Positions 1-64,000 of a stretch of 64,000 nt of DNA are shown in pieces. The notes below the pieces were generated by a model. It saw nothing but the letters and a program-made list of their open reading frames with translations. It was not told the origin of the DNA and did no database searches. Each line of letters opens with the position of its first letter. Positions within the stretch are counted from its first letter, which is position 1. This DNA comes from Bdellovibrionia bacterium (lineage in GTDB: Bacteria > Bdellovibrionota > Bdellovibrionia > Bdellovibrionales > JAGQZY01): contig JAUHWN010000001.1 in assembly GCA_030424665.1 (NCBI GenBank), positions 55,223-119,222 on the forward strand, read 5' to 3'. The position numbers and the translations under genes are program-made.

Positions 1-126
1 GGAATCTCCCGACTCGAAATGCGATCTAAGTCGCGAACGGGAAAAGGCGACCTCGGAGTGAATGCTCAACGAATCGAAGCTTTCCTCAGGGATGTGGAGT
101 CTAAATTAAGCGCTTCGGTTGCCTAA
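1..126 (+). CDS. 3' end of a gene that starts upstream of the window (unknown product)
   Basis: Frame 1 is open from base 1 to TAA at 124-126 (...GDLGVNAQRIEAFLRDVESKLSASVA*). No start lies in the window and the family is not recognised. Confidence 0.35.
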   Translation, partial: GISRLEMRSKSRTGKGDLGVNAQRIEAFLRDVESKLSASVA

Positions 127-146
127 AACCAAACTCTCTTGAAAAC

Positions 147-842
147 TCACATATTCATTTGATTGCGCAAAAAAAGCTTCATGCGGTCGAGCACCATCGG
201 TGGAATTTCATGGGCTCCAGCGAAGGGCAAAAGGTTCCCCTGCCATCCACCAGCTCGAAGAATGTCGCACAATAAATTGGCCATTTGAATTGATAGCAAT
301 GGATCCGACTCTCCGTGGCTTTGAAAGAAAGCCTGACCTTTACGCTGAATGGCTTTTTCTTGCCAATTCTTTTGGTCGAGAACTGTTCCTGAAAGCAAAA
401 CCGCACCGAGGCAGTTTTCGGACATATTCATGATGACATCTGTCGATAGCATGGCCCCCTGTGAGAACCCTCCAAGAATCAACTTTTCTTGGGGAACATT
501 TAATTCAAAAAGCATCTCACTCACCATGGATTGGGCCTGATCAAGACCTGGAGGCCGAGTATCGGCCATTTCTCTAAATTTGCCTTGGCTCATGGCCAAA
601 TCAAGCGCTTGAGTATCGATCGGAAACCAGGCCCTTCCCATCCAATGCCCCCCAAGTGGGACCTCTAGGGGACCGTTCGGAAAAACCCAACGCACATTCT
701 CGTTATCGATGAGCTGATGAAGAGGAAATAGATCTGCTGCATCTGCACCATATCCATGGAGCAAGACCACCGTATATTCGAAATCTTTAGGGTTCTTTAT
801 CAGACAGTCCAAGGGACCAATTTTTGACTGGGTTCTACTCAT
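147..842 (-). CDS. alpha/beta hydrolase, phospholipase/carboxylesterase family
   Basis: 231 aa. Nucleophile elbow GFSQGA, HGYGAD near the N-terminus, C-terminal His region (GAHEI). Overlaps the upstream small gene by 8 nt (operon). Confidence 0.8.
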   Translation of the reverse strand: MSRTQSKIGPLDCLIKNPKDFEYTVVLLHGYGADAADLFPLHQLIDNENVRWVFPNGPLEVPLGGHWMGRAWFPIDTQALDLAMSQGKFREMADTRPPGLDQAQSMVSEMLFELNVPQEKLILGGFSQGAMLSTDVIMNMSENCLGAVLLSGTVLDQKNWQEKAIQRKGQAFFQSHGESDPLLSIQMANLLCDILRAGGWQGNLLPFAGAHEIPPMVLDRMKLFLRNQMNM

Positions 843-1029
843 TGAGGGCTCCGGCGTTGAAAGAAATAAGCTCCAGATCCTCTATACTATATGTTACCTG
901 AATTGGGCGACAACAAACCTCGCAATCCTCAATAAAACTCTGCCCCTCCACAGAGGGATCCAAAAGCATTGAAATTTGACTCCAGCAGTAAGGACAAGTA
1001 AAAAAGTGTTCTAATTGGTTCATGCACAA
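835..1029 (-). CDS. CPXCG-motif cysteine-rich small protein
   Basis: 64 aa with CPYC ... CEVCC, a layout typical of the CPXCG zinc-ribbon family. Translationally coupled to the hydrolase. Confidence 0.65.
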   Translation of the reverse strand: MCMNQLEHFFTCPYCWSQISMLLDPSVEGQSFIEDCEVCCRPIQVTYSIEDLELISFNAGALNE

Positions 1030-1150
1030 TGAGAATGATGGCCATCACTGATTGACTCAATGAATTATATGCCGCGATAGACTCAAATGACTCAATTTTT
1101 AATATTGGTCGATCCTAGTCGCCAATCAGAAAAATTCCACGGGGAAAAAT

Positions 1151-3784
1151 ATGAAACATAGCGATCCAAAACCGATTTATCTCAAGGACTACAAGCAACC
1201 AAACTACTTGCCTGAAAAAATCGATCTCACCTTTGAAATCGACTTACCGACCACACGGGTTACTGCAACGACAGTCTACAAAAAAAATGGTCATGGCCAC
1301 TTTAGCAATACAATGGAACTCAATGGAAGCTTCTTTCAACTAGAGAGTATTCACATCAATGAAGAAGAGTTGGCAACAGATCGACTGAAAATTAAAGACG
1401 AAGTTCTTCACCTCGAAAATCTTCCCGACGAATTCACTCTTGAGGTCGTTAGTATTCTACAGCCAGAAAAAAATACGGCTCTTGAAGGGCTTTATAAATC
1501 AGGTGAAATTCTTTGTACTCAAAACGAGGCCGAAGGGTTTCGCCGTATTACCTATTTTCAAGATCGCCCCGACGTCATGACCAGTTACACAACGAGCATT
1601 ATCGCCGATAAAGATCGTTTTCCATTTTTATTATCTAATGGGAATCTCGTTGAAGAAAAGGAACTTGCCGACAATAAAAAACTCTGCAAATGGCACGACC
1701 CGCATAAAAAGCCATGCTACCTCTACGCTCTCGTGGCCGGAGACCTTGGGCTCATCGAAGATCACTTTACGACCCAGTCCGGTCGCAATGTGAAGCTGCA
1801 ACTCTTTGTTGATAAAGGCGATGAAGACAGAGCCCATCACGCCATGGAATCTTTGAAAAAATCCATGAAGTGGGACGAAGAGACCTATGGGCTCGAATAC
1901 GACTTAGATATTTACATGATTGTTTCTGTTCATAGCTTCAATGCGGGCGCTATGGAAAATAAAGGTCTGAATATATTCAATTCGAAATATGTTTTAGCCA
2001 ACCCCAATACTGCAACTGACGACGAATACGAAGCGATTCAAGGGGTTATTGGTCACGAATACTTTCACAATTGGTCGGGTAACCGCGTGACTTGTCGAGA
2101 TTGGTTTCAACTATCACTAAAAGAAGGACTCACTGTTTATCGTGATCAAGAGTTCACTTCCGACATGACCTCACGACCCGTGAAGAGAATTAATGACGTC
2201 AACATGCTAAGAACAAATCAGTTTGCAGAAGATTCAGGCCCCATGGCCCATCCGGTAAGACCGGCTTCATATATTTCTGTGAATAACTTCTATACTTTGA
2301 CGGTTTACGAAAAAGGTTCAGAGGTTGTTCGTATGATTCACACGATTATCGGAGACAAAAACTTTAAGAAAGGACTCACCGAGTACTTCAATCGATTTGA
2401 TGGACAGGCAGTGACCACAGACGACTTTGTTTTAGTGATGGAAGAAGTCTCTGGCGTCGACCTGAAGCAATTCAAAAATTGGTACTCCCAGGCCGGGACC
2501 CCTGAAGTTAGTGTTTCTTGGAATTTCGACGAGGCCTCCCAGTCCTATGCCTTAACCATGAAACAAAGTTCTAAACCGTCTCCGAACCAAGCAAAGAAGG
2601 AACACTATCACATCCCCGTTAAAACGGCGTTTTTTGACGAAAATGGATCTCAGCTCGAGTTTGAAGTTTCGGGTAGCAAGTACATTGAAAAAGTTTTTCA
2701 CCTTAACCAAGGAGAACAAACTTTCAAAATCAATGGATTAAAAAAAGGGGCTACTCCATCAATCCTTAGGAATTTTTCGGCTCCGGTGAATTTAAATACC
2801 TCCCATTCAGAAGAAGAACTCTGCTTTCTGTTCGCAAAGGATACGGATCAGTTCAATCGTTGGGATAGCGGCCAAAAGCTCTCGCTTAAATATATATTAA
2901 ACAACATAAAAAATTTGAATTCTTCTAAGGATCAAGAAATACCGAACTTCTATTTAAATTCTTTTCAATCGATTCTTGATGATAAGACGATCGATCCATC
3001 CTTTAAGTCTCAACTCTTAATTATTCCGGACGATACCTACATCAATCAATTTGTTGAAGAAATTGATCCTTATGTGATTTTTGAAGCCAGAGAATACCTC
3101 CGCAAAAAAATCGCAGGCCAGTACAAGGATCAACTTCTGGAATTGTACAACCAGCTTTTAAAAGAAACTCCAAACACGATTGATCCACAGGCAATTTCAA
3201 ACCGAAAATTGAAGAATTCCATCTTGGGCCTTCTATCGGCTCTTGAGGACTCCTGCATTCATGAAATTGCAAACGATCAGTACAAAAACGCAAAAAATAT
3301 GACCGATCGCCTTTCAGCGCTCGCCTACCTCAACAATGTCTCTGGAGAGTTGCGCGAAAATGCCATGGCTGATTTTTACCAACAATTCTCGAATGACACA
3401 CTAACAATGGATAAATGGTTCACACTTCACGCTACCAGTGAGTTGCCGGGTGGATTGGAAAGAATAAAAAATGTGATGAATGATCCGACCTTTGATATAA
3501 AAACTCCCAATAAAGTTTACTCTCTTCTCTATCGATTTGGTCGCTTGAATACTAAGAACTTCCACGATCCAAACGGCGCGTCTTACGAATTTTATAAGGA
3601 CCAAATTTTAAAGATCGATCAGTTAAATCCACAGGTAGCTTCGCGCTTGACAGGTGTATTTAATTTATGGAAGAGATATGAACCAAAACGCAGGGACCTC
3701 ATAAAAACTCAGCTCGAAAACATTGTAAAACAGGATGGCCTTTCAAATAATGTTTTCGAAATCGCTTCAAAAGCACTGAGCTAA
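1151..3784 (+). CDS. pepN: aminopeptidase N (M1 family)
   Basis: 877 aa. GAMEN exopeptidase motif and HEYFHNWSGNRVTCRDWFQLSLKEG (HEXXH-18-E zinc site). Confidence 0.95.
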   Translation: MKHSDPKPIYLKDYKQPNYLPEKIDLTFEIDLPTTRVTATTVYKKNGHGHFSNTMELNGSFFQLESIHINEEELATDRLKIKDEVLHLENLPDEFTLEVVSILQPEKNTALEGLYKSGEILCTQNEAEGFRRITYFQDRPDVMTSYTTSIIADKDRFPFLLSNGNLVEEKELADNKKLCKWHDPHKKPCYLYALVAGDLGLIEDHFTTQSGRNVKLQLFVDKGDEDRAHHAMESLKKSMKWDEETYGLEYDLDIYMIVSVHSFNAGAMENKGLNIFNSKYVLANPNTATDDEYEAIQGVIGHEYFHNWSGNRVTCRDWFQLSLKEGLTVYRDQEFTSDMTSRPVKRINDVNMLRTNQFAEDSGPMAHPVRPASYISVNNFYTLTVYEKGSEVVRMIHTIIGDKNFKKGLTEYFNRFDGQAVTTDDFVLVMEEVSGVDLKQFKNWYSQAGTPEVSVSWNFDEASQSYALTMKQSSKPSPNQAKKEHYHIPVKTAFFDENGSQLEFEVSGSKYIEKVFHLNQGEQTFKINGLKKGATPSILRNFSAPVNLNTSHSEEELCFLFAKDTDQFNRWDSGQKLSLKYILNNIKNLNSSKDQEIPNFYLNSFQSILDDKTIDPSFKSQLLIIPDDTYINQFVEEIDPYVIFEAREYLRKKIAGQYKDQLLELYNQLLKETPNTIDPQAISNRKLKNSILGLLSALEDSCIHEIANDQYKNAKNMTDRLSALAYLNNVSGELRENAMADFYQQFSNDTLTMDKWFTLHATSELPGGLERIKNVMNDPTFDIKTPNKVYSLLYRFGRLNTKNFHDPNGASYEFYKDQILKIDQLNPQVASRLTGVFNLWKRYEPKRRDLIKTQLENIVKQDGLSNNVFEIASKALS

Positions 3785-3801
3785 AAAGGAATCGAGGAAA
3801 A

Positions 3802-4701
3802 ATGAAAACAATCATCGCAATTACAATATTAATTTTAGCGACTTCTTATAGCGCTCAAAGTCTTGCTTGCTCGTGTCTAGGCTGGGCCAATGCTCAACAA
3901 ACTGCACTGGTCGATGGCGCCATAGTCGCTAAAGTGAGTACGTCAGCCATCAGTCAAAGAGGGATGGGACTCCTCAATGTAGAGAAAGTTTTAAAAGGCG
4001 AACTGACAGAACAGAACATTTCTGTTCTCGGTCAAGATGGTGGCAATTGCGCGGGCCCGGTCCTGCTCCCTTCTGAAGGATCTTGGATTGCGATTTTTTC
4101 TCAAGACCAAGATGGCAAGTATTCACTCTACGGTTGTGCTGACACTTCTCTAAAAATTAGTTCTGAAGGAAAAATTTCAATGAATTTTTCTGAAGAAGTA
4201 TTGGTCAGTGAGGATGAATTCAAAAAACTTATCACGGAGAAAGCGCGCCCAACAGTTAAAGGGGCCAGTTGCCAAGCCACTGCTAGCCGAATTTACGTGA
4301 GCCATGACGTCGATAAAGGGGCCCTTCCTGATATCGATTTCTTTGACTACTTAAAGACCGACTTAGGAACTTCTGTTACCTACGCAAAAGACCTTTTCGG
4401 CGAAGGCCCTGGGATCGCTGCTCCACTTATTGTTAATTTAGGAGCTTACAAGGGATATAATAGTGAGTGGGAATATCGCATGGGCGTGCGCCTCACCGAA
4501 CCTTTCTTTGGTGTCACAAGCTATAGAGAATTCAAATTTGATATCCGGCAGGCTTTCAAACTTGGAACTATCAGCCTATCGACCTATCAAGATGTAAATG
4601 GACAATGGGGCGAAAATTTTGGTGAAGATCCATTTTACGCTTATGAGGCCGGGGCAAATTGTGGCCTAATCCTCGGCGCACCTATCGTCGAAATCAATTA
4701 A
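3802..4701 (+). CDS. secreted hypothetical protein
   Basis: 299 aa. N-terminal signal peptide (MKTIIAITILILATSYSAQS), no recognised domain. 18 nt downstream of pepN. Confidence 0.55.
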   Translation: MKTIIAITILILATSYSAQSLACSCLGWANAQQTALVDGAIVAKVSTSAISQRGMGLLNVEKVLKGELTEQNISVLGQDGGNCAGPVLLPSEGSWIAIFSQDQDGKYSLYGCADTSLKISSEGKISMNFSEEVLVSEDEFKKLITEKARPTVKGASCQATASRIYVSHDVDKGALPDIDFFDYLKTDLGTSVTYAKDLFGEGPGIAAPLIVNLGAYKGYNSEWEYRMGVRLTEPFFGVTSYREFKFDIRQAFKLGTISLSTYQDVNGQWGENFGEDPFYAYEAGANCGLILGAPIVEIN

Positions 4702-4835
4702 TACCGCAACGACGAGGAAACATCCTCTCACAGTAGTAATGATTAAAATTCGTATTTTCGAGGCGTGAGGAGGAAGCTGTATTCCTAATACCGCAACGAC
4801 GAAGCAACAAAGAAAATATGAATTTTAGTCATTAC

Positions 4836-5210
4836 TTAATGGTCTAAAGATTCTTGGATGAGCACGTATGGATGTGCAATCAAAGTTCGGAAAGTCTTAT
4901 CCGGACTTTGACTCCAATCGTAGATCTGTTCCCGAGTGGGCTTTGAGAGCTTGCGCGTTTCAATCCAAGATTTAATGAGCTCTGCATTATCTGAAACAAC
5001 CTCGTAAGCTGTCTTCACCAAATCTAAGTCAGACGCGACAAGAATATACATATCTTTCAATGCTTGAGGCTGTAGTAACTTCCAAGGAACACGCTCAATG
5101 GAGCGTTCAAGAGCATGAATTTGACTTTCTTCTTTGCTACTCACGAAACCTCCTACTAACCTTATCGGCTCATCAGGAGGCTTTGTAAGCAAATGCTCAT
5201 AATGAGTCAA
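4836..5210 (-). CDS. DUF2288-like protein
   Basis: 124 aa. The central block VPWKLLQ...ILVASDLDLVKTAYEVVSDNAELIKSWIE...KPT.EQ resembles the DUF2288 family pattern. Confidence 0.5.
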   Translation of the reverse strand: MTHYEHLLTKPPDEPIRLVGGFVSSKEESQIHALERSIERVPWKLLQPQALKDMYILVASDLDLVKTAYEVVSDNAELIKSWIETRKLSKPTREQIYDWSQSPDKTFRTLIAHPYVLIQESLDH

Positions 5211-5232
5211 ACATTAAACTAATTTTAGCATT

Positions 5233-6048
5233 TTATAGGGCTTTTACCTTGTCGACTGGGTTTTGCTCGCCAGACATTTGTTTAAGTTCCTCGAAACCAG
5301 GCAAATTCGAAAGATCTGGTACAATAATAATCTCGATTCTTCGGTTCTGTTGGCGTCCCTCTTTGGTATCATTGGAAGCCACAGGATTGTATTCGCCAAA
5401 ACTCGCTGCCGAAATTCGATCGGCTGAAAGGCCCGCCTCGATCATTTTTTTAAGAACTCGCAATGATCGAGCCGATGCTAAATCCCAATTCGAAGGAAAA
5501 ACTTTTGTTCTAATCGGCACGTTATCCGTGTGACCTTCTACCTGGTATTTCTTTTCTGGAATGGAGGCCAATAAGAGAGCAACTTCTTCAATAGCTGCAG
5601 AACCATCTTTTGAAAGTCGAGCAGACCCAGAAGAAAATAGAACATCACTATTCAATGCTACTACCATTCTTCCGTCCATAATTTTTACCGATAGGCGACC
5701 GGTATCAATAAATTTTTTGAACTTACTAGTGAGATCCCGAAATTCTTTAATTCTCTTTTCGGTTTCTTGCTTTCTCTTAGTTAGATCGGCAATGGCCTCT
5801 TGCATTTCTTTGACTGAAGCCTGAAGTTTCGATTTATCTCTCGAGGTATTGCCCAATTGATTCTGCAACTCGGTAATAAGTAGTCTCATTTCTTCAATTT
5901 TAGAGTTAGACTGTTCTAGCTGCTTTTGCAGGTCACCTTTTTGTGCATCCGTTGACTTATATTTTTTCTCTAATTCTTCGTACTTACTTGAAGAGACACA
6001 GCCCGAGAAAACCATCAAAGATAATATTGCTATAATTATTTGTTTCAC
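5233..6048 (-). CDS. OmpA-family lipoprotein with coiled-coil N-terminal half
   Basis: 271 aa. Lipobox VFSGC, a heptad-like charged region, and a C-terminal OmpA/MotB peptidoglycan-binding domain (GHTDNVPI...SNWDLASARS...NRRIEIII). Confidence 0.85.
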   Translation of the reverse strand: MKQIIIAILSLMVFSGCVSSSKYEELEKKYKSTDAQKGDLQKQLEQSNSKIEEMRLLITELQNQLGNTSRDKSKLQASVKEMQEAIADLTKRKQETEKRIKEFRDLTSKFKKFIDTGRLSVKIMDGRMVVALNSDVLFSSGSARLSKDGSAAIEEVALLLASIPEKKYQVEGHTDNVPIRTKVFPSNWDLASARSLRVLKKMIEAGLSADRISAASFGEYNPVASNDTKEGRQQNRRIEIIIVPDLSNLPGFEELKQMSGEQNPVDKVKAL

Positions 6049-6093
6049 TCTATAACCTCATTTACTATCGGAAATACTCCATAGCATAGTATT

Positions 6094-6714
6094 TTGACTG
6101 AAATTAACAAGGCTTTTTCAATGATACAGAATGAAGTGTTAGAAATTTGGTTTGGCGACACCGAATCCCTCATCCCCCCTGAGGCCCATCGAAAGAGGTG
6201 GTTCGCAAAAAATCGAGATTTTGATAGTTTTCTCACTGAGCGATTTAAAGTTCTCATCGAAAGAGGATATGACGAGGCCGCAAGGGAGTTTGACAACAGC
6301 CCACTCGGCGGTCTCGCTCAGATTATTCTCTTTGATCAGTTCTCAAGAAATATTTTTAGAGGGTCACCTAAGGCGTTTGCCAATGATAGCCAGAATCTCC
6401 AGTTCGCTCAGAGTTATATTGAACAAAAAAAGGACTCCCAGCTAACGCCCCACCAGGCGGCCTTTTGCTATATGCCATTGATGCACTCAGAGAACTTGGA
6501 TCACCAAGAAAAGTGCATCGCCCTATTTGAAGCTCTGATCGAAGGGGCTCAAGATGAGTTAAAAAGCCATCTAGACGGGTTTTTAAAAGCTGCCCACTAT
6601 CATAAAGAACCCATTGAGCGATTTGGTCGCTTCCCCTATCGGAACGAAGTACTCGGCAGAGAGTCTACTCCAGATGAAATTGAGTTTCTCAAATCTCAGG
6701 ATTCATGGCCCTAG
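6094..6714 (+). CDS. DUF924 family protein
   Basis: 206 aa. WFG...RKRWF...FD..L..RF and FDQFSRN blocks typical of DUF924. ATG at 6121 is an alternative start. Confidence 0.65.
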   Translation: MTEINKAFSMIQNEVLEIWFGDTESLIPPEAHRKRWFAKNRDFDSFLTERFKVLIERGYDEAAREFDNSPLGGLAQIILFDQFSRNIFRGSPKAFANDSQNLQFAQSYIEQKKDSQLTPHQAAFCYMPLMHSENLDHQEKCIALFEALIEGAQDELKSHLDGFLKAAHYHKEPIERFGRFPYRNEVLGRESTPDEIEFLKSQDSWP

Positions 6715-6884
6715 GCAGAAGGCGCAGCAGCACTGGATTTGCGGGTTTTTGTCTCAATATAGGACTTTAGTCGTGCTTATAGCGTCTTTTCATAATCTTG
6801 TTTTGGAAATACCTAAAAGGGTTAGATAATAGAGGGTAGCTAAGGACTAGGAGGTGAGATTTCAATCCAGTTTCTGCACGCGCC

Positions 6885-7388
6885 TTGTTATTAAACGCCA
6901 GTTATGAACCTATGAAGGTCGTCGACTGGCGGAAGGCATTGATTCTTTGGTTCCAAGATAAAGTAGAGATTTTAGAATTTCATACGGTTTTTGCTCGAAG
7001 CCCGAGTGAAACCTTCAGACTTCCCAGCGTTCTTCGACTCAAACGCTACATTCGCAGTACTCACAACAATAAAATTAGATTTTGTAGAGAGAACGTCTAT
7101 CTTCGTGATGACTATTCTTGCCAATACTGCGGCAACGAGTTTGAACGAAAAGAACTGACTCTAGATCACATTTTTCCAGCCTCCAAGGGCGGCGGCAAAT
7201 CATGGACTAACGTAGTTACAGCTTGTCGTAAATGTAATCAGAAAAAGGGAAATCGAACTCCCGAGCAGGCAAGAATGCCTTTAAAAAAGCCCGCTCTCGA
7301 GCCGGAATGGTTACCCCAAAAAGAGATCAGTTTCTGTGATCAGGAGTCACCACCGGTCTGGCTCAATTATTTATTTGGCCATGATTAG
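6885..7388 (+). CDS. HNH endonuclease
   Basis: 167 aa. CQYCG...LTLDHIFPASKGG..WTNVVTACRKCNQKKGNRTPEQA (HNH/zinc-finger core). TTG start. Confidence 0.85.
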   Translation: MLLNASYEPMKVVDWRKALILWFQDKVEILEFHTVFARSPSETFRLPSVLRLKRYIRSTHNNKIRFCRENVYLRDDYSCQYCGNEFERKELTLDHIFPASKGGGKSWTNVVTACRKCNQKKGNRTPEQARMPLKKPALEPEWLPQKEISFCDQESPPVWLNYLFGHD

Positions 7389-7432
7389 CTAGTCGGACCA
7401 GAGATTTATTTGAATGAATAAGTCCCCTTTAT

Positions 7433-9094
7433 ATGCTACATATAGAGAAAAGGTTGATCATGGCAAAAAGCTCAGTAGTCGAACGAACATATTATTACCT
7501 CACACAACTCATTAGTGAAACAAACGGCCTGAGTTTAGAAAATACGATTGAACTTCTTCTTCAATCGCCACTTTCTGAACAGGACAAGGAGGTTCAAGAG
7601 ACCGTCGATGAGTTTATGGCCCTTCTTTCCCACTTCCAAATCGACCAAACTGATATTGAGTCACTTCTTAATCACCCCGTTTCTGAATCTTTGTTTCTTT
7701 TTTTCAAGAATTTTCCTTTAAAATATAACGAAGAACATATTCACCTTACGGGCTCTCTCAACGCTGAGTTTATCTTTCCGAGAATAAAGAAATTACTCGA
7801 TGGACCTCATAAAGAAATCTATCAAAAACGAATCACCGACGTTTACGGGCACGATGCTCTACCGATAAATACCCCCGAAGACATCGATAAACTTATTCGC
7901 CTAAGACCCGAGGACGGATTTGACCAGTACTTAAAAATACTCTTGTTACCAAAATTGATTCTCATCGATCGGCAAGCTCATGAGGAGGCTACCTACCATT
8001 TAGCTAGTGAACTTTGGCATAAATATAATGTTGGATCGATCCGGCTTAAATTCACCCTTTCAAGAGCGACAAGCGATCAAACCGAAAAAGTTCCTGGTGC
8101 AGAGGAACTTTCCCCCGAAGACGTTATTATGGGCCTGTACTCTGGCTTCCAGAAGTTTAAGTTAGAACATCCCGAGTTTGATTTTATTCTTTCACCATGT
8201 TTTCGCAAAGAACCCAGCTTTTTTGACTCGAAGGCTTTCAAAAGTAAAGGTGAGCACTTTAACTACCAAGTCCAATCCATGCTCGAAGTTTTAGAAAAAT
8301 TCCCTGAACTTTCTAAGCATCTGGTTGAAATTGACACCGTTGGAAGTGAAAAAGACCTTTTTAGAAAACAACATTTCAATGAAATGAAGATTGGTCTAAG
8401 AAAACTCCAATCCCGTGGCTTTGCAGTTCGAAGTCACCACGGCGAAACCTGGCACACTTTAAAAAAGGGTATTCAGGCCGTGGATAATGCTATGAATATT
8501 TGGCATATCGATGCTCTCGAACATGGACTCAGTCTCGGTATTAATCCCAATTTTTATTTTCACAGCCTATTTCAAAGAATTATTCTCCACAATCAAAGAG
8601 GAGAAGGAATCCAAGTCGGTACGCCCGAGTATAACGAACTCCACGATATGGATTGGTTAGGCAGAGTCGATGTATTAGAAAAAATACTGGCAGGTGAAAA
8701 ACTCAATGAAGAGGAATTAACCATCTTCACAAAAACAAAATTTCACTTGGCGCGAGAGGTTGAAGGGTACCAACACGACATTTTGAATCGAGTGATTGAT
8801 AAACAATTACAACTCATAGCACTTCCCTCCTCAAACAAAGAACTAACCGGTCAGTTTGAAGACTATAAAGACCATCCTTTTTCTTGGTGGGAGAAAAAAG
8901 GAATGAAGCTTGGTGTAGGAACAGATAATTACATTACGCTTAGAACAAACTTCATTCGGGAAATGCTTATTCTTCTCTACACTGACCCCACCTATCTTAA
9001 AATCACCAAACTTCTTATAGTTGCCACAGGTGAAAGCCGTAGACCCTTGATCAGCCAGCTTCTCTGGGATATGAGAAAAAAGGTAAAACTGTAA
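7433..9094 (+). CDS. adenosine/AMP-deaminase-like metal-dependent hydrolase with ~100-aa N-terminal extension
   Basis: 553 aa. Deaminase-superfamily motifs in order: HIHLTGSL (HxH), SHHGETW (HAGE-like), ALEHGLSL (RIGHG-like), GVGTDNY (TDDP-like, second Asp replaced by Asn). ATG 7460 is an alternative start. Confidence 0.65.
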   Translation: MLHIEKRLIMAKSSVVERTYYYLTQLISETNGLSLENTIELLLQSPLSEQDKEVQETVDEFMALLSHFQIDQTDIESLLNHPVSESLFLFFKNFPLKYNEEHIHLTGSLNAEFIFPRIKKLLDGPHKEIYQKRITDVYGHDALPINTPEDIDKLIRLRPEDGFDQYLKILLLPKLILIDRQAHEEATYHLASELWHKYNVGSIRLKFTLSRATSDQTEKVPGAEELSPEDVIMGLYSGFQKFKLEHPEFDFILSPCFRKEPSFFDSKAFKSKGEHFNYQVQSMLEVLEKFPELSKHLVEIDTVGSEKDLFRKQHFNEMKIGLRKLQSRGFAVRSHHGETWHTLKKGIQAVDNAMNIWHIDALEHGLSLGINPNFYFHSLFQRIILHNQRGEGIQVGTPEYNELHDMDWLGRVDVLEKILAGEKLNEEELTIFTKTKFHLAREVEGYQHDILNRVIDKQLQLIALPSSNKELTGQFEDYKDHPFSWWEKKGMKLGVGTDNYITLRTNFIREMLILLYTDPTYLKITKLLIVATGESRRPLISQLLWDMRKKVKL

Positions 9095-9105
9095 AAGGAA
9101 GTTCA

Positions 9106-9579
9106 TTGAAAAAAGTATTGTTTGTTTGCCTGGGAAACATTTGTCGTTCCCCCACGGCTGAATCCGTTTTTAATAGTATTTTGCGTTCTGAGAATAAATC
9201 TCGAGATTATATCGTAGATTCCGCAGGGACTTCGGCCCACCATGCCGGAGAACCTGCCGACCCACGAATGATTCGCCATGGCGAACTTCGTGGCTATAGG
9301 TTTGAGACTCTTTCTCGACCTTTTGTTAGGAAGGATTTCGACAATTTCGACTATATTTTTGCGATGGATCAGAGCAATTACGAAAATATCCTGAAACTCG
9401 ATCTAAATGGAGATTTTGAAAATAGAGTTTTCAGAATTATGGAATTTTCGCAAAAATTCGAGGAAAATGAAGTACCGGACCCTTATTATGGTGGTGCTCA
9501 GGGATTTGAATTAGTAATCGATATGCTTGAAGATGCTTGTAGAGAAATCTTCAATAAAATTGAAGCAGAAGAAATCTAA
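9106..9579 (+). CDS. low-molecular-weight protein-tyrosine phosphatase
   Basis: 157 aa. Active-site loop VCLGNICRSPTAE (CX5R-S/T) and DPYYG near the C-terminus. TTG start preceded by AAGGAAG. Confidence 0.9.
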   Translation: MKKVLFVCLGNICRSPTAESVFNSILRSENKSRDYIVDSAGTSAHHAGEPADPRMIRHGELRGYRFETLSRPFVRKDFDNFDYIFAMDQSNYENILKLDLNGDFENRVFRIMEFSQKFEENEVPDPYYGGAQGFELVIDMLEDACREIFNKIEAEEI

Positions 9580-9614
9580 GTTTTAAAAGAAGATAGCCAC
9601 AGTGGATTGATGCA

Positions 9615-10484
9615 ATGATAAAGAAAAAAGTAAACACTGAAATTCAAGACATTCTGAGAGAAAAAGTTACTAATTACTCAGAAGTTTCCGGTGGAAGTAT
9701 TTCTGAAACCTATTGTATCGAGTGTGAATCCGGAGCCTCTTATTTTCTAAAGATTGCCCCCACTGAACTCCTTAGAGCAGAAGCAATGGGCCTCTTTGAA
9801 ATTCAAAAGTCACAAACTATAGCCACTCCTCAAATTGTAGCGGAAGGCGATCAATTCTTAATTCTCGAATATATCGGTGAAAGCGCTTCGCAGTCCATTT
9901 TCTGGCTAAGACTTGGCAAAGAGCTTGCCGAAATGCATAAGACGACTTCAAGTAGCTTCGGCTACCTAGAAAATAATTTCATCGGAACAAGTCGACAGGT
10001 CAATCAGCCCCTCGTTCCTTTTAATGATTCGAGTTCTGATTGGATTGATTTTTATTGGACCTATCGACTCCTATTTCAGTACAAAGAACTTGAAAAGAAT
10101 GGGCTTCTCAACCAAGAGTTTAAAAAATCCTTTTCAAAACTTGAAAAATCTATCGACAAAATTCTTGCACACTCAGAGGAGCCACCTTCACTTCTCCATG
10201 GAGATCTCTGGAATGGAAATATTCTATGTGGGCCCTCGAGTACCCCTTTTCTGATTGATCCTGCCGTTTATTATGGTCACAGAGAGTCCGATATCGCCAT
10301 GACTCAGCTTTTTGGCAGCTTTCCAATAGAGTTTTATGAATCATACATGGAAGCCTTTCCTTTGCCCCCTGGTTGGCAGAATAGAATGGGCATATACCAA
10401 CTCTACCATTTAATGAATCACTGGAATATGTTTGGCCAATCCTATGCGACTTCATCTCAAAGGTGTGTTGATAGCTACATTTAA
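9615..10484 (+). CDS. fructosamine/ketosamine kinase family protein
   Basis: 289 aa. LLHGDLWNGN catalytic loop and IDPAVYYGHRESDIAMT. Confidence 0.85.
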   Translation: MIKKKVNTEIQDILREKVTNYSEVSGGSISETYCIECESGASYFLKIAPTELLRAEAMGLFEIQKSQTIATPQIVAEGDQFLILEYIGESASQSIFWLRLGKELAEMHKTTSSSFGYLENNFIGTSRQVNQPLVPFNDSSSDWIDFYWTYRLLFQYKELEKNGLLNQEFKKSFSKLEKSIDKILAHSEEPPSLLHGDLWNGNILCGPSSTPFLIDPAVYYGHRESDIAMTQLFGSFPIEFYESYMEAFPLPPGWQNRMGIYQLYHLMNHWNMFGQSYATSSQRCVDSYI

Positions 10485-10537
10485 AAAAGCCTTTTGCCTC
10501 TCAGAAATCTCTGATACTAATTGAGACAGGAGTCTCA

Positions 10538-10927
10538 ATGGCTGAATACGCTGAAAGAACCGATAATATCGAAATCAAAGTCGAGCCCTTTTACGTCCCC
10601 GAACAATCTTCTCCAGAGAGCGATTATTATTTTTTCGCCTATAAAGTGACGATCATGAACCACGGTCAATCTCCGATGCAGCTGACCCATCGCCACTGGA
10701 TCATTGTCGACGGAAAAAGGCGAGTTCAAGAGGTTCGAGGAGAGGGAGTCGTTGGTGTACAACCAACAATAAAGCCTGGTGACAGTTTTGAATACTCAAG
10801 CTTCTGTCCTCTACCAACTCCTACGGGGAACATGCGTGGAAGCTATGACATGCTCAATGAAAATGGCGAAAAGGTCTCCGTAAATATTCCCGTTTTTTTC
10901 TTAAGAGATCTCAAGCACGATCAGTAA
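10538..10927 (+). CDS. apaG: ApaG protein
   Basis: 129 aa. FAYKVTIMNHG...L.HRHWIIVDG..RVQEVRGEGVVGVQP.IKPG.SFEYSS matches the ApaG/DUF525 signature. Confidence 0.9.
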   Translation: MAEYAERTDNIEIKVEPFYVPEQSSPESDYYFFAYKVTIMNHGQSPMQLTHRHWIIVDGKRRVQEVRGEGVVGVQPTIKPGDSFEYSSFCPLPTPTGNMRGSYDMLNENGEKVSVNIPVFFLRDLKHDQ

Positions 10928-10940
10928 TTTTTAGAATGAC

Positions 10941-12527
10941 CTATTTCGACTGACTATACGAGTCCCGAATCATTTCTTCGATTAATTTTTTGGGTTGATC
11001 AACAAGAGCTTCATCAAACATAAATTCGCTTTGACCAGAATTTTGTTTTATAAGACTAAGACCGTGCTCATACCCTGTAAAACACTCTCGTAAGAAATCA
11101 CCAACTTCTTTTCCTTGGGCTCTTGATTCAGCGATAAGTTTTTCAACGGCCTCTTCGGTAAAATCGATTCTAATTCCGTGTTTAGATTTAAATTCGATAC
11201 CAAATCCTCTGATTTGCTCGTACTTAGTTAGTTTATCGAGATAGTCTTTATCATTGAGAAGCCGGTCGAGTTCTTTACTCGGATCTGCAATTACCTCTTT
11301 ACTAACTATGAACTTTTTGAGGTCCAATGATGGAAGTTCAAATTTATAGTCGCGAAGAGCTCGTTCAGCCACAGTCATCAATGCTCTCGCTCCCGTCTTT
11401 TCTTTTGCGGCTTGGTCGGCAATCTCTTGCAAGGCTTCATCTTCAAATCTCAATGTAATTCCATAGGATTTAAATGACCTTCTGTACTGCTTTATAATCG
11501 ACCCTTCTGATTCTGTTAAAACCTTAAAAAGATCTTTATTTGTTAGATGTTCACAAGAAACTCGTACCGGTAGACGACCAATAAACTCTGGCTCAAAACC
11601 AAATTTTATAAAATCCTCAGTCGCTGCGGAATGGAGAAGCTGATCAGCCTCTAACTCCCCTTCACCTTTAACTTCAGAATTGATACCAATCTTCCTATGA
11701 TCTCTCCGGTCTTTAATAATGTCTAAGATTCCTGTAAAGGCACCACTTACAATAAAAAGTATATGACGAGTGTTTATAACTTTGTCTTCGACTTTTCCTT
11801 TTTGCTGGAACTCCATAAAACTCTGAATTTGAGAACCAATGTCGTGTGCAGATTTCAAATCAACTTCAGTTTCCTCCATGAGTTTAAGAAGTCCAAACTG
11901 AACACCCCGGCCACTCACATCTCGCCCCCCAAGATTAGGAGGAGCCGCTAGCTTATCAGCCTCATCGATGTAAACGATACCAAATTGTGCCGCCTCAATA
12001 TCACCACCTGACTGGCGAACTAAATCTTTAACAAGGTCTTCGACATTGGCTCCGACGTACCCAGTTTCAGTAAACCGAGTGGCATCGGCTTTTACAAAAG
12101 GGACTCCCAACATCTGTGCAATGAGCTTCACTAAGTAGGTTTTACCCACACCCGTTGGACCCATTAATAGCACATTTTGTTTTGAATAATCCTCTTCGCG
12201 AAGCTCAGGATGATCCATACACTCTTTAACATGGTTGTAGTGATCACAAACAGCGATAGCCAAAGCCTTTTTCGCTTCATCCTGCTTAATCACATAGCGG
12301 TCCAAATAGGACTTAATATCTTTAGGCTTAAGGTCAAAGTTAGGGTCAAATTTTTTGGCTGGCTCTACTGGCTCTTCGACAGCGGCCTCCTCCTGAGGGT
12401 TACCGCCAAGTCCGGGTCCAAATCCCATGAATTTTATACCAGATCCGTATTTCCCCTTGATCAAGTTTTCAATATCGTTCTTTATTTCATCAGGAGAAGG
12501 AATCTTTTCTTCTTTCTTATCACTCAT
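10941..12527 (-). CDS. ClpX-like AAA+ ATPase lacking the N-terminal zinc-binding domain, with C-terminal extension
   Basis: 528 aa. YLDRYVIKQDEAKKALAIAV, Walker A GPTGVGKT, Walker B VYIDEADK, sensor region EFIGRLPV and KTGARAL. No CxxC zinc-binding domain. An IGI tripeptide sits where ClpX has IGF. Confidence 0.85.
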   Translation of the reverse strand: MSDKKEEKIPSPDEIKNDIENLIKGKYGSGIKFMGFGPGLGGNPQEEAAVEEPVEPAKKFDPNFDLKPKDIKSYLDRYVIKQDEAKKALAIAVCDHYNHVKECMDHPELREEDYSKQNVLLMGPTGVGKTYLVKLIAQMLGVPFVKADATRFTETGYVGANVEDLVKDLVRQSGGDIEAAQFGIVYIDEADKLAAPPNLGGRDVSGRGVQFGLLKLMEETEVDLKSAHDIGSQIQSFMEFQQKGKVEDKVINTRHILFIVSGAFTGILDIIKDRRDHRKIGINSEVKGEGELEADQLLHSAATEDFIKFGFEPEFIGRLPVRVSCEHLTNKDLFKVLTESEGSIIKQYRRSFKSYGITLRFEDEALQEIADQAAKEKTGARALMTVAERALRDYKFELPSLDLKKFIVSKEVIADPSKELDRLLNDKDYLDKLTKYEQIRGFGIEFKSKHGIRIDFTEEAVEKLIAESRAQGKEVGDFLRECFTGYEHGLSLIKQNSGQSEFMFDEALVDQPKKLIEEMIRDSYSQSK

Positions 12528-12569
12528 AATTGAAATCTCCAGAGTATTTCGCTAGAACAGAAAAGAACT

Positions 12570-13487
12570 ATGTTTCACGACTACGCGAATTTTATCCCAG
12601 ACTATTCAAAGTTTCTTTCTACTATAAAAGAGAAGCTACCAACTACCGGATGGTTCAATCCTGACCTTATTTCTCGACGCCAATTAGAGGAGTTCTTCAA
12701 TAATCATAGAATTGAGTATCGCTTTCTCAAGTGGAACAATGAGGCTTTTTTCTTTAAAAGCAAGGTCTCCCTCGGAGTTTCTTTGCCCTATGCTCTGGGC
12801 CAAATACATCTCCAAGAGGAGGTTTCAATGATACCTGGCTTTATCGCTAAGTCACTGAAACCACGAATAGTTTTAGATATGTGCTCTTCTCCAGGAAATA
12901 AAGCGGCACAAATAGGGATTCAACTTAAAGAAAATAATTCTTACATAATTGCAAATGAACCACGCCTTCCTCGCCACAGCCAACTAAAATCGAATCTGCA
13001 AAGAATGGGGGTCTCTAATGCAATCTATACGAAGTATGATGGCGCTTCATTTCCTGTACTTGAGGAAAAAGTCGATTTAGTCTACGCCGACGTCCCCTGT
13101 AGCTGTGAAGGAACGAGCCGAAAAAATAAAATTAAAAAGATTTCATCAAAAGAACTCGAAAAACTTTGTAATACTCAACTAGCCATTTTGAAACGTGGCT
13201 TTGCAAACCTAAAACCGAATGGCCACATCATATATTCTACTTGTACCTATAACCCTTTGGAAAATGAGTTGATTATTGATCAGTTTTTGAAGTCAGAAAT
13301 TGGAGACCAGGTCGAAATTCTACCCATCGAGATAAAAGGACTAGAATACTCTCCTGGAATCACATCCTATAAATCTAGAGACTTTTCTCAAGAGGTAAAG
13401 AAGTCGATTCGTATCTGGCCCCATCAAAATGATTCTGGTGGATTCTTCATTACTTTAATTCGCAGGAGACCGAATGGAGACACTTGA
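12570..13487 (+). CDS. 16S rRNA m5C methyltransferase, RsmB/RsmF (NOL1/NOP2/Sun) family catalytic domain
   Basis: 305 aa. SAM site LDMCSSPGNKAAQ, catalytic DVPCSCEGTSRKN and IIYSTCTYNPLENE. Confidence 0.85.
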   Translation: MFHDYANFIPDYSKFLSTIKEKLPTTGWFNPDLISRRQLEEFFNNHRIEYRFLKWNNEAFFFKSKVSLGVSLPYALGQIHLQEEVSMIPGFIAKSLKPRIVLDMCSSPGNKAAQIGIQLKENNSYIIANEPRLPRHSQLKSNLQRMGVSNAIYTKYDGASFPVLEEKVDLVYADVPCSCEGTSRKNKIKKISSKELEKLCNTQLAILKRGFANLKPNGHIIYSTCTYNPLENELIIDQFLKSEIGDQVEILPIEIKGLEYSPGITSYKSRDFSQEVKKSIRIWPHQNDSGGFFITLIRRRPNGDT

Positions 13488-13938
13488 TCCATTTAGTAAT
13501 CAACGAATTCAAAATTTGATCGATCGATACCAAATTCTAACTGAATTTTTTGATAACTACCATCTCATTCGATTCAATACGACTTACATTCATCTGGTAT
13601 CGAAGCAAATTCGTTTTGATAGTCGCTTAAAGGTTCACACGGCCGGCGTTGCCCTTTTCAAAGATCGACAAAATGTACCCAAAATTATGACAAGTGCAGC
13701 TCCGTGTTTTACAGGCTATGCGCGGCAACACATTTTAAAAGTCGGCGACAAGGATATTGAAGACTATACTCGTGGCAATGAGCTCCAAATAAAACCGGAC
13801 TCTAAATTCGAGAGCGGTTATCTTTTAGTAGAATATCAAAATCGAATCATAGGGTCTGCTCTTTTACGAAGAACAGAAAACGGAACTACCATTGAAAGCC
13901 AGTGGCCCAAACAATACAGAAACATTCAATTATTCTGA
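13474..13938 (+). CDS. RsmF C-terminal (PUA-like) domain protein, encoded separately
   Basis: 154 aa. Overlaps the methyltransferase ORF by 14 nt in another frame. The layout (IHLVS...V..AG..L.......GYLLVEY.N..IG.A) resembles the RsmF/YebU C-terminal domains. Confidence 0.5.
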   Translation: METLDPFSNQRIQNLIDRYQILTEFFDNYHLIRFNTTYIHLVSKQIRFDSRLKVHTAGVALFKDRQNVPKIMTSAAPCFTGYARQHILKVGDKDIEDYTRGNELQIKPDSKFESGYLLVEYQNRIIGSALLRRTENGTTIESQWPKQYRNIQLF

Positions 13939-13968
13939 TTCCTTTTAATTAAATTTTTGAGACAAGAC

Positions 13969-14961
13969 TTAATGGGTAGTCAGACCTAGAAACGCGGCAC
14001 CGAGAACTCCTGCAGATCCACCTTTCTCTGCCTTTTTAATCGCAAAACTATCGAGCTTCAAAAAGGTATTTTCCTGAACAGCTTCTTTGAGTCCAGTATA
14101 AATTTCATCTTCCTCACTCAAACCACCCCCTAAAACAATCAGGTGTGGATCTAAAACCGTAGCAATATTCCCCAAAAATTCAGCAAGATGGCTCTTATAA
14201 ATTTCAATTGTTTTTTTAGCGCTGACATTTCCCTTTTTTGCTTGCTCAAATATTTCAGGTCCATCAAGAGCTTCAGAACTAACAGCGATCTCCTGGTAGG
14301 TTTTTTCAAAGCCTGTTCCAGAAACATAGTTTTCGGCACAACCGCTTTTTCCGCAGTAACAACTCCGTCCACCATTTACGAGGGCTACATGACCAATTTC
14401 AGTCCCGCCACCATGGGCACCCCTCAAAAGATTTCCTTGGCTAATATAACCTCCCCCACACCCGGTTCCGAGAATGACCCCTAGGGTAGACAAAGAACTC
14501 AGCGAAACCTTGGTTTCATCGGTATAAGAGAGTCCGGCACCAGAGTAATGTTCTGCCAAAGCAAAGCAATTCGCATCGTTTTCTATAAGGACTTTTACAC
14601 TCGATCCAAGGCGTGCCTTAAAGTCTCTGATTATGTCTTGGCCTGCAAAACTATTTGTGTTTCCCAATAAAAATTCATTGGTCTGAGGGTTAACGGTACC
14701 AGGTAAGCCGATCCCTAAAGACTCTAGTGACTCCATACCCTTTGAATTCTTATTCAATAAACTTTTTAGAAATTGACAGGTTCTTTCTAAAATAGATTCA
14801 TACCCATGATCGCGATGGGTCTCTATTCTGTCACGTTCTAGGATCTGGTAGTTCTTTAACTCGCCCGTTGGCAACTTCAATTTTTCACTACCTCTAGAGA
14901 TCATTTCGATTAAAACAACCTCTACTTTCGTTCCTCCGATATCGATACCTGCTAATAACAT
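13969..14961 (-). CDS. ROK-family sugar kinase (glucokinase / N-acetylglucosamine kinase-like)
   Basis: 330 aa. GIDIGGTK, ENDANCFALAE, GTGCGGG, zinc motif CYCGKSGCAENYVSG. Confidence 0.85.
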   Translation of the reverse strand: MLLAGIDIGGTKVEVVLIEMISRGSEKLKLPTGELKNYQILERDRIETHRDHGYESILERTCQFLKSLLNKNSKGMESLESLGIGLPGTVNPQTNEFLLGNTNSFAGQDIIRDFKARLGSSVKVLIENDANCFALAEHYSGAGLSYTDETKVSLSSLSTLGVILGTGCGGGYISQGNLLRGAHGGGTEIGHVALVNGGRSCYCGKSGCAENYVSGTGFEKTYQEIAVSSEALDGPEIFEQAKKGNVSAKKTIEIYKSHLAEFLGNIATVLDPHLIVLGGGLSEEDEIYTGLKEAVQENTFLKLDSFAIKKAEKGGSAGVLGAAFLGLTTH

Positions 14962-15409
14962 GCAAACTCCTATGTCCTAATTTTAATACGTAGATCAGAA
15001 CTGTCATCCCCTAGCCCCATAAGATTTTATTTGGTTTCGAAATCATCCATTTCGACTAAGAAATTGTCTTTTCGCGTCCAAAATCAAAGACAATTTCTCT
15101 GTTAAATGCGTAAAAAAGGCTCTTTGACACTGTTTAGCTAAATTTTTTTCCGAGCCAATTTCGGGAACATCGATTACAAAAATTTACCTTTATGTATAAA
15201 AATCTCTTATACTTAGAGCTTCAAATCAATTTTATGAAGAGATGGCGTGGAAGCCTGCGTAAATGTAATCAGATTTTTACGAGCAATTTTTGTCCATAAG
15301 AAATAGCTATGGTCCAGATAAAATCATTCGATTTCCATAAGTTTGGGGTGGTTGATATGACTTTGATCAACCCAGGGAGAAATAATTCTCCCGAAGAAAG
15401 GAGCTAAAA

Positions 15410-15664
15410 GTGAATTTCTTAGAAAGAGTTCTTAGGAATATTCTTCAAAAGGAAATCGAAGATATTTTAAGAACTCTTTCGACTTTTAAAATTGGAAGAA
15501 ACCTTGAGACTACTGACGGCCAAAAGCTGTTCGTCTCGTTCGGGGAACAAGAGATGGTTCGATTCACTTCGGTGAAATCAGTAGCCTCAAGGAAGAATAT
15601 AAATAATAGAGCCGTCCCAGTGCCAACCTTTTTAACCTATCAACTTTCCCGCCCCAGTTGCTAG
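15410..15664 (+). CDS. hypothetical small protein (uncertain)
   Basis: 84-aa ORF with GTG start preceded by AAAGGAG at a good distance. No recognisable family. Lies in an otherwise long non-coding gap. Confidence 0.3.
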   Translation: MNFLERVLRNILQKEIEDILRTLSTFKIGRNLETTDGQKLFVSFGEQEMVRFTSVKSVASRKNINNRAVPVPTFLTYQLSRPSC

Positions 15665-15730
15665 CAAGGATGCTAGTACCCTAAGCGAGATTCAAGGGCC
15701 CGAACGCCACGAATCTTCCTGCCTTCGGCT

Positions 15731-15765
15731 AAAAAACCCAGGGCTCCTGGTTACCCCAGGAGCCC
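15731..15765 (-). terminator. Rho-independent terminator of 15807..17165
   Basis: Perfect 10-bp GC-rich stem GGGCTCCTGG / CCAGGAGCCC (15741-15750 / 15756-15765), followed on the minus strand by T6 (15731-15736). Confidence 0.7.
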
Positions 15766-15806
15766 TTCGTATTTTAAAGCACAAATTTTATAAATTACTA
15801 AAAGTA

Positions 15807-17165
15807 TTATTCTTCGGTAGAAGCCGTCGAACGACCGGCTTTAGAATCAGAGGACTCCTCTTCAAGCATCGCAATGGCACTTTCTAACTTGATCGTCGGA
15901 ATAAACCGGCTGGCCTCTGACAACACCTCTTGCTTTTGAGCAATTGGCAATCGATCTAATTCTAGTCCATAAAGTAAGTTAGCCAGTACCTCCTCGACAT
16001 TTTCGAAATCTTTATTCGCTCTGATCAGCATAGCTCTTGATAAGCTATTGTATTTGACAAGATGTTTATAAAGAAAGCGAAGCTCAAATATGTCGTTACC
16101 ATTTCGATAATACAAAGGAATTCCTTGGTCTGCGAAACTATCAACCTCTCTCGGTCGCATGCTTTCGAGCGGAGGTCTTTCACTGACCCCCATCTTATCT
16201 CCTAAGCCAAACATAAAATCACGGCTGTAGAACCTAACAAGGAGACGAGATTTGATATTCCCCCACTGCTTTGAGTTCCCTACTTCGAATTCTCCTGTAA
16301 TTTGCTCGATTGAAGGTAAAGTTTCGATATAGAGATAAGGTCGAAATTCATTAAATGTTAGACTAAAACTAGAGTCTCTCATTTTAAAAGTCATGCGCCC
16401 ATCATCAAGGCTAATCTGTGTAAAGTCTTTGTCGCTTATAGGTAGACCGCCGTAAATGCGAAATTTGATTTCTCTTTTCAACATTCCTAATAGTGGTTTT
16501 TTAAAGTACCCATCAATACCTTTCGGGCCAGCCTGAATTTCCAAATCCTCATCGACGTAAATGTCCAAACCATAGGCGTCAATGTGGGATGAAACAACAC
16601 TAAAATTCTTGATATAGATAGATCGTTCAACAAATTCCATACCTTCAAATAAAAGTTCAGCAGTTCTAGCGGCAAGCTTTTCGGAATCATAAATGTCTGA
16701 AGATTTAACTAAAAATTTTCGAACATTCAAATTAGCCGGTATATACGAAACTATGGTTTCAAATGTTTTAAAAGCCGAATTCACGGATTTCATGTTAATA
16801 TCAGAATAGCTGACATCAGAGAATGAAGATTTTTTAAAGTGAAAGTTGGCTTTCTCAACTACGAGGCTTTCCAGTGACCAGTCGTCTGAATCCATTAAAT
16901 TAAATACGTTGTCATATTTAACTTCACCACTGATGAACTCGAACTTGTGGTTTTGCGATTCGAAAGTAATCTTGCCAAAGCTAAATCCCTCACCGAGAGT
17001 TCCGTTTACATTTTCAAGTGTAAAGTGGTCCGATTGGTTTAAGTTATTAACAAGGCTATTAATTCCATAGGAGGTGTAGAGTGCCATGTACCCAAAGACC
17101 AAAAAAGACACGACGGCCAGGCCAGTCACTACCAAAGAACTAATTATCAGAAAACGAGACTTCAT
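15807..17165 (-). CDS. membrane-anchored hypothetical protein
   Basis: 452 aa. Single N-terminal TM/signal anchor (FLIISSLVVTGLAVVSFLVFGYMALY), no recognised domain. Confidence 0.55.
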   Translation of the reverse strand: MKSRFLIISSLVVTGLAVVSFLVFGYMALYTSYGINSLVNNLNQSDHFTLENVNGTLGEGFSFGKITFESQNHKFEFISGEVKYDNVFNLMDSDDWSLESLVVEKANFHFKKSSFSDVSYSDINMKSVNSAFKTFETIVSYIPANLNVRKFLVKSSDIYDSEKLAARTAELLFEGMEFVERSIYIKNFSVVSSHIDAYGLDIYVDEDLEIQAGPKGIDGYFKKPLLGMLKREIKFRIYGGLPISDKDFTQISLDDGRMTFKMRDSSFSLTFNEFRPYLYIETLPSIEQITGEFEVGNSKQWGNIKSRLLVRFYSRDFMFGLGDKMGVSERPPLESMRPREVDSFADQGIPLYYRNGNDIFELRFLYKHLVKYNSLSRAMLIRANKDFENVEEVLANLLYGLELDRLPIAQKQEVLSEASRFIPTIKLESAIAMLEEESSDSKAGRSTASTEE

Positions 17166-17256
17166 ACTTAGTTTATCGGATTTTTTAAAGGTCGTACTTA
17201 AGGTATTGTAGGCCTTTTTACAAAGAATTCCGAGGTCTAGTTTCTCAATTTGATAC

Positions 17257-17646
17257 TTATAAACCGTGCTCTAAAGCGGTGGGAAACAAATTCGGATTGG
17301 CCAAACAGGATTCTGCACTTTGAACATAGCCTCGATCAGTCGAAACCTGACACCATTTGGTTTTCCAAAACTTTGTAATATTACATACATCATCGCCTAG
17401 CGAATTAATTTCGATAGCGTCATTTAGGCACTTTTGCACTTCGTAGTCCCCCGAATCGTAAGACTCATAGAGTGTCATGCAAAATGCCATCTTCCAACCC
17501 GATACCGCGTAAGGAACTTCACAATGGGAGTTTTCTACCGAGTAATTGGCTGCCTTGCCGACGGGAAAACTCGCATGAGCGTAGAAAGATACGAAAAAAA
17601 TCGCTGCTATGATAGAAATAGATAGATCATTCCTTGATCGAACCAA
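17257..17646 (-). CDS. small secreted cysteine-containing protein
   Basis: 129 aa. Signal peptide ending AHA, several Cys. TTG start. Confidence 0.45.
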   Translation of the reverse strand: MVRSRNDLSISIIAAIFFVSFYAHASFPVGKAANYSVENSHCEVPYAVSGWKMAFCMTLYESYDSGDYEVQKCLNDAIEINSLGDDVCNITKFWKTKWCQVSTDRGYVQSAESCLANPNLFPTALEHGL

Positions 17647-17868
17647 ATCCCCTCCTGGGATAACTTTGCCTATTAGATTAGCCCAGTTCCCACCAGTCCG
17701 TCGACCTGTTCAATAAATGACCGAACTAAGGTTTATGGACTTTAGTTGTTTTAAAATGAAACAGATTTTAAATTTCTTTGTAATTTCAGGGATCTAAAAA
17801 ATCTCTTACTATCTCTTTTTGTCAGTACTAAAGAATGTGTACTGGGCTAGACTAAGTATATAGGGGCA

Positions 17869-17955
17869 ATGAAAAACGGAGGATACAAAATGTTTCAAAT
17901 GATAGTTTTCTCAATAACACTGTTTTCATTCGCGACTTACTTAATTAATTTTTAA
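17869..17955 (+). CDS. possible 28-aa hydrophobic micro-protein (speculative)
   Basis: ATG ORF MKNGGYKMFQMIVFSITLFSFATYLINF*. Weak AGGGG upstream. An intrinsic terminator lies 80 nt downstream on the same strand. Confidence 0.2.
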   Translation: MKNGGYKMFQMIVFSITLFSFATYLINF

Positions 17956-18024
17956 TTTTGGAGGTTACTCCGCATAACTTCCAAATTTGTTATAAACATA
18001 TGACAACCCTTAAGACATTAATCC

Positions 18025-19521
18025 CTAACTAACTTGACCCTCGTACCCGCGAGGGTCTTTTTTTATGCAATAAACTGTCGAACGTCCTAAGCCTATTCGT
18101 TCTATAAAGCCGTCGGCAACAAGCTCGTTTAGTTTTGTATTTGCCGCTGTATATTCTAATCTGAATAGGTTTTGAAACTGCCTTCTTGTAAACCTTCTAT
18201 CCGTCCACTCCCTTTCTATTCGAGTCTTGATAAGTCCGTTCTTTGAAAGTTCTGGATAACTAAATGGGAGCCAAACAGAAAACTGTTGTGAAAACTCGAC
18301 ATGATATGTGTTATTTGTATGTCTCAAATCAATGGTATTAATGTCTTTTTGTATACTCGAGCGAAATCTCTTAAGGATCTGATGGACACGATCCGGCGAG
18401 CTATGAGGATCAAAGTATTCATCCGGGTATAGGTAGGAAAATAGCGCACCGATTCGCTTGGGACGATAAAAATCTTTAACTAGTGTACAGAATAGTCTAT
18501 GTAAAATCGAGCCGAGCTTAAAAACCTCTCTGCCACCTATGTATGATCCCAATAAAAGGTCAAAGTCCTTTTCTAACGGACTTGGCGCGCCCATTCTAAA
18601 GAACGAAGGCACGTCCATTGGTAACTTATTGAGTAATTTCTTACGATAGTCATAGAAGGGCGTTCCAAAAAGTACCTTCAATGCCAAATCCAAATCATGG
18701 TCAATAATAGCTTCATGATAATCAATTTCTCTTATGGACTCAGAATGATTAAAATGACGAGCCTTCTTCCTCAATTCGCTCCAATCAATACTATTTGGCG
18801 ACTCGAAGGCTTCAGCAATCGTTCGCCACTTGTAAATAAAGAACTTCTCAAGCAGCTGGTTGTTTTGCAGGCTTTTCTCGGACTTATCAAGAAGCTTTTT
18901 AGCTTCGCTATATCGTCCCAACTGAATCTGCAGTTGGGACTTTATTTCGTAGCAATTCCCCAAAAGGAGCTTATTTCCCAGTCTTTCGTTGATAGTTATT
19001 ATTTGATCGAGAAGGGCCCCTGCTTCGTCATTTTTTTCAATATTAACCAAAGCCGCAGCAAGGTTAACTTGACCCACTAGATACGCGTAGGAATTGTCGT
19101 CAATAAGTTTGAGGTATCTCTTTAATGGATCAATTGCTTCACGATAGTTCCACTGATTGAAGTTACAAAATGCCAAATAGAGGTATGCTGACGGAATATT
19201 GTCGGTAACGATTTCGTTTAAAAGTTTTTTTGCTTCGTCAACCGCACCAAGCCTTTGCAGAAGAACTCCATATTCAGCTTTTTCTTCAAGACGAGCTTCG
19301 ATCATACCCTCTTGATCTTCGCGAATAATTTTAGAAAGCATTTTGAGACCACTGTTAATGAGGCCTGTTCTTCGACAGAGTTGCGCAAAATGAAAGCGCT
19401 CTGATCTTGGGATATCGGGAATCGATATTCGTACCAGTTCTTTCTTTGCCTGATCCCCATTACCAGCCTTTATAAGCAGGTCTATTTGTTGTCTCAGTTC
19501 AATACATTTTTGTTGATCCAT
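18025..19521 (-). CDS. TPR-repeat protein with C-terminal winged-helix-like domain (putative transcriptional regulator), paralogue 1
   Basis: 498 aa. Repeated helical TPR-like units in the N-terminal half, C-terminal ...FTRRQFQNLFRLEYTAANTKLNELVADGFIERIGLGRSTVY. Alignable end to end with 32517..33989. Confidence 0.65.
   Translation of the reverse strand: MDQQKCIELRQQIDLLIKAGNGDQAKKELVRISIPDIPRSERFHFAQLCRRTGLINSGLKMLSKIIREDQEGMIEARLEEKAEYGVLLQRLGAVDEAKKLLNEIVTDNIPSAYLYLAFCNFNQWNYREAIDPLKRYLKLIDDNSYAYLVGQVNLAAALVNIEKNDEAGALLDQIITINERLGNKLLLGNCYEIKSQLQIQLGRYSEAKKLLDKSEKSLQNNQLLEKFFIYKWRTIAEAFESPNSIDWSELRKKARHFNHSESIREIDYHEAIIDHDLDLALKVLFGTPFYDYRKKLLNKLPMDVPSFFRMGAPSPLEKDFDLLLGSYIGGREVFKLGSILHRLFCTLVKDFYRPKRIGALFSYLYPDEYFDPHSSPDRVHQILKRFRSSIQKDINTIDLRHTNNTYHVEFSQQFSVWLPFSYPELSKNGLIKTRIEREWTDRRFTRRQFQNLFRLEYTAANTKLNELVADGFIERIGLGRSTVYCIKKDPRGYEGQVS
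18036..18064 (+). terminator. Rho-independent terminator (plus strand) embedded in the 3' end of the minus-strand regulator gene
   Basis: GACCCTCG-TACCCG-CGAGGGTC followed by T7 (18058-18064). Confidence 0.6.
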
Positions 19522-19608
19522 CTATCTAATTTTATCAGGGACCCTTTGTTCTGGCCGATAATTCGTCATTTTTTTCTATTTTGAGATACAATAGAAGTTG
19601 GGTAGGAC

Positions 19609-20472
19609 ATGATGAAGTTGATTTTAAAGAAACCATTTCTGTTTTTTCTTTCGCTATTTGTTCTAATAGCTTATCAAAACTGTATAGAAGTTGGCTTTAA
19701 CGATAAGACAGATGGCTCTATTAATCCTGGCCCAGAATCCCCATCATCAAATCCATCCGACGATAAAACTCCTGGTGCCGGAAACGGTGAAGGCTATGGT
19801 GGAAAAGACCCAGTCAGTGCTTTCTTTGTTTTAAATTATTCAGAACCTTGCTCTGATCCAAATGATCCTAACCCACAGATCACAGATCGCATTGTGCTTG
19901 GGAGCGATGACAGTTATTACCTCGAAAAAGAAGATTGTGTAGAACTTGCGCAGGCCAAGAAGATAGCCGATGGGGATCTGAATTTTGATGACAGTAACCC
20001 ATTTATTTTGTTTTACCTCGACACTGTATTTGAAGGAAATAAAGATGGAAGCCAAACGCCTCCAGACCCTGACTCTCAATTAGTGTTTCATTGTTCAAGT
20101 ACTGTTCGAACAATCGGTGAATCCGAGGTTCGATACAAATTAGAGGTTCGTCGAGAAGATATCTCATTAAACCCTCCTCTGGGTACGAGAAGACTCATCG
20201 CTACCCGAATTGAAAAAAAGGGGGGATCGATATCTACCTCTTCAACTGGGAACAATACCGATAAAGACATAATCTTTACCAACCCTGTTGGGACAGGCCA
20301 GGTTACGACTTGGTCTTTCAATAACGCCTCCGGAGTGTTTGATTTGCGAATTTTAGCAACGCCAGGAGACGCTAACCAGTTTAAAGTCGGAACCTTTCAA
20401 GGAACCATGTGGGTCAACGATGTTGGTGGATCACAGTTCGATGTAGAATGCTTTTCTACTCCAAACCCTTAA
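19609..20472 (+). CDS. lipoprotein, unknown function (YQNC lipobox)
   Basis: 287 aa. Signal peptide + LIAYQNC, then a low-complexity P/G/S/D linker. Divergent from the regulator. Confidence 0.55.
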   Translation: MMKLILKKPFLFFLSLFVLIAYQNCIEVGFNDKTDGSINPGPESPSSNPSDDKTPGAGNGEGYGGKDPVSAFFVLNYSEPCSDPNDPNPQITDRIVLGSDDSYYLEKEDCVELAQAKKIADGDLNFDDSNPFILFYLDTVFEGNKDGSQTPPDPDSQLVFHCSSTVRTIGESEVRYKLEVRREDISLNPPLGTRRLIATRIEKKGGSISTSSTGNNTDKDIIFTNPVGTGQVTTWSFNNASGVFDLRILATPGDANQFKVGTFQGTMWVNDVGGSQFDVECFSTPNP

Positions 20473-20473
20473 T

Positions 20474-21133
20474 TTAGTTCTTCGAGTATTTTGAAATCAC
20501 AAATGGAATAACAAACAAGCCTATTGTCGAAATCAATAGCATAGGGCCAATATGGTGCATCAGTATGTGTAGAGGAGCGTTCGCGCAATAAACATGCATG
20601 AGAGCTACAGGTAAAGAGCCTCCCGCCAAGCCAATTAATAAAGCAACTAATTTCTTTTTATAGGCATAACCGCGAACAACCATATAAGAAAGGCCGACAA
20701 TAGGTATTAACGAAACAAAAAGAGTTTCGACATTACAAAGAAAACGTCCTTTAATCATCGCTCCTTCAGGAAGTGGGCGATCGAACAAAACTCCAAATAC
20801 TGTTGACAATACATAAAGGGCAAGTGGCACTAAAGCAACAATGAGCCACTTTCTGCTCGGACCACGACCCGGGACACTGTATAAGAAGGCTAAATACCCC
20901 AAACTAAAAAAAGGTAAGAAAGCGATAACGGCTTCTAAAAAGTAGTGTGTTGTTTCAACCTGGTGATACCCCTCAATACTAAGAGGTCTATTAAACTCCA
21001 TTGCTAAAGCCACCATACAAAAAGAGAAGACCGCCCAAAACATAAAACGCGCCTCAGCCCCAAGGTGACTTGCTTCTGGCTTCAAGTCCCCTACGAGTTG
21101 ATCTAAAAATTCGTTCTTCGACGGTTTACTCAT
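20474..21133 (-). CDS. NrsF-family (DUF1109) anti-sigma factor, polytopic membrane protein
   Basis: 219 aa. N-terminal cytoplasmic FLDQLVGDLKP, then ~6 TM helices. Overlaps the sigma gene by 4 nt. Confidence 0.7.
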   Translation of the reverse strand: MSKPSKNEFLDQLVGDLKPEASHLGAEARFMFWAVFSFCMVALAMEFNRPLSIEGYHQVETTHYFLEAVIAFLPFFSLGYLAFLYSVPGRGPSRKWLIVALVPLALYVLSTVFGVLFDRPLPEGAMIKGRFLCNVETLFVSLIPIVGLSYMVVRGYAYKKKLVALLIGLAGGSLPVALMHVYCANAPLHILMHHIGPMLLISTIGLFVIPFVISKYSKN

Positions 21134-21681
21134 ATTTCACTTTCTACAATTTCTCGTAGCCTCTTATAGGCTCTCGAAATTCGCACGCGCATCGCACCTG
21201 GCGATACATTTTCCTGTTCTGCCGCCTCTTCTGTGCTTAACCCATCTAATTTGGTCAACACAATGGCTCTTTTCATTTCTTCTGGTAATTTTGCGAGTCC
21301 TTCATGAACTAATTCTTTTACAGCTTCATCACCAGTCGAGTCACTCATTTGATCAACCTGATCGCGCTCTTCATCGATGGCTGAAGTTTTTATGGAGCGC
21401 TCTCGGGCTCGAAAATAGTCGATCATTTTGTAGCGAGCGATGGCGAATAACCAGGCCTGAAAACTTCTCTTGGGGTCCCAACTCGCCTTATTTTTGTGAA
21501 TGGCGATTAAACACTCTTGGGTAAGATCTTCGGCAACACCCTGTGAAGCGACCTTCTTAATATAAAAGCGAACAAGCACGGGATAGATAGCTTCTAGAAG
21601 TTCTCTATAAGCCTTTTCATCCCCTGCCAGACTTTGAATCATTAAACTCTGCCATTGCTCTTCAAAGTCAGCTACTTTCAT
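21130..21681 (-). CDS. ECF-type RNA polymerase sigma-70 family factor
   Basis: 183 aa. Region 2 (EDLTQECLIAIHK...FQAWLFAIARYKMIDYFR) and region 4 HTH (LSTEEAAEQENVSPGAMRVRISRAYKRLRE). Confidence 0.9.
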   Translation of the reverse strand: MKVADFEEQWQSLMIQSLAGDEKAYRELLEAIYPVLVRFYIKKVASQGVAEDLTQECLIAIHKNKASWDPKRSFQAWLFAIARYKMIDYFRARERSIKTSAIDEERDQVDQMSDSTGDEAVKELVHEGLAKLPEEMKRAIVLTKLDGLSTEEAAEQENVSPGAMRVRISRAYKRLREIVESEI

Positions 21682-21786
21682 TACATACTTCGCCCAAAGG
21701 TTGCCATTTGTAACAGAATAGTAGTTTTTTTTTACATCACTGACAATGCAAAAAGACTTTAAAATTCAACGATTTAGGTGGGTGCC

Positions 21787-21981
21787 TCAACCTAGGTCAA
21801 GGGTTAGGAGAAGGCATTCAAGCTCTTCTACGAGCTCTTTAGCTCTCTTTCTCTGGCGAACGAGGTCGACGAAATATAGCTCATTCCTGCGCAGTTTCTC
21901 GCGCATTTCGGGAGTTAAATATGAATCCGGGTCCAAAGCTATCAACTTTGGCCGCTTCTTCCCCTGAATTTGATCCGTCAT
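21787..21981 (-). CDS. hypothetical small charged protein
   Basis: 64-aa ORF with helical, charged composition. Weak RBS. The overlapping plus-strand ORF looks like noise. Confidence 0.35.
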   Translation of the reverse strand: MTDQIQGKKRPKLIALDPDSYLTPEMREKLRRNELYFVDLVRQRKRAKELVEELECLLLTLDLG

Positions 21982-22173
21982 AGATACAAAGCCTTTCCGA
22001 CCTAACTAACCCTATAATAATAACTCAATAAACCTGTAAAGGATGCAAATTTTCTCAGACTGATACTCAATATTGGTGGGTTTTTACAATTGCCAATTCA
22101 ACCAAATTTGTAGGCCCAATGAGGTTTTTACAGAATTGCTAATCCTCGTTGAACACCTATTCTAGGCTTTGGT

Positions 22174-23730
22174 ATGTATCTCAGTGAGGTACCTATGTTG
22201 CTCAAAATATATTGGATATTCTTTCTACTAATAGCCCCTAATCTCCTATTGGCACAGTCCAATGAGGAGTGCCGATTGACCGGATTGCTCACCCTTTCAG
22301 AGAATGGTGTTCAGTTGAGGACATCTGTTGGAACTTACAGCCTTCCCGCTTTGCTTTCTCTAAAGAATAACTCGGGAAAAGCCCTTCATGTGTGGGGAAA
22401 GTGCCGCGCAAATAGAGTCGTAGAAATAAAGAAATTCTATGCCGTCAAAGATCGCTCTGATTTTCTATCAAAATACCAAGCACCCGAGGTTGATCCCGCT
22501 ATCTTCGGAATTAGCCCTTACTCATTACGAGCCGTTGAGTTCTCAAAGCACTATCAGAAAATTTCAGAAAGTTTTCACCCTTATCTCGGCAGCGACCAGG
22601 TCATCAGCTCCTTAGCCTTTGAAAGTCACGTAGTAAAAGACGTAGCCAATAATCTATTAGAACTTGAAAAAGGTTTATCCCAGGCGAAGGCGTTACAAAA
22701 TTTTAAGGGACAGGGCTCCAACCCCAGACAGGTCATAAAAGAATTCTTCGAATTAGAGAGAGGAACTCAAATCACTTCGATCATTTATGGCTTGTCTCCG
22801 TTTATGAGGCAGGCCCCCTGGGAGTGGAGCTGGAGAAACTTAGATCAAATCATCGAAGAACTCGATGCTCTCCACAGAAACATGTCAGCCATGAACATGC
22901 ACATCTTTTCTTACATGACCTCACCCAATACCGCTATCGAGCAATTTTTTAGTCGCGCCAAAGAAGAAGGCACCAACTTTAATGGTCTTGTTGACTTCGA
23001 AGATGATCACAATGATTTACTAAAAGAAGCCTTTTATCGTCTCTTCTTGGCTTCACAGGCTGACAATATTATCGAGAAAAGATTTTACTCCTATCAGTTT
23101 AGCATTCTACTCATCGCCTATGAACAAGTCCATGCCCAGGCTTATTACGATAACATCCATCGACAACATCGCATTCTCGCTGGTCGCTTTTTTGTTGTTG
23201 ATCCTTTAGGAAAATATGACTTAATCAATAAATCTTGGGCTTTATTTCAAGTTCGCTTTTCAATAGACACTCGAAACACCAGCGAAAATTTTAACTTGAA
23301 TTATGTTACTGCCGAGAAAATTCTCAGAAATTCCCGCGAATCTGGTACGATTCCCCACTACTACTTCTCTAGAATAATGAACCCAGAAGGTCGATTATTG
23401 TTAGCACCTCCTACAGGCTGGGCCGATTGGTCTGACCTCATTACTGAGGGTTTAGAGGAATCCGACGAATCATATCAACTTCTCGTGGAATATGGTTGTA
23501 CGGGCTGCCACAGGCTCGGTAATGATGGTGGGGTCGTCGGGCCGAGCTTTAATAATCTCGGATTAAGAATGACTCCTAATGAAATCAAAGAAGCCATTCT
23601 CAACCCTGAAGCTAGCATCTCCAAACATTGTCCATCTGGAAACTGCCCGAGCGGAGTTATGCCAAGCTCCTATGGAGAAATTTTGAGTTCTGAGGAACTA
23701 GAAAAAATGAGTAATTATTTAGCCCAGTAG
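22174..23730 (+). CDS. secreted protein with C-terminal c-type cytochrome domain
   Basis: 518 aa. Signal peptide (likely start ATG 22195, MLLKIYWIFFLLIAPNLLLAQS), haem-binding CTGCH and a distal GVMP Met ligand near the C-terminus. Confidence 0.7.
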   Translation: MYLSEVPMLLKIYWIFFLLIAPNLLLAQSNEECRLTGLLTLSENGVQLRTSVGTYSLPALLSLKNNSGKALHVWGKCRANRVVEIKKFYAVKDRSDFLSKYQAPEVDPAIFGISPYSLRAVEFSKHYQKISESFHPYLGSDQVISSLAFESHVVKDVANNLLELEKGLSQAKALQNFKGQGSNPRQVIKEFFELERGTQITSIIYGLSPFMRQAPWEWSWRNLDQIIEELDALHRNMSAMNMHIFSYMTSPNTAIEQFFSRAKEEGTNFNGLVDFEDDHNDLLKEAFYRLFLASQADNIIEKRFYSYQFSILLIAYEQVHAQAYYDNIHRQHRILAGRFFVVDPLGKYDLINKSWALFQVRFSIDTRNTSENFNLNYVTAEKILRNSRESGTIPHYYFSRIMNPEGRLLLAPPTGWADWSDLITEGLEESDESYQLLVEYGCTGCHRLGNDGGVVGPSFNNLGLRMTPNEIKEAILNPEASISKHCPSGNCPSGVMPSSYGEILSSEELEKMSNYLAQ

Positions 23731-23734
23731 GCGA

Positions 23735-24232
23735 CTATTTAAAATCCCGATCGAGGACGGTTTTTCGACCATCCTCTCTAGCACGATCGATAGCATCTTG
23801 GCTCGCTCGTCGAACCATATCCGAGAGTACATTGAGTACAGACTGAGATGTATTCATACCCGAGACATCTTTAATGTATTGCTTGAGTTTTGAAGCCACA
23901 ATCAGGACTTCATGGTTATCAACTTTAGCTTTATCACCAGGACTCCCCTGGGTAGCAGCGGGTTGACTACGAATGATTCGACGTTGGGGTTGACTCGCTT
24001 CTGTGCTCCCCTGCTCCTTCTCAAACTCAGCCTTACTTGGCGAATGCTTTTCAATGGCACCAGCGTTCTTATGCCTGGCTCCCGGCAGATGCCGCTCCCA
24101 ACAGGAGACTGAACAAAACTGGAGGCCTGTTCGCTTGCCCTGACAGGTAGAAACACTACACTGATAGTATTTGTGGGAAAATGGGATCTCTTTCTTGCAA
24201 GCGCTACACTTTTTCCAATAATTCTGTTCCAT
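23735..24232 (-). CDS. ZZ-type zinc-finger + histone-fold protein (bacterial histone-like)
   Basis: Start chosen at ATG 24232 (MEQNYWKKCSAC...). N-terminal Cys/His pattern CxxC-x13-C-x4-C-x9-C-x3-C-x3-H-x6-H. C-terminal 60 aa VLIVASKLKQYIKDVSGMNTSQSVLNVLSDMVRRASQDAIDRAREDGRKTVLDRDF aligns with archaeal HMf-type histone fold (IKD, loop L1, A(R)xxGRKT(I/V)xxxD). Confidence 0.65.
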   Translation of the reverse strand: MEQNYWKKCSACKKEIPFSHKYYQCSVSTCQGKRTGLQFCSVSCWERHLPGARHKNAGAIEKHSPSKAEFEKEQGSTEASQPQRRIIRSQPAATQGSPGDKAKVDNHEVLIVASKLKQYIKDVSGMNTSQSVLNVLSDMVRRASQDAIDRAREDGRKTVLDRDFK

Positions 24233-24522
24233 AAAATAATGCTGACCCCTTCTCCTCAATTGATCAACGGAAAGGATGACACCAATCTCTAAACTCAATG
24301 AAAGGCCGGAGACACTTGACGCAATAGAGTCATGGGGTCATTTCAACACTGATATTCATTGGCACAGGTCTTGAAAAATATACCTATGTTGTCAGTTGAG
24401 GTGTCACTTTGGAATTTTTTTCGGAGATTATAAACATCTAACCCGTGTTTTTCCGGATTGACTCCAGAGCCACCAAAAGTGACGAAATTTATTAACCAAT
24501 AAAAAACCTTCAGAATCCTAAT

Positions 24523-25245
24523 TTGCAAAAAGGGAGTTATTCCCTTTTTGCATTTTTTATGTTTGTATTCCGACCCATGGAACTACAACTCATTAAAGAA
24601 TCAGACATGATTCAATATTACGATTTCGAAGTCGCTGTATTGCCAAAAGTGATGCTACCGACCCGTACTTTCATAGTAACTTCGGACGAAACAGCATTTA
24701 TTTTTTCTCCCGGGCCACGATTTCCGGCCCTAGATCGTTTCTTAAAGACTAAAAAAGAAATTGTCATCGTTGCACCTAACATGTTTCACCACATGTATCT
24801 TCACGAATATAGCGACCTCAAGGCAAAATATTATGGACCTCTCGAAATTTTGCGAAAAAACACACGATTCCAAAGCCACATTGATACTCCAGAGGATTTT
24901 GCGGAAAAGTATAAAAGTGACTTCGATGTTATCTCGCTCGATGGATGTCCAAATATCCAAGAGTCACTTTACTTCGTCAAAAAAGAAAAGGCTCTGATCG
25001 TTACAGACCTCGTCTTTAATTTTCAAGTTTTCACCAGTAAGATCCTTAAAGCATCGCTCTTTTTAATGGGAATCAAAGAAGAGTTGGGAACCAGCCGTCT
25101 TGTTAAACTCAACATCAAAGATAAAAAAGCATTTCGCGAATCAATTCAGAAAGTCTTAAAGTTAAAATTCAATCGAGTCCTAGTATTTCACGGAAGTACG
25201 ATTGAGAATCCAGATCAATTCAGAAGCCACGCTGCGACCCTGTGA
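24523..25245 (+). CDS. hypothetical protein, possibly DUF4336/metallo-beta-lactamase-fold-like
   Basis: 240-aa ORF (the likely start is the internal MELQLIKE at 24577). APNMFHHMYL block. Weak family assignment. Confidence 0.4.
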   Translation: MQKGSYSLFAFFMFVFRPMELQLIKESDMIQYYDFEVAVLPKVMLPTRTFIVTSDETAFIFSPGPRFPALDRFLKTKKEIVIVAPNMFHHMYLHEYSDLKAKYYGPLEILRKNTRFQSHIDTPEDFAEKYKSDFDVISLDGCPNIQESLYFVKKEKALIVTDLVFNFQVFTSKILKASLFLMGIKEELGTSRLVKLNIKDKKAFRESIQKVLKLKFNRVLVFHGSTIENPDQFRSHAATL

Positions 25246-25294
25246 ATAGGCCAGGTGCAAAATAATTTTTGTGATCATAAATATATTTAATTAG

Positions 25295-25323
25295 AAAAAA
25301 AAAGCACCCTCGATTGAGAGTGC
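25295..25323 (-). terminator. Rho-independent terminator of the S9 peptidase gene (possibly bidirectional)
   Basis: Stem GCACCCTC/GAGAGTGC (one mismatch) with loop GATT, followed on the minus strand by T9 (25295-25303). Confidence 0.6.
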
Positions 25324-25352
25324 TTTCTCTATTTATAAAATGAGCTTTTTGA

Positions 25353-27251
25353 TTAGAGCAATAAATGCTTTTCTAAAAATTTCTCCACTTTTCCGTACAT
25401 TTCCAATTTATTTTCTTCATTGCGAAATCCATGACCTTCGTTTTCTTTAACGATATAAGGAACATCAATACCCTTCTTTTTGAGGGCGTCGACAATTTGA
25501 TTGGATTCTTCAATGTTAACACGCGGGTCTTTAGCTCCCTGTACAACCATCAATGGAGCTTTGATTTTATCCACATGGAAAATCGGAGACGCAGATCTCA
25601 ATAAATCCTTATCTTTTTCCGGGTTCCCCACCATCTCATAAAGCATAGTCAAGTAAGGCTTCCAGTAAGGAGGAATTGTCTTCATAAATGTGAAAAGATT
25701 CGATACACCCACATAATCAACGCCTACCGCATACACGTCAGGTGTGAATGTCAAGCCAGCAAGAACCGCATAGCCACCGTAGGAGCCACCGTAGATACCA
25801 ATCTTTTCTTTATCAGCGATCCCCTCTTTAATAAGATAATTCACCCCGTCTGTAATATCGTCCTGCATCTCTTTACCCCATTTCTTGAATGAGGCAGACC
25901 AAAACTTCTTACCGTAACCCGTTGAACCACGAAAATTCATCTGTAAAACGGCATAACCACGGTTGGCAAGAAATTGTACGTCCGGGCGATATCCCCAGCG
26001 GTCACGAGCCCAAGGTCCCCCATGTGGCATCACGATAGTCGGCAAATTCTTAGCTTCTGCACCTTTAGGAAGAGTTAAATATCCATGAATCGTAAGTCCA
26101 TCACGACTTTTATAGGTGATCGGCTTCATTTCCGCCATATCAGCTTCTTTTATCCACGGGCTAACGTCTTTCAATTTAGTAAGCTTTTTATCGGCAGGAG
26201 TGTAAAGATAATACGCCCCTAAGCTTCGGTCACTATAAGTACGAACTACAAAGGTATCTTCATTCTTGTTTGTAGAAGTGAGGTACACTTCATAGCCTGG
26301 CAATTGACTCAGCAAATCCTTGTGAGTGGCCTCGGCCTCACTATCAAAAAACTTATACTGATGTTTCCATGTCGTATAAGAAGCATTTGTTAAGACCTTA
26401 CGTTTTTTGGAGTAACTCAACCCACCGACATCAACTTCATCATGACTAAAAAGTACTTTAGTTTCTTTTTTTGTTTTGGGATTGAAAATAGCGATCGCAG
26501 ATTTATCGCGATTTAAATTCGAGTTCACATAAAGATTTTTATTATCGAATGTAAAAAAGAGCGGAGAGACACTCGTTTTGAAATTCGTAGTTATAATCTT
26601 TCTAAATTTTTGTTTCTCATTGTCACGGTAAAAAACCGAAGTATTCACGCCATCAGTGGCCGAGGCGACTCGAAGCTTTCCTTTATGATCAGTCATCCAG
26701 CCCGAGAAATTTCCAGGGTTTTTCGCAATCATTTCTGTCTTGCCAGTTTTGACATTGAGTCGATGGGCATCGAAGACCTTTTTATCTCTTTTGTTCATTG
26801 AGATAATGATGTGTTCATCGTCAATATTCTCTAAATCATCAATGACACCGACTCGCGTTTCTTCAAACGGAGTGAGGTCTCTTTCGTCGGTCCCATCTAC
26901 CGACACTCTAAAAAGGTGATAGTTTTCATCTCCACCAAAATCCCTAAGAAAGAGAATGGTATCGTTTTCTTTCCAAAAGAAACCTGAAATATCTCGATCA
27001 GTTTGGTTGGTCAGTCGTTTTTCAGGAGTCTTACCCTCTACATCCTGAACAAAAACATTCATTCGCTTTTGATAGGGCTTAAGGTAAGCTAGGAACTTTC
27101 CGTCTGGCGAAATTGAATAGGATCTCACCTGAGCGTTCTTAAAAAAGTCAGTTAGAGGTATAAGCTTTTGCCCTAAGTGATTTTTTTTGGTCGTCGAAGT
27201 GCAGCCAAAAACAAGTGTCGCCATCAACGCTAGAGTTATAAAATTTTTCAT
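25353..27251 (-). CDS. S9-family serine peptidase (prolyl oligopeptidase / dipeptidyl aminopeptidase-like) lipoprotein
   Basis: 632 aa. Lipobox LVFGC, beta-propeller N-terminal half, catalytic GGSYGGY, VVQGAKDPRV, NEGHGF. Confidence 0.9.
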   Translation of the reverse strand: MKNFITLALMATLVFGCTSTTKKNHLGQKLIPLTDFFKNAQVRSYSISPDGKFLAYLKPYQKRMNVFVQDVEGKTPEKRLTNQTDRDISGFFWKENDTILFLRDFGGDENYHLFRVSVDGTDERDLTPFEETRVGVIDDLENIDDEHIIISMNKRDKKVFDAHRLNVKTGKTEMIAKNPGNFSGWMTDHKGKLRVASATDGVNTSVFYRDNEKQKFRKIITTNFKTSVSPLFFTFDNKNLYVNSNLNRDKSAIAIFNPKTKKETKVLFSHDEVDVGGLSYSKKRKVLTNASYTTWKHQYKFFDSEAEATHKDLLSQLPGYEVYLTSTNKNEDTFVVRTYSDRSLGAYYLYTPADKKLTKLKDVSPWIKEADMAEMKPITYKSRDGLTIHGYLTLPKGAEAKNLPTIVMPHGGPWARDRWGYRPDVQFLANRGYAVLQMNFRGSTGYGKKFWSASFKKWGKEMQDDITDGVNYLIKEGIADKEKIGIYGGSYGGYAVLAGLTFTPDVYAVGVDYVGVSNLFTFMKTIPPYWKPYLTMLYEMVGNPEKDKDLLRSASPIFHVDKIKAPLMVVQGAKDPRVNIEESNQIVDALKKKGIDVPYIVKENEGHGFRNEENKLEMYGKVEKFLEKHLLL

Positions 27252-27384
27252 TTAAACCTCACATTATAGATGTTTGATTTTTCTTAGAGGACCTTATCTA
27301 AGGCAAAGAGGGGTCACAAGGGAATTCGAAGCACTGCAATTTTTTTGACAAAACTGGGCGTTGATGCGAGCTGTCGTTTTAAAC

Positions 27385-28101
27385 TCAGTCTCGACCGAGG
27401 GCGAGCATAGCCGCCTTGCTTGCATGAATTTCCATTGTATCAAACAAACTGATTTGCTTGAGGTCTTCTTGTTGTATGGCCATTTCAAGTTCTGTACAAG
27501 CGAGCAAAATACCATCTGTATTTTGTTGGACAAATTTAAGACATATTTCTTGAAGCTTTTTCTTAGAAGACTCGAGAACCTTACCCTTGCAAAGTTCATC
27601 AAAAATAATGCGATCCACTTCGATCTGGTCGAATTCATCGGGTACATGGACCTCAAACCCACGAGAACGATAGAACTCTTTATAGTAATCTTCTTTCATA
27701 ACTGGAAGAGTTCCGAGAACGCCGATGGACCTTACAAATTCATCATTGAGTTTTTCGCTAACAGCATCAGCAATATGAATAAAGGGAATAGAGATATTCT
27801 TTTGAATGCTATCCGCCACTCGGTGCATGGTATTTGAAACCATTAAAATAAAGTCAGCTCCCGATTGCTCAAGGAGCTTTGCCTTTTCTGAAAGATATCT
27901 AGAACCCGCTTCCCAGGCGTCTTCTTTGAGTAAGTTATCTATGTTTTGAAAATTCACAGAATAAGAAATAATTTCTGGATAATTGTGATCGCCCGCTATT
28001 TGATTGTAAATCTGATTGATGAGTTCGTAATAGCGGCCCGTGGCCTGGGAGCTCATTCCACCAATGAGCCCCACCTTTTTGATCGGTTCAATCAGGTCCA
28101 C
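27385..28101 (-). CDS. aspartate/glutamate racemase family protein
   Basis: 238 aa. GLIGGMSSQAT and LLACTELE signature blocks. Confidence 0.85.
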   Translation of the reverse strand: MDLIEPIKKVGLIGGMSSQATGRYYELINQIYNQIAGDHNYPEIISYSVNFQNIDNLLKEDAWEAGSRYLSEKAKLLEQSGADFILMVSNTMHRVADSIQKNISIPFIHIADAVSEKLNDEFVRSIGVLGTLPVMKEDYYKEFYRSRGFEVHVPDEFDQIEVDRIIFDELCKGKVLESSKKKLQEICLKFVQQNTDGILLACTELEMAIQQEDLKQISLFDTMEIHASKAAMLALGRD

Positions 28102-28109
28102 AATAAATC

Positions 28110-30638
28110 CTAGAATGTGGTTTCGTACTGGAGATAACTCGTTCGCAATCTCGAATACAAACTACTATCAAACTTGGTCTGAAGATCATCATCAAACTCA
28201 GGTTGAGTGTCGAGAAGGTTCAAGAAACCCAGCTGAAACTTACCATAGGGTGACTTATAATTAATTTGAAAGTCAGCTTCTGTATATACCGGAGTTAAGC
28301 CTTTATTAGGGTCAAACTTTTCAACTACCGAAATAGTTCGTGCAGTAACAGCAGAACCCCAAACATTATCTTTAGACTGCCAATTAATAGTGACCACGTT
28401 TTTCCAATAAGGAAAACCATCTTCACCCAACAAGTCCCTTTTACCAAGTTCTTCATAAGATTCAGAAAAAGCGTGGAACATGACCGTATGATCAATTGAG
28501 TATCTCAAATTACCGAATGAAACTTTATGGTCGTAGGTGAGATTGATATCAAGACCATCCACATCGTCCTTGGCAAAGTTTCTAAGTGGTGCGGAAATAA
28601 ATGAAATCGAGTTACCAGGACCATTTCTTTCAACCACAGCTCCGTATTTGGCTGGATCCGCACCAGCCGCTTCAGCCTCAAGAAGCCCCTGAGCGTCTGA
28701 AGAAACAACGTCTTCAACTTTTGTACGCCAGTAATCAAAGGACATCGAAAAACCCTGCATGGGTTGAATGACCGTACCAATACTGTATGCAAAAGAAGTT
28801 TCCTCTTTAAGGTCAGGATTAGCGCCTTGTTCTGCAGGGTAAAACTGATTATTACATCCAGGTGAATTTGGATCCGCATTACAAAGTACGTAATCGCGAA
28901 CAAATAAAAAGCCCGTCAACTTAGGACCGTATGAATCTTGAAGCGTCGGTGCCTGAAAACCCGTACCAGCAGAGCCTCTAACCATAAACGTATTATTAAT
29001 TTTCCAGCGAGAAGCAATTCGAGGGTTCGTCGTTCCACCGAAATCATTATATTGGTCATGTCGAAGTGAAAGTTGCAGCTCTACTGAGTTTCCAAAGAGA
29101 CCACTTAACTCTCCAAACAAGGCTCCAACAAAACGGTTACCTCCACCAGTGACACCACCAAGGCCTAAGATTTCTCCATTGAGAGTTTCATCATCCCTTT
29201 CATCTTTGTATTCCGAAAATTGAAAGAAGGTACCAAATCCAGCTGACCAAACGGCACCCAGGTATTCTCCAAGCTCTCCATTTGCAGTGGCTTGGGCTGA
29301 ATTGATAATGTAGTAAGCTCTCGAAAATGGGTCGGTCAAAAACCCAGTGGTATTTCTTTTGGTGCTATCAAAAGGGTTGTAGGTATCATTGATAATCGCG
29401 GCTCTCATGGGAGCTCTAAGGCCGTAGTTAGAGTTCTTTTCGTCCGTTAAAAAATAATGGGTATTATTCGAAGCTTTCCATTCCCAATCACTATCTCCCC
29501 ACAAACCTTTAAAGCCAAAAACGTAACCAGCTGAAAGCTGATCAAACTGTGTTTTTCGTTTGGGTAGGTCTTTGAATCTATAGAAAACTTGAATGTCGTT
29601 GCCCGCTGTATAATTGGGAAGAGCCGTTCCCCAATTAGCAGGAGGAGCATCTGCACCGGTAAATCGCTCACCAGTGAATGTGGCTTCAAAGTTTCTTGAG
29701 TTTGAGCGGCCATATCTTAATAATAGGTCTGAGAAAAACTCTAACTCTGAACTCATCTTGTACTTGTAAGATGTGAAACTTGAAAAATCCAGACCAGGCT
29801 CAGAAACCGATTCACTCGCCAATTCTTCTTCACAAAGGCCATCGGCGTTGAGTTCAGTACAAGATGGAAAAGGGAACGTCGTATTCGCATCTGCAGTTAA
29901 ATCAATATAGTTATTAGAAAACCGAGAATCCTTGTTGATTCCCTCTAGATAATTTCGATTAGAAGCCTTAAAGGTATCTGATGCGATAATTTGAAAACTC
30001 GTCATGATTGAGCTTTTTCCCCAAGTATCGCCGTAGGCAATACTCGTTCTCAAGCTTCCACCACCTGGCTGCGATGGGACCGACAACTTAGAGGCAAATA
30101 TGATTTCATCGATATTTTCCCTCGTAATAATATTAACAACACCGGCCAGGGCATCGGAACCATAGGTCGATGAAGCACCTTCCTTTAAAATCTCGATGCG
30201 CTCTACACCCGCCAAAGGGATCACGTTGATATCGGTTCCCGAAGAATAACTATCTCCGCCTGCCGGAAGCCTCTGTCCGTTAACTAGAACTAGTGTTCGA
30301 GCCGAACCGAGTCCTTTGAGGTTGGCTCTATCGGCGCTCGATCCAAAAGGCGAAACCGTTGAGCTTCTCAAAAGTGATCCAACCTCGTTAAATCCAGAGT
30401 TCTCAATTTGTTCTCGATCTATGATTATGATCTGCGACGGGCCTTCCATATCGATTCTTCGAATCAATGAACCAGTTACTTCAATTTTTTCGACATCACT
30501 TTTTGCTGAGCCAACTTGGTTGGTTGTTTCTGCCGACGTTGTTCCCTGTGAAGCATTCGTTTCTTCAGATGAAGAATCTTGCGCTCCAGCGATAAAACTA
30601 GAAAAGATTAGTGCGATTGCAATAAGATACTTAAACAT
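28110..30638 (-). CDS. TonB-dependent outer-membrane receptor
   Basis: 842 aa. Signal peptide, plug domain (IEVTGSLIRR...ERIEILKGASSTYGSDALAGVVNIITR), long beta-barrel, C-terminal ...YETTF. Confidence 0.9.
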   Translation of the reverse strand: MFKYLIAIALIFSSFIAGAQDSSSEETNASQGTTSAETTNQVGSAKSDVEKIEVTGSLIRRIDMEGPSQIIIIDREQIENSGFNEVGSLLRSSTVSPFGSSADRANLKGLGSARTLVLVNGQRLPAGGDSYSSGTDINVIPLAGVERIEILKEGASSTYGSDALAGVVNIITRENIDEIIFASKLSVPSQPGGGSLRTSIAYGDTWGKSSIMTSFQIIASDTFKASNRNYLEGINKDSRFSNNYIDLTADANTTFPFPSCTELNADGLCEEELASESVSEPGLDFSSFTSYKYKMSSELEFFSDLLLRYGRSNSRNFEATFTGERFTGADAPPANWGTALPNYTAGNDIQVFYRFKDLPKRKTQFDQLSAGYVFGFKGLWGDSDWEWKASNNTHYFLTDEKNSNYGLRAPMRAAIINDTYNPFDSTKRNTTGFLTDPFSRAYYIINSAQATANGELGEYLGAVWSAGFGTFFQFSEYKDERDDETLNGEILGLGGVTGGGNRFVGALFGELSGLFGNSVELQLSLRHDQYNDFGGTTNPRIASRWKINNTFMVRGSAGTGFQAPTLQDSYGPKLTGFLFVRDYVLCNADPNSPGCNNQFYPAEQGANPDLKEETSFAYSIGTVIQPMQGFSMSFDYWRTKVEDVVSSDAQGLLEAEAAGADPAKYGAVVERNGPGNSISFISAPLRNFAKDDVDGLDINLTYDHKVSFGNLRYSIDHTVMFHAFSESYEELGKRDLLGEDGFPYWKNVVTINWQSKDNVWGSAVTARTISVVEKFDPNKGLTPVYTEADFQINYKSPYGKFQLGFLNLLDTQPEFDDDLQTKFDSSLYSRLRTSYLQYETTF

Positions 30639-30768
30639 ACAGTCCCCTCTTTAGACCCCTACCAAGAGTAAAATCTATAGGACAAAGGTCCCATAAGCCA
30701 CAAATGACATTATGCAAGGAGAACTTATGGTTGAATAAATACCCCTTTAAGAGGGGATTTCGCTTTTT

Positions 30769-32316
30769 CTATTCGCCAGGAGGAGCGAAAACGAGGTGAT
30801 AGAGAGTTCCTGTTCGATGATCAACATCATCCTCTTGAACCGAACACGAGATAAATAAAACGCCTCGGTTTACCTGTAAAGAACGACCAAAACCCCTAAA
30901 ATCTGACCCATCAGCAAAATTAGGAGTGATATTACCTTGAAACTCATACTTGTTACTGGAGGGGTTGAGCTTGTACATAAACACTTTTCCACTTCGACTC
31001 TGACGGTATGAGTTCGCCCTTGGAGCACCAATAAACAACTGTCCATCTGCACCGCCTGCTATAGAGATTCCAAAGGAGTCAGCACTTTCCTCTAAAAACG
31101 GATGGTTGAGCTCTTGAACCAAATCATAGAGTCCTGTTGACGGGTTTATTTTAAAAATGGCTATAAACTCTTTAAGATGTTCCCTGCCCCGGTTAGGTTG
31201 CGAAACAATAAGTAAATCTCCGATATGTTTGCTTACCTCGGCAAAGTTGTAACGAGCCGAAGTAGATTCTATAACCTGTAACAACACTCCATTCATATCA
31301 AATCGCAGGAGCACCCCTCGATTTCGCCCAGTTACTTGTTTTCGAGCGCTAACAAAAATGTCCGGTCCATCTTTTCTAACATTCCGCCCGCAATTCACAT
31401 AACCTGAAGGACAGAGAATTTCTAATTGCTTTGAAAAACTATCACTCTCGATACCTTCGCGAGAGAAAACTAAAACCTTGCCCTTAGAGTTATCAAATTC
31501 TCTATCAGCCACTATTAAATATTTAGGTAGAGCCCACATACTCGCACCAAAATTCACTGACTGGGGCTCACTAATGGACTGGACAAAATTGTACTTATTG
31601 ACCTTTCCAGGCCTTCTCTCTAAACGATAATGATAGATTTGATTCAAGGTAGAAGAGGAGATAAATAACTCTTCTTGTGTCGCAGCCATCGATTGACCAA
31701 ATTTAGTTTCGAAATTATCGGTCAATAAGGGAGAAAGAATTTTCTGAACAGGGTAAACTTTTTTGGTTTCAGAATTAATTCCATAAATCGTAACTTTTCC
31801 AGAGTTAATATGGCCATCAACATTTTTTCTCGGAGAGGCTACGGCAATTCTCTTGCCCGATACTCTCAGTTCACTGCCAAATGTTTGGTTTTGTGAATCA
31901 CTATTGACAGCAAGAGGTTCAACCACTTGAATTTCTAGATCTTTAACTTCACCCGTGAGAGCCGTTGCACGAATTATCAGATTTCCGATGTAACCCGGGT
32001 CAACATAAACGACTGCACCTATACCCTTATCTAAAGTTTCAACTCGGGCATCTCCCACTAAGAGCTCAAATGAAAATCCCTCAAGTATGAGACCCGCAGG
32101 TTCTACAGAAAATATTGATCCACTTTCTGTCTCTGGAGGATAGAGAAACTGAACTCCAGCATAACCATCACCATTACCAGATTGTTGGTTAGTGAGATCA
32201 ATTCCAAATTGACCGAACTGACCATCGAGGTTGAGTTGACCACAGTTTTGAAAAAGAAGTACTAGGAGAGCTGCGAAAAATATAAGAATATATTTTGTGA
32301 CTCTTTGCATGTTCAT
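30769..32316 (-). CDS. FG-GAP-like beta-propeller lipoprotein (FQNC lipobox)
   Basis: Start set at ATG 32316 (MNMQRVTKYILIF..., GGGGA RBS). Lipobox LLFQNC. Recurring FGxS(L/M)xxxxxxLx(V/I)(A/S)xP repeats (FGSELRVSGKRIAVASP, FGQSMAAT, FGASMWAL, FGISIAGGADGQLFIGAP, FGRSLQV). Confidence 0.6.
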   Translation of the reverse strand: MNMQRVTKYILIFFAALLVLLFQNCGQLNLDGQFGQFGIDLTNQQSGNGDGYAGVQFLYPPETESGSIFSVEPAGLILEGFSFELLVGDARVETLDKGIGAVVYVDPGYIGNLIIRATALTGEVKDLEIQVVEPLAVNSDSQNQTFGSELRVSGKRIAVASPRKNVDGHINSGKVTIYGINSETKKVYPVQKILSPLLTDNFETKFGQSMAATQEELFISSSTLNQIYHYRLERRPGKVNKYNFVQSISEPQSVNFGASMWALPKYLIVADREFDNSKGKVLVFSREGIESDSFSKQLEILCPSGYVNCGRNVRKDGPDIFVSARKQVTGRNRGVLLRFDMNGVLLQVIESTSARYNFAEVSKHIGDLLIVSQPNRGREHLKEFIAIFKINPSTGLYDLVQELNHPFLEESADSFGISIAGGADGQLFIGAPRANSYRQSRSGKVFMYKLNPSSNKYEFQGNITPNFADGSDFRGFGRSLQVNRGVLFISCSVQEDDVDHRTGTLYHLVFAPPGE

Positions 32317-32516
32317 TTGAAATTCCCCACCATTTACTATCGAGTCCATCTCCCCAGACGAACTCAACCCCGATACATCTATAGGTTATACGAAAACCGT
32401 CAAAGATATGAGTAACAATGATGTCTATAAAACATTCCTCAAAATTCTATGTCTAATACTTTTTCATTTTCCCATTTTGATACAATTCAGAAATTACTCA
32501 ATGAAATAAGCGCTTT

Positions 32517-33989
32517 TCAAGCGCTGGCCACCTGGTAACGAACCCCCTTTTTGACACCGGTCTTTTCCATCATCCCCTGCTCGCAATATTCATTGAGCCA
32601 GCGAACAGCTGTCCTCGGACTCACATCAAAGAACTGAGAAACATCCTCACAGCTAAAATCTTGATCAGAGAAGTGTTCACAAATTTCTTTAAAACGCGAG
32701 TGAAGGCGACTCGAAGGCGGCTTCTTTTCAATAGCTCTATAAAGAAAGCCTACTTTAGAGTCAGCTGTTAAGAGATACCCCTTCCCACTTTTTTCTTCAA
32801 TTTTTAGACCCAAGGGTGCAATGATTTTACGGAGTCTCGAAATCAGCATTTTCATTTTTTGAGAAGAAGATTCCGGTTCGAAAAATTCATCGCTATAGAG
32901 CCTTGAAAACAAAGTGGGAATACGAATCGGTCGATAGAAATCTAGGGAGAGTTGATAAAGAAGTCGGTGATACAGAGAGCCCTTGGCGAATAAGGCTTCG
33001 GGTCCCTCAATCAAACTATCTATATCGATGTATTTTTTTGCCTGAAGATTTGAAAAATTTCGACGAAAGCTCTGGTCCACAACCATCTTACTATTTTTCT
33101 TCATTTTTTGACGGTAGGCTGCAAAGGGTGACCCAAAATAAACTCGATTGAAAAGTTCACTATCACCATCAATAAGACTCGTATGGTAGTCAACATCGCG
33201 AAGAGTTTCAAAATGATCTATTTCTCTCGCCTTATTGCGAATCCATTCAATCTTCTTTCGAGCCTCATTACTGGTTGGGTCCTTTTTTAAATCAATTAGA
33301 GCCTGCCATTTCTTTACAAAGAGGGCATCTGGATACTTCTGATCTCCTAGAAGTTCTAAAGCCTGATCAAGAAGAATTCTCGCCTTCTCTAACTTGTTTT
33401 GATTAAAAAAAACTTGAGCCAAAAGTTCGCGACAATTTCCAGCCAAAACCGTATGTTTTCTAGAGTCCAAATCCTGGATGAGCGGCTCTAAAGATTCTTT
33501 GGCTTCTTTATAACGGGCAAGGGTAACAAGAGCTGCTACATAATTGACTTGCCCGATATAGTAGATGTATGTGCCTTTTTCGATTCGATTCAAATAATTT
33601 TCAAGATGAACAATAGCAGTCTGGTAATCCCATTGGGCAAAATAGGCAAAGGCGAGATAGAGAGACGCTTTAGGCTCTTCTTGCAAAATATAATTATTAT
33701 TAAGAAGTCGAATGGCCTCTTCACTTCCACCGATTGAGGAGAGGGCTTGAGCGTAAACAACCACTTCATTGGCTTTCGCCTTCACTTGAGAGTTACTTGA
33801 ACGGACAACTGATTTGAGAATTTTTAGGGCCAGCTCCGCCAGTCCAACACGACGACAAAGGTTTGCGACGGTCGACATCCGATTGCGAGGAATTTTAGAA
33901 ACTCGAAGCCCTTCTAGGAGTTTTCGCGCTCGAGCCGACTGGCCAGCACTGATAAGCTCCTCAATTTCTTCGAGTTTTTCTTTTTTCAT
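32517..33989 (-). CDS. TPR-repeat protein with C-terminal winged-helix-like domain (putative transcriptional regulator), paralogue 2
   Basis: 490 aa. Shares with 18025..19521 the blocks LCRR(T/V)GL, LYLAF..F.QW.Y..AI, Y..GQVN..AALV, L.GNC.E, FG(T/S)PF, DFYRP.RI, LFS.LY.DE.F.P. C-terminal FDVSPRTAVRWLNEYCEQGMMEKTG. Confidence 0.65.
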   Translation of the reverse strand: MKKEKLEEIEELISAGQSARARKLLEGLRVSKIPRNRMSTVANLCRRVGLAELALKILKSVVRSSNSQVKAKANEVVVYAQALSSIGGSEEAIRLLNNNYILQEEPKASLYLAFAYFAQWDYQTAIVHLENYLNRIEKGTYIYYIGQVNYVAALVTLARYKEAKESLEPLIQDLDSRKHTVLAGNCRELLAQVFFNQNKLEKARILLDQALELLGDQKYPDALFVKKWQALIDLKKDPTSNEARKKIEWIRNKAREIDHFETLRDVDYHTSLIDGDSELFNRVYFGSPFAAYRQKMKKNSKMVVDQSFRRNFSNLQAKKYIDIDSLIEGPEALFAKGSLYHRLLYQLSLDFYRPIRIPTLFSRLYSDEFFEPESSSQKMKMLISRLRKIIAPLGLKIEEKSGKGYLLTADSKVGFLYRAIEKKPPSSRLHSRFKEICEHFSDQDFSCEDVSQFFDVSPRTAVRWLNEYCEQGMMEKTGVKKGVRYQVASA

Positions 33990-34410
33990 GGTTTGATCCC
34001 ATATTTATCGTCAATAATGTTATCGAACGATTCGTCCCTGGACTTAAGTAAAGGGTTGGGCTCCTGAGCTAATTCCCAGGAGCCCTGGGTGGGTTTCGTT
34101 CTTTATATGAGGATAACGTCCCATGGAGCCCCAAAGAGTAACAATTTTGTCTATAAAGAAACGCTCGTTTCGATACGATCAAAATGACACCAGTTCTTAA
34201 AATGGGGGTGATTTGCCACCTCCTTAAAAGCCAGAGAAGGAATGAGTAATTCACAATTCGCACAGCCTTATCCACATTTTTTTGCAAATCTGTAAACTTT
34301 TGCAAAAGAACGTGCAGATTTAATCACATAACTAAAGCCAAAGTGACACTGATATCACTGGCATCAATACTGCTATCTCAGTCTGTCGAAAAGACAAATT
34401 GAGGGGTTCT

Positions 34411-34968
34411 ATGAGGGTTTTATTTGTTTCGTTGTTATTAGTATTTTCTTTTGTGCAAAATTCTTTTGCCGAAGAAAGTCGATTTCGACCACTAAATGCC
34501 TCTCAAGCGAGCGCTCTAAAAACGGCTCTATCTATGAGTCATGTTGAGGTGAGTTTTTTAAAGAGACGAGCCGAGGCAAGTGAAGCCTACTGTAAGGATC
34601 ACGCATGGACTTCCGAGTGCAAGGGCTCTGAAGCTTATTGTAAGAACAACTCATGGGTGGCTGAATGCAAAGGTTCCGAAGCAAACTGCGAACGAACTCC
34701 TTGGATCGCCGAATGTAAAGGTTCAGAGGCCAACTGTCAGCGGACACCTTGGATTGCTGAGTGTAAAAGCTCCGAGGCTAACTGCGAACGAACTCCTTGG
34801 ATCGCCGAGTGTAAAGGTTCAGAGGCCAATTGCCAACGAACTCCTTGGATAGCTGAGTGTAAAAGCTCCGAGGCCAACTGTCAGCGGACACCTTGGATCT
34901 CCGAGTGTGAGGGCTCAGAGGCTCGCTGCGAAAGCACTCCTTGGACGGCTGCATGTAGAGGTAAATAG
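34411..34968 (+). CDS. secreted cysteine-repeat protein (8 x 16-aa SEANC(E/Q)RTPWIAECK(G/S) units)
   Basis: ATG 34411 preceded by GAGGGG. Signal peptide MRVLFVSLLLVFSFVQNSFA. The C-terminal 128 aa consist entirely of 16-aa repeats with 2 Cys each. Confidence 0.75.
   Translation: MRVLFVSLLLVFSFVQNSFAEESRFRPLNASQASALKTALSMSHVEVSFLKRRAEASEAYCKDHAWTSECKGSEAYCKNNSWVAECKGSEANCERTPWIAECKGSEANCQRTPWIAECKSSEANCERTPWIAECKGSEANCQRTPWIAECKSSEANCQRTPWISECEGSEARCESTPWTAACRGK
34579..34962 (+). repeat. 8 tandem 48-bp coding repeats
   Basis: Read directly: units start at 34579 with a 48-nt period. Units 3-7 are near-identical, with E-type and Q-type variants differing mainly at synonymous positions. Confidence 0.9.
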
Positions 34969-35037
34969 TACTAAATTATATGAGAAAAATATTTTTAAGA
35001 GGTTAAGACGTATTTTTCTAAAAGGTTAAGACGATAT

Positions 35038-35063
35038 GGCCAGTTTCTGACTGGCCTTTTTTT
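35038..35063 (+). terminator. Rho-independent terminator of the Cys-repeat gene
   Basis: GGCCAGT-TTCTG-ACTGGCC followed by T7 (35057-35063). Confidence 0.75.
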
Positions 35064-35107
35064 ATTTTGTATCCAAAGAAAATCTCACTGTTATACGACG
35101 AAACTAC

Positions 35108-35563
35108 CTAGGGCATTTCTCCATCGCACTTTGCCCCTGGACCATAGGGTTTTGCCTGCCAGGTTCCCGGTTTAAATTGAATTTTAATCATTGCCACACC
35201 CACTTCGAATCTTTGCCACCATGCTGTGACAAGTTCGGGACCATTGGTAATCTTAATTCTTACTCTTTTTTTGGGATCCAAATCCTTAGCTACGATCTTT
35301 GGCATTCCGGTAAAATCGATTTTAGGTCCGCCATCAATTTGGATTTTCTGCTGAGTCTTCCAATTTTCATCGAGAAGTACTTTGTTGATGACCCTATTCA
35401 GACAAATACTTACACCCTTTATTTCTTCATCCGACTGATTGGCATAGATCGTTTCGGTTTCCTGCACCTTTTCTTTCAAAAGAGGCTCTTCCATCCCCTC
35501 ATCATTGGCGAAAGCAACCAGCGAGGTAAACACTAAAAAAGTAATAATAAAAATATTTTTCAT
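35108..35563 (-). CDS. secreted hypothetical protein
   Basis: Start set at ATG 35563 (MKNIFIITFLVFTSLVAFANDEG signal peptide). No recognised domain. Confidence 0.5.
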   Translation of the reverse strand: MKNIFIITFLVFTSLVAFANDEGMEEPLLKEKVQETETIYANQSDEEIKGVSICLNRVINKVLLDENWKTQQKIQIDGGPKIDFTGMPKIVAKDLDPKKRVRIKITNGPELVTAWWQRFEVGVAMIKIQFKPGTWQAKPYGPGAKCDGEMP

Positions 35564-35831
35564 AGGTTGATTATCTAAAGAATAAGCCGCAAAACAAATA
35601 GTTTTCCGGCTTTTAGCGAAAATACTAAGTTTTTTAATTATCCTGAGCACCAACTAGAATCCATAAACAGTCCCCACTTGAATTTATTGGGAAGAAAGGT
35701 TGCGTATATCAAAATGAGAGTGAATTCACTTCGTTTTGTGTAGATTTTTAGCAGATCAATAAATTAGACGTCCGAAGCCCTCTCTGGCTCCCCTCATTCG
35801 GCATAAATTTCGCTGCATAATTGGGTAACTA

Positions 35832-36620
35832 ATGCTCAGGAGGACCTCAGTGGAACGTACTATTTTTAGAATTCTTATTTCTATTCCTCTTATTGCTTTA
35901 ACTGCCTGTGGTAGTGACTCTAACAACAATAGCCTGGGATTTGGCCTTAATCTTCCGGTCGCTAATACTAGTTTTGAAGAAGGACAGAATCTTCTCGTGG
36001 AGTACAGTGATGGCCTATCAACTTTAAGTAAAATTGAGCAAGAAACTGACTTTGAGGGATCGATTTCAGGTACCGGAGAAGCCAGTCTCAATCAACTTCT
36101 AGAAAACTGTATTGTTCAACTAACAGATACGGATACATCAGAAAACATCGAAATTGTTGATAGCCCGGGAGAAGACTGTGGTATCACATACTCGAAGTTA
36201 ACAACTGTAAACTACAGCAACAATGTCATCACCGGCACTGTAAGCTCTCACTTTTCAATTGATGATCCTAGTCTCGAATCATTGAGTTCAGTAAAATCAA
36301 GCCAATGCTCTGGTGATTTTGTTGCCAATCAAGGCTCGACTTTCAGAATTCAAATTAATATGAATTGCGATATTGTTACCCAGAGCGGAGAAAGTTTTAA
36401 TCTCAAGGTCGTCTCAGTCATGACCGGAACCCAAGGTGAATCCTTTTCGGTTTCTCTCAATGGTGCCGTTACAAAAGGTGGCCAGGTAATGAACTTCGCC
36501 ATGGATTGGACGACTACCGGAAGTGAAAGCTCAATAAGTTTTACCGTCAATGGCCAAGATGCTTCCGAATCGCAGGGCCAAGTCAATGGCATCTTTGGCT
36601 TCACTCAGGTCAATATATAA
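35832..36620 (+). CDS. lipoprotein, unknown function
   Basis: 262 aa. Lipobox LIALTAC. Ser/Thr/Asn/Gly-rich, beta-rich composition. Confidence 0.55.
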   Translation: MLRRTSVERTIFRILISIPLIALTACGSDSNNNSLGFGLNLPVANTSFEEGQNLLVEYSDGLSTLSKIEQETDFEGSISGTGEASLNQLLENCIVQLTDTDTSENIEIVDSPGEDCGITYSKLTTVNYSNNVITGTVSSHFSIDDPSLESLSSVKSSQCSGDFVANQGSTFRIQINMNCDIVTQSGESFNLKVVSVMTGTQGESFSVSLNGAVTKGGQVMNFAMDWTTTGSESSISFTVNGQDASESQGQVNGIFGFTQVNI

Positions 36621-36645
36621 AAGAATAAGGTCAGTGAGCCTGACC

Positions 36646-37419
36646 TTATTTCTTCTTATAAAATCCGGTCAATTTGTCTTTCAAAGAAGATCCGCATTCT
36701 GTGTTTGCGCGAACTCCAATACCATTTTTAGCAGGTTCATATTCCATGAAGAATGCACACTTATCGAAGGCCGAAAAGTAGGTGGGTTTTTTATGATTAA
36801 ATTGCAGATATCCAACCATTCCTCCACGACTATCTCCCCACTCAGACGATATAATTCCAATATTAATTTTTAACCAGTCCGGGCCGTGAAGTTTTTGTCG
36901 CTTTAAAACGATCTTTACTTGGTTTTTCTTATTTTCGAAGGTGCCAATGTAATTCTTGGTCTTTTCTTGTTTTTGCTCAACGGGACTTTTTTTAGCGGGA
37001 TAGGCGACTTCTTCAATGGTCCCTGAAATCGATTGATCTCTACACTTGGCGAGATCCCCTAGATTTTGCCACTCGTTCTCGGTTCCTTTTTTACGTACAA
37101 AAACATAGGCAATGTCTTTGGCCGATCCGTTAATTGAAACTTCGAAATATCCCTCTTGAATTTCATTACCCATTTTGGCCGGCCCCATATTGACCGATTT
37201 AATATAAATCTTTTTAGGTTCTTTCTGCCCACAGGGTTCACAATATTCCAAATAATGTTTATGGGGACCAAGAACTTTTAATGCCTCTTTTGCCACCTTT
37301 TCACTATTCCAAGCACATTGGTCGCCCCAGGAGGCAGCAGGAAAAAGAACAAAAGCGTGGACAAAGAACAAAATGAAATATTTGTTGTGAAAGTTACTAA
37401 TCTGCAAATTCTTGAACAT
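36646..37419 (-). CDS. secreted hypothetical protein
   Basis: 257 aa. N-terminal hydrophobic signal (FILFFVHAFVLFPAASWG). Overlaps the upstream gene by 23 nt. Confidence 0.5.
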   Translation of the reverse strand: MFKNLQISNFHNKYFILFFVHAFVLFPAASWGDQCAWNSEKVAKEALKVLGPHKHYLEYCEPCGQKEPKKIYIKSVNMGPAKMGNEIQEGYFEVSINGSAKDIAYVFVRKKGTENEWQNLGDLAKCRDQSISGTIEEVAYPAKKSPVEQKQEKTKNYIGTFENKKNQVKIVLKRQKLHGPDWLKINIGIISSEWGDSRGGMVGYLQFNHKKPTYFSAFDKCAFFMEYEPAKNGIGVRANTECGSSLKDKLTGFYKKK

Positions 37420-37960
37420 GACTCAACTCGATCTTCTTGCTTTTTAAATTGAAATTAAAGCAACTGAAGTTGTTATATATATTATCTGTTTGGATACATA
37501 TTTGCGTGGTTTTATACTCTTTTGATTTCTTGAAGCTTCCGACTGCATAGCCATCAAATATATTGCCGCCCTTGCGCCCTGGAGTATCGCAGAGCAGTTC
37601 GAAATCTTTGAGATTTTTAGCCTGATCATCCCAGAAAATCGCCAGAGTCGATGGCATTTCTGAACCTTCTCGATATTCTTTAAGCTCAGTCGTTTGAGCC
37701 GTTTTTCCAGAGCCAGAGTATACATATGCCGACAGACCATCCTTGGGATTTTCTTTGCTCAAATCGAGGATGACAAGACCAACTGCCTTCACTTTCTTAC
37801 TTGAAATCTCACATTTAACAGTTTTCAGAATTCGGAGCTTTGGAACAATCTTCTCTATAGCTTTTGTCGCCGCAAGGACTTCTTTATCTGACGGTGCCGA
37901 TCGTGCCATAAGGGTTGAGCTAAAAAACAAAATGCCAGCAATTAAAAAAACAGTCTTCAA
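37397..37960 (-). CDS. secreted hypothetical protein
   Basis: 187 aa. Signal peptide MKTVFLIAGILFFSSTLMARS. Confidence 0.5.
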   Translation of the reverse strand: MKTVFLIAGILFFSSTLMARSAPSDKEVLAATKAIEKIVPKLRILKTVKCEISSKKVKAVGLVILDLSKENPKDGLSAYVYSGSGKTAQTTELKEYREGSEMPSTLAIFWDDQAKNLKDFELLCDTPGRKGGNIFDGYAVGSFKKSKEYKTTQICIQTDNIYNNFSCFNFNLKSKKIELSHVQEFAD

Positions 37961-38035
37961 TAGATCCCCCTGATATCGATTTGTTCAATTCTATGGGGAA
38001 TTTTATTAATAGAATACGTGACTTATGACTAGAAG

Positions 38036-38899
38036 CTACCAAGCGTGGGAGCGCATCGTAATACTGCAATGACCAGAATCTTGATCCCAAGCATAGGTCG
38101 AACAAGAAACAAAGTGAAACTGATTCATCAAGGGTGTTCGACTTAGACCTCTTTGCACCAAGTAATCTGCGGTTGGTCCAGTAATATCTATTTGTGAATG
38201 GAAGAGTAAGTATTTTGGAAACCACTCGACCGGACCCGCCTTATCCACTTTCGCCTCGAGGTCGCAAAAGTAGGTAAAGACCTCTTTGTCAGAAGTTGGA
38301 TTGTTTATTTTATTTCTGGTGCAAGAAAAAGGACTTTCAGGCTCTTGGATATTTGCCAACTCCTCAGCCGCTAAACCGCTAATGCGAAGTTTATAGAGTT
38401 TGTACTCGGGCTCAAGAGCGCGCATCACATTCAAACGCGGAAGTTTTCGACACTCGGAATTTTCGTTGTAATCGCTGTGTCCGTAGATACCGCGAAACTC
38501 ATGGCAAATGGTAATGACTTTATAATAGGTATCCATTCTCAGCCAACAGCTTCGGGCAATCTCGATTGCTCTGTTGACTCGATCAAACTTTGCACACTTT
38601 TGCACTCCATCAACCGTAACTTGGTCTTTCGAGGTGATCTGAGTTTTTTCAGCGATTATATCTTCGGCGAGTTCATTGGCATCGAGCCCGCTCACTGGAA
38701 ACTGGCGGAGGAGTCTTGAGAACTGCAGTGCTTTATTTTGAAAATCCATAACATAGGGATCTCCACCGCCACTATCCATTCCTCCGCGAGAGGGAAGAGG
38801 GAGAATTTCAACATCACTAGGTTGAAGCTCTTGAGCTTTGGCGGAAACCACCAATGAAACTGTCGCGACTAGAGCTAAAAGATTCAGTAAAAATTTCAT
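38036..38899 (-). CDS. secreted hypothetical protein with C-terminal WFP...LVQRGL...VSCS.YAW...GHC domain
   Basis: Start set at ATG 38899 (MKFLLNLLALVATVSLVVSAKA, GGGGAGAG RBS). C-terminal ~70 aa are paralogous to the C-terminus of 38956..39423. Confidence 0.5.
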   Translation of the reverse strand: MKFLLNLLALVATVSLVVSAKAQELQPSDVEILPLPSRGGMDSGGGDPYVMDFQNKALQFSRLLRQFPVSGLDANELAEDIIAEKTQITSKDQVTVDGVQKCAKFDRVNRAIEIARSCWLRMDTYYKVITICHEFRGIYGHSDYNENSECRKLPRLNVMRALEPEYKLYKLRISGLAAEELANIQEPESPFSCTRNKINNPTSDKEVFTYFCDLEAKVDKAGPVEWFPKYLLFHSQIDITGPTADYLVQRGLSRTPLMNQFHFVSCSTYAWDQDSGHCSITMRSHAW

Positions 38900-38955
38900 A
38901 CTCTCCCCAATCCATGCACTTCGTTTAGATATATTAAATAAATTCATCCCGCAAA

Positions 38956-39423
38956 CTAATCTTCTTGGGTGTGAATATCATCCACCATTTCTATAATGGC
39001 TGTACAGTGACCCGTCCCAGGCGCCCATGCATATTGAGAGCAAGAGACATGAGTTCCAGCTTCTCGAAGAATGTGAAGTCCCCTTTGGACCAACTCATTG
39101 GCAGAAGGACCGTCAAATTCCACCTGAATTTTTCCGACATGCTCTCGAGGAAACCAATAAATGGGCTGAACATCGAAAACGACCCCTTTGAGTTGGCAAT
39201 AGGGAGCATTCAACATTTGATTCGTGTCGGGATTGCGAAACCTGTGGTCGACGCATGCAATTGTATTTAAAGTCCCGAGAGCCATAATTTGCTGGGCCGC
39301 TTTTCCGGCTAATTTAAACGTGTGAACTCTTGATTGATCCGAATCCGTTTGGCCCGCTTGAGCTACAGATCCAGTGATGAATCCGACTGACAACACAATT
39401 GAAGCGAGTATTTTATTAATCAT
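38956..39423 (-). CDS. secreted hypothetical protein with the same C-terminal domain
   Basis: 155 aa. Signal peptide MINKILASIVLSVGFITGSVAQA. Contains YCQL...WFP...GPSANELVQRGL...HVSCSQYAW..GTGHC. Confidence 0.5.
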   Translation of the reverse strand: MINKILASIVLSVGFITGSVAQAGQTDSDQSRVHTFKLAGKAAQQIMALGTLNTIACVDHRFRNPDTNQMLNAPYCQLKGVVFDVQPIYWFPREHVGKIQVEFDGPSANELVQRGLHILREAGTHVSCSQYAWAPGTGHCTAIIEMVDDIHTQED

Positions 39424-39498
39424 TCTTCCTCCTCATTGAGAGCCAATTTACTGGCCCCTGGTTTTAAGCGACCCTGATTAGAGATCACCCCTGTTGTT

Positions 39499-39579
39499 TT
39501 TACTTATTAGTAAATACTTATTGCCCTTAATAGGCTTTTTTGCTGAAAAACAGGGGGCATTTATTTACTAATTAGTAAA
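39499..39579. promoter_or_regulatory. pair of 16-bp palindromic operator-like sites
   Basis: TTTACTAATTAGTAAA (39564-39579, perfect palindrome) and TTTACTTATTAGTAAA (39499-39514, 15/16), 65 bp apart. They lie in the divergent intergenic region between the secreted-protein genes and the HTH gene. Confidence 0.45.
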
Positions 39580-39636
39580 TATTTACGAGTAATCGAGTTG
39601 GCCAAAGAAGCCACCATCACCTAACAGGAGCAAAAC

Positions 39637-40440
39637 GTGAATCTCTTCGAGTACTCAGATTACAAAGAATTTGTTCTCGATTTGGTGTCTAAAACAAAGC
39701 TTCTGGGGCGCGGGCCCTACGCACGACTAGCTGAACATCTAAATGTGAACAGTACATTTATTAGTCAGGTCTTTAAGGGGGATAAACACCTGTCGATTGA
39801 TCATGCCCTTCAGATTGCAAAGCTCTTAAAATTTAATAATCTGCAAACTGAGTACTTTATGAACTTGGTGCAAAAAGATCGAAGTGCGTCCTATGAAACC
39901 AAAGATTTTTTTGCGAGCCGATTAAAGAGCCTACAGAAAGAAGCCAAAAAGTTATCAAACTATGTTTCAGATCACCAGGTTCTCGATAGCATTGACCAGG
40001 CTATTTTTTATTCGGACCCCATTTACTCCCAAGTACGACTCTTGACCGGAATAAAAAAATATCGAAGTGCCAAAGCCATTTCTGAGCATCTGCAAAAACC
40101 ACTTGCAGAAATAAATGATGTTCTGGATTTTTTAGTGTCGGCTGGCCTTTGTGTGAAAAAGCAAAACCAATTTGAAATGGGTGCGAAGAGCACCCACGTA
40201 AGTAAGGATTCGCCATTTTTCAGACAGCACCATTCAAACTGGCATATTAAGGCCATCGAAAACTTTAGTACCTCTGACGAAAGACACCTTCACTTCACAG
40301 CCCCCTTAAGTATTGCCAAAAAAGATATCCCAGAGGTTTTGGATTCATTGAAGGTCGCAATTCAAAATGTCAGTGCCACGGTGAAGGACTCAAATGAGGA
40401 GGAGGTTCACTGCCTCCTCATCGATTTTTTTGAGGCCTAA
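39637..40440 (+). CDS. TIGR02147-family (DUF4423) HTH protein
   Basis: 267 aa, GTG start. N-terminal YKEF..D........G.YARLAEHLNVNSTFISQVFKG.KHLS...A..IAKLL, typical of the Fibrobacter/Bdellovibrio paralogous family. Confidence 0.7.
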   Translation: MNLFEYSDYKEFVLDLVSKTKLLGRGPYARLAEHLNVNSTFISQVFKGDKHLSIDHALQIAKLLKFNNLQTEYFMNLVQKDRSASYETKDFFASRLKSLQKEAKKLSNYVSDHQVLDSIDQAIFYSDPIYSQVRLLTGIKKYRSAKAISEHLQKPLAEINDVLDFLVSAGLCVKKQNQFEMGAKSTHVSKDSPFFRQHHSNWHIKAIENFSTSDERHLHFTAPLSIAKKDIPEVLDSLKVAIQNVSATVKDSNEEEVHCLLIDFFEA

Positions 40441-40519
40441 ACCATAACCCCCAATTGATTTGCTATACCACAAGATATTGGAATTACTGGAACAAGTTCT
40501 AAACTCCAGAACCTCTCTA

Positions 40520-40548
40520 TTGACAAGGCTTGGCATTAGGGACATACT
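40520..40548 (+). promoter_or_regulatory. candidate sigma-70 promoter of ssrA
   Basis: TTGACA (40520-40525) - 17 nt - CATACT (40543-40548), ~70 nt upstream of the mature 5' end (a precursor leader would be removed by RNase P). Confidence 0.4.
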
Positions 40549-40620
40549 CATCCCTTCCTATGTTGATCAGAATTTTGATCGGCAACTCCCAATCAGTGGT
40601 ACGTAGGTGAAGAATCAATT

Positions 40621-40973
40621 GGGGGCGTAATGGTTTCGACGTGGGTGTTGAAGTCTGAGGAGCATGCCGGGGCGCTCGAGGTCCTCGTCAAAAACGAGCA
40701 ATCTTTTTAGTTGGCGAAGCTAACTATGCTATGGCTGCCTAATTAGGCTGCCCACTGAACCTTCCGGCGACCGCGCGGTTGGGAATGTGTCACTTTAGTG
40801 GTCTCGATCAAAACTTGGTGTCTCAGGGGGTTTTGATTTAAATAAACCTAGGACAAATCTTTTGGAAGTTTGTCTGTGGAAGTTCGAAAGATTATCAAAC
40901 ATAGACTAAGCATGTAGCCCGCCTTTGCATGGATCGTTCGCGGACGGGGGTTCGATTCCCCCCGCCTCCACCA
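40621..40973 (+). ncRNA. ssrA: tmRNA (transfer-messenger RNA)
   Basis: 5' GGGGGCGTAATGGTTTCGACG. 3' T-arm GGGGGTTCGATTCCCCCC plus acceptor CGCCTCC-A-CCA pairing with the 5' end (G-U at position 3). Internal tag reading frame ends ...GEANYAMAA-TAA (stop 40740-40742). Resume codon not determined. Confidence 0.95.
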
Positions 40974-40983
40974 GAATCATTCA

Positions 40984-41017
40984 GATATCCGATATCGGAT
41001 ATCTGATATCGGATATC
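40984..41017. repeat. five GATATC hexamers at 7-bp period (nested palindromes)
   Basis: GATATC-C-GATATC-G-GATATC-T-GATATC-G-GATATC, including a perfect 20-bp palindrome at 40984-41003. Sits between the tmRNA 3' end and the stop codon of the convergent gene. Confidence 0.85.
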
Positions 41018-41351
41018 AGTTGTGAGCTTTTCGCCAGTTTGGCGAATCTTTAATTTTTGAATTAACGAGTTTGTAAAGGCTTGCGCCAAGCGCATCGGCC
41101 TTATCATTTACTTTTTGGTTTTCAATACCAACAAGTTCAAAGATGGTCTGACACTCTCTTAGTGACCCGTAAGCCGTTGTAAAGAAACTACGTTTCTCTT
41201 TTGCCGAACCTTTGGCATTACCCTCCGAAAGGTTTAATGCAATCGACGTTGCAGCCCGGTGAAGCTGATCCCTCAAATGACCTGTTATTTTGAGCTGACA
41301 AGCCATTTTGCTAAATTCGATTGCTAACTCTAATGTTCTAAACTTTTTCAT
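41016..41351 (-). CDS. four-helix-bundle protein (23S rRNA intervening-sequence protein / Avd-like family, TIGR02436-like)
   Basis: 111 aa. Hallmark blocks L..QL.RAATSIALNLSEG and Y.SL.E. in ...FFTTAYGSLRECQT. Confidence 0.8.
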   Translation of the reverse strand: MKKFRTLELAIEFSKMACQLKITGHLRDQLHRAATSIALNLSEGNAKGSAKEKRSFFTTAYGSLRECQTIFELVGIENQKVNDKADALGASLYKLVNSKIKDSPNWRKAHN

Positions 41352-41357
41352 ACGATC

Positions 41358-41417
41358 AATCCTTTGTTTGAATGCTTGGTCGTTACAAAATCAAGACCCA
41401 GCTTCAAACAAAGGATT
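41358..41417. repeat. 15-bp perfect inverted repeat
   Basis: AATCCTTTGTTTGAA (41358-41372) / TTCAAACAAAGGATT (41403-41417), 30-nt spacer. Starts 7 nt upstream of the four-helix-bundle start codon. Confidence 0.8.
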
Positions 41418-41446
41418 TTGACAATTATTTTCAAACTCACTAGATT
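41418..41446 (+). promoter_or_regulatory. candidate promoter facing the GC-rich spacer
   Basis: TTGACA (41418-41423) - 17 nt - TAGATT (41441-41446). Confidence 0.3.
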
Positions 41447-41524
41447 TGAAGTGAAGCGGCAGCTTCGACGGGGTTCGCGAGGGCGTGAGCCTCGAACGCA
41501 GTTTCGGGGCGAGGCTCGCCCAAG

Positions 41525-41539
41525 TTCCCGCCTCCACCA
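41525..41539 (+). repeat. direct repeat of the tmRNA 3' end (att-like)
   Basis: TTCCCGCCTCCACCA matches the last residues of ssrA (TTCC[CCC]CGCCTCCACCA, 40958-40973 region). Confidence 0.6.
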
Positions 41540-41631
41540 AATTACGAACCAAGAATGGTTCCTAAATATTTATAAAAATTAGACTTTGCACTTGGATGGT
41601 GAATTCTTTTGGTTCAGGGGTTTAGAGTGAC

Positions 41632-41659
41632 TTGACAGAGCATCTTCGAAACACATACT
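41632..41659 (+). promoter_or_regulatory. candidate promoter of the KAP NTPase gene
   Basis: TTGACA (41632-41637) - 16 nt - CATACT (41654-41659). Same hexamers as the ssrA promoter candidate. ATGATG at 41664-41669. Confidence 0.35.
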
Positions 41660-41791
41660 AGCCATGATGAGGGGGCCCAAATCTTAAATTTAGACTCAGA
41701 TCCTATAAGTTCATCAAGATACGATCTTTTAAATCGACATAGCATAGTTGAGTACATTTATAGACTAATTGAAGACTCCAAAGGCAAGCCA

Positions 41792-43774
41792 TTGCGTATA
41801 GGCTTGTTTGGCCCCTGGGGTAGTGGTAAATCCTCTATTTTATCAATCTTAGAAAATGAAGAGCTGTCAGATACAAATTACAAGATTGTTCGATTTAATC
41901 CTTGGATTTATTCAAGTGAAGATGACCTTATCAATGGCTTTAATACAGAGGTCTTTTTCAACTTTAAAGTTTCTTCTAAAAAAATAAACACCGATTGGAT
42001 TAAAAAAGGTGCTGATGCAGTAGGTAGCCTATTAGACAAAGCAAATATAAATATTGAAAAGCTGGGAACATTTGGCATTGCCGCAAGTCAAGTTGGCAAC
42101 TTTCTTAAAAGTGTCCTAATTAACAAAGACACGATTGGACAAATCATTGAAGCTTGTGACAGGAGAGTGATTTTTATAATAGAAGATATTGATCGATGCA
42201 ATATCAATATAATAAAGCCGTTTCTTTTATATTTGCGAGAAGTGCTAAATCAAAAAGATGTCGTAACAATCTTCGTTTCAGATCTATCTGCACTAAATAA
42301 AGGCTTCGATGAATCAAGTAATTTGCAAGGATTCTTCGAAAAGATTTATGACTACCCAATATTTATAGAGGACATGAAGACGGGTGAGGCATCTGAATTT
42401 ATTTTGAAAAGTGAGGAGTGTCCATACCCTCCAAAAATTTTGGATAAATATGCTTATCTGTTACCGAATAACCCTCGCTCACTCAAGAAGGTATGCAGAA
42501 GTTTTTCTCTTTTAAAGAAAGAGATCGATAGGCAGCACCCGGCCGACATTTCGCTTAAGGAGCTTTTTATTACCCAGACTCTGATGCTCAAATACCCAAC
42601 TCTCTCGAGACTTTTTCTTAATGAGGAGGATCTTTATCTACATGCAGTTCGAAACCAATATTTACGTTCAAGAGATAACCGTACTGAAGAAGAAAAGCGT
42701 GAACAATTAGAAAAGTCATTAACCGATCTTTTAGATAAACATGCTTCAAACATTGCAACGGATGAAGAGAAAAAATCTTTCGTGAAGGACATGATGGCTC
42801 TTTACATAAGCGATCTATTTTATTTAGGAGAAAGAACTTTTTTCTATGCCCGAATTGTTTCGGAGCCGGTCCCTGTAACTAGAAAAGAAATCGAATCATT
42901 TCTAAGCAAGAATCTGTCTGACATCAGTGTTGAGGATATCATAAGTTACCAGGGGGTAAAATCGCTCAGCGATTTAGAAACCTTAGAATCATTATTAAAC
43001 TTTCGATCCCAGTTCCTCGAGCAGTATTATAAAACGTTCTTTAAATCCTGCCTGGGAGATTGTCTAAAGTCTATACTTAAAGTAACCGAGCTTATTCATT
43101 CATTTTTGATAAACGACAGAAGATATACCAATGAATTATTTGGTCATGCTGTGGGCAATTTCAGACAATGGGGCTCAGTTATACGATGTGATAGTCCAAA
43201 TAACAGCGACGACTTGGACGCGATCATTTCCTTGGAAGACAGAATCATATCTGATGCTGTGGAAACCACTAACGATAAATATGGCTTAAAAAAAGTTGCT
43301 GACAGCGTGCTAGAGAATCAACGGCTTTTTGGCGACGGAAACCCATTGTTCGAGATTCTGAAAACCTCCATTGTTGAGGCTATTAGTGACGATGTGGGTG
43401 CCTCTTTTGTTGAAACGCTTGTTGAGAGCCCTGAGCTGATTGGCGATCAGGATTTTTGTAGCAATTATAGGGATGAAATTACCAAAGAAAATCTTAAGTT
43501 AATATTTGATGGCCTCAAGGCTATAGCTGATCCTCAAGTTCAATCCGAAAAGATTTATATTTTTTTCGAAAAATGGTTAAGAGATAAAAGTACTTTTTTC
43601 CACTTCATTCATAATTGGCATGAGGTTAAAGAAGAGCTACGTGAAGATATTTTCGATCTTTGGTCAAAAATTGATTCTGAACATTTAACTCGGTGGGGAG
43701 ATTCACTTAGGGCTTATATGGAGAAAAACCTTGGCAGCCACTTGCCAGAAGAAACAGCGGACCCAAATCAGTAG
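41792..43774 (+). CDS. KAP-family P-loop NTPase (5' end probably disrupted or mis-called; see findings)
   Basis: 660-aa track ORF. Walker A GLFGPWGSGKSS, Walker B VIFIIEDIDRC, long helical C-terminal region. In-frame KAP-like N-terminal sequence continues upstream to 41636 without a start codon. Confidence 0.8.
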   Translation: MRIGLFGPWGSGKSSILSILENEELSDTNYKIVRFNPWIYSSEDDLINGFNTEVFFNFKVSSKKINTDWIKKGADAVGSLLDKANINIEKLGTFGIAASQVGNFLKSVLINKDTIGQIIEACDRRVIFIIEDIDRCNINIIKPFLLYLREVLNQKDVVTIFVSDLSALNKGFDESSNLQGFFEKIYDYPIFIEDMKTGEASEFILKSEECPYPPKILDKYAYLLPNNPRSLKKVCRSFSLLKKEIDRQHPADISLKELFITQTLMLKYPTLSRLFLNEEDLYLHAVRNQYLRSRDNRTEEEKREQLEKSLTDLLDKHASNIATDEEKKSFVKDMMALYISDLFYLGERTFFYARIVSEPVPVTRKEIESFLSKNLSDISVEDIISYQGVKSLSDLETLESLLNFRSQFLEQYYKTFFKSCLGDCLKSILKVTELIHSFLINDRRYTNELFGHAVGNFRQWGSVIRCDSPNNSDDLDAIISLEDRIISDAVETTNDKYGLKKVADSVLENQRLFGDGNPLFEILKTSIVEAISDDVGASFVETLVESPELIGDQDFCSNYRDEITKENLKLIFDGLKAIADPQVQSEKIYIFFEKWLRDKSTFFHFIHNWHEVKEELREDIFDLWSKIDSEHLTRWGDSLRAYMEKNLGSHLPEETADPNQ

Positions 43775-43779
43775 AAATC

Positions 43780-43803
43780 GTACATACTAAAATGAGTATG
43801 TAC
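43780..43803 (+). terminator. hairpin downstream of the KAP gene (weak terminator candidate)
   Basis: GTACATACT-AAAATG-AGTATGTAC, followed by ATTTA. AT-rich stem and no clean T-run. Confidence 0.3.
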
Positions 43804-44134
43804 ATTTACAAGTACATGTACCATTACCTCAGGACGACTTTTTAAGAAATAAAATCAATTTTCTGTTTTTTCTTTCTCACTTCTCTTACGGACTGCTAAT
43901 AAATATGTGTATATCTTAAGGTGGTCTCTTGAGGTGCTTGACCCAGCCAGTATCTTGCTAATACAAAATCTCTAGTCTAACCAACAAGCTCAGTGCATCT
44001 CGTGCGTCTACAGCAGTGATATCCTTTCGATCCATTTTGTAGTACATACTTTTAGACCCGTCTAGGGGGTGCATTCCACTTGTGGGGTCACGCCACAAAG
44101 TGATTGTCAGGCTCTAATTTTAGGTATGGTTTTT

Positions 44135-44944
44135 CTAAAACCTTCGCCTTCTTCTAGATAACCTGGGGCGTGGGACAACTCTGTAACCTAGAGTATCTTG
44201 AACCGATGGCTTGTTGAGTGGTGGCAACTTAACTTTTCTAGCATTTCCCTTTTTCTTTTGAAGTACTCCACTAATGATTTGAAATGTATGATTCAGCAAT
44301 TTAGTGTATCCACAGTTTTGATCTTCACTTATATGTAAATTAATGAAGTCATTCTTTTTTACTTTGGCGAAATATGCTAAATTTTCATTTTCGATTGGAA
44401 GCATCAACCAACACACCTCATTCCCTTCGATGTCAAAAAGCACCGGCTTGATACCTTCACCCCAATCGCTGAGGAGATAATTGCCTTTCTTTTCGACAAT
44501 CACAGTATATGGATGGCCTGGCAAGGCCAGCCCTCCATTTGCCATTTCAAAAAACCGTTTAGTCTCTTGCTGTCGATAGAGGTGAACAACCCATGTTATT
44601 TTCCCGTAAACTTTGTTTCTAGAAGCTCGTTCTTCTGAGCTTATGGGTGAATGTTGAAACTCAAGGACCCAACTATTCTTTGTTTTTACGTCAGCAAAGT
44701 GCCTTTCCCCATTAATATCAGAATGAAAGACTTCCTGCCATTCAACTGGAAAATGATTCTTCCACCCACGATGCCAATCTGTTTCTTCCTTATTCAGAGG
44801 GCAATTGCACTCAACTTTATGGGCCCAGTGCCAAACTCTTTTCTTTCCACATCTTGCTAATACAGGTTGATCGCAACCTGGGCAGACTCCCTTTAATCCT
44901 GGCTCTGCTCCGCGTCGAGCGCCTTCCACAAGTGCAGTCTTCAT
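44135..44944 (-). CDS. CoiA-like (competence protein CoiA family) putative nuclease
   Basis: Start set at ATG 44944 (AGGAGG RBS). N-terminal zinc-ribbon-like CPGC...HWAH, then ETDWHRGWKNHF, then ERHFADVKTKNSWVLEFQHSPIS (D...E.Q PD-(D/E)xK-like core). Arg-rich C-terminal tail. Confidence 0.5.
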   Translation of the reverse strand: MKTALVEGARRGAEPGLKGVCPGCDQPVLARCGKKRVWHWAHKVECNCPLNKEETDWHRGWKNHFPVEWQEVFHSDINGERHFADVKTKNSWVLEFQHSPISSEERASRNKVYGKITWVVHLYRQQETKRFFEMANGGLALPGHPYTVIVEKKGNYLLSDWGEGIKPVLFDIEGNEVCWLMLPIENENLAYFAKVKKNDFINLHISEDQNCGYTKLLNHTFQIISGVLQKKKGNARKVKLPPLNKPSVQDTLGYRVVPRPRLSRRRRRF

Positions 44945-45032
44945 AAAATTCCTCCTGACAGTTGATGGTTCCCAATCCATCTGTTACATGTTTTTATCGT
45001 AAAAGGCGTTACGCTTTCAAGAGGGCCAAAGT

Positions 45033-45569
45033 TTGAAAAAACCGTTACATAGCAAAAAAGAGCAGTTCCTATTGTCTAGTAAAGGGCGTCTTATTGGCTG
45101 GGGTGCAGCTGACGTTAAAAATCTGATTAAAAATGCAAATAGAGCTAAAGCAGAAAAGTTACATGAAAAGAACAGAATCACCATAAGAGACGCGGAATGC
45201 GTTTTTGCCCTGGAATGGCTGGATTCCTTTGTTGAAAAAGGAATTACAAAGGCAGTCGTCGAAAAGTTGAACTCTCGAATTGCTCATGTCAGATATCATC
45301 ATATTCTGATGCATTCCCCGAAAGGAAAACCGTATTGGAGGTATGTAGCAAACGGTGATCAAATTGATGACCCAGAACTTTGTATTGCTTATGGGGTGTC
45401 TCATCTTTTGGCTTCTGGGGCACTTGATGGATTAAAAAAATGCCAAGTGAAAGACTGTCAAAAATTCTTTATTGGGAGGCCGAATTCTAAGTGGTGTTCC
45501 AAGTCTTGCGGTTCAAAATTTCGAGTTAGAAAGCAACGTGAAAGGAACTTCAATGACTACTTACTATAG
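45033..45569 (+). CDS. protein with C-terminal CGNR-type zinc finger
   Basis: 178 aa, TTG start. C-terminal CQVKDCQKFFIGRPNSKWCSKSCGSKFRVRKQRER fits C-x4-C...F...WCS..CG......R of zf-CGNR. The N-terminal part is not recognised. Confidence 0.5.
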   Translation: MKKPLHSKKEQFLLSSKGRLIGWGAADVKNLIKNANRAKAEKLHEKNRITIRDAECVFALEWLDSFVEKGITKAVVEKLNSRIAHVRYHHILMHSPKGKPYWRYVANGDQIDDPELCIAYGVSHLLASGALDGLKKCQVKDCQKFFIGRPNSKWCSKSCGSKFRVRKQRERNFNDYLL

Positions 45570-45575
45570 AAACAA

Positions 45576-46502
45576 TTACTTTTTCCAATCATCAACATAT
45601 TTCTCATAGTACCTGTTTAGCCTTTTGTACCTTTTGAGCAACTTTAAGCTCTCTTTATCAGTATGTGGTTTAAATTTTTCAATATTTTCATTAATCACAT
45701 TTTGGATAGGATCCAAGACATCTCTGAAGTAGTCAGATATTTCGAAGGCGCCAATCGCATACTCTAGAGAGGCTGGCCCCAAATAGTGCACCATCAGCAA
45801 ACCATCTTCATCCTCTACTATCCAATCCCAACTTCTTCTTGCGATACTCTTGCAGTATCTTTCTACAACTTTGTTATCAAAGTTTATTCCCTCAAAATAC
45901 CTTAGGAACTTTACCAGTCCATCCCCAACAAGTACACGTGGATACAGAGCCATTTTACATTCAAGTGTGTAAGCTCTATTTAGAACCGGTCCATAAATTT
46001 CATCTTCATCTGGATCGACTTTTATTCCGCCTTCTATTTCTATACCTCCTCTGATGGGAAACCCTTTGCTTAGGTAAAGTGGCGTAATCATCCCAACAGA
46101 GGCCAAAATTCCGTGAACACTATTTAAAACTTGAGCGTACATCATTTCATTTTTGGGTTGAATGGGTGACCAAACGATCGTGGTATCTGAAAAGCTTTGT
46201 AGCCTAATTTCTGAATGACTCCTCATCTCTGTAAATTGATCTTTGATCTCAGGCGGTATCGTAATAGAGGGCTCGTGGCTCATGTACGTATTAAAATAAT
46301 CCTTAAACGAATCTCGGAAAGAACGAATTGCGCCGACAGTGTTCGTAAGGACTGGAAGAAGTCTGTTCATTGTCTTTTCTGGGTCAACAATATTCTCTAG
46401 GATCCCATCTATTTCCTGCAGCTTCTCTTTTTGACCTAACAAATCTAAGAAGGCCACTATATGGTTGGAGTAATTAAACTGTCTTGAATCCGACTCTATC
46501 AT
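45576..46502 (-). CDS. stand-alone protein with class III nucleotidyl-cyclase / GGDEF-type palm-fold-like core
   Basis: 308 aa. HIVAFLD20LLGQ, FSD106TTIVW, PIR151GGIEIEGGI...IYGPVLNRAYTLECKMALYPRVLV occur in the order and spacing of cyclase homology domains. The C-terminal ~100 aa are unassigned. Confidence 0.4.
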   Translation of the reverse strand: MIESDSRQFNYSNHIVAFLDLLGQKEKLQEIDGILENIVDPEKTMNRLLPVLTNTVGAIRSFRDSFKDYFNTYMSHEPSITIPPEIKDQFTEMRSHSEIRLQSFSDTTIVWSPIQPKNEMMYAQVLNSVHGILASVGMITPLYLSKGFPIRGGIEIEGGIKVDPDEDEIYGPVLNRAYTLECKMALYPRVLVGDGLVKFLRYFEGINFDNKVVERYCKSIARRSWDWIVEDEDGLLMVHYLGPASLEYAIGAFEISDYFRDVLDPIQNVINENIEKFKPHTDKESLKLLKRYKRLNRYYEKYVDDWKK

Positions 46503-46629
46503 ACTTTTGTACTCACTTTACTCTTTATTTTGTATAAGACATTGCCCTTAATCACTATATCACCAAAAATTTAGAACTCAATTTCGATACAAATCAAACA
46601 TGGCTGTCCTGCTATATCTCCCTTGAAAT

Positions 46630-46712
46630 CCATCTAAATTCAGTTAAATATAGTAATCTGACACTCTCTTAATGACCCGTAAGCCGTTATAAAGAAACTG
46701 CGCTACTCCTTG
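46630..46712 (-). pseudogene. degenerate fragment of a second four-helix-bundle gene
   Basis: 46657-46702 matches 41147-41192 at 43/46 nt. The minus-strand translation KE*RSFFITAYGSLRECQITIFN* has an in-frame TAG and a premature stop. Confidence 0.65.
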
Positions 46713-46724
46713 TAAAAGTAAGTC

Positions 46725-47189
46725 TCAAGAATCTAGCTTGCCTTCTTTTTTGAGTGACTGAATGATTCGATCGAGTGAACCAAGAAACTGAGATCTTGCT
46801 TTTTTGTCCATAGGAGCCGGGCCCCCTTTTGCTTCTCCAGTTTGCCTCAGTGTCTCCATAAGCTCCCTATTTGAAACCGCTATACCAATATTATCTTCTG
46901 TAAATTCGTTACCTTTGGGCCCAAGAACTCTTACTGATTTTTTAACACATCGATCAGCTAATAAAATGTCACTTGTTATTACTATGTCACCCTCTTCAGA
47001 ATTTTCTACAATCCAGTCGTCGGCGGCATCAAATCCTCCATCTACAACAATTAACTCCAATAAAGGGTTCAGTGGTAGATTCATATATTGATTCGATACT
47101 AGAATGACAGATAAATTGTAACGTTCAGCCACACGGTAAACTTCTTTTTTAACAGGACACGCGTCAGCATCGATATAAATTTTAGTCAT
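46725..47189 (-). CDS. YaiI/YqxD family protein (UPF0178, DUF188)
   Basis: 154 aa. [23 protein letters not shown]... is the family's typical N-terminus. Confidence 0.85.
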
Positions 47190-47284
47190 AGAAATTCACT
47201 TTCCGAGAAATTCAGGATAAAAAATTCTAACTGCAGATCTTTAAGGCTGCAACCCGATGTGCGATTTAAAAAGGTTATCAAACT

Positions 47285-47737
47285 ATGTCGAGAGAACAAA
47301 TAAGAGTTAACGTTCGTCAAGCACATCAAAGTGATTACGAGAGCTGGGCCACCTTAAGGAGTCAATTGTGGCCCTCCCTTTCTAAAGACGAACATTTACA
47401 AGAACTAATAGACCTTGAAGGTGAATATTATAAAGGCTGGATTGCCTCATACGAAGATCAGGATATTGGATTCATTGAATCCTCCGTTAGAGCTTTTGCC
47501 AATGGATGTGATCATCGCCCCGTCGTTTTTCTAGAAGGTATATGGGTTCATCTAATGCACCAAGATAAAGGGGTTGGCCACTCCTTACTTTTAAATCTCG
47601 AAAAATGGGCGACAGAAAATGGGTTTAAAGAAATTGGCTCAGATACAGAACTAGAAAACCTTAAGTCTCAAAAGGCTCATATTAAATGGGGCTTTCAAGA
47701 GACTGAACGTGTCGTCTACTATCGGAAAAAGCTGTAA
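47285..47737 (+). CDS. GNAT N-acetyltransferase, AAC(6')-I-like
   Basis: 150 aa. VRQA...D...W..LR.QLWP and the acetyl-CoA loop QDKGVGHSLL. Confidence 0.7.
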   Translation: MSREQIRVNVRQAHQSDYESWATLRSQLWPSLSKDEHLQELIDLEGEYYKGWIASYEDQDIGFIESSVRAFANGCDHRPVVFLEGIWVHLMHQDKGVGHSLLLNLEKWATENGFKEIGSDTELENLKSQKAHIKWGFQETERVVYYRKKL

Positions 47738-47753
47738 ATTAGGAATATTCGTA

Positions 47754-48170
47754 ATGAAAATAGAACGAGTAACAATTGAAAACTTGGCCGATGCTCAAAA
47801 CTTTTATTCTTCAGTGGGCTACTATTCTGAAATACAACCAGACGATATCGTTTTCAGCGCCAAGGATGACGACAAAATTATTGGTATTGTGAGGATTGCA
47901 CCTGAGGAGGGAGCTCTTGTCCTTCGAGGAATGATGATTGCGGAATCACATCAAAGAAAAGGCATTGGTACCATGATGATCAAAAGATTGGAGCAATCCA
48001 TAGGGGAACAAGATTGCTTTTGTATCCCACATGACTGGCTCGAAGGGTTTTATGGACAAATTGGTTTTAAGAAAATCGAAGACGGCCTCGCCCCTTCTCA
48101 CCTACAAGAAAGAATTAAAGAGAACAGACAAAAGTATCCTCACTTGATTATGATGAAAAGATCTGTCTGA
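47754..48170 (+). CDS. GNAT family N-acetyltransferase
   Basis: Start set at ATG 47754. HQRKGIGTMMIKRLE acetyl-CoA-binding motif. Confidence 0.7.
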   Translation: MKIERVTIENLADAQNFYSSVGYYSEIQPDDIVFSAKDDDKIIGIVRIAPEEGALVLRGMMIAESHQRKGIGTMMIKRLEQSIGEQDCFCIPHDWLEGFYGQIGFKKIEDGLAPSHLQERIKENRQKYPHLIMMKRSV

Positions 48171-48235
48171 ATAGAAATCAATTCTGGTGGGGTACCAAAG
48201 GAACCCACGCCACTTTCTAAACTCCTGGAGGCCTA

Positions 48236-48655
48236 ATGCACAAAGGTTCATGTATATGCGGCAAAATAAAACTTGAAGTCAAAGGTGATCTAAAACCCCT
48301 CCATGCCTGCCATTGCTCGATCTGCAGAAAAGGCTCTGGTCATATTGGAGCTGGAACTGATGTACCGCGAGAAAACCTAAGAATATATGGTGAAGAAAAT
48401 ATCACTTGGTTCAAAAGTTCCGATTGGGCTCGACGAGGATTTTGTAAACACTGTGGAGCCAATCTATTTTTTGACCCTATTGATAAAGAGAAGGTTTCAT
48501 GGATCGGCGTATCAATGGGGGCTTTTGACGGTGCAACCAATGTCAAAATACAAGAACATATCTTCGTTAAAGATAAGGGTGACTACTACGATCTTACGGA
48601 TGGGTTACCTAGAAACACTGTCTATCCGGGTCATAAAGATAACGAAGTTATTTGA
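48236..48655 (+). CDS. GFA-family (glutathione-dependent formaldehyde-activating-like) CENP-V domain protein
   Basis: 139 aa. GSCICGKI, CHCSICRK, FCKHCG zinc-binding Cys pattern. Confidence 0.8.
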   Translation: MHKGSCICGKIKLEVKGDLKPLHACHCSICRKGSGHIGAGTDVPRENLRIYGEENITWFKSSDWARRGFCKHCGANLFFDPIDKEKVSWIGVSMGAFDGATNVKIQEHIFVKDKGDYYDLTDGLPRNTVYPGHKDNEVI

Positions 48656-48761
48656 TCGGTTAAGCTGACTAATACCCAAATCCGTACCTTCATCCCTACG
48701 AAATGGCTTGTCAGCCTCACAAGACCGTTCTTTAATGGAAAAACCAAAAAAAGGATTTTTT

Positions 48762-48950
48762 ATGAAAACTATGTCATGTGACCTATGTGAATCTGAGTTC
48801 TCCGCCGAGACTTTCGAGGAATGGTTCAATCAAATGAAAGAACACTACATGTCTGATCATGCGGACTTTATGAAAGAGGCACAGAATAAATCAAAAGAAG
48901 AGGGCATGAAGTGGATGGCCGATATGAAGGCAAAGTTTGAGTCTCTTTAG
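48762..48950 (+). CDS. small DUF1059-like protein
   Basis: Start set at ATG 48762 (AAGGA RBS). MKTMSCDLCESEFSAETFEEWFNQMKEHYMSDH resembles the DUF1059 layout. Confidence 0.4.
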   Translation: MKTMSCDLCESEFSAETFEEWFNQMKEHYMSDHADFMKEAQNKSKEEGMKWMADMKAKFESL

Positions 48951-48962
48951 GTTGGAGGAATA

Positions 48963-49370
48963 ATGGAAATTTCAATTCAAACAAAAGTAAATGCACCCAT
49001 TGAAAAAGTTTGGTCTGCTTGGATCACCCCAGAAGATGTTCAAAATTGGAACTTTGCTTCTGACGACTGGGTTTGCCCCAAGGCGCAAAACAATTTTGCA
49101 GTGGGAGAGAGATTCAGCTATCGAATGGAAGCTAAGGACGGATCCATGGGTTTTGATTTTGAAGGTACCTACACATCAATTACTGAGCACCAACTGATCG
49201 AATATAAACTCGATGATGATCGTAAGGTAAAAATCACATTTGAAAAATCAAATGATGGCACTCTCGTCGTCGAGACCTTTGATGCAGAAGACGAAAATTC
49301 TGCAGAAATGCAGAGACAAGGCTGGCAAAATATCCTCGATAATTTCAAAAAGCATGTTGAAAAAATTTGA
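48963..49370 (+). CDS. SRPBCC-superfamily protein (AHSA1/START-like)
   Basis: 135 aa. I.A..EKVW.AW..PE....W plus GG.F.Y.M...DGS..F.F.G.Y pattern. Confidence 0.7.
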   Translation: MEISIQTKVNAPIEKVWSAWITPEDVQNWNFASDDWVCPKAQNNFAVGERFSYRMEAKDGSMGFDFEGTYTSITEHQLIEYKLDDDRKVKITFEKSNDGTLVVETFDAEDENSAEMQRQGWQNILDNFKKHVEKI

Positions 49371-49377
49371 AATCACT

Positions 49378-50334
49378 ATGAAGTATAAAACCGTTACCGA
49401 ATACATTGAGACTCAACCTGAAAATAATCAAAAAATCTTAAGGGAGTTACGAATCCTCTTAAAAAAGGCGTACCCAAAAGGCGTGGAAAGTATAAGTTAT
49501 AATGTACCTGCACTTTCTCTAAAAGATGATGGAAAACGAGACTCACAGGTCATGTATGCCGGTTTCAAAAAGCACATCGGTTTCTATCCCTTCCCGACTA
49601 CAATCGAACACTTCAAGAAGGAGCTCATAGACTACAAAACGGCAAAGGGCTCAATACAGTTTCCTGTCGACAAACCACTTCCCAAAAAGCTCATAACTAA
49701 GATGGTCAAATTTAGGGTTAAAGAACTACAGAAATCGAATTCAGACAAACGAAGTACTACTTCGAAAGTAGATATATTTATTAAAAATTCAAAACGCTGG
49801 AAACAAGAAATAGAGGCTCTCAGAAATATTTTGCTTAAAACAAAATTAGAAGAAGAGTTTAAGTGGTCAAAGCCTTGCTACAGCTTTGAGGGAAGTAACA
49901 TTGCCATAATTCAACCTTTTAAGTCTTGTTTGGGATTCATGTTTTTTAAAGGGTCGTTACTGAAGGACCCTAAGAAGTTACTAGTTGATAATGGACCCAA
50001 CTCTCAAGCGGCCAGACGACTCGAATTTGAGTCCCTTTCTGAAATCAACAAACAAGCCCCCATTCTAAGAGCTTATATTAAAGAAGCCATTTCCATCGCA
50101 ATATCTGGTGATAAGGTTAAATTCAAGAAAAAGCCCGAGCCAATGCCAAAAGAGATGAAGGACTATTTTAAAAAGAAACCTAAAGTAAAAAAAGCATTCG
50201 AGGCCCTTACTCCAGGCCGCCAGCGCGGTTACATACTTCACGTTTCGAGCGCTAAACAATCCGCAACTAGGCAGTCACGAATCGAAAAATGTACCGATAA
50301 AATCCTTTCAGGAAAAGGAATCAGTGATCGATAA
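49378..50334 (+). CDS. DUF1801 (YdhG-like) domain fused to YdeI/OmpD-associated domain
   Basis: Start set at ATG 49378 (MKYKTVTEYIETQPE...). The upstream part of the track ORF overlaps the SRPBCC gene. C-terminal ...LTPGRQRGYILHVSSAKQSATRQSRIEK is typical of YdeI. Confidence 0.65.
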   Translation: MKYKTVTEYIETQPENNQKILRELRILLKKAYPKGVESISYNVPALSLKDDGKRDSQVMYAGFKKHIGFYPFPTTIEHFKKELIDYKTAKGSIQFPVDKPLPKKLITKMVKFRVKELQKSNSDKRSTTSKVDIFIKNSKRWKQEIEALRNILLKTKLEEEFKWSKPCYSFEGSNIAIIQPFKSCLGFMFFKGSLLKDPKKLLVDNGPNSQAARRLEFESLSEINKQAPILRAYIKEAISIAISGDKVKFKKKPEPMPKEMKDYFKKKPKVKKAFEALTPGRQRGYILHVSSAKQSATRQSRIEKCTDKILSGKGISDR

Positions 50335-50379
50335 GAAAAATCCTATAGTACATTTAAAAACAAGAAGGACTTAAATTCT

Positions 50380-51195
50380 ATGTCAGAAAGTAAACTACCG
50401 GTTGCCTTTGTTTCCCATGGGGGTGGGCCGTGGCCAATCCTTTCACTTGATGGCTTTAACGAGCCCGAGAGACTGAGTTTATATAATTACATGAAAAGCA
50501 TTAGCCAAACTCCAAAGATGCAACCTAAAGCGCTCCTTGTTATTTCAGCCCATTGGGAAGAGTCAAAATTTACCATTAACACAAATCCCAATCCCGAATT
50601 ACTATACGACTACTATGGATTCCCTCCCAAGGCCTATGACTTTGATTGGCCGGTAAAAAATGATCTTTCAGTCGTTAACGAAGTTAAAATGGCTCTTAAT
50701 ATTGCTGGTATCGGGTTTAATGAAGACGATCAACGAGACTATGACCATGGGATTTTTATTCCATTGATGCCTGCTTATCCAGACGCTGCAATACCTGTTA
50801 TACAAATCTCGTTAAATGCTAACCTGAGCCCAGAGGATCATTTCAATTTTGGGTCAGCCATGGCACCTTTAAGAGAAAAAGGCATCTTCATAATTGGTAG
50901 TGGAAATTCCTATCACAACGTGCGAAGTATGTTCAAACCTTCCCCAAAAGCAATCAGTGCTTCTAAAGAATTTGACGAGTGGCTGAAGGCGACATTGAGG
51001 TTAAATGCAGATGAACGCAAAAAAGCAATTTTAAACTGGGAAAATGCGCCGGGAGCTAGGGAATGCCACCCGAGAGAAGAGCACCTTATTCCATTAATGG
51101 TTATTATGGGAGCTGCTAAAAATGACGCCGCCAAAATAAGTTGGACTGGAACCATAAATGGCACTTCAAATACGGCATTTCATTTTGAAGGCTGA
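50380..51195 (+). CDS. class III extradiol ring-cleavage dioxygenase (LigB family, YgiD/4,5-DOPA dioxygenase-like)
   Basis: 271 aa. PVAFVSHGGGPWP, ISAHWE, DHGIFIPL, HPREEHLIPL. Confidence 0.85.
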   Translation: MSESKLPVAFVSHGGGPWPILSLDGFNEPERLSLYNYMKSISQTPKMQPKALLVISAHWEESKFTINTNPNPELLYDYYGFPPKAYDFDWPVKNDLSVVNEVKMALNIAGIGFNEDDQRDYDHGIFIPLMPAYPDAAIPVIQISLNANLSPEDHFNFGSAMAPLREKGIFIIGSGNSYHNVRSMFKPSPKAISASKEFDEWLKATLRLNADERKKAILNWENAPGARECHPREEHLIPLMVIMGAAKNDAAKISWTGTINGTSNTAFHFEG

Positions 51196-51253
51196 TTCTA
51201 TGACTAGCGTGAGGAATTACTGGCTGACATAAAACTCTAAACTGAGTATAAAT

Positions 51254-51733
51254 GTGACTATGGCCCTAGACATCGAAATAATAGACTACTCCCCCGAGTT
51301 AAAAGAGAAATTCTATACTATAAACCAAGAATGGATTAACTCCATGTTTGTCATGGAGCCCGCTGATGAGCGAGCGCTCCTAAACCCGCAAAAAGAAATC
51401 ATTGATCCTGGTGGGTATATTTGGTTTGCCCGCCATAAAGAGTTAGGTGTCGTAGGAACCTGTGCACTTATGAAAAAAGGCGACACAATGTATGAGCTAA
51501 CTAAGATGGGTGTTCTTGAAAAGGCTCGAGGACTAAAAATCGGTGAAAAACTCTTAAAACATGTTATCGATTTTGTTCGAGGCAATAAACTTGAATGCTA
51601 TTTACTAACCAACGCTGATTGCAAAGCTGCTATTCATCTGTATGAGAAAAATGGCTTTGCACATGACGACATAATAAAAAAAACCTACGGTGCCAGTTAC
51701 GATCGATGCAATGTCGCCATGCGATTAAAATAG
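51254..51733 (+). CDS. GNAT family N-acetyltransferase
   Basis: 159 aa. ARGLKIGEKLLKHV acetyl-CoA motif. ATG 51260 is an alternative start. Confidence 0.75.
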   Translation: MTMALDIEIIDYSPELKEKFYTINQEWINSMFVMEPADERALLNPQKEIIDPGGYIWFARHKELGVVGTCALMKKGDTMYELTKMGVLEKARGLKIGEKLLKHVIDFVRGNKLECYLLTNADCKAAIHLYEKNGFAHDDIIKKTYGASYDRCNVAMRLK

Positions 51734-51778
51734 ATTCCTTTAAAAATATTAGACGAAAAACCTCCCAGAAAGCCCATC

Positions 51779-52483
51779 ATGACCGCTAACAAAAAATACT
51801 TCCCTCTTTTGCCCCACGGATCTCTAAATGAAGTCCTCCCAAATATTTTCACAGTAACCGGGACGATGAAATTATTTGGTCTATTCCAGTACTCTCGCGT
51901 TATGACGATAATTAAAAATGGGAGCGATCTTGCACTACTTCATCCTGTAAGAGTCGATGAGAGCCTCCTTAGTGAAGTCAGTAAACTTGGTAAAATTAAG
52001 TACCTTTTAAAAATTGGACAACTTCATAATGTAGACGTTTCATTTTATATGGATCAGTTTTCGCCTCAACTTTGGGCGAATAAGGACGATCCTTCAATTA
52101 AAGAACATCGTGTTGCTGGTTATTTTGACGACTTCGAAACCCTTCCCTTTGTAGATGCTAGAGTCAAGGTCATTGAAGGTTCTAAAATTAAAGAGTCGAT
52201 TTTGGTTACAAACTCCGACAAAGGCTGTCTCCATTCCTGTGACGCATTTGTTAACATGGGGGTCGATGCAAATCACAATTGGTTGACGGCAACTCTTAGT
52301 AAGTTTTTGCCTGATCCTACCTACATAGGACCAAACTGGGTTAAGGTAGCCAAACCGCCCGAATCTTCGATGCGAGAACTGCTGAATTTTGAATTCGAAA
52401 ATTTCGTTCCCGCCCATGGCGCACCCATTATTGGAAATGCCAAAGAAAAACTGAGTAAGTATGTCGAGGCCTACTATTCGTAG
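51779..52483 (+). CDS. hypothetical protein
   Basis: 234-aa ORF with plausible coding composition. Family not recognised. Confidence 0.45.
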   Translation: MTANKKYFPLLPHGSLNEVLPNIFTVTGTMKLFGLFQYSRVMTIIKNGSDLALLHPVRVDESLLSEVSKLGKIKYLLKIGQLHNVDVSFYMDQFSPQLWANKDDPSIKEHRVAGYFDDFETLPFVDARVKVIEGSKIKESILVTNSDKGCLHSCDAFVNMGVDANHNWLTATLSKFLPDPTYIGPNWVKVAKPPESSMRELLNFEFENFVPAHGAPIIGNAKEKLSKYVEAYYS

Positions 52484-52858
52484 ATGAACTAGTTTGGTTG
52501 AGTGCATCCGCCACTATTAAGTCGAAATTTTTTCCTCTGTCTTGAGGAAAATATGGACAATTTCGACCCATTCAAATGTATTTTCTTGATACAGGGATCT
52601 TTTTGACCAGGAATTTAACAGTTTTTCTAACTTTCAAAAAGTATGAATTTTATAGCTATTCTATAGCCTTAGAAGAATGAATCTTCCGTTTTGATAATTT
52701 GTTCTGGAAGTTGAAAGAAAGTGTAAAACTCTTGGCAATGAAAGATTGGTTAACGAAAAAATTTTTCCCAAAATTCACAAAAAATTGCCTAGGCTTAAGT
52801 CTGTAGAGAAACAAGAATTCTAAAATTCAGAAATCGGTACGTTGTTGGGAGAAAAAAT

Positions 52859-54040
52859 ATGATTCAATGGAATCAATCCAGTTTTATTCGCTTTATCATT
52901 GCCAGTCTAACAGGCTTCCTTTTAGCCGCATGTAATGGTTCACAAGAACAGTCTACCAGTTCAACAAGTCCCGACACTGATAAAATCAAAGATGAAATCG
53001 CAGCCCCTTTCAATATGAATCAATACAAAATTAACCAAATCGTATGTGACCCCATGTCTGAACACAACGAAAACGAAGACCCAAAACTGGGTGTTCGCGC
53101 GCAACTCTACTGGTTAGCAGCCGGAGATCGCTACTACGATGTGAATGAGTATATTGAATTCGGAATCGAAGCCGAAGAAGATCTCTTCTTTTCAAGTGTC
53201 AATGTACCAACACGTCGCTTTGAAATAGGCTTTCCAAAAGAAACCGGTGACCTGATTCAAAATGACCTCGGTGAGGACCTTATTGAATACTTCGCTCTGC
53301 GCTTTGATGGAGAGATTCAGCTTTCTTCTGAAGACGAAGAAGGTTGGTATGAGCTTGGTATACTTTCTGACGATGGAACGATCCTAAAACTTAATCTCGA
53401 TGAAGAACTCGGATTACAAACAGTAATCGATAATAACGGTGACCACCCCACCCGGTTTGGTTGTAGTGATCAAGCTCTTATCAACTTAAGCCAGGGTCAG
53501 AAAATTCCTTTTGTATTAGACTACTATCAGGGGCCGCGTAATCACATATCGAATATGCTCTTGTGGAGAAAAGTCGATGTAGGCCATAGCGCCGGCAACG
53601 ACCCCCTCTGTGGTGTACAAGGAAACCACAAATACTTTGATCCCGACAATAATTCCGACCCCAAGCAGGGATATTTAGACCTACAAGCTCGCGGTTGGAA
53701 ACCATTGGAGTCTGGAAACTTTGCCATCAAAGAGGATGATAGTCACAATCCATGTAATCAGGGTGTCGCTCCGATCATCAGCAATTTTAAGGTCGAAGAA
53801 GATCTCGACTACGGGATCAATGTCTCTTGGGAAACAGATATCTACGCCACCTCCCAGGTGCGAATCGTAAATCAGAACACTGGTGAAGAAACTATTACTG
53901 ATTCGGACAACGTCCTAAGAAAAGTCCACTTTGTTCGAATTTTTCCTGAACAGAACGTGCCTTTGATCATTCAGGCAGTTTCTGTATCAGAATCACTTGG
54001 TAAGGCGATCTCTGAGCCAATCACAATTGTATGGGAGTAA
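52859..54040 (+). CDS. lipoprotein with PA14-like and C-terminal Fn3-like regions
   Basis: 393 aa. Lipobox FLLAAC. FALRFDGEIQL...GWYELGILSDDGTILKLN resembles the PA14 core. Confidence 0.5.
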   Translation: MIQWNQSSFIRFIIASLTGFLLAACNGSQEQSTSSTSPDTDKIKDEIAAPFNMNQYKINQIVCDPMSEHNENEDPKLGVRAQLYWLAAGDRYYDVNEYIEFGIEAEEDLFFSSVNVPTRRFEIGFPKETGDLIQNDLGEDLIEYFALRFDGEIQLSSEDEEGWYELGILSDDGTILKLNLDEELGLQTVIDNNGDHPTRFGCSDQALINLSQGQKIPFVLDYYQGPRNHISNMLLWRKVDVGHSAGNDPLCGVQGNHKYFDPDNNSDPKQGYLDLQARGWKPLESGNFAIKEDDSHNPCNQGVAPIISNFKVEEDLDYGINVSWETDIYATSQVRIVNQNTGEETITDSDNVLRKVHFVRIFPEQNVPLIIQAVSVSESLGKAISEPITIVWE

Positions 54041-54090
54041 ACTAGAAATTTTATAGACATTCGTAAGGGACCCGATATAGGGTACCTAAC

Positions 54091-54435
54091 ATGTCTAAAT
54101 ATCAAATTTACCACAATCCAAGATGCAGTAAGAGCCGACAAACTCTAGAACTTCTCGAGTCTGAGGGTATTAAACCGGAAATCATCGATTACCTTAAAGA
54201 CCCTCTCAGTGAAGCGGAAGTTTTAGCGCTTCTAGGGAAGCTCAACTCTAATCCTCAGTCATTGGTTCGAACAAAAGAAGATGTTTTTAAAGAGAATAAT
54301 TTCGACATCGATACGACAGAAGCCATCGCTAAAGTGATCGCAAAGCACCCTCAGCTTATGGAGCGACCCGTTGTCGTCAAGGGTGACCAAGCGGTATTAG
54401 GACGCCCCCCGGAAAATATTAAAAGTCTCTTTTAA
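54091..54435 (+). CDS. arsC: arsenate reductase (glutaredoxin-type) / ArsC-Spx family
   Basis: 114 aa. IYHNPRCSKSRQTLELL with catalytic Cys, ...ERPVVV...LGRPPE. Confidence 0.8.
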   Translation: MSKYQIYHNPRCSKSRQTLELLESEGIKPEIIDYLKDPLSEAEVLALLGKLNSNPQSLVRTKEDVFKENNFDIDTTEAIAKVIAKHPQLMERPVVVKGDQAVLGRPPENIKSLF

Positions 54436-54437
54436 CA

Positions 54438-54773
54438 ATGAGCCGAAAAAAATACGCAAAATTAGAAAAATACAGTTTTCGAGGAACAATCTGGAAAAGC
54501 AGAGGACTTGGCGGGTGGCATTTTGTCACCTTACCGAAGTCCGTATCTGTAAAGATTCGCAAAAACCATGGCCGTGATGAAGAGGGCTGGGGGAGACTTA
54601 AAGCGACCGCGGTCATCAATGAAACCGAATGGACAACCGCAATTTGGTTTGATACCAAGGCAGAAAGCTATCTCCTACCTGTTAAGACATCTGTTCGAAA
54701 AGCAGAATCTCTCGCGATAGATTCCAAAATCAGCGGCACCCTGATTTTGACCAAAGAAAATTCTAGCTGGTAA
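54438..54773 (+). CDS. DUF1905 domain protein
   Basis: 111 aa. F.GTIWKS.GLGGWHFVTLP pattern. Confidence 0.65.
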   Translation: MSRKKYAKLEKYSFRGTIWKSRGLGGWHFVTLPKSVSVKIRKNHGRDEEGWGRLKATAVINETEWTTAIWFDTKAESYLLPVKTSVRKAESLAIDSKISGTLILTKENSSW

Positions 54774-54775
54774 GA

Positions 54776-55285
54776 TTAAGTAAACCACTTCTTATGTTCA
54801 ATGATCATACAATGATTGGATACGACTTTAATTCCGGCGGCTTCAGCTCTCTTTTCGGCCTCTTCATTTTCGATACCTAATTGCAGCCACATCACTTCAA
54901 CTCCGCCCACTTCTAAGATCTCATCGACAAGACCTGGAATATTATTGGACGCCCTAAAAACATTCACAAACTTTCGATAAGCCTCTGGCACTTCTTTTAA
55001 ACTCTTATAAATTTGAAAGCCATTTTCACTATGAGGTTTCGGGTAAACTCCCACCATCTCCCAAGAATGTTCGCGCATGTAGGCCGGAACGTAATGACTG
55101 GCCTTATTTTCATCAGGACTCAACCCATAGACCGTGTACTGTTTATACTGTTCCATTAAGCTTTTTATCTCACTATCAGCAACGTTCACGATGACCTCTT
55201 CTGAATCAAATACTAATATGGTATTCATATCGACATCAATATTGCTTGTCAAAACCAAGAAGATCCCTCCATTGCTGAAGCTCAA
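54776..55285 (-). CDS. CoA-binding domain protein (YccU/YneT-like)
   Basis: 169-aa ORF (start may be ATG 55228). Contains Y.SL.EVP...V.VFR....P..V.E....G....W.Q.G.ENEEA...A...GI.VV...C. Confidence 0.7.
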   Translation of the reverse strand: MSFSNGGIFLVLTSNIDVDMNTILVFDSEEVIVNVADSEIKSLMEQYKQYTVYGLSPDENKASHYVPAYMREHSWEMVGVYPKPHSENGFQIYKSLKEVPEAYRKFVNVFRASNNIPGLVDEILEVGGVEVMWLQLGIENEEAEKRAEAAGIKVVSNHCMIIEHKKWFT

Positions 55286-55382
55286 AGAAAGCTAATTGCG
55301 CACGCTCAGGGCTGAAAACCTCTATTTACTTGATCATTTCATTCATTCCCATCTACAATCCAGTCAAATCAAAGGAGAACTC

Positions 55383-55919
55383 TTGAAAAGAATTACCTTT
55401 ATAAAAATCCATCTCTACCTCTCCGGTGTCGCCATCGTTTTTATGGGCTTAATGGCTACCTCCGGAGCCCTTCACCTTTTAGCTGGCAACGAAGATGTAG
55501 AATCTAAGAACGTGAAGACTATAACCCTAGAATCAGATATGGATAAGGACCAGCTGACCACTCTTTTTGAGAACGAATTAAAAAGCATCGATGAGAACTA
55601 TAGTTTTGACTACATTAAAGGAAGTAATAAATCTCTTACAGCCCGACCGACTTCGCGAACCTACTACACAATTAAAGTTCAAGAAAACCAAGCTCTCATT
55701 GAAAAACATATTCCATCGATTCGATTGAGTCTTATGGAACTCCATAAGGGTCATGGTCCACGGACCTCTCGCCCGATACTTGGCATACTTGGTTTGATTG
55801 TTATTGGCGCAGTTCTTAGTGGCCTATGGTTGGGCTGGAGTTCCCCTCAATTTCGCAAAATAACAATTGCAACAGGGATCAGTGGTGCACTTATCTACTT
55901 TGGCCTTTTTCTTCTTTGA
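55383..55919 (+). CDS. membrane protein, unknown function
   Basis: Start set at TTG 55383 (AAAGGAG RBS 5 nt upstream). Two predicted TM segments (N- and C-terminal). Confidence 0.4.
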   Translation: MKRITFIKIHLYLSGVAIVFMGLMATSGALHLLAGNEDVESKNVKTITLESDMDKDQLTTLFENELKSIDENYSFDYIKGSNKSLTARPTSRTYYTIKVQENQALIEKHIPSIRLSLMELHKGHGPRTSRPILGILGLIVIGAVLSGLWLGWSSPQFRKITIATGISGALIYFGLFLL

Positions 55920-55945
55920 GTTCATCGTCCGTGAAGCCAAAGAGA

Positions 55946-56521
55946 ATGGGTGAAAACCTGGATAAAGTTGAAATCAAATCAAAAAGTCAGCTGCGAAAGT
56001 GGCTTGCTAGTAATCACACTTCTGATAAAAGCTACTGGCTGATTTCATATAAGAAATCTCATACTGACTTTTATGTAAGCTGGGGCGATTTGGTCGATCA
56101 ACTTTTGTGCTTTGGCTGGATTGATAGTGTGATAAACAAAGTTGATGAACATCGAACGATGCGCCTGATTTCAAAGAGAAAAGCGGGGAGCATATGGTCC
56201 CTAGTTAATAAAAATAAGGTCTCTCAACTCATCAAAGAGGGTCAAATGACTCCCGCTGGATTAAAAGTTATTGAGCGAGCAAAAGAAGATGGTAGCTGGA
56301 ACTTTTTAGACGAAATTGACCAACTCATTATTCCGAGGGACTTAATGTCTGAACTCAAACTCTATCCCCATGCCCTTAGCTATTTCGAAGAATTTCCAAA
56401 AAGCATAAAACGGGGCATACTCTACTGGATAAAGTCCGCTAGAAAACCAGAAACTCGCGAAAGTCGAATTATTGAAACGGCCCTATTAGCTAGCGAAAAT
56501 ATTAGGGCTAATAGCAATTAA
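55946..56521 (+). CDS. YdeI/OmpD-associated family protein
   Basis: Start set at ATG 55946 (MGENLDKVEIKSKSQLRKWL...). WLISYKK...WGDLVDQLLCFGWIDS and a C-terminal RIIETALLA-type helix. Confidence 0.65.
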   Translation: MGENLDKVEIKSKSQLRKWLASNHTSDKSYWLISYKKSHTDFYVSWGDLVDQLLCFGWIDSVINKVDEHRTMRLISKRKAGSIWSLVNKNKVSQLIKEGQMTPAGLKVIERAKEDGSWNFLDEIDQLIIPRDLMSELKLYPHALSYFEEFPKSIKRGILYWIKSARKPETRESRIIETALLASENIRANSN

Positions 56522-56583
56522 ATTCCTTTAAAAAGTCTAAGTTTTATTTAAAATCATAGGTATCGTACTTTTTGAGGAGCAAC

Positions 56584-56853
56584 ATGGATTGGCAGGTTTT
56601 TACGACGACATTCACCATGATATTTATAGCCGAAATGGGCGATAAAACTCAGTTTGCGGCTCTAGCGGCATCGGCAGGGTCTAAATCGACATTCTCGGTT
56701 CTACTCGCTGTCGTATTAGCCTTGTCTATTGCTGGTATTCTTGGAGTTGTTGCCGGAAAGTACCTTGGGGAATTCTTGAACCCACAATATATTAAATGGG
56801 TCAGCGGAACTCTATTCATTGGCATCGGCCTTTGGATATTAATAGGAAAGTAA
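56584..56853 (+). CDS. UPF0016 / GDT1 (TMEM165) family half-size membrane protein
   Basis: Start at ATG 56584 (GAGGAG RBS). Signature E-x-G-D-K-T (FIAEMGDKTQFAALA). Confidence 0.8.
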   Translation: MDWQVFTTTFTMIFIAEMGDKTQFAALAASAGSKSTFSVLLAVVLALSIAGILGVVAGKYLGEFLNPQYIKWVSGTLFIGIGLWILIGK

Positions 56854-57282
56854 CTATCTACCTGGCAAAGTATAAGATGCGGTTGCCTGGGCTACCGGCT
56901 CTTCTTTGCCCTCTGAAAAGAGTTCAACTTGCCCTACTACCAGTGTCTTGCCCATCTTTAGAAGTTTGCAACGAGCAATTAAGTCCTTATCTCCCTCTGG
57001 CTTTCTGAGAAAATTGATCGTGAGCTGAATTGTCACGGCACCGTAGTTGCCAGTTTCCCCTAAAATAGCCACATAGATTGCAGCGTCAGCTAGGGTCATC
57101 ATCGTGGGGCCCGATACCGTGTTCCCGGGTCTATGGTCGCTCGCTTTTACTTTTTTGCGAACAATCGAACTCTCCCCTCCTGTGTGTTCAACGACCAGAT
57201 TATTTTGCGGAAACTCGTCATCTAAGAATTTTTGAATATTCTCTATCATAGGCGGCCTTTTTAAACTCTCCCAAAAATCCAA
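56854..57282 (-). CDS. PaaI-family hotdog-fold thioesterase
   Basis: 142 aa. N..G.VSGPTMMTLADAA and a C-terminal beta-sheet pattern. Confidence 0.75.
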   Translation of the reverse strand: MDFWESLKRPPMIENIQKFLDDEFPQNNLVVEHTGGESSIVRKKVKASDHRPGNTVSGPTMMTLADAAIYVAILGETGNYGAVTIQLTINFLRKPEGDKDLIARCKLLKMGKTLVVGQVELFSEGKEEPVAQATASYTLPGR

Positions 57283-57387
57283 TGTTCGGGAGATATAATA
57301 CCAGATTATCTATTTGAACTCAGTCTAAGGCATGGTAGAAAATGAGGCTATTAGAAAAACCAACTCTTCAAAGGGGAAGGCAAATAA

Positions 57388-58476
57388 ATGAGACTATTTT
57401 ATAAACTACTTTTACTCGCCTTTTCACTACTACATTTTGCTTCCTGCATCACTGAATCTGACTCAGGACCTAATGAACCCTTTGAAGAGTTTCAGAATTC
57501 ATCTCTCAATGGAATTTGGGTCGATGAAAATCTCTATACGTGTATGTTTCCATCAAAACAGAAACTCGATTGTGATCGCCTCGCTCTTAACGAGTGGAGT
57601 CCAAGTTTAACAAGACGTCAAATAGACCCATACAACTATATCATTCAGAACAAAGTCGTTGTTAAAACACATGAAAACGGAAGAGAATTTAAAGCCTATA
57701 CGCTGGACAATAATGGCTTTTCTAAGCCTCGGCAGATTAGTAATCGAGACTCGTCTGGTCAATATTGGATTCAACGCAAGAATCAATTCGAATTACCTGC
57801 CCAATCCAATACCCTGCTGTTTCATCATCTAGAAACTGAGAAACTCCCAGAAAAAGACCTTATAAACATAGAATATAAAGTTGTTAAAACTCGGCATTTC
57901 AAGAAAGTAACCGAAGATGAATTTAAAGTCATAGAGGCTTTCTATAGAGACATGTCTGTCAATGGTCCCTTTAGTCCTCATAATAAACATCGCGAAAAAG
58001 AAATCATTAAAAAACAAGCCGATTTACTTCAAGAAATCATTCCTCAAGACAGCGATAGTCCGCATACGATTGCGAGTGAGTACTCTGGAGGTGGCTTTCC
58101 TCTTAGGTTTAGTGAAGAACTCGTCGATGCCTGGAGTAGAAGAGAAGATAACTCTCGTCACTTGCATCTCTACCAAGGTAAAATTTCCTTTGATCTCATT
58201 TATCTTTATGGGGTTCCTATTTGTGTAATGTTTCCAGAAGGTGGTCCCCTTTCTTCTGATCAAGAATACATAGCCGAAATGGATTCTATTTTTGAACGGG
58301 ACAGCGTTGCCACCTTTTACGTTTACGCAAATGTCCCCTCAAACCACCCTAGTTGGAGAAAACTAGCACTCCGACTGTACTGTAAAAAGTCCTATAGTAA
58401 TGATCTGATACTTTTTTCCGATTTAGAGTATAGTCTCAGGGGTTTAATCTCGATCAGCCAAGAACACATTCACTAA
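57388..58476 (+). CDS. lipoprotein, unknown function
   Basis: 362 aa. Signal + LLHFASC lipobox. No recognised domain. Confidence 0.5.
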   Translation: MRLFYKLLLLAFSLLHFASCITESDSGPNEPFEEFQNSSLNGIWVDENLYTCMFPSKQKLDCDRLALNEWSPSLTRRQIDPYNYIIQNKVVVKTHENGREFKAYTLDNNGFSKPRQISNRDSSGQYWIQRKNQFELPAQSNTLLFHHLETEKLPEKDLINIEYKVVKTRHFKKVTEDEFKVIEAFYRDMSVNGPFSPHNKHREKEIIKKQADLLQEIIPQDSDSPHTIASEYSGGGFPLRFSEELVDAWSRREDNSRHLHLYQGKISFDLIYLYGVPICVMFPEGGPLSSDQEYIAEMDSIFERDSVATFYVYANVPSNHPSWRKLALRLYCKKSYSNDLILFSDLEYSLRGLISISQEHIH

Positions 58477-58495
58477 TCCAATACGGAGAACATTA

Positions 58496-59134
58496 ATGAG
58501 AGTCCTTTTGCTCGGAGCTACCGGCCTCGTCGGAAGCAAAGTTTTAGATTTACTTTTGCAGGATCCTCAAGTGAGTAAGGTCAATGTTCTATCGAGAAGA
58601 CCTACCGGCAATGTAGATCCGAAGCTCGAAGAGTTTCTTGGCTCCCTTCACGAAATGAACAATTCACCTGAAGCCTTTGCCGTTGATGCCGTTCTTTGTT
58701 GCCTAGGTACGACTATAAAAAAAGCCGGGAGCCAAGATAAATTCAAACTCGTCGACTACGAATTCCCCTTGCAAGCAGCTCAAATCGCAAAAGAAAAGGG
58801 AATTGAAAAGTTCGCAGTTATAACGGCACTTGGCTCTAACGCCGATTCAAAAATATTTTATAACAAAGTAAAGGGCGAACTCGAACGAGACCTTATTCAA
58901 CTGGGACTGAAAAATCTATTTATTATTCGCCCATCTATTATTGTTGGAGAGCGAAAAGAAAGTCGCCCCGGTGAAGCGATCGGTATAGTCGCAGCAAAAA
59001 TCCTTAGCCCCCTTTTTATTGGCCCTCTTAAAAAGTATGGCGGCTCAAAAGTGAGTGATATTGCCCACTTAATGATTTCCCTGGTGAAGGGCGATCACTT
59101 TGCGAGCTCCATTGAATTTGCGAACTTCTCCTAA
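58496..59134 (+). CDS. NAD(P)H-binding oxidoreductase (atypical SDR, HTATIP2-like)
   Basis: 212 aa. Rossmann motif LLGATGLVGSKV. Confidence 0.8.
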   Translation: MRVLLLGATGLVGSKVLDLLLQDPQVSKVNVLSRRPTGNVDPKLEEFLGSLHEMNNSPEAFAVDAVLCCLGTTIKKAGSQDKFKLVDYEFPLQAAQIAKEKGIEKFAVITALGSNADSKIFYNKVKGELERDLIQLGLKNLFIIRPSIIVGERKESRPGEAIGIVAAKILSPLFIGPLKKYGGSKVSDIAHLMISLVKGDHFASSIEFANFS

Positions 59135-59211
59135 AATTTGCTGCTTTTGACCACCAATTCGGTACTTCGAGACTGCAAAGTATGCTATGAAATCAAAAAA
59201 AGGGAGAAACT

Positions 59212-59802
59212 ATGAAACTCTTGATTTCACTTATTTCTATTCTATTTATCGGAGCGGCTTGTGCCCATAAAAAGGAAATGAAGGTTAATACCAGCGAAAC
59301 AACCCCTGGAACTACTGTCAATTGGGGAGGTAAACCTCTTAAGCTCCATCAAGGCAAAATAGCTATAGGAGATGATCTCAATGCATTGGCACAAAAGACC
59401 GACGTTAAGTTCCCTTTCAATAACAAGGTCACGGTCATCAGCATTGTACCTTCAATAGATACCGTGGTCTGTGAGGAACAAACACACATCCTTGGAGAAA
59501 CAAAGAAGCTCAAGCCAGGGATTGACCGCATCGTTCTCAGTCGTGACCTACCAATGGCTCAAAAGCGATTTGCCAAAGAAGCAAAGCTCGAAAACCTCTC
59601 TTATGTTTCAGATTATAAAACAGCTTCCTTCGGAAAGACCACGGGACTCCTCGTTGAAAAAAGTGCCCTTCTCGCCCGTGGAGTTATCGTCGTCGATGAA
59701 AAAGGCAAAGTTTCTTACATGCAGATTGTTTCTGAGTTATCTGAACTCCCTGACATGGACAAGGCATTTGAGTTTGCCAATAAACTCTCAACGAAAAACT
59801 AG
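59212..59802 (+). CDS. tpx: thiol peroxidase (Tpx-type peroxiredoxin) with lipoprotein signal
   Basis: 196 aa. Lipobox FIGAAC, peroxidatic site SIVPSIDTVVCEEQ. Confidence 0.85.
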   Translation: MKLLISLISILFIGAACAHKKEMKVNTSETTPGTTVNWGGKPLKLHQGKIAIGDDLNALAQKTDVKFPFNNKVTVISIVPSIDTVVCEEQTHILGETKKLKPGIDRIVLSRDLPMAQKRFAKEAKLENLSYVSDYKTASFGKTTGLLVEKSALLARGVIVVDEKGKVSYMQIVSELSELPDMDKAFEFANKLSTKN

Positions 59803-59820
59803 AAAAAATCTTCTACTCTG

Positions 59821-61560
59821 ATGAAATATAGTGAAACTAAGAAAATCGTAAGTAGGCTTCTACAGTTTGTTAAGCCTGAAAAAAAGCTCCTCATCTGGGG
59901 AACTCTTTTTTTGGGACTTGGATCCGCAGCATCACTGATTTTCCCACAAATGGTACGCATCATGGTGGACGAGGCTGTCGAAAACAAATCGACTGAACTG
60001 GTGAACCGTCTTGGTCTCTATATGGTGGCTATCTTAGTTGTCTCGTCCATAGCCGTTGCTCTTCGCTATTACCTTTTTACTCTTGCTGGCGAACGAATCG
60101 TCAGACACATTAGGAAGTCACTTTTTGAACGAATGCTCGCCCAAGAAATTGGGTTCTTTGATGATCAAATGACTGGCGACCTCTTAAGTCGCCTCAACAC
60201 GGATGCAGCACTTTTGCAAAATACATTAAGTGTGAATATCTCAATGGCCCTTCGCAATTTTACAGCAGCGACGGGTGGTTTTATTTTGCTTTTTTATACT
60301 TCTCCATCGCTGACCATTGCGATGCTGGCAGCTCTTCCGCCAGCGGCGTTCATGGCGGCTCGTTTTGGCAAGAAAGTTCGAAGTCAGTCTCAGGCCGTGC
60401 AAGAGGCACTGGGTAATTCCAGCGCCGTTGCCGACGAGTCTATTTCAAATATTCGCACAGTGAGAGCTTTTGCCGCCGAAACGACTGAACACCACCGATT
60501 TCAAAAAGCCCTCGATACAGCACTCGAAAAAGCCAGACAAAAGATCCGCACCATTGCCGAGTTTTCTGGGACTCTTTCGGTCCTTGGCCTTACGGCAATT
60601 GCCGCCATTCTCTGGTACGGAGCTCACTTGGTCATCAGCGGTGAACTCACCATGGGAACTCTTTCGGCATATATTCTCTATACAATGACAGTGGCTGTAT
60701 CAGTGGCTACCCTTGGTGGCCTATGGACAGATTTTATGTCGGCCATCGGTGCTGCCAGTCGTATCTTTCAAATTATAGACAATGAACCAAGTATAAAGAA
60801 TACCGGCGGAGACACACTTCAAAATTTAAAAGGCGACATCGATCTAGAAAACATTCAGTTTTCATACCCCACACGACCCGATGTTGAAGTTTTTAAAAAT
60901 CTCAACCTTTCTATTGAGGCTGGTGAGGTCGTCGCTTTGGTTGGTCCCTCTGGAAGTGGTAAATCGACAATCGCCGCCCTCATTCAACGTTTCTACGATC
61001 CAACCAAAGGGAAGGTATCTCTCGATGGCAGGGACTTGCACGAGCTTGATCCCAGTTGGCTCCGCGGACAAATCGGAACTGTCTCCCAAGAGCCAGTATT
61101 GATGTCGACTTCGATTAGGGAAAATATTGCTTATGGCAACCCTGAAGCTACGGACGAACAAATTAGACAAGCCGCCGCTTCGGCCAATGCACTTAGTTTT
61201 ATAGAAAAATTTCCGGAGTCTTTCGAAACTAAAGTTGGGGAGCGCGGAGTTCAGCTCTCTGGAGGACAGAAACAACGGATTGCAATTGCTCGAGCGACTT
61301 TAAAAGATCCGCGTATTTTAATTCTTGATGAAGCGACTAGCGCATTAGATGCCGAGAGCGAACATCTAGTTCAAGAAGCACTGCAGATACTCATGCAAGG
61401 GCGAACTGTTATTATCATTGCTCACCGACTGTCCACCGTTCGTGAAGCGAATCGCGTCATCTTATTGGACCAAGGTGAAATTAAGCAACAAGGAACCCAC
61501 GAAGAACTCGTGGCAGACACGACGGGACCTTATTACCAGTTGGTACAAAAGCAAATTTAG
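59821..61560 (+). CDS. ABC transporter, fused permease/ATPase (ABCB/MsbA-like exporter)
   Basis: 579 aa. Six-TM N-terminal half, Walker A GPSGSGKST, signature LSGGQKQR, Walker B ILILDEATSALD. Confidence 0.9.
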   Translation: MKYSETKKIVSRLLQFVKPEKKLLIWGTLFLGLGSAASLIFPQMVRIMVDEAVENKSTELVNRLGLYMVAILVVSSIAVALRYYLFTLAGERIVRHIRKSLFERMLAQEIGFFDDQMTGDLLSRLNTDAALLQNTLSVNISMALRNFTAATGGFILLFYTSPSLTIAMLAALPPAAFMAARFGKKVRSQSQAVQEALGNSSAVADESISNIRTVRAFAAETTEHHRFQKALDTALEKARQKIRTIAEFSGTLSVLGLTAIAAILWYGAHLVISGELTMGTLSAYILYTMTVAVSVATLGGLWTDFMSAIGAASRIFQIIDNEPSIKNTGGDTLQNLKGDIDLENIQFSYPTRPDVEVFKNLNLSIEAGEVVALVGPSGSGKSTIAALIQRFYDPTKGKVSLDGRDLHELDPSWLRGQIGTVSQEPVLMSTSIRENIAYGNPEATDEQIRQAAASANALSFIEKFPESFETKVGERGVQLSGGQKQRIAIARATLKDPRILILDEATSALDAESEHLVQEALQILMQGRTVIIIAHRLSTVREANRVILLDQGEIKQQGTHEELVADTTGPYYQLVQKQI

Positions 61561-61572
61561 TTGGGGAATTTT

Positions 61573-62091
61573 ATGATCACACTCATCGTTGGATCCACCG
61601 GAGCGGGCAAAACGACTTATTCTCGAAAATTGGCTAAAGAACTCCCAGCCGTCGTTTACTCCATTGATAATTGGATGAAGTCCATGTTTGGTGACGATAT
61701 GCCCGAAGAACCAAAACCAGAATGGTTTCATGAAAACCACGAATGGTATGTGGCGCGGATCAAACGCTGCGAGGCCCAGATAAAAGATCTCAGCAAAAAC
61801 AGGGCGCAAATCTCTCAGCAAAGTATTTTAGATCTCGGTTTTTCTACAAAAGATCACAGAGAAGACTTCATTAACTTTTTTTCTAAAGAAAACATTCCCG
61901 TCACAATACACTACCTCGATATCGACAAAGGCGAACGAAAGCGCCGAGTAGAATCTCGAAATCGAGAAAAGGGCGACACTTATGTCATGGAAGTTGATGA
62001 CTCACTCTTCGATTTTATGGAGGGTATCTTTGAGCCACCCAGTGACAGCGAGGGCGCACCAGTAAAGGTGCTTAAACAAAGCGGAAACTAA
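61573..62091 (+). CDS. P-loop kinase-like ATP-binding protein (AAA_33/zeta-toxin-like fold)
   Basis: Start at ATG 61573. Walker A GSTGAGKTT. ~170 aa. Confidence 0.6.
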   Translation: MITLIVGSTGAGKTTYSRKLAKELPAVVYSIDNWMKSMFGDDMPEEPKPEWFHENHEWYVARIKRCEAQIKDLSKNRAQISQQSILDLGFSTKDHREDFINFFSKENIPVTIHYLDIDKGERKRRVESRNREKGDTYVMEVDDSLFDFMEGIFEPPSDSEGAPVKVLKQSGN

Positions 62092-62100
62092 TTAGAATCC

Positions 62101-62631
62101 CTAGTTTTCAATATGAGCGGAAAAAGCCTCTACATGTTTCTTTAAGAACTGGATAGTCCCATCGTCAATGAGTCGACCGTCCTTTATTTTGTCGTAGGCT
62201 TTTCCAACCATCACCTCAGGTTTATTTAAAAAGTCGATATTTAGAAAAACGCCGACCTGGCGCAAATGATACTGCATTCTTGCGGTACCAATAGCTCCGG
62301 GACTCGCTCCAATAATTGCAGCAGGCTTTCGATCGAAAGGTTTGTCATCATCCCTTGAAATCCAATCGAGAGCATTTTTTAAACCTCCAGGAATCGAGTA
62401 GTTATACTCTGGAGAGAAAAAAAGAATCCCATCTGCACTTGCGACCTTTCTTGCCAAAGCTGCAACCGAATTGGGTTGATCTTCGATATCTTGATTATAT
62501 AAAGGAAGGTCTTTGATTTCTCCTTCAATCAATTCGAATTGATCGTTTGAAATCTCTTTATATTCATTAAACAGAACTCGATGAATTGAGTCCTTTCTTA
62601 AACTTCCAATAATCCCTACAATTTTTTTCAC
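62101..62631 (-). CDS. NADPH-dependent FMN reductase
   Basis: 176 aa. IIGSLRKDS.HR and SPEYNYSIPGGLKNALDW. Confidence 0.85.
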   Translation of the reverse strand: MKKIVGIIGSLRKDSIHRVLFNEYKEISNDQFELIEGEIKDLPLYNQDIEDQPNSVAALARKVASADGILFFSPEYNYSIPGGLKNALDWISRDDDKPFDRKPAAIIGASPGAIGTARMQYHLRQVGVFLNIDFLNKPEVMVGKAYDKIKDGRLIDDGTIQFLKKHVEAFSAHIEN

Positions 62632-62646
62632 TTTATCTCTCCTACT

Positions 62647-63360
62647 TTAAGCCATTGGGACTTCAATAACTAAAACCTTAGACTCTTTTTTTGCCGAAAC
62701 GGAAAATTTATTGGTATCCTCGAGTGAAAGAGCATCTCTACGCTGAAGCACAGTGCCTCCTACCTCAACTTCTCCCTCCAAAACAAAAATGTATGCACCA
62801 TGACCATTCTCGCGTAAAGGATATTCTACAGACTTATCCCCATCCAAATCTGCGAGTGCGAAATAGGCTTGCTGATTAATCTTTACACCCTCTTCGCTCT
62901 TATCAAGCGGAGAGACCACCGTTTGAAACTGATTTCTTCGTTTTTCGATATCAAAACTTTTTTGATCGTACCTGGGGCTTATTCCCAGCTTTTCAGGCAA
63001 GACCCAAATTTGCAAAAAATTGACCTCTTCTTCTTTAGAATGGTTGTACTCCGAATGGGTGACTCCAGTTCCCGCTGACATCAACTGAACCTCGCCATTT
63101 CGAATAACAGTTTCATTACCCTGGCTATCCTTGTGCTCCAGTGCCCCACTCAGAGGAATTGACACAATTTCCATATCTCGATGGGGGTGGGTTCCGAAAC
63201 CCATGCCGGGTGCAACTCGATCATCATTAATGACTCTCAGGAGTCCAAAACCCATACGTTCGGGGTTGTGATATGAGGCAAAACTAAACGTATGATGGGA
63301 TTTCAGCCATCCATGGTCAGCAACCCCTCTTGTGTCTGCCCTATAGACTACAGTCTTCAT
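62647..63360 (-). CDS. pirin family protein (bicupin)
   Basis: Start set at ATG 63360, preceded by AAAGGAGGA. Contains GFGTHPHRDMEIVS, the cupin metal site. Confidence 0.85.
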   Translation of the reverse strand: MKTVVYRADTRGVADHGWLKSHHTFSFASYHNPERMGFGLLRVINDDRVAPGMGFGTHPHRDMEIVSIPLSGALEHKDSQGNETVIRNGEVQLMSAGTGVTHSEYNHSKEEEVNFLQIWVLPEKLGISPRYDQKSFDIEKRRNQFQTVVSPLDKSEEGVKINQQAYFALADLDGDKSVEYPLRENGHGAYIFVLEGEVEVGGTVLQRRDALSLEDTNKFSVSAKKESKVLVIEVPMA

Positions 63361-63540
63361 ATTTCCTCCTTTCGCCCACCAAGGGCGTAACAATAAGCCC
63401 CCAATAAAAGCAGATAATGATTGAATGAGCACACGTCTTCTCGTTGACTTCATAACTAATCTTACAAAATTTCTTAATATATTGATATTATTATATTACT
63501 ATATACTTAATAGTTTTAAATTATCATTTAGAGGTGTGAA

Positions 63541-64000
63541 TTGACCCTAGACCAACTTGAAATGTTTGAGGCAATTATTGAAGAAGGTAGCATGCAGAAG
63601 GCTGCAAAGAAGATTCACAAAAGTCAGCCAAGTCTCAGTGTTGGAATCAAAAAAATTGAGGAACACTATGGCATTAGACTCTTCTCAAGAGAGTCATACC
63701 GCCCCCAACTCACCAACGAAGGAGAGGTATTCTATCAAAATGCCCGACAAGTTCTTTTGGCCCATCGCAATCTACATAAGGTCGCCACAGAACTTGCCGG
63801 TAAAATAGAATCAAAAATAAAGATCGCAATTGATCCTATCGTCTTACTCAGTCGAATCGAGAAACCCCTCGAAATATTAAAATCACGAATGAATACGACC
63901 CAACTCATATTAATAGAAGAAGTTTTAGAGGGCCCTCTTAATGCTGTAGTCAACAACACTGTCCAGTTTGGGGTAGGTCACTGTCCTTCACAACGACATT
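63541..64000 (+). CDS. LysR-family transcriptional regulator (5' part, runs off the window)
   Basis: TTG 63541 after GAGGTG. LDQLEMFEAIIEEGSMQKAAKKIHKSQPSLSVGIKKIEEHYGIRLFSR is the HTH region. Frame stays open to the window end. Divergent from pirin. Confidence 0.85.
   Translation, partial: MTLDQLEMFEAIIEEGSMQKAAKKIHKSQPSLSVGIKKIEEHYGIRLFSRESYRPQLTNEGEVFYQNARQVLLAHRNLHKVATELAGKIESKIKIAIDPIVLLSRIEKPLEILKSRMNTTQLILIEEVLEGPLNAVVNNTVQFGVGHCPSQRH

Follow-up and report, generated by a model that had tools for sequence, protein, structure and literature searches.

The gene at positions 23735-24232 on the minus strand of the window, by which we mean the whole 64,000-nucleotide stretch of DNA analyzed here, is by its sequence a member of the catalogued ZZ-histone family. 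Its product joins an N-terminal ZZ-like zinc module, through a linker that is disordered in the predicted structure, to a C-terminal histone fold that closely resembles HBb (Bd0055) and has a truncated third helix. We consider it probable that the protein forms an HBb-like homodimer that binds and bends DNA, carries tethered zinc modules and, present in few copies, serves as an architectural or adaptor protein of the nucleoid. As the family has already been catalogued by computation, the observation is correct but not new; the window adds one orthologue, with which the question of what the zinc module binds is no more testable than with Bd3044 of the culturable B. bacteriovorus. To the description of the family the present analysis adds a motif in the linker, natural chains of one ZZ domain and two histone folds (ZZ+HF+HF), a stand-alone ZZ ORF and a sharp boundary around the zinc-domain family. 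Experimental handles are offered by the motif, the tandem-fold chains and the stand-alone zinc ORF, as well as by the charge reversal of the ZZ pocket and the small size of the zinc-domain family (~290 clusters).

The ZZ-histone family

Experimental characterization of bacterial histones dates from 2023 (HBb and HLp), and ZZ histones are one of five α3-histone subfamilies. The first-pass annotation had stated that zinc-finger-fused, α3-truncated bacterial histones were already catalogued computationally, and this is correct: Schwab et al. 2024 described them as ZZ histones, defined by an N-terminal ZZ-type finger (C4 + C2H2) followed by a bacterial-dimer-like α3 histone (PMC11390915). The same study reported that the finger is structurally similar to the ZZ domains of HERC2, p300 and ZZZ3, that ZZ histones have not kept the binding pocket of eukaryotic ZZ domains, and that the ZZ histone of B. 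bacteriovorus shows low expression and low abundance (PMC11390915). According to Hocher et al. 2023, B. bacteriovorus has a second histone-fold protein, Bd3044, which is longer and less abundant than the first and occurs in 37% of Bdellovibrionota genomes. From these two studies, together with a homologue in strain Bd5 (L036, 52% identity), we infer that Bd3044 is a ZZ histone. Transcripts of bd3044 and bd0055 both peak late in growth phase, at T260 (2025 preprint, bioRxiv 10.1101/2025.09.24.678257). A review calls both genes essential; in the accessible text of Hocher et al. 2023, deletion attempts are described solely for bd0055. Our literature search found no experimental work on ZZ-histone proteins.

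The protein studied here has the identical architecture to the ZZ histones D0LYE7 of Haliangium ochraceum and Bd3044, namely a C4 + C2H2 finger, a linker and a truncated histone with the RxTxxxxD motif, and nothing categorical separates it from that class. In a Haliangium-like homologue (L042), the residues C20, C23, C36, C41, C51, C55, H59 and H65 correspond one-to-one to the ligand series C9 to H54 of the present protein. The reported distribution of ZZ histones in the former Proteobacteria (Bdellovibrionota, Myxococcota) was likewise matched by the best 80 GTDB loci, which came mainly from Bdellovibrionota and Myxococcota MAGs and included B. bacteriovorus Bd5.

A real gene with a conserved upstream region

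The open reading frame at 23735-24232 is a real gene under purifying selection. According to the ORF list and the sequence, the coding sequence is complete, beginning with an ATG at 24232 and ending with a stop codon at 23735-23737, and it encodes 165 aa; the position given in the first-pass annotation was thus borne out. Its reading of the protein sequence was right except for the end, which is ...LDRDFK* and not ...LDRDF* (the terminal K had been dropped), while the C-terminal stretch that it gave as 60 aa is 56 aa long as quoted. A search of a 5.8-billion-protein collection returned 1316 homologues at E≤1e-3, the closest of which (P0001, 165 aa) is 97% identical with 100% coverage, and at least 400 matches were confirmed by tblastn in GTDB species genomes. 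Comparison with the orthologue at locus L001 (94% nucleotide identity) showed 24 codon changes that are synonymous and 5 that are not; the latter all lie at residues 76-97, in the linker or at its edge. A TTG start at 24298, which would lengthen the protein by 22 codons to 187 aa, was rejected: the homologues have no equivalent of this extension and start no more than a few residues from the ATG, and just two changes separate the extension from L001, both non-synonymous. The gene of the window itself comes from a Bdellovibrionota-like genome of 41% GC.

The gene is monocistronic, convergent with a gene for a cytochrome-c-domain protein and divergent from an unannotated ORF of 240 aa. Its neighbors in the window are functionally unrelated and comprise, besides the cytochrome-c-domain protein, an S9 peptidase, an ECF sigma/NrsF pair, a TPR protein, a racemase and a TonB receptor. 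Neither an operon partner nor a second histone gene was found within the 64-kb window. When all ORFs of 81 related loci were clustered together with those of the window, no conserved neighbor family emerged; the commonest neighbor cluster, present at 11 loci, consisted of generic response-regulator paralogues in varying positions, and the next consisted of spurious high-GC ORFs.

The intergenic region upstream of the gene (24233-24632), shared with the divergent 240-aa ORF, is conserved: its 400 nt are 96.5% identical to L001, whereas identity averages 89% across the surrounding 20 kb and ranges from 60 to 82% in other intergenic blocks. We presume from this conservation that the region is promoter or regulatory DNA. 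A search for a structured RNA in it gave no Rfam match and no stable fold (fold z=0.30). A 61-aa ORF within the region was rejected as coding because three adjacent changes in it are non-synonymous.

An α3-truncated histone fold closely related to HBb

Residues 108-165 (23738-23911, minus strand) form an α3-truncated histone fold that is closely HBb-like. In a phmmer search of the PDB, residues 108-164 matched HBb/Bd0055 (8CMP, 8FVX) with E=9e-9, and a profile built from the histone part of the family found HBb at 1.8e-21, followed by HLp (4.9e-10), HTkC (3.8e-9), HmvA (5e-6) and HMfB (0.004). Foldseek comparison of the predicted model gave the same order at the top, with HBb first (TM 0.84-0.89, rmsd 1.1-1.2 Å over 57-58 residues, 42-43% identity), then HLp and HTkC; eukaryotic and archaeal histones ranked next, among them HMfB with a probability of 0.99 and a TM of 0.66. 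A histone fold for residues ~105-165, on which the first-pass annotation had staked its reading, was therefore recovered by PDB phmmer, by the family profile and by Foldseek. Scores of the single sequence against two curated models lay below the cut-offs, at 12.6 bits (E=0.17) for PF00808, with a gathering cut-off of 21.4, and 21.6 (E=2e-4) for the NCBIfam archaeal histone NF043032, with a cut-off of 50.

The full-length AlphaFold2 model, built with 49 family sequences, had a mean pLDDT of 75, and the blocks from residue 121 onward scored 82-93. In this model α1 spans residues 113-124 (23861-23896, minus strand), L1 residues 125-129 (GMNTS) and α2 residues 130-153 (23774-23845, minus strand), and the remainder (23738-23773, minus strand) holds L2 at residues 154-160 (DGRKTVL) and a one-turn α3 at residues 161-164. 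These helices agree with the helix-by-helix mapping proposed from the sequence, and the single turn of α3 corresponds to the early stop in this helix that had been noted.

HBb contacts DNA through T8, S9, K10, K12, K16, N22, T23, S24, K52, T53 and R57, has an RD clamp formed by R51-D58 plus D49, and has an α3 of a single turn (PMC11317129). Transferred by the PDB phmmer alignment, in which the residue number in the ZZ histone equals the number in that paper plus 105, the contact residues become A113, S114, K115, K117, K121, N127, T128, S129, K157, T158 and R162. Ten of the eleven are thus kept, the exception being T8, which is replaced by A113; the clamp maps to R156-D163 plus D154, and the KT motif to K157-T158. 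Among the 49 aligned sequences, R156, T158 and D163 (the RxTxxxxD motif, or RD clamp) are invariant, and S114, K117, S129, K157 and R162 are conserved in at least 90%.

The protein therefore shares with HBb (8CMP, 8FVX, 9EZZ, 9F0E) the truncated fold at 43% identity, the RD clamp, the KT motif and ten of eleven contacts. However, whereas HBb is a stand-alone protein of ~60 aa that is highly abundant and probably essential, the 165-aa ZZ histone adds 107 N-terminal residues of zinc module and linker, and in B. bacteriovorus its counterpart is present in low amounts. The histone fold with RxTxxxxD is also common to the archaeal HMfA/HMfB (PF00808). Since α3 of the ZZ histone has one turn, the interface for HMf-type tetramerization and hypernucleosome formation is missing.

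A basic two-zinc module resembling ZZ domains

The N-terminal domain (residues 1-76; 24005-24232, minus strand) carries eight invariant Cys/His residues and is predicted to adopt a two-zinc, ZZ-like fold. The predicted ligands are C9, C12, C25, C30, C40, C44, H48 and H54 (24071-24208, minus strand), all of them invariant in two alignments of 49 and 37 sequences, as are K13, V27, S28, R34 and F39; R53 is conserved in at least 90% of members. Their spacing is CxxC-x12-C-x4-C-x9-C-x3-C-x3-H-x5-H, so that the first-pass annotation had the right residues in the right order and erred in two intervals (x13 for x12 and x6 for x5). By homology to D0LYE7, we propose that C9/C12/C40/C44 and C25/C30/H48/H54 form the two zinc sites.

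An AlphaFold2 model of the isolated domain reached a pLDDT of 83.5. In a Foldseek search with it, ZZ domains made up 13 of the 15 best PDB matches, each individually non-significant (E 0.06-0.3, TM 0.4-0.6, rmsd 3.4-3.8 Å); KCMF1, BIG, p62, HERC2 and PRT1 were the best of these, and dystrophin and p300/CBP ranked lower. The MYM/TRASH finger of ZMYM5 (2das) was also among the matches, with a probability of 0.90. Sequence comparison gave a different picture. The Pfam ZZ family PF00569 was absent even at E≤10, both for the ZZ histone and for 37 family members, and the Pfam matches that did appear were weak (C1_2, DUF7576, zf-FCS, zf-FLZ and zf-HIT). A profile of the zinc-module family found nothing relevant in the PDB, and hhalign against the p62 ZZ domain gave a probability of 2.5%; the p62 query, whose sequence was checked against PDB 7R1O, readily found HERC2, MIB1, BIG, KCMF1, p300 and CBP by phmmer. 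"ZZ-like", the term used in the first-pass annotation, is accordingly fair as a label for the fold and has no counterpart in a sequence match to Pfam ZZ; because the fold matches are non-significant and a profile match is missing, it is a structural label, and homology is not demonstrated.

An exhaustive HMMER search with the N-terminal profile against 1.84 billion representatives yielded 292 clusters at E≤1e-3, and the 150 of these that were listed all carried the same family signature. With only 292 clusters found, the numerous eukaryotic ZZ domains lie out of reach of this profile. The zinc-domain family is sharply bounded, at ~290 clusters at 50% identity.

Compared with the eukaryotic ZZ domains of p62/SQSTM1, HERC2, p300/CBP, KCMF1, BIG and PRT1 (PF00569), its best structural neighbors, the zinc module is predicted to have a similar cross-brace fold with two zinc ions and shows local sequence echoes (Y-x-C-S-V...C and [LF]-C-S-V-x-C), although similarity at the profile level is absent. 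The ligand pairs also differ, being C-x4-C, C-x3-C and H-x5-H in the zinc module and C-x2-C and H-x(1-3)-H in eukaryotic ZZ domains. Furthermore, ligands 4 and 5 are separated by a loop that has four more residues than in eukaryotic ZZ domains and is basic, not acidic. In an alignment of low confidence, the acidic pocket with which eukaryotic ZZ domains bind N-degrons and the H3 tail (p62 D129, D147 and D149) is not conserved: p62 D129 aligns to S10, and the p62 segment P-D-Y-D to the basic loop Q31-G-K-R-T-G36, which includes the invariant R34. No other part of the protein is as basic as the zinc module, whose net charge is +8 (family median +5), compared with +1 for the histone fold. Given this distribution of charge and the missing acidic pocket, we are inclined to doubt that the module is a classical reader of N-termini.

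A disordered linker with a short conserved motif

The linker (residues 77-107; 23912-24004, minus strand) is fast-evolving, as judged by the substitutions relative to L001, and is rich in Ser, Thr, Pro and Ala. It measures about 30 residues here and 32-138 across the family. The first-pass annotation had placed a linker between the zinc module and the histone part, and the AlphaFold2 model agrees, with a pLDDT below 50 at residues 78-103.

Within the linker lies a short linear motif, P82-Q-R-R-I-I87 (23972-23989, minus strand), with the consensus P-x-R-R-I-[IV]. It was present in 100 of 109 homologues with a single histone fold, compared with an expectation of ~1 in 119 from shuffled linkers. 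In a wider set the strict motif occurred in 151 of 212 sequences and many of the others held a degenerate version; several single-fold lineages have a degenerate motif or none. Roughly one in ten close homologues is a ~250-aa protein in which the ZZ domain is followed by two tandem histone folds (ZZ-HF-HF), both of which keep the MNT[SA] and RKT...D motifs, and the linker motif is missing from 11 of 12 such forms. Co-variation of the motif with residues 49-50 or 60 of the ZZ domain was considered and rejected: many motif-less members retain L/V-P, and the tandem forms belong to few clades.

The zinc module also exists as a stand-alone ORF in at least one case, P0247 at locus L083, which is complete at 81 aa; no histone fold was found in any frame of the remaining 160 nt downstream of it. 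Apparent fusions of 506 and 935 aa in the locus scan proved to be artefacts, being stop-free frames in high-GC contigs.

Proposed mechanism

In the mechanism that we favor, the histone fold would homodimerize through antiparallel α2 helices in the manner of HBb, and the existence of tandem-fold relatives lends support to a histone dimer as the working unit. By analogy with HBb, the dimer would bind irrespective of DNA sequence, gripping the backbone along the minor groove with conserved residues of the α1 N-terminus (S114, K115, K117), L1 (N127, T128, S129) and L2/α3 (K157, T158, R162), and would bend the DNA. Homodimerization would bring two strongly basic zinc modules to each dimer on tethers of ~30 residues. 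Each chain would hold two structural zinc ions, and the zinc modules would reach out to a partner protein or to additional DNA as a second point of contact. The label of chromatin or nucleoid protein given in the first-pass annotation would be reasonable. The role of the protein is probably low-copy and specialized: it would act as an architectural or adaptor nucleoid protein and not as bulk chromatin, a function that is unlikely because the B. bacteriovorus member is of low abundance. Several observations count against the mechanism: the lack of a conserved gene neighbor in the loci compared, the individually non-significant fold matches of the zinc module (best E=0.06), the failure of sequence profiles to reach canonical ZZ domains, the unconserved acidic pocket and the replacement of T8 by alanine.

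Alternative readings

The alternative that survives best, although we regard it as unlikely, is that the zinc module is family-specific and not a canonical ZZ peptide reader, and that together with PxRRI[IV] it lets dimers bridge DNA or polymerize head-to-tail. The basic module, the RRI[IV] segment or both would then provide a second DNA contact or a contact between dimers, such that one dimer links two DNA segments or chains with the next without recruiting a separate protein. The charge of the zinc module speaks for such a role, as do its conserved basic residues (K13 and R34 invariant, R53 in at least 90%) and the basic loop in place of the acidic peptide pocket of p62. So does the strong conservation of the linker motif in members that would form homodimers and its loss from 11 of the 12 single-chain ZZ-HF-HF proteins. 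However, no ZZ domain is known to bind DNA, and the linker has no docked conformation in the AlphaFold2 model (pLDDT <50). Moreover, several lineages with one histone fold lack the motif or have a degenerate version of it, and since the tandem forms occur in few clades, its loss from them may be a lineage effect. If bridging were true, the protein would be a zinc-dependent, low-copy switch of chromatin architecture in the late predatory growth phase, and the absence of the motif from ZZ-HF-HF proteins would mean that its function is linked to homodimers.

Somewhat less likely still is a sequence- or locus-specific regulator of transcription, in which the histone fold would be an NF-Y-like dimeric scaffold and the zinc module would contact RNA polymerase or another regulator to control a regulon, for example of late growth-phase genes. 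The low abundance and timed expression of Bd3044 are consistent with this, eukaryotic ZZ domains are protein-interaction modules, and the unusually conserved promoter region suggests tight regulation. On the other hand, the conserved contacts are of the HBb-like, non-specific backbone type, a base-reading element is not evident, and the surroundings of the gene hold no conserved target or partner.

A metal- or redox-responsive nucleoid protein, whose DNA binding would be switched by reversible binding of Zn, Cu or another metal to a TRASH/FCS-type domain, is very improbable. The treble-clef fingers of the FCS/MYM/TRASH type do have the F-C-S-x-x-C motif in common with the zinc module, in which the arrangement C-x2-C...C-x3-C is also reminiscent of them, and the weak Pfam matches to zf-FCS, zf-FLZ and zf-HIT and the Foldseek match to the ZMYM5 TRASH finger (2das) point in the same direction. 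Yet these fingers bind one zinc through four ligands, whereas the zinc module has a second invariant C2H2 set interleaved with the first, and its eight invariant ligands in a cross-brace pattern argue for two structural zinc sites. In addition, ZZ domains outranked TRASH in the fold search, matches to TRASH/YHS profiles were not significant, and no metal-homeostasis genes were found nearby.

That the ORF is spurious or its likeness to histones a chance match has next to no probability: the sub-threshold single-sequence scores for PF00808 and the NCBIfam archaeal histone would fit such a reading, but it is already refuted by the 1316 homologues, the tblastn-confirmed matches in species genomes (at least 400), the purifying selection and the strong PDB matches to HBb.

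A last observation concerns the published ligand assignment: C53, given as the fourth C4 ligand in PMC11390915, is probably a misprint, the Haliangium-like homologue having V53 and C55.

A conserved motif in the linker of ZZ histones

The disordered linker between the zinc module and the histone fold of the ZZ histone carries a conserved short linear motif, P-x-R-R-I-[IV] (residues 82-87; window 23972-23989), which is shared with its homologues. Among close single-fold members of the family the motif was present in 100 of 109 proteins, where shuffling predicted about one occurrence. No mention of this linker motif was found in the main text of the paper that defined ZZ histones (Schwab et al., 2024).

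Tandem and stand-alone forms of the family

A second architecture is represented by the 258-aa homologue P0016 (locus L084, 1325-2101), in which one ZZ module is followed by two tandem histone folds, and the same build was found in P0019, P0031, P0065, P0103, and P0118. This arrangement is a single-chain pseudodimer. These tandem-fold relatives are encoded on contigs of 66% GC and mostly lack P-x-R-R-I-[IV]; in L084 the P0016 gene adjoins genes for an enoyl-CoA hydratase, a CoA-transferase, and a Ser/Thr kinase. Furthermore, the 81-aa P0247 (locus L083, 624-869; 68% GC contig) is a complete, stand-alone ZZ-only ORF, and no histone fold was present downstream of it in L083 in any frame. Judging from this ORF, the zinc module can exist apart from the histone. 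P0236 and P0242 are similar in appearance to P0247.

Two points in the literature bear on this family. The C4 site of the Haliangium ochraceum ZZ histone D0LYE7 was published as C20, C23, C51, and C53 (Schwab et al., 2024; PMC11390915); however, C53 is probably a misprint, because a Haliangium-like homologue with D0LYE7 numbering has V53 and C55. A review states that deletion of Bd3044, the second B. bacteriovorus histone, is lethal (PMC11318664). In the passages considered from the primary paper (Hocher et al., 2023), by contrast, deletion attempts are described for bd0055 only.

Conservation upstream of the ZZ-histone gene

The intergenic region 5' of the ZZ-histone gene (window 24233-24632) was 96.5% identical to L001, a related locus carrying an orthologue of the gene, compared to a mean of 89% over the 20-kb neighbourhood and 60-82% in other intergenic blocks. 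No Rfam family matched this region, nor is it predicted to fold into a stable RNA (z=0.30). It contains a 61-aa ORF (24343-24528, minus strand) with three adjacent non-synonymous changes relative to L001, so that the region probably serves as regulatory DNA and this ORF is probably not a gene.

A perfect palindrome with a 13-bp stem, TGCAAAAAGGGAG-TTA-TTCCCTTTTTGCA, lies at 24524-24552, is followed by a T-run on the plus strand, and might function as either operator or terminator. The divergent 240-aa ORF has its mechanically assigned TTG start at this palindrome, which suggests that the real start of the ORF is further downstream, as it is in L001, where the gene is called at 228 aa.

Other features of the window

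A block at ~30633-31632 shared only 60-80% identity with L001, compared to roughly 90% in the rest of the neighbourhood, which points to a locally fast-evolving or recombined segment. It spans the 3' (C-terminal) part of a 532-aa minus-strand ORF (30769-32367) and the spacer following that ORF. Genes for an ECF sigma factor (21130-21681) and, following it, an NrsF-family anti-sigma factor (20474-21133) overlap by 4 nt on the minus strand and are predicted to form a typical co-transcribed pair (20474-21681). A tmRNA gene is located at 40621-40973 on the plus strand (Rfam RF00023, 165.5 bits), and its tag peptide is GEANYAMAA.

Follow-up and report, generated by a model that had tools for sequence, protein, structure and literature searches.

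KAP-family P-loop NTPases are represented among described defence systems by QatA, of the QatABCD system, and by PifA, known from the F-plasmid exclusion of T7. Many members of the family have transmembrane helices inserted in the NTPase domain and many bacterial ones have none. Near-cognate start codons are also known in bacteria, the E. coli genes infC and pcnB both using AUU, while ATC starts are, to our knowledge, very rare in nature. Initiation at AUC in E. coli yields a protein with an N-terminal methionine, at 1-2% of the AUG level in one reporter and at 0.02-3% in a second one (bioRxiv 10.1101/063800). Other genes owe an unusual 5' end to a change of reading frame, either by slippage within a homopolymer, as in the poly-G/C contingency loci of Campylobacter, Neisseria and Haemophilus, for which the cut-off in tract length is seven or more (PMC6321876), or by programmed -1 frameshifting of the dnaX type.

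We analysed the 5' end of a KAP-family NTPase gene in a stretch of 64,000 nucleotides from a Bdellovibrio-like bacterium, hereafter the window; features lie on its + strand unless stated otherwise. As in poly-G/C contingency loci, a G homopolymer is found beside an out-of-frame ATG at the 5' end, and a 1-nt change restores the frame. However, the tract counts 5 nt instead of at least seven, no G/C run in the window exceeds six, no length differences were seen between the assemblies compared, and the tract is explained here as a Shine-Dalgarno sequence. With dnaX-type genes the locus shares a -1 offset between the two frames and a homopolymeric run on which a tRNA can re-pair, but it lacks a slippery heptamer as well as a hairpin or pseudoknot downstream, and its Shine-Dalgarno-like element lies on the slip site rather than ahead of it. 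The gene resembles infC, pcnB and the measured cases of AUC, AUA and AUU initiation in having an in-frame AUC at the homologous start position, 5 nt past a Shine-Dalgarno sequence, from which a low efficiency is expected. It differs from infC and pcnB in that the non-AUG start is not conserved, six of six close homologues having ATG, and may be no more than a mutated start. Most likely, the gene either starts weakly at an ATC or has suffered a mutation of its start codon, and was mis-annotated by gene callers.

The KAP NTPase gene and its reading frame

The proposed gene extends from 41681 to 43774 (697 codons plus stop), a proposal backed by Pfam, alignments and an AlphaFold2 model. It is located immediately downstream of ssrA; its homologues adjoin McrBC. 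The translated frame matches Pfam PF07693 with 88.7 bits for a cut-off of 20 (E=5e-25), profile positions 2-240 corresponding to residues 35-259 of the extended frame, and the match thus starts 18 aa ahead of the annotated TTG. Alignments located the Walker A motif GPWGSGKS at 41810..41833. The Walker B motif IFIIEDIDR has the invariant D, D and R columns, and the remaining ORF retains all invariant residues of the family. No transmembrane segment was detected in the protein, the highest Kyte-Doolittle mean over 19 residues being 1.04; since many bacterial KAP proteins are devoid of such helices, their absence leaves KAP membership standing. The AlphaFold2 model has a mean pLDDT of 80.6, rising to 86-96 for residues 11-40 and to around 95 for a helix at residues 20-32, and places strand β1 at residues 38-43. 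Its C-terminal 400 residues are all-helical, a region otherwise found only in a small set of Bacteriovoracaceae proteins. Searching the PDB by sequence and by profile returned no KAP structure, and Foldseek returned generic STAND/AAA+ neighbours alone (e.g. Cdc6/ORC, CED-4/Apaf-1 and RdrA), useful only as showing that a helix normally precedes β1.

The likeness to QatA and PifA lies in the Pfam KAP_NTPase domain. PADLOC models of these two proteins match the N-terminal P-loop part, at residues 13-82 and 29-172 respectively, but the match is confined to the first 70-170 residues. Four neighbouring genes, two on either side, gave no match to the QatBCD models. This partial match and the lack of QatBCD neighbours ruled out membership of QatABCD or a PifA identity beyond the shared P-loop domain. 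Position 9 of the QatA model aligns with residue 13 of the protein, which is consistent with a start near 41681.

The called ORF begins at TTG 41792, 6 codons ahead of Walker A. Upstream of it the same frame is open from 41636, just after a TGA at 41633-35, and its translation down to the TTG, QSIFETHTSHDEGAQILNLDSDPISSSRYDLLNRHSIVEYIYRLIEDSKGKP, contains no ATG, GTG or TTG. With 52 open codons before its first canonical start, it ranks first among the 61 long ORFs of the window, the runner-up having 35. In the neighbouring frame an ATGATG (41664-69) is found ahead of the G5 run (41671-75), CCC (41676-78) and AAA (41679-81), and one extra G would join it to the NTPase, reading MMRGAQILNLD... 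All the sequence features given in the preliminary description were thus recovered. As it stands, the ATGATG opens a 7-codon ORF, MMRGPKS, which ends at TAA 41685-87 and runs across the ribosome-binding site into the start region (41664..41687). No Shine-Dalgarno match was found upstream of it (+0.1 kcal/mol), and, with both strands counted, the window contains ATGATG 37 times. This short ORF is probably fortuitous or, at most, possibly a tiny leaderless upstream ORF.

The conserved N-terminus upstream of the annotated start

KAP NTPases were expected to carry tens of residues before the P-loop, and this was borne out by the homologues: the number of residues before the Walker A glycine has a mode of 43 (48 of 78 homologues) and a minimum of 28, with 48-49 residues in six cases. 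The corresponding values for the candidate starts are 43 for ATC 41681, 42 for the TTA that follows it, 48-49 for the ATGATG joined by one added G, and 6 for TTG 41792. The 42 residues of the TTA start are also found in homologue P0002 (counted by hand from the alignment), and homologue P0003 aligns without N-terminal gaps. As the preliminary description supposed, the TTG start cuts into a conserved region: 37 codons are lost, including P8 and D15, each conserved in at least 90% of 43 sequences, and the predicted helix 20-32, all comprised in the segment DPISSSRYDLLNRHSIVEYIYRLIEDSK (41699..41782). The N-terminal segment of about 40 residues typical of the family (D-x-P-I ... D-x-L-x-R followed by a helix) is present, but upstream of the annotated start.

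A comparison of this upstream frame with orthologues and with a family profile, proposed beforehand as a check, was carried out. The profile was built from 75 homologues using only the residues before strand β1 and was searched against the 1895 six-frame peptides of the window. The upstream KAP peptide was its single match (E=4.4e-5, next best 0.62), and the orthologues did not have a short, TTG-like N-terminus. The upstream frame is a genuine KAP N-terminus. TTG 41792..41794, which encodes residue 38, the first of strand β1, is very probably a gene-caller artefact, called as the start because gene callers demand ATG, GTG or TTG.

The six closest homologues (L003-L008, from Bacteriovoracaceae/Bdellovibrionales MAGs) all start with an ATG that aligns with position 41684 of the window, where a TTA is found (41684..41686). 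They begin ATG AAT/AAC TTA/CTA (M-N-L), with the consensus MNL[ST][SA]NPI, or MNYNSNPI in L008, against TTA AAT TTA and LNLDSDPI in the window. A G-rich Shine-Dalgarno motif lies 4-8 nt upstream of the start in five of the six, L008 reading GGGGGA-ATA-ATG. None of these close homologues has a non-ATG start, indicating that a non-canonical start is not a conserved trait of the family. The nearest homologues are only 25-32% identical to the KAP NTPase: no relative above 32% was found among GTDB species representatives, and a search of 5.8 billion proteins returned the identical 660-aa call alone, followed by homologues at 31%.

Shine-Dalgarno sequence and candidate ATC start

Judged from duplex energies, the G5 run is the predicted core of the KAP gene's ribosome-binding site. 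The sequence that contains it, GAGGGGG (41669..41675), pairs with ACCUCCUUU at -10.6 kcal/mol, a value computed with a generic anti-Shine-Dalgarno, the 3' end of the organism's own 16S lying outside the window. Ranked against 5000 random positions, this duplex falls within the top 0.4%, and it beats 97% of the 61 long-ORF starts. Most genes in the window have a Shine-Dalgarno match, and GAGGGG or AGGGGG is also found 4-7 nt ahead of other starts, e.g. those of 28110-30638(-) and 37397-37960(-). The energy of -10.6 kcal/mol available to ATC 41681 compares with -3.4 for TTG 41792, a score equalled by 24% of random positions, and with +0.1 for the ATGATG. ATC 41681..41683, the proposed near-cognate initiation codon, lies 5 nt after the Shine-Dalgarno sequence, within the 4-9 nt range of spacing, in frame and at the homologous start position. 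Among the in-frame near-cognate codons it alone has a Shine-Dalgarno match; the remaining ATC, ATA and ATT codons score -2.4 to +0.4 kcal/mol. From 41681 the start region reads ATC-TTA-AAT-TTA, the TTA next to the ATC occupying the position of the ATG in all close homologues. The RNA folded over 41660-41770 has less structure than its shuffled versions (z=+1.48), as expected for an initiation region.

We give roughly even credence to the reading that the true start of the gene would be neither TTG 41792 nor the ATGATG but the segment 41681-41686, with a Shine-Dalgarno sequence serving a near-cognate ATC start. The strong Shine-Dalgarno would recruit ribosomes, and initiation with fMet would take place at AUC 41681 with a few percent or less of the efficiency of an AUG. 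The product would be a full-length protein of 697 aa, (M)LNLDSDPISSSRYDLLNR..., with fMet-LNLDSDPISSSR as its N-terminus, a length that fits the family. We infer both that ribosomes do start at this AUC and that expression is weak rather than absent. If so, it would add another natural case of near-cognate initiation and suggest that expression of this stand-alone KAP NTPase is held very low; if the gene is dead, it is an ordinary young pseudogene. Either outcome leaves knowledge of phase variation or recoding unchanged. The main value of the locus is a lesson for annotation: callers that insist on ATG, GTG or TTG remove 37 conserved residues, including the helix that precedes the P-loop strand, and a reading from sequence only was drawn to a 'slippery' G-run that is the putative ribosome-binding site.

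A promoter had also been proposed just upstream. The pattern TTGACA-16 nt-CATACT is indeed present at 41632..41659, with 10 of 12 consensus positions, and as a candidate promoter it would put the 5' end of the mRNA near 41664-41668, a few bases ahead of the ribosome-binding site. The number of such sites, on the other hand, is not above chance, with two in 1.2 kb where shuffled sequences would give 2.8 ± 1.5, and for this reason the idea of a leaderless mRNA was not built on. Rfam searches of 41352-41800 at permissive thresholds gave chance-level matches alone, with no leader RNA family that would explain the region.

Alternative explanations of the 5' end

A less probable but serious alternative to ATC initiation is that a point substitution in the start codon, either ATG to ATC or TTG to TTA at 41684, silenced the gene and left a very young pseudogene with an undecayed body. 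The ATG at the equivalent position in the six close homologues favours this view, a single base change suffices for either substitution, and the otherwise intact ORF is compatible with a recent event. Defence-type genes are, moreover, frequently lost. Against it, the start codon offers a 3-nt target in a 2.1-kb gene, and most inactivating mutations would have landed elsewhere; several metagenomic data sets, at least two studies being involved, also carry the allele without change. A near-cognate start would require just such an unusually strong Shine-Dalgarno sequence and, given that AUC initiation is measurable in E. coli (bioRxiv 10.1101/063800), 'silenced' and 'weakly expressed' intergrade. 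A silencing substitution and a functional ATC start look alike in sequence. The recent pseudogenisation considered in the preliminary description may have come about through such a substitution, rather than through an indel in the G-tract.

A more elaborate form of ATC usage, which we regard as doubtful, is that the arrangement evolved as a throttle, in which the very strong Shine-Dalgarno sequence, the AUC and the 7-codon upstream ORF together would hold the KAP NTPase at a very low basal level tunable by translation. If true, a Bdellovibrio-like bacterium would possess a natural gene that functions with AUC initiation and encodes a potentially toxic NTPase of defence type.

Improbable, in our view, is a real 1-nt deletion from G6 to G5 that detached the ATGATG from the NTPase frame, leaving a frameshift pseudogene, if fixed, or else a slipped-strand switch that operates slowly. 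The frame is restored by one added G, the resulting 48-49 residues before Walker A occur in 6 of the 78 homologues, and the promoter-like site would leave the ATGATG leaderless. That site, however, is not above chance, and the ATGATG is devoid of a Shine-Dalgarno sequence although most genes of the window have one. The six close homologues begin 5-6 codons downstream of the ATGATG, and the G-run itself would act as a top-0.4% Shine-Dalgarno sequence at ideal spacing from their common start. The ON-frame start of the supposed switch thus has neither initiation signals of its own nor a counterpart in the N-termini of orthologues. The tract also falls short of the cut-off of seven (PMC6321876) and is commonplace: G/C runs of at least five number 45 in the 64-kb window (39 of exactly five, six of six, none of seven or more). 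At the consensus level its length did not differ between the window and the three other assemblies described below. These observations make the slipped-strand ON/OFF switch proposed earlier unlikely and speak against an indel in the G-run as the link between the ATGATG and the KAP frame.

Still less likely is that TTG 41792 is the genuine start of an N-terminally truncated NTPase of 660 aa, beginning MRIGLFGPWGSGK. No canonical start precedes it in the frame, and a weak AAAGG motif (-3.4 kcal/mol) lies 8 nt upstream. Nevertheless, only 6 residues would precede Walker A, far from the minimum of 28 in the 78 homologues, P8 and D15, both near-invariant, would be lost together with the helix that the model predicts with confidence ahead of β1, and the Shine-Dalgarno score is no better than that of 24% of random positions. 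Such a start would also leave unexplained why 37 conserved codons upstream are still open and family-like.

We consider recoding very unlikely, whether by a start at a (leaderless) ATGATG followed by a -1 shift on G-GGG-G, or by termination of the 7-codon ORF coupled to re-initiation at ATC 41681: a tRNA-Gly on GGG 41673-75 finds an equally perfect match at 41672-74, the stop TAA 41685-87 of the upstream ORF overlaps KAP codons 2-3 and a transcription start is predicted near the ATGATG, but the ATG frame has no X-XXY-YYZ heptamer, the weakly structured RNA at 41660-41770 offers no stimulatory structure downstream, the promoter is not above chance and homologues have no such arrangement.

Finally, the chance of a sequencing or assembly error in the homopolymer, also raised in the preliminary description, is negligible. 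Homopolymers are a known source of error for some chemistries, but the Logan assemblies of SRR24442558, ERR3428543 and ERR3420974 match the window at 100% identity over 2-7 kb, G5 included, and several read sets sharing an identical sequence make such an indel very unlikely. SRR24442558 is a biofloc aquaculture metagenome with paired-end reads (PMC10582022), which we assume to be Illumina reads with a low rate of indel errors at G5. No fewer than three other read sets, from at least two studies, thus carry the identical allele, and the ERR3420974 contig was seen in two samples. Scans for variant alleles returned nothing, whether run on JGI metagenome contigs with both flanks and a variable G-run or on JGI and IMG/VR with a 26-mer just downstream of the start, a probe that would also catch start-codon variants. 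A look-up through the neighbouring 111-aa gene had supplied one of the identical copies.

The upstream frame and the KAP N-terminus

The KAP reading frame is open from position 41636, after TGA 41633-35, and holds no ATG, GTG or TTG before the annotated start, TTG 41792, which lies six codons ahead of the Walker A motif GPWGSGKS (41810-33). The open stretch upstream of the first canonical start is 52 codons, longer than in any other of the window's 61 long ORFs (next 35). In the neighbouring frame ATGATG (41664-69) is followed by G5 (41671-75), CCC and AAA, and this frame ends after seven codons (MMRGPKS, stop TAA 41685-87); with one additional G in the run it would read MMRGAQILNLD.... At 41632-59 lies TTGACA-16-CATACT, a kind of match that is not in excess here (2 found, against 2.8 ± 1.5 in shuffled sequence). 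The preliminary description had reported this open frame, TTG, ATGATG, G5 and TTGACA-16-CATACT, all of which agree with the window.

That description had made its reading depend on the upstream frame resembling KAP N-termini, and several approaches revealed this resemblance. In the stop-to-stop peptide the Pfam KAP_NTPase match (88.7 bits, cut-off 20) extends from residue 35, 18 residues ahead of the TTG. A profile was built from 75 homologues using exclusively the residues before strand β1, with nothing from the annotated ORF included. Of the 1895 six-frame peptides that the window encodes, it matched only one, the KAP upstream peptide, at residues 22-49 (DPISSSRYDLLNRHSIVEYIYRLIEDSK, E=4.4e-5; next best 0.62). 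P8 and D15, numbered from the ATC codon at 41681, are kept in at least 90% of a 43-sequence alignment. In the same numbering, residues 20-32 form a confident helix (pLDDT about 95) directly before β1 (residues 38-43) in the AlphaFold2 model, whose mean pLDDT is 80.6; the annotated TTG is residue 38. A helix ahead of β1 is a feature of the STAND/AAA+ fold, and structural neighbours of the model are STAND/AAA+ ATPases, e.g. Cdc6/ORC, CED-4/Apaf-1 and RdrA. The upstream frame is genuine coding sequence of the KAP family.

Ribosome-binding site and start position

Genes of the window often carry GGAG, GAGG, GAGGGG or AGGGGG 4-7 nt ahead of their start, as at 28110-30638 (-) (aaaGAGGGGActgtATG) and 37397-37960 (-) (cAGGGGGAtctaTTG). 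The sequence of the KAP start region reads gaGAGGGGGcccaa-ATC-TTA-AAT-TTA-GAC-TCA-GAT-CCT-ATA. Shine-Dalgarno duplex energies were computed for positions -20 to -3, with ACCUCCUUU as a generic 16S 3' end. Ahead of ATC 41681 or TTA 41684 the energy was -10.6 kcal/mol, which ranks in the top 0.4% when compared with 5000 random positions and is stronger than at 97% of the 61 ORF starts; before either ATG of ATGATG it was +0.1 kcal/mol. Among the six in-frame near-cognates (ATC 41642, ATC 41681, ATA 41705, ATA 41744, ATT 41756 and ATT 41768) a Shine-Dalgarno match was found for 41681 only. Judged from these comparisons, the G-run is a predicted ribosome-binding site.

Apart from an identical 660-aa call, the protein search returned no homologue above 31% identity. 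The six closest, from two Logan contigs (assemblies of public sequencing runs) and four Bacteriovoracaceae/Bdellovibrionales MAG loci from GTDB, all start ATG-AAT/AAC-TTA/CTA... ('MNL[ST][SA]NPI', one reading MNYNSNPI) with scarcely any or zero open frame upstream, and in five of them the ATG is preceded at 4-8 nt by a G-rich Shine-Dalgarno motif (e.g. locus L008, tttGGGGGAataATG). Their ATG aligns with TTA 41684, one codon after ATC 41681. In 78 homologues the segment ahead of the Walker A glycine has a modal length of 43 residues (48/78) and a minimum of 28; it would be 43 from ATC 41681, 42 from TTA 41684, as in the nearest homologues, 48-49 from ATGATG plus one G, and 6 from TTG 41792.

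A gene start at 41681-86 is the simplest account of all observations: the near-cognate ATC would serve as start codon 5 nt after the ribosome-binding site GAGGGGG, TTG 41792 being the gene caller's fallback. AUC in E. coli directs N-terminal methionine initiation at about 1-2% of AUG, and at 0.02-3% in a second reporter (bioRxiv 10.1101/063800). The predicted outcome would be a full-length 697-aa protein at low level, and we give weak AUC initiation about an even chance. The KAP 5' end belongs to a known kind, in which a near-cognate or mutated start codon is accompanied by a mis-called 5' end.

Alternative explanations

A start recently killed by substitution (ATG to ATC, or TTG to TTA at 41684) is possible with a distinctly smaller probability. 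In its favour, every close homologue begins with ATG, and ATC starts are seldom met in nature; however, a start codon is a tiny mutational target, the allele persists in several data sets, the Shine-Dalgarno match is unusually strong and the ORF is intact with every invariant residue present. Sequence cannot distinguish silencing from weak AUC initiation.

A true deletion or switch in the G-tract is improbable. Of the preliminary interpretation, the upstream KAP N-terminus stood, but the G-run is better read as a ribosome-binding site and is uniformly G5 in the assemblies. The Logan assemblies of SRR24442558 (7.4 kb; a metagenome from biofloc aquaculture, PMC10582022) and ERR3428543 (6.4 kb) match the window at 100% identity, and so does a third contig, from ERR3420974 (2.1 kb, recorded in two samples), located via the neighbouring 111-aa gene; no tract-length difference was seen at consensus level between the window and these three assemblies, and scans of JGI metagenomes and IMG/VR found no variant alleles. 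Contingency-locus software sets its poly-G/C cut-off at seven or more (PMC6321876); G5 falls short of this, and the window has 39 G/C runs of length 5, six of length 6 and no longer ones. The out-of-frame ATGATG is probably a coincidence, since 37 copies occur on the two strands of the window.

Initiation at TTG 41792 is still more doubtful: its duplex energy of -3.4 kcal/mol is equalled by 24% of random positions, and it is not credible as the true start because the KAP N-terminus, as seen by Pfam, profile, P8/D15 and the modelled helix, lies upstream. Recoding or upstream-ORF coupling has little probability; RNA 41660-41770, less structured than shuffled controls (z=+1.48), shows no frameshift-stimulating structure in this comparison and fits an initiation region. 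An assembly or sequencing indel in the G-run is very unlikely because contigs from three runs are identical to the window.

The KAP protein and its neighbourhood

From its sequence, the product is predicted to be a soluble KAP-family P-loop NTPase (highest Kyte-Doolittle window mean 1.04), with the C-terminal 400 residues all-helical in the AlphaFold2 model. PADLOC models QatA and PifA match its N-terminal P-loop part only, and QatBCD models gave zero matches to four neighbouring genes on both sides. Two KAP homologues directly follow McrB/McrC genes, an arrangement suggestive of a defence island or operon around this subgroup; in these Bacteriovoracaceae contigs (loci L003, 1-2957, and L005) the homologue lies 44 nt past the McrB (AAA_5)/McrC pair on the same strand. 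In the window the tmRNA gene (40621-40973) lies upstream of the KAP gene, about 700 bp away when measured to the ATC start and about 800 bp to the annotated TTG. Over 41600-43800 the G+C content of the KAP gene is 0.36-0.39, slightly lower than in its flanks (0.41-0.47). Horizontal acquisition beside ssrA would fit this difference; a scan of ten further flanking ORFs turned up no integrase. A putative role in defence or as mobile-island cargo is plausible. Downstream are genes for a CoiA-like protein (44135-44980, -), which has a CoiA_N zinc-ribbon and weakly matches the CoiA nuclease, and for a CGNR zinc-finger protein (45033-45569, +); neither gave a match to PADLOC defence models.

The tmRNA gene ends in 13 nt (CCCGCCTCCACCA, 40961-40973) of which an exact repeat lies 566 nt downstream (41527-41539; 0.02 expected by chance), in a GC-rich element of about 90 nt (about 41455-41545) that also holds TTCGACGGGGTTCGCGA, similar to the tmRNA 5' part; Rfam made no tmRNA call on this element. 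The duplication looks like an att-type duplication or ssrA remnant, and encloses only the PF05635 gene, the KAP gene lying just outside. The PF05635 gene (41016-41351, -; 53 bits) stands alone between ssrA and the KAP gene, and its 111-aa product belongs to the 23S rRNA intervening-sequence / four-helix-bundle family. Avd proteins, which are part of diversity-generating retroelements, are members of this family too; the neighbouring genes that were scanned include no reverse transcriptase. The divergent intergenic region holds, directly upstream of the start of the PF05635 gene, a perfect 15-nt inverted repeat (41358-41372 / 41403-41417, AATCCTTTGTTTGAA ... TTCAAACAAAGGATT, 30-nt loop) that could be an operator or hairpin. 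Palindromic repeats containing GATATC (TCAGATATCCGATATCGGATATCTGATATCGGATATC, 40981-41017) stand right behind the 3' end of the tmRNA, and a terminator-like hairpin (41030-41046) comes next. Finally, 12 bases of the tmRNA tag-coding sequence (40722-40733, AACTATGCTATG, for part of ANYAMAA) show perfect complementarity to CATAGCATAGTT (41738-41749) in the KAP N-terminal coding region, probably by chance, since we estimate that about 0.07 such pairs are expected in this 1.5-kb stretch.
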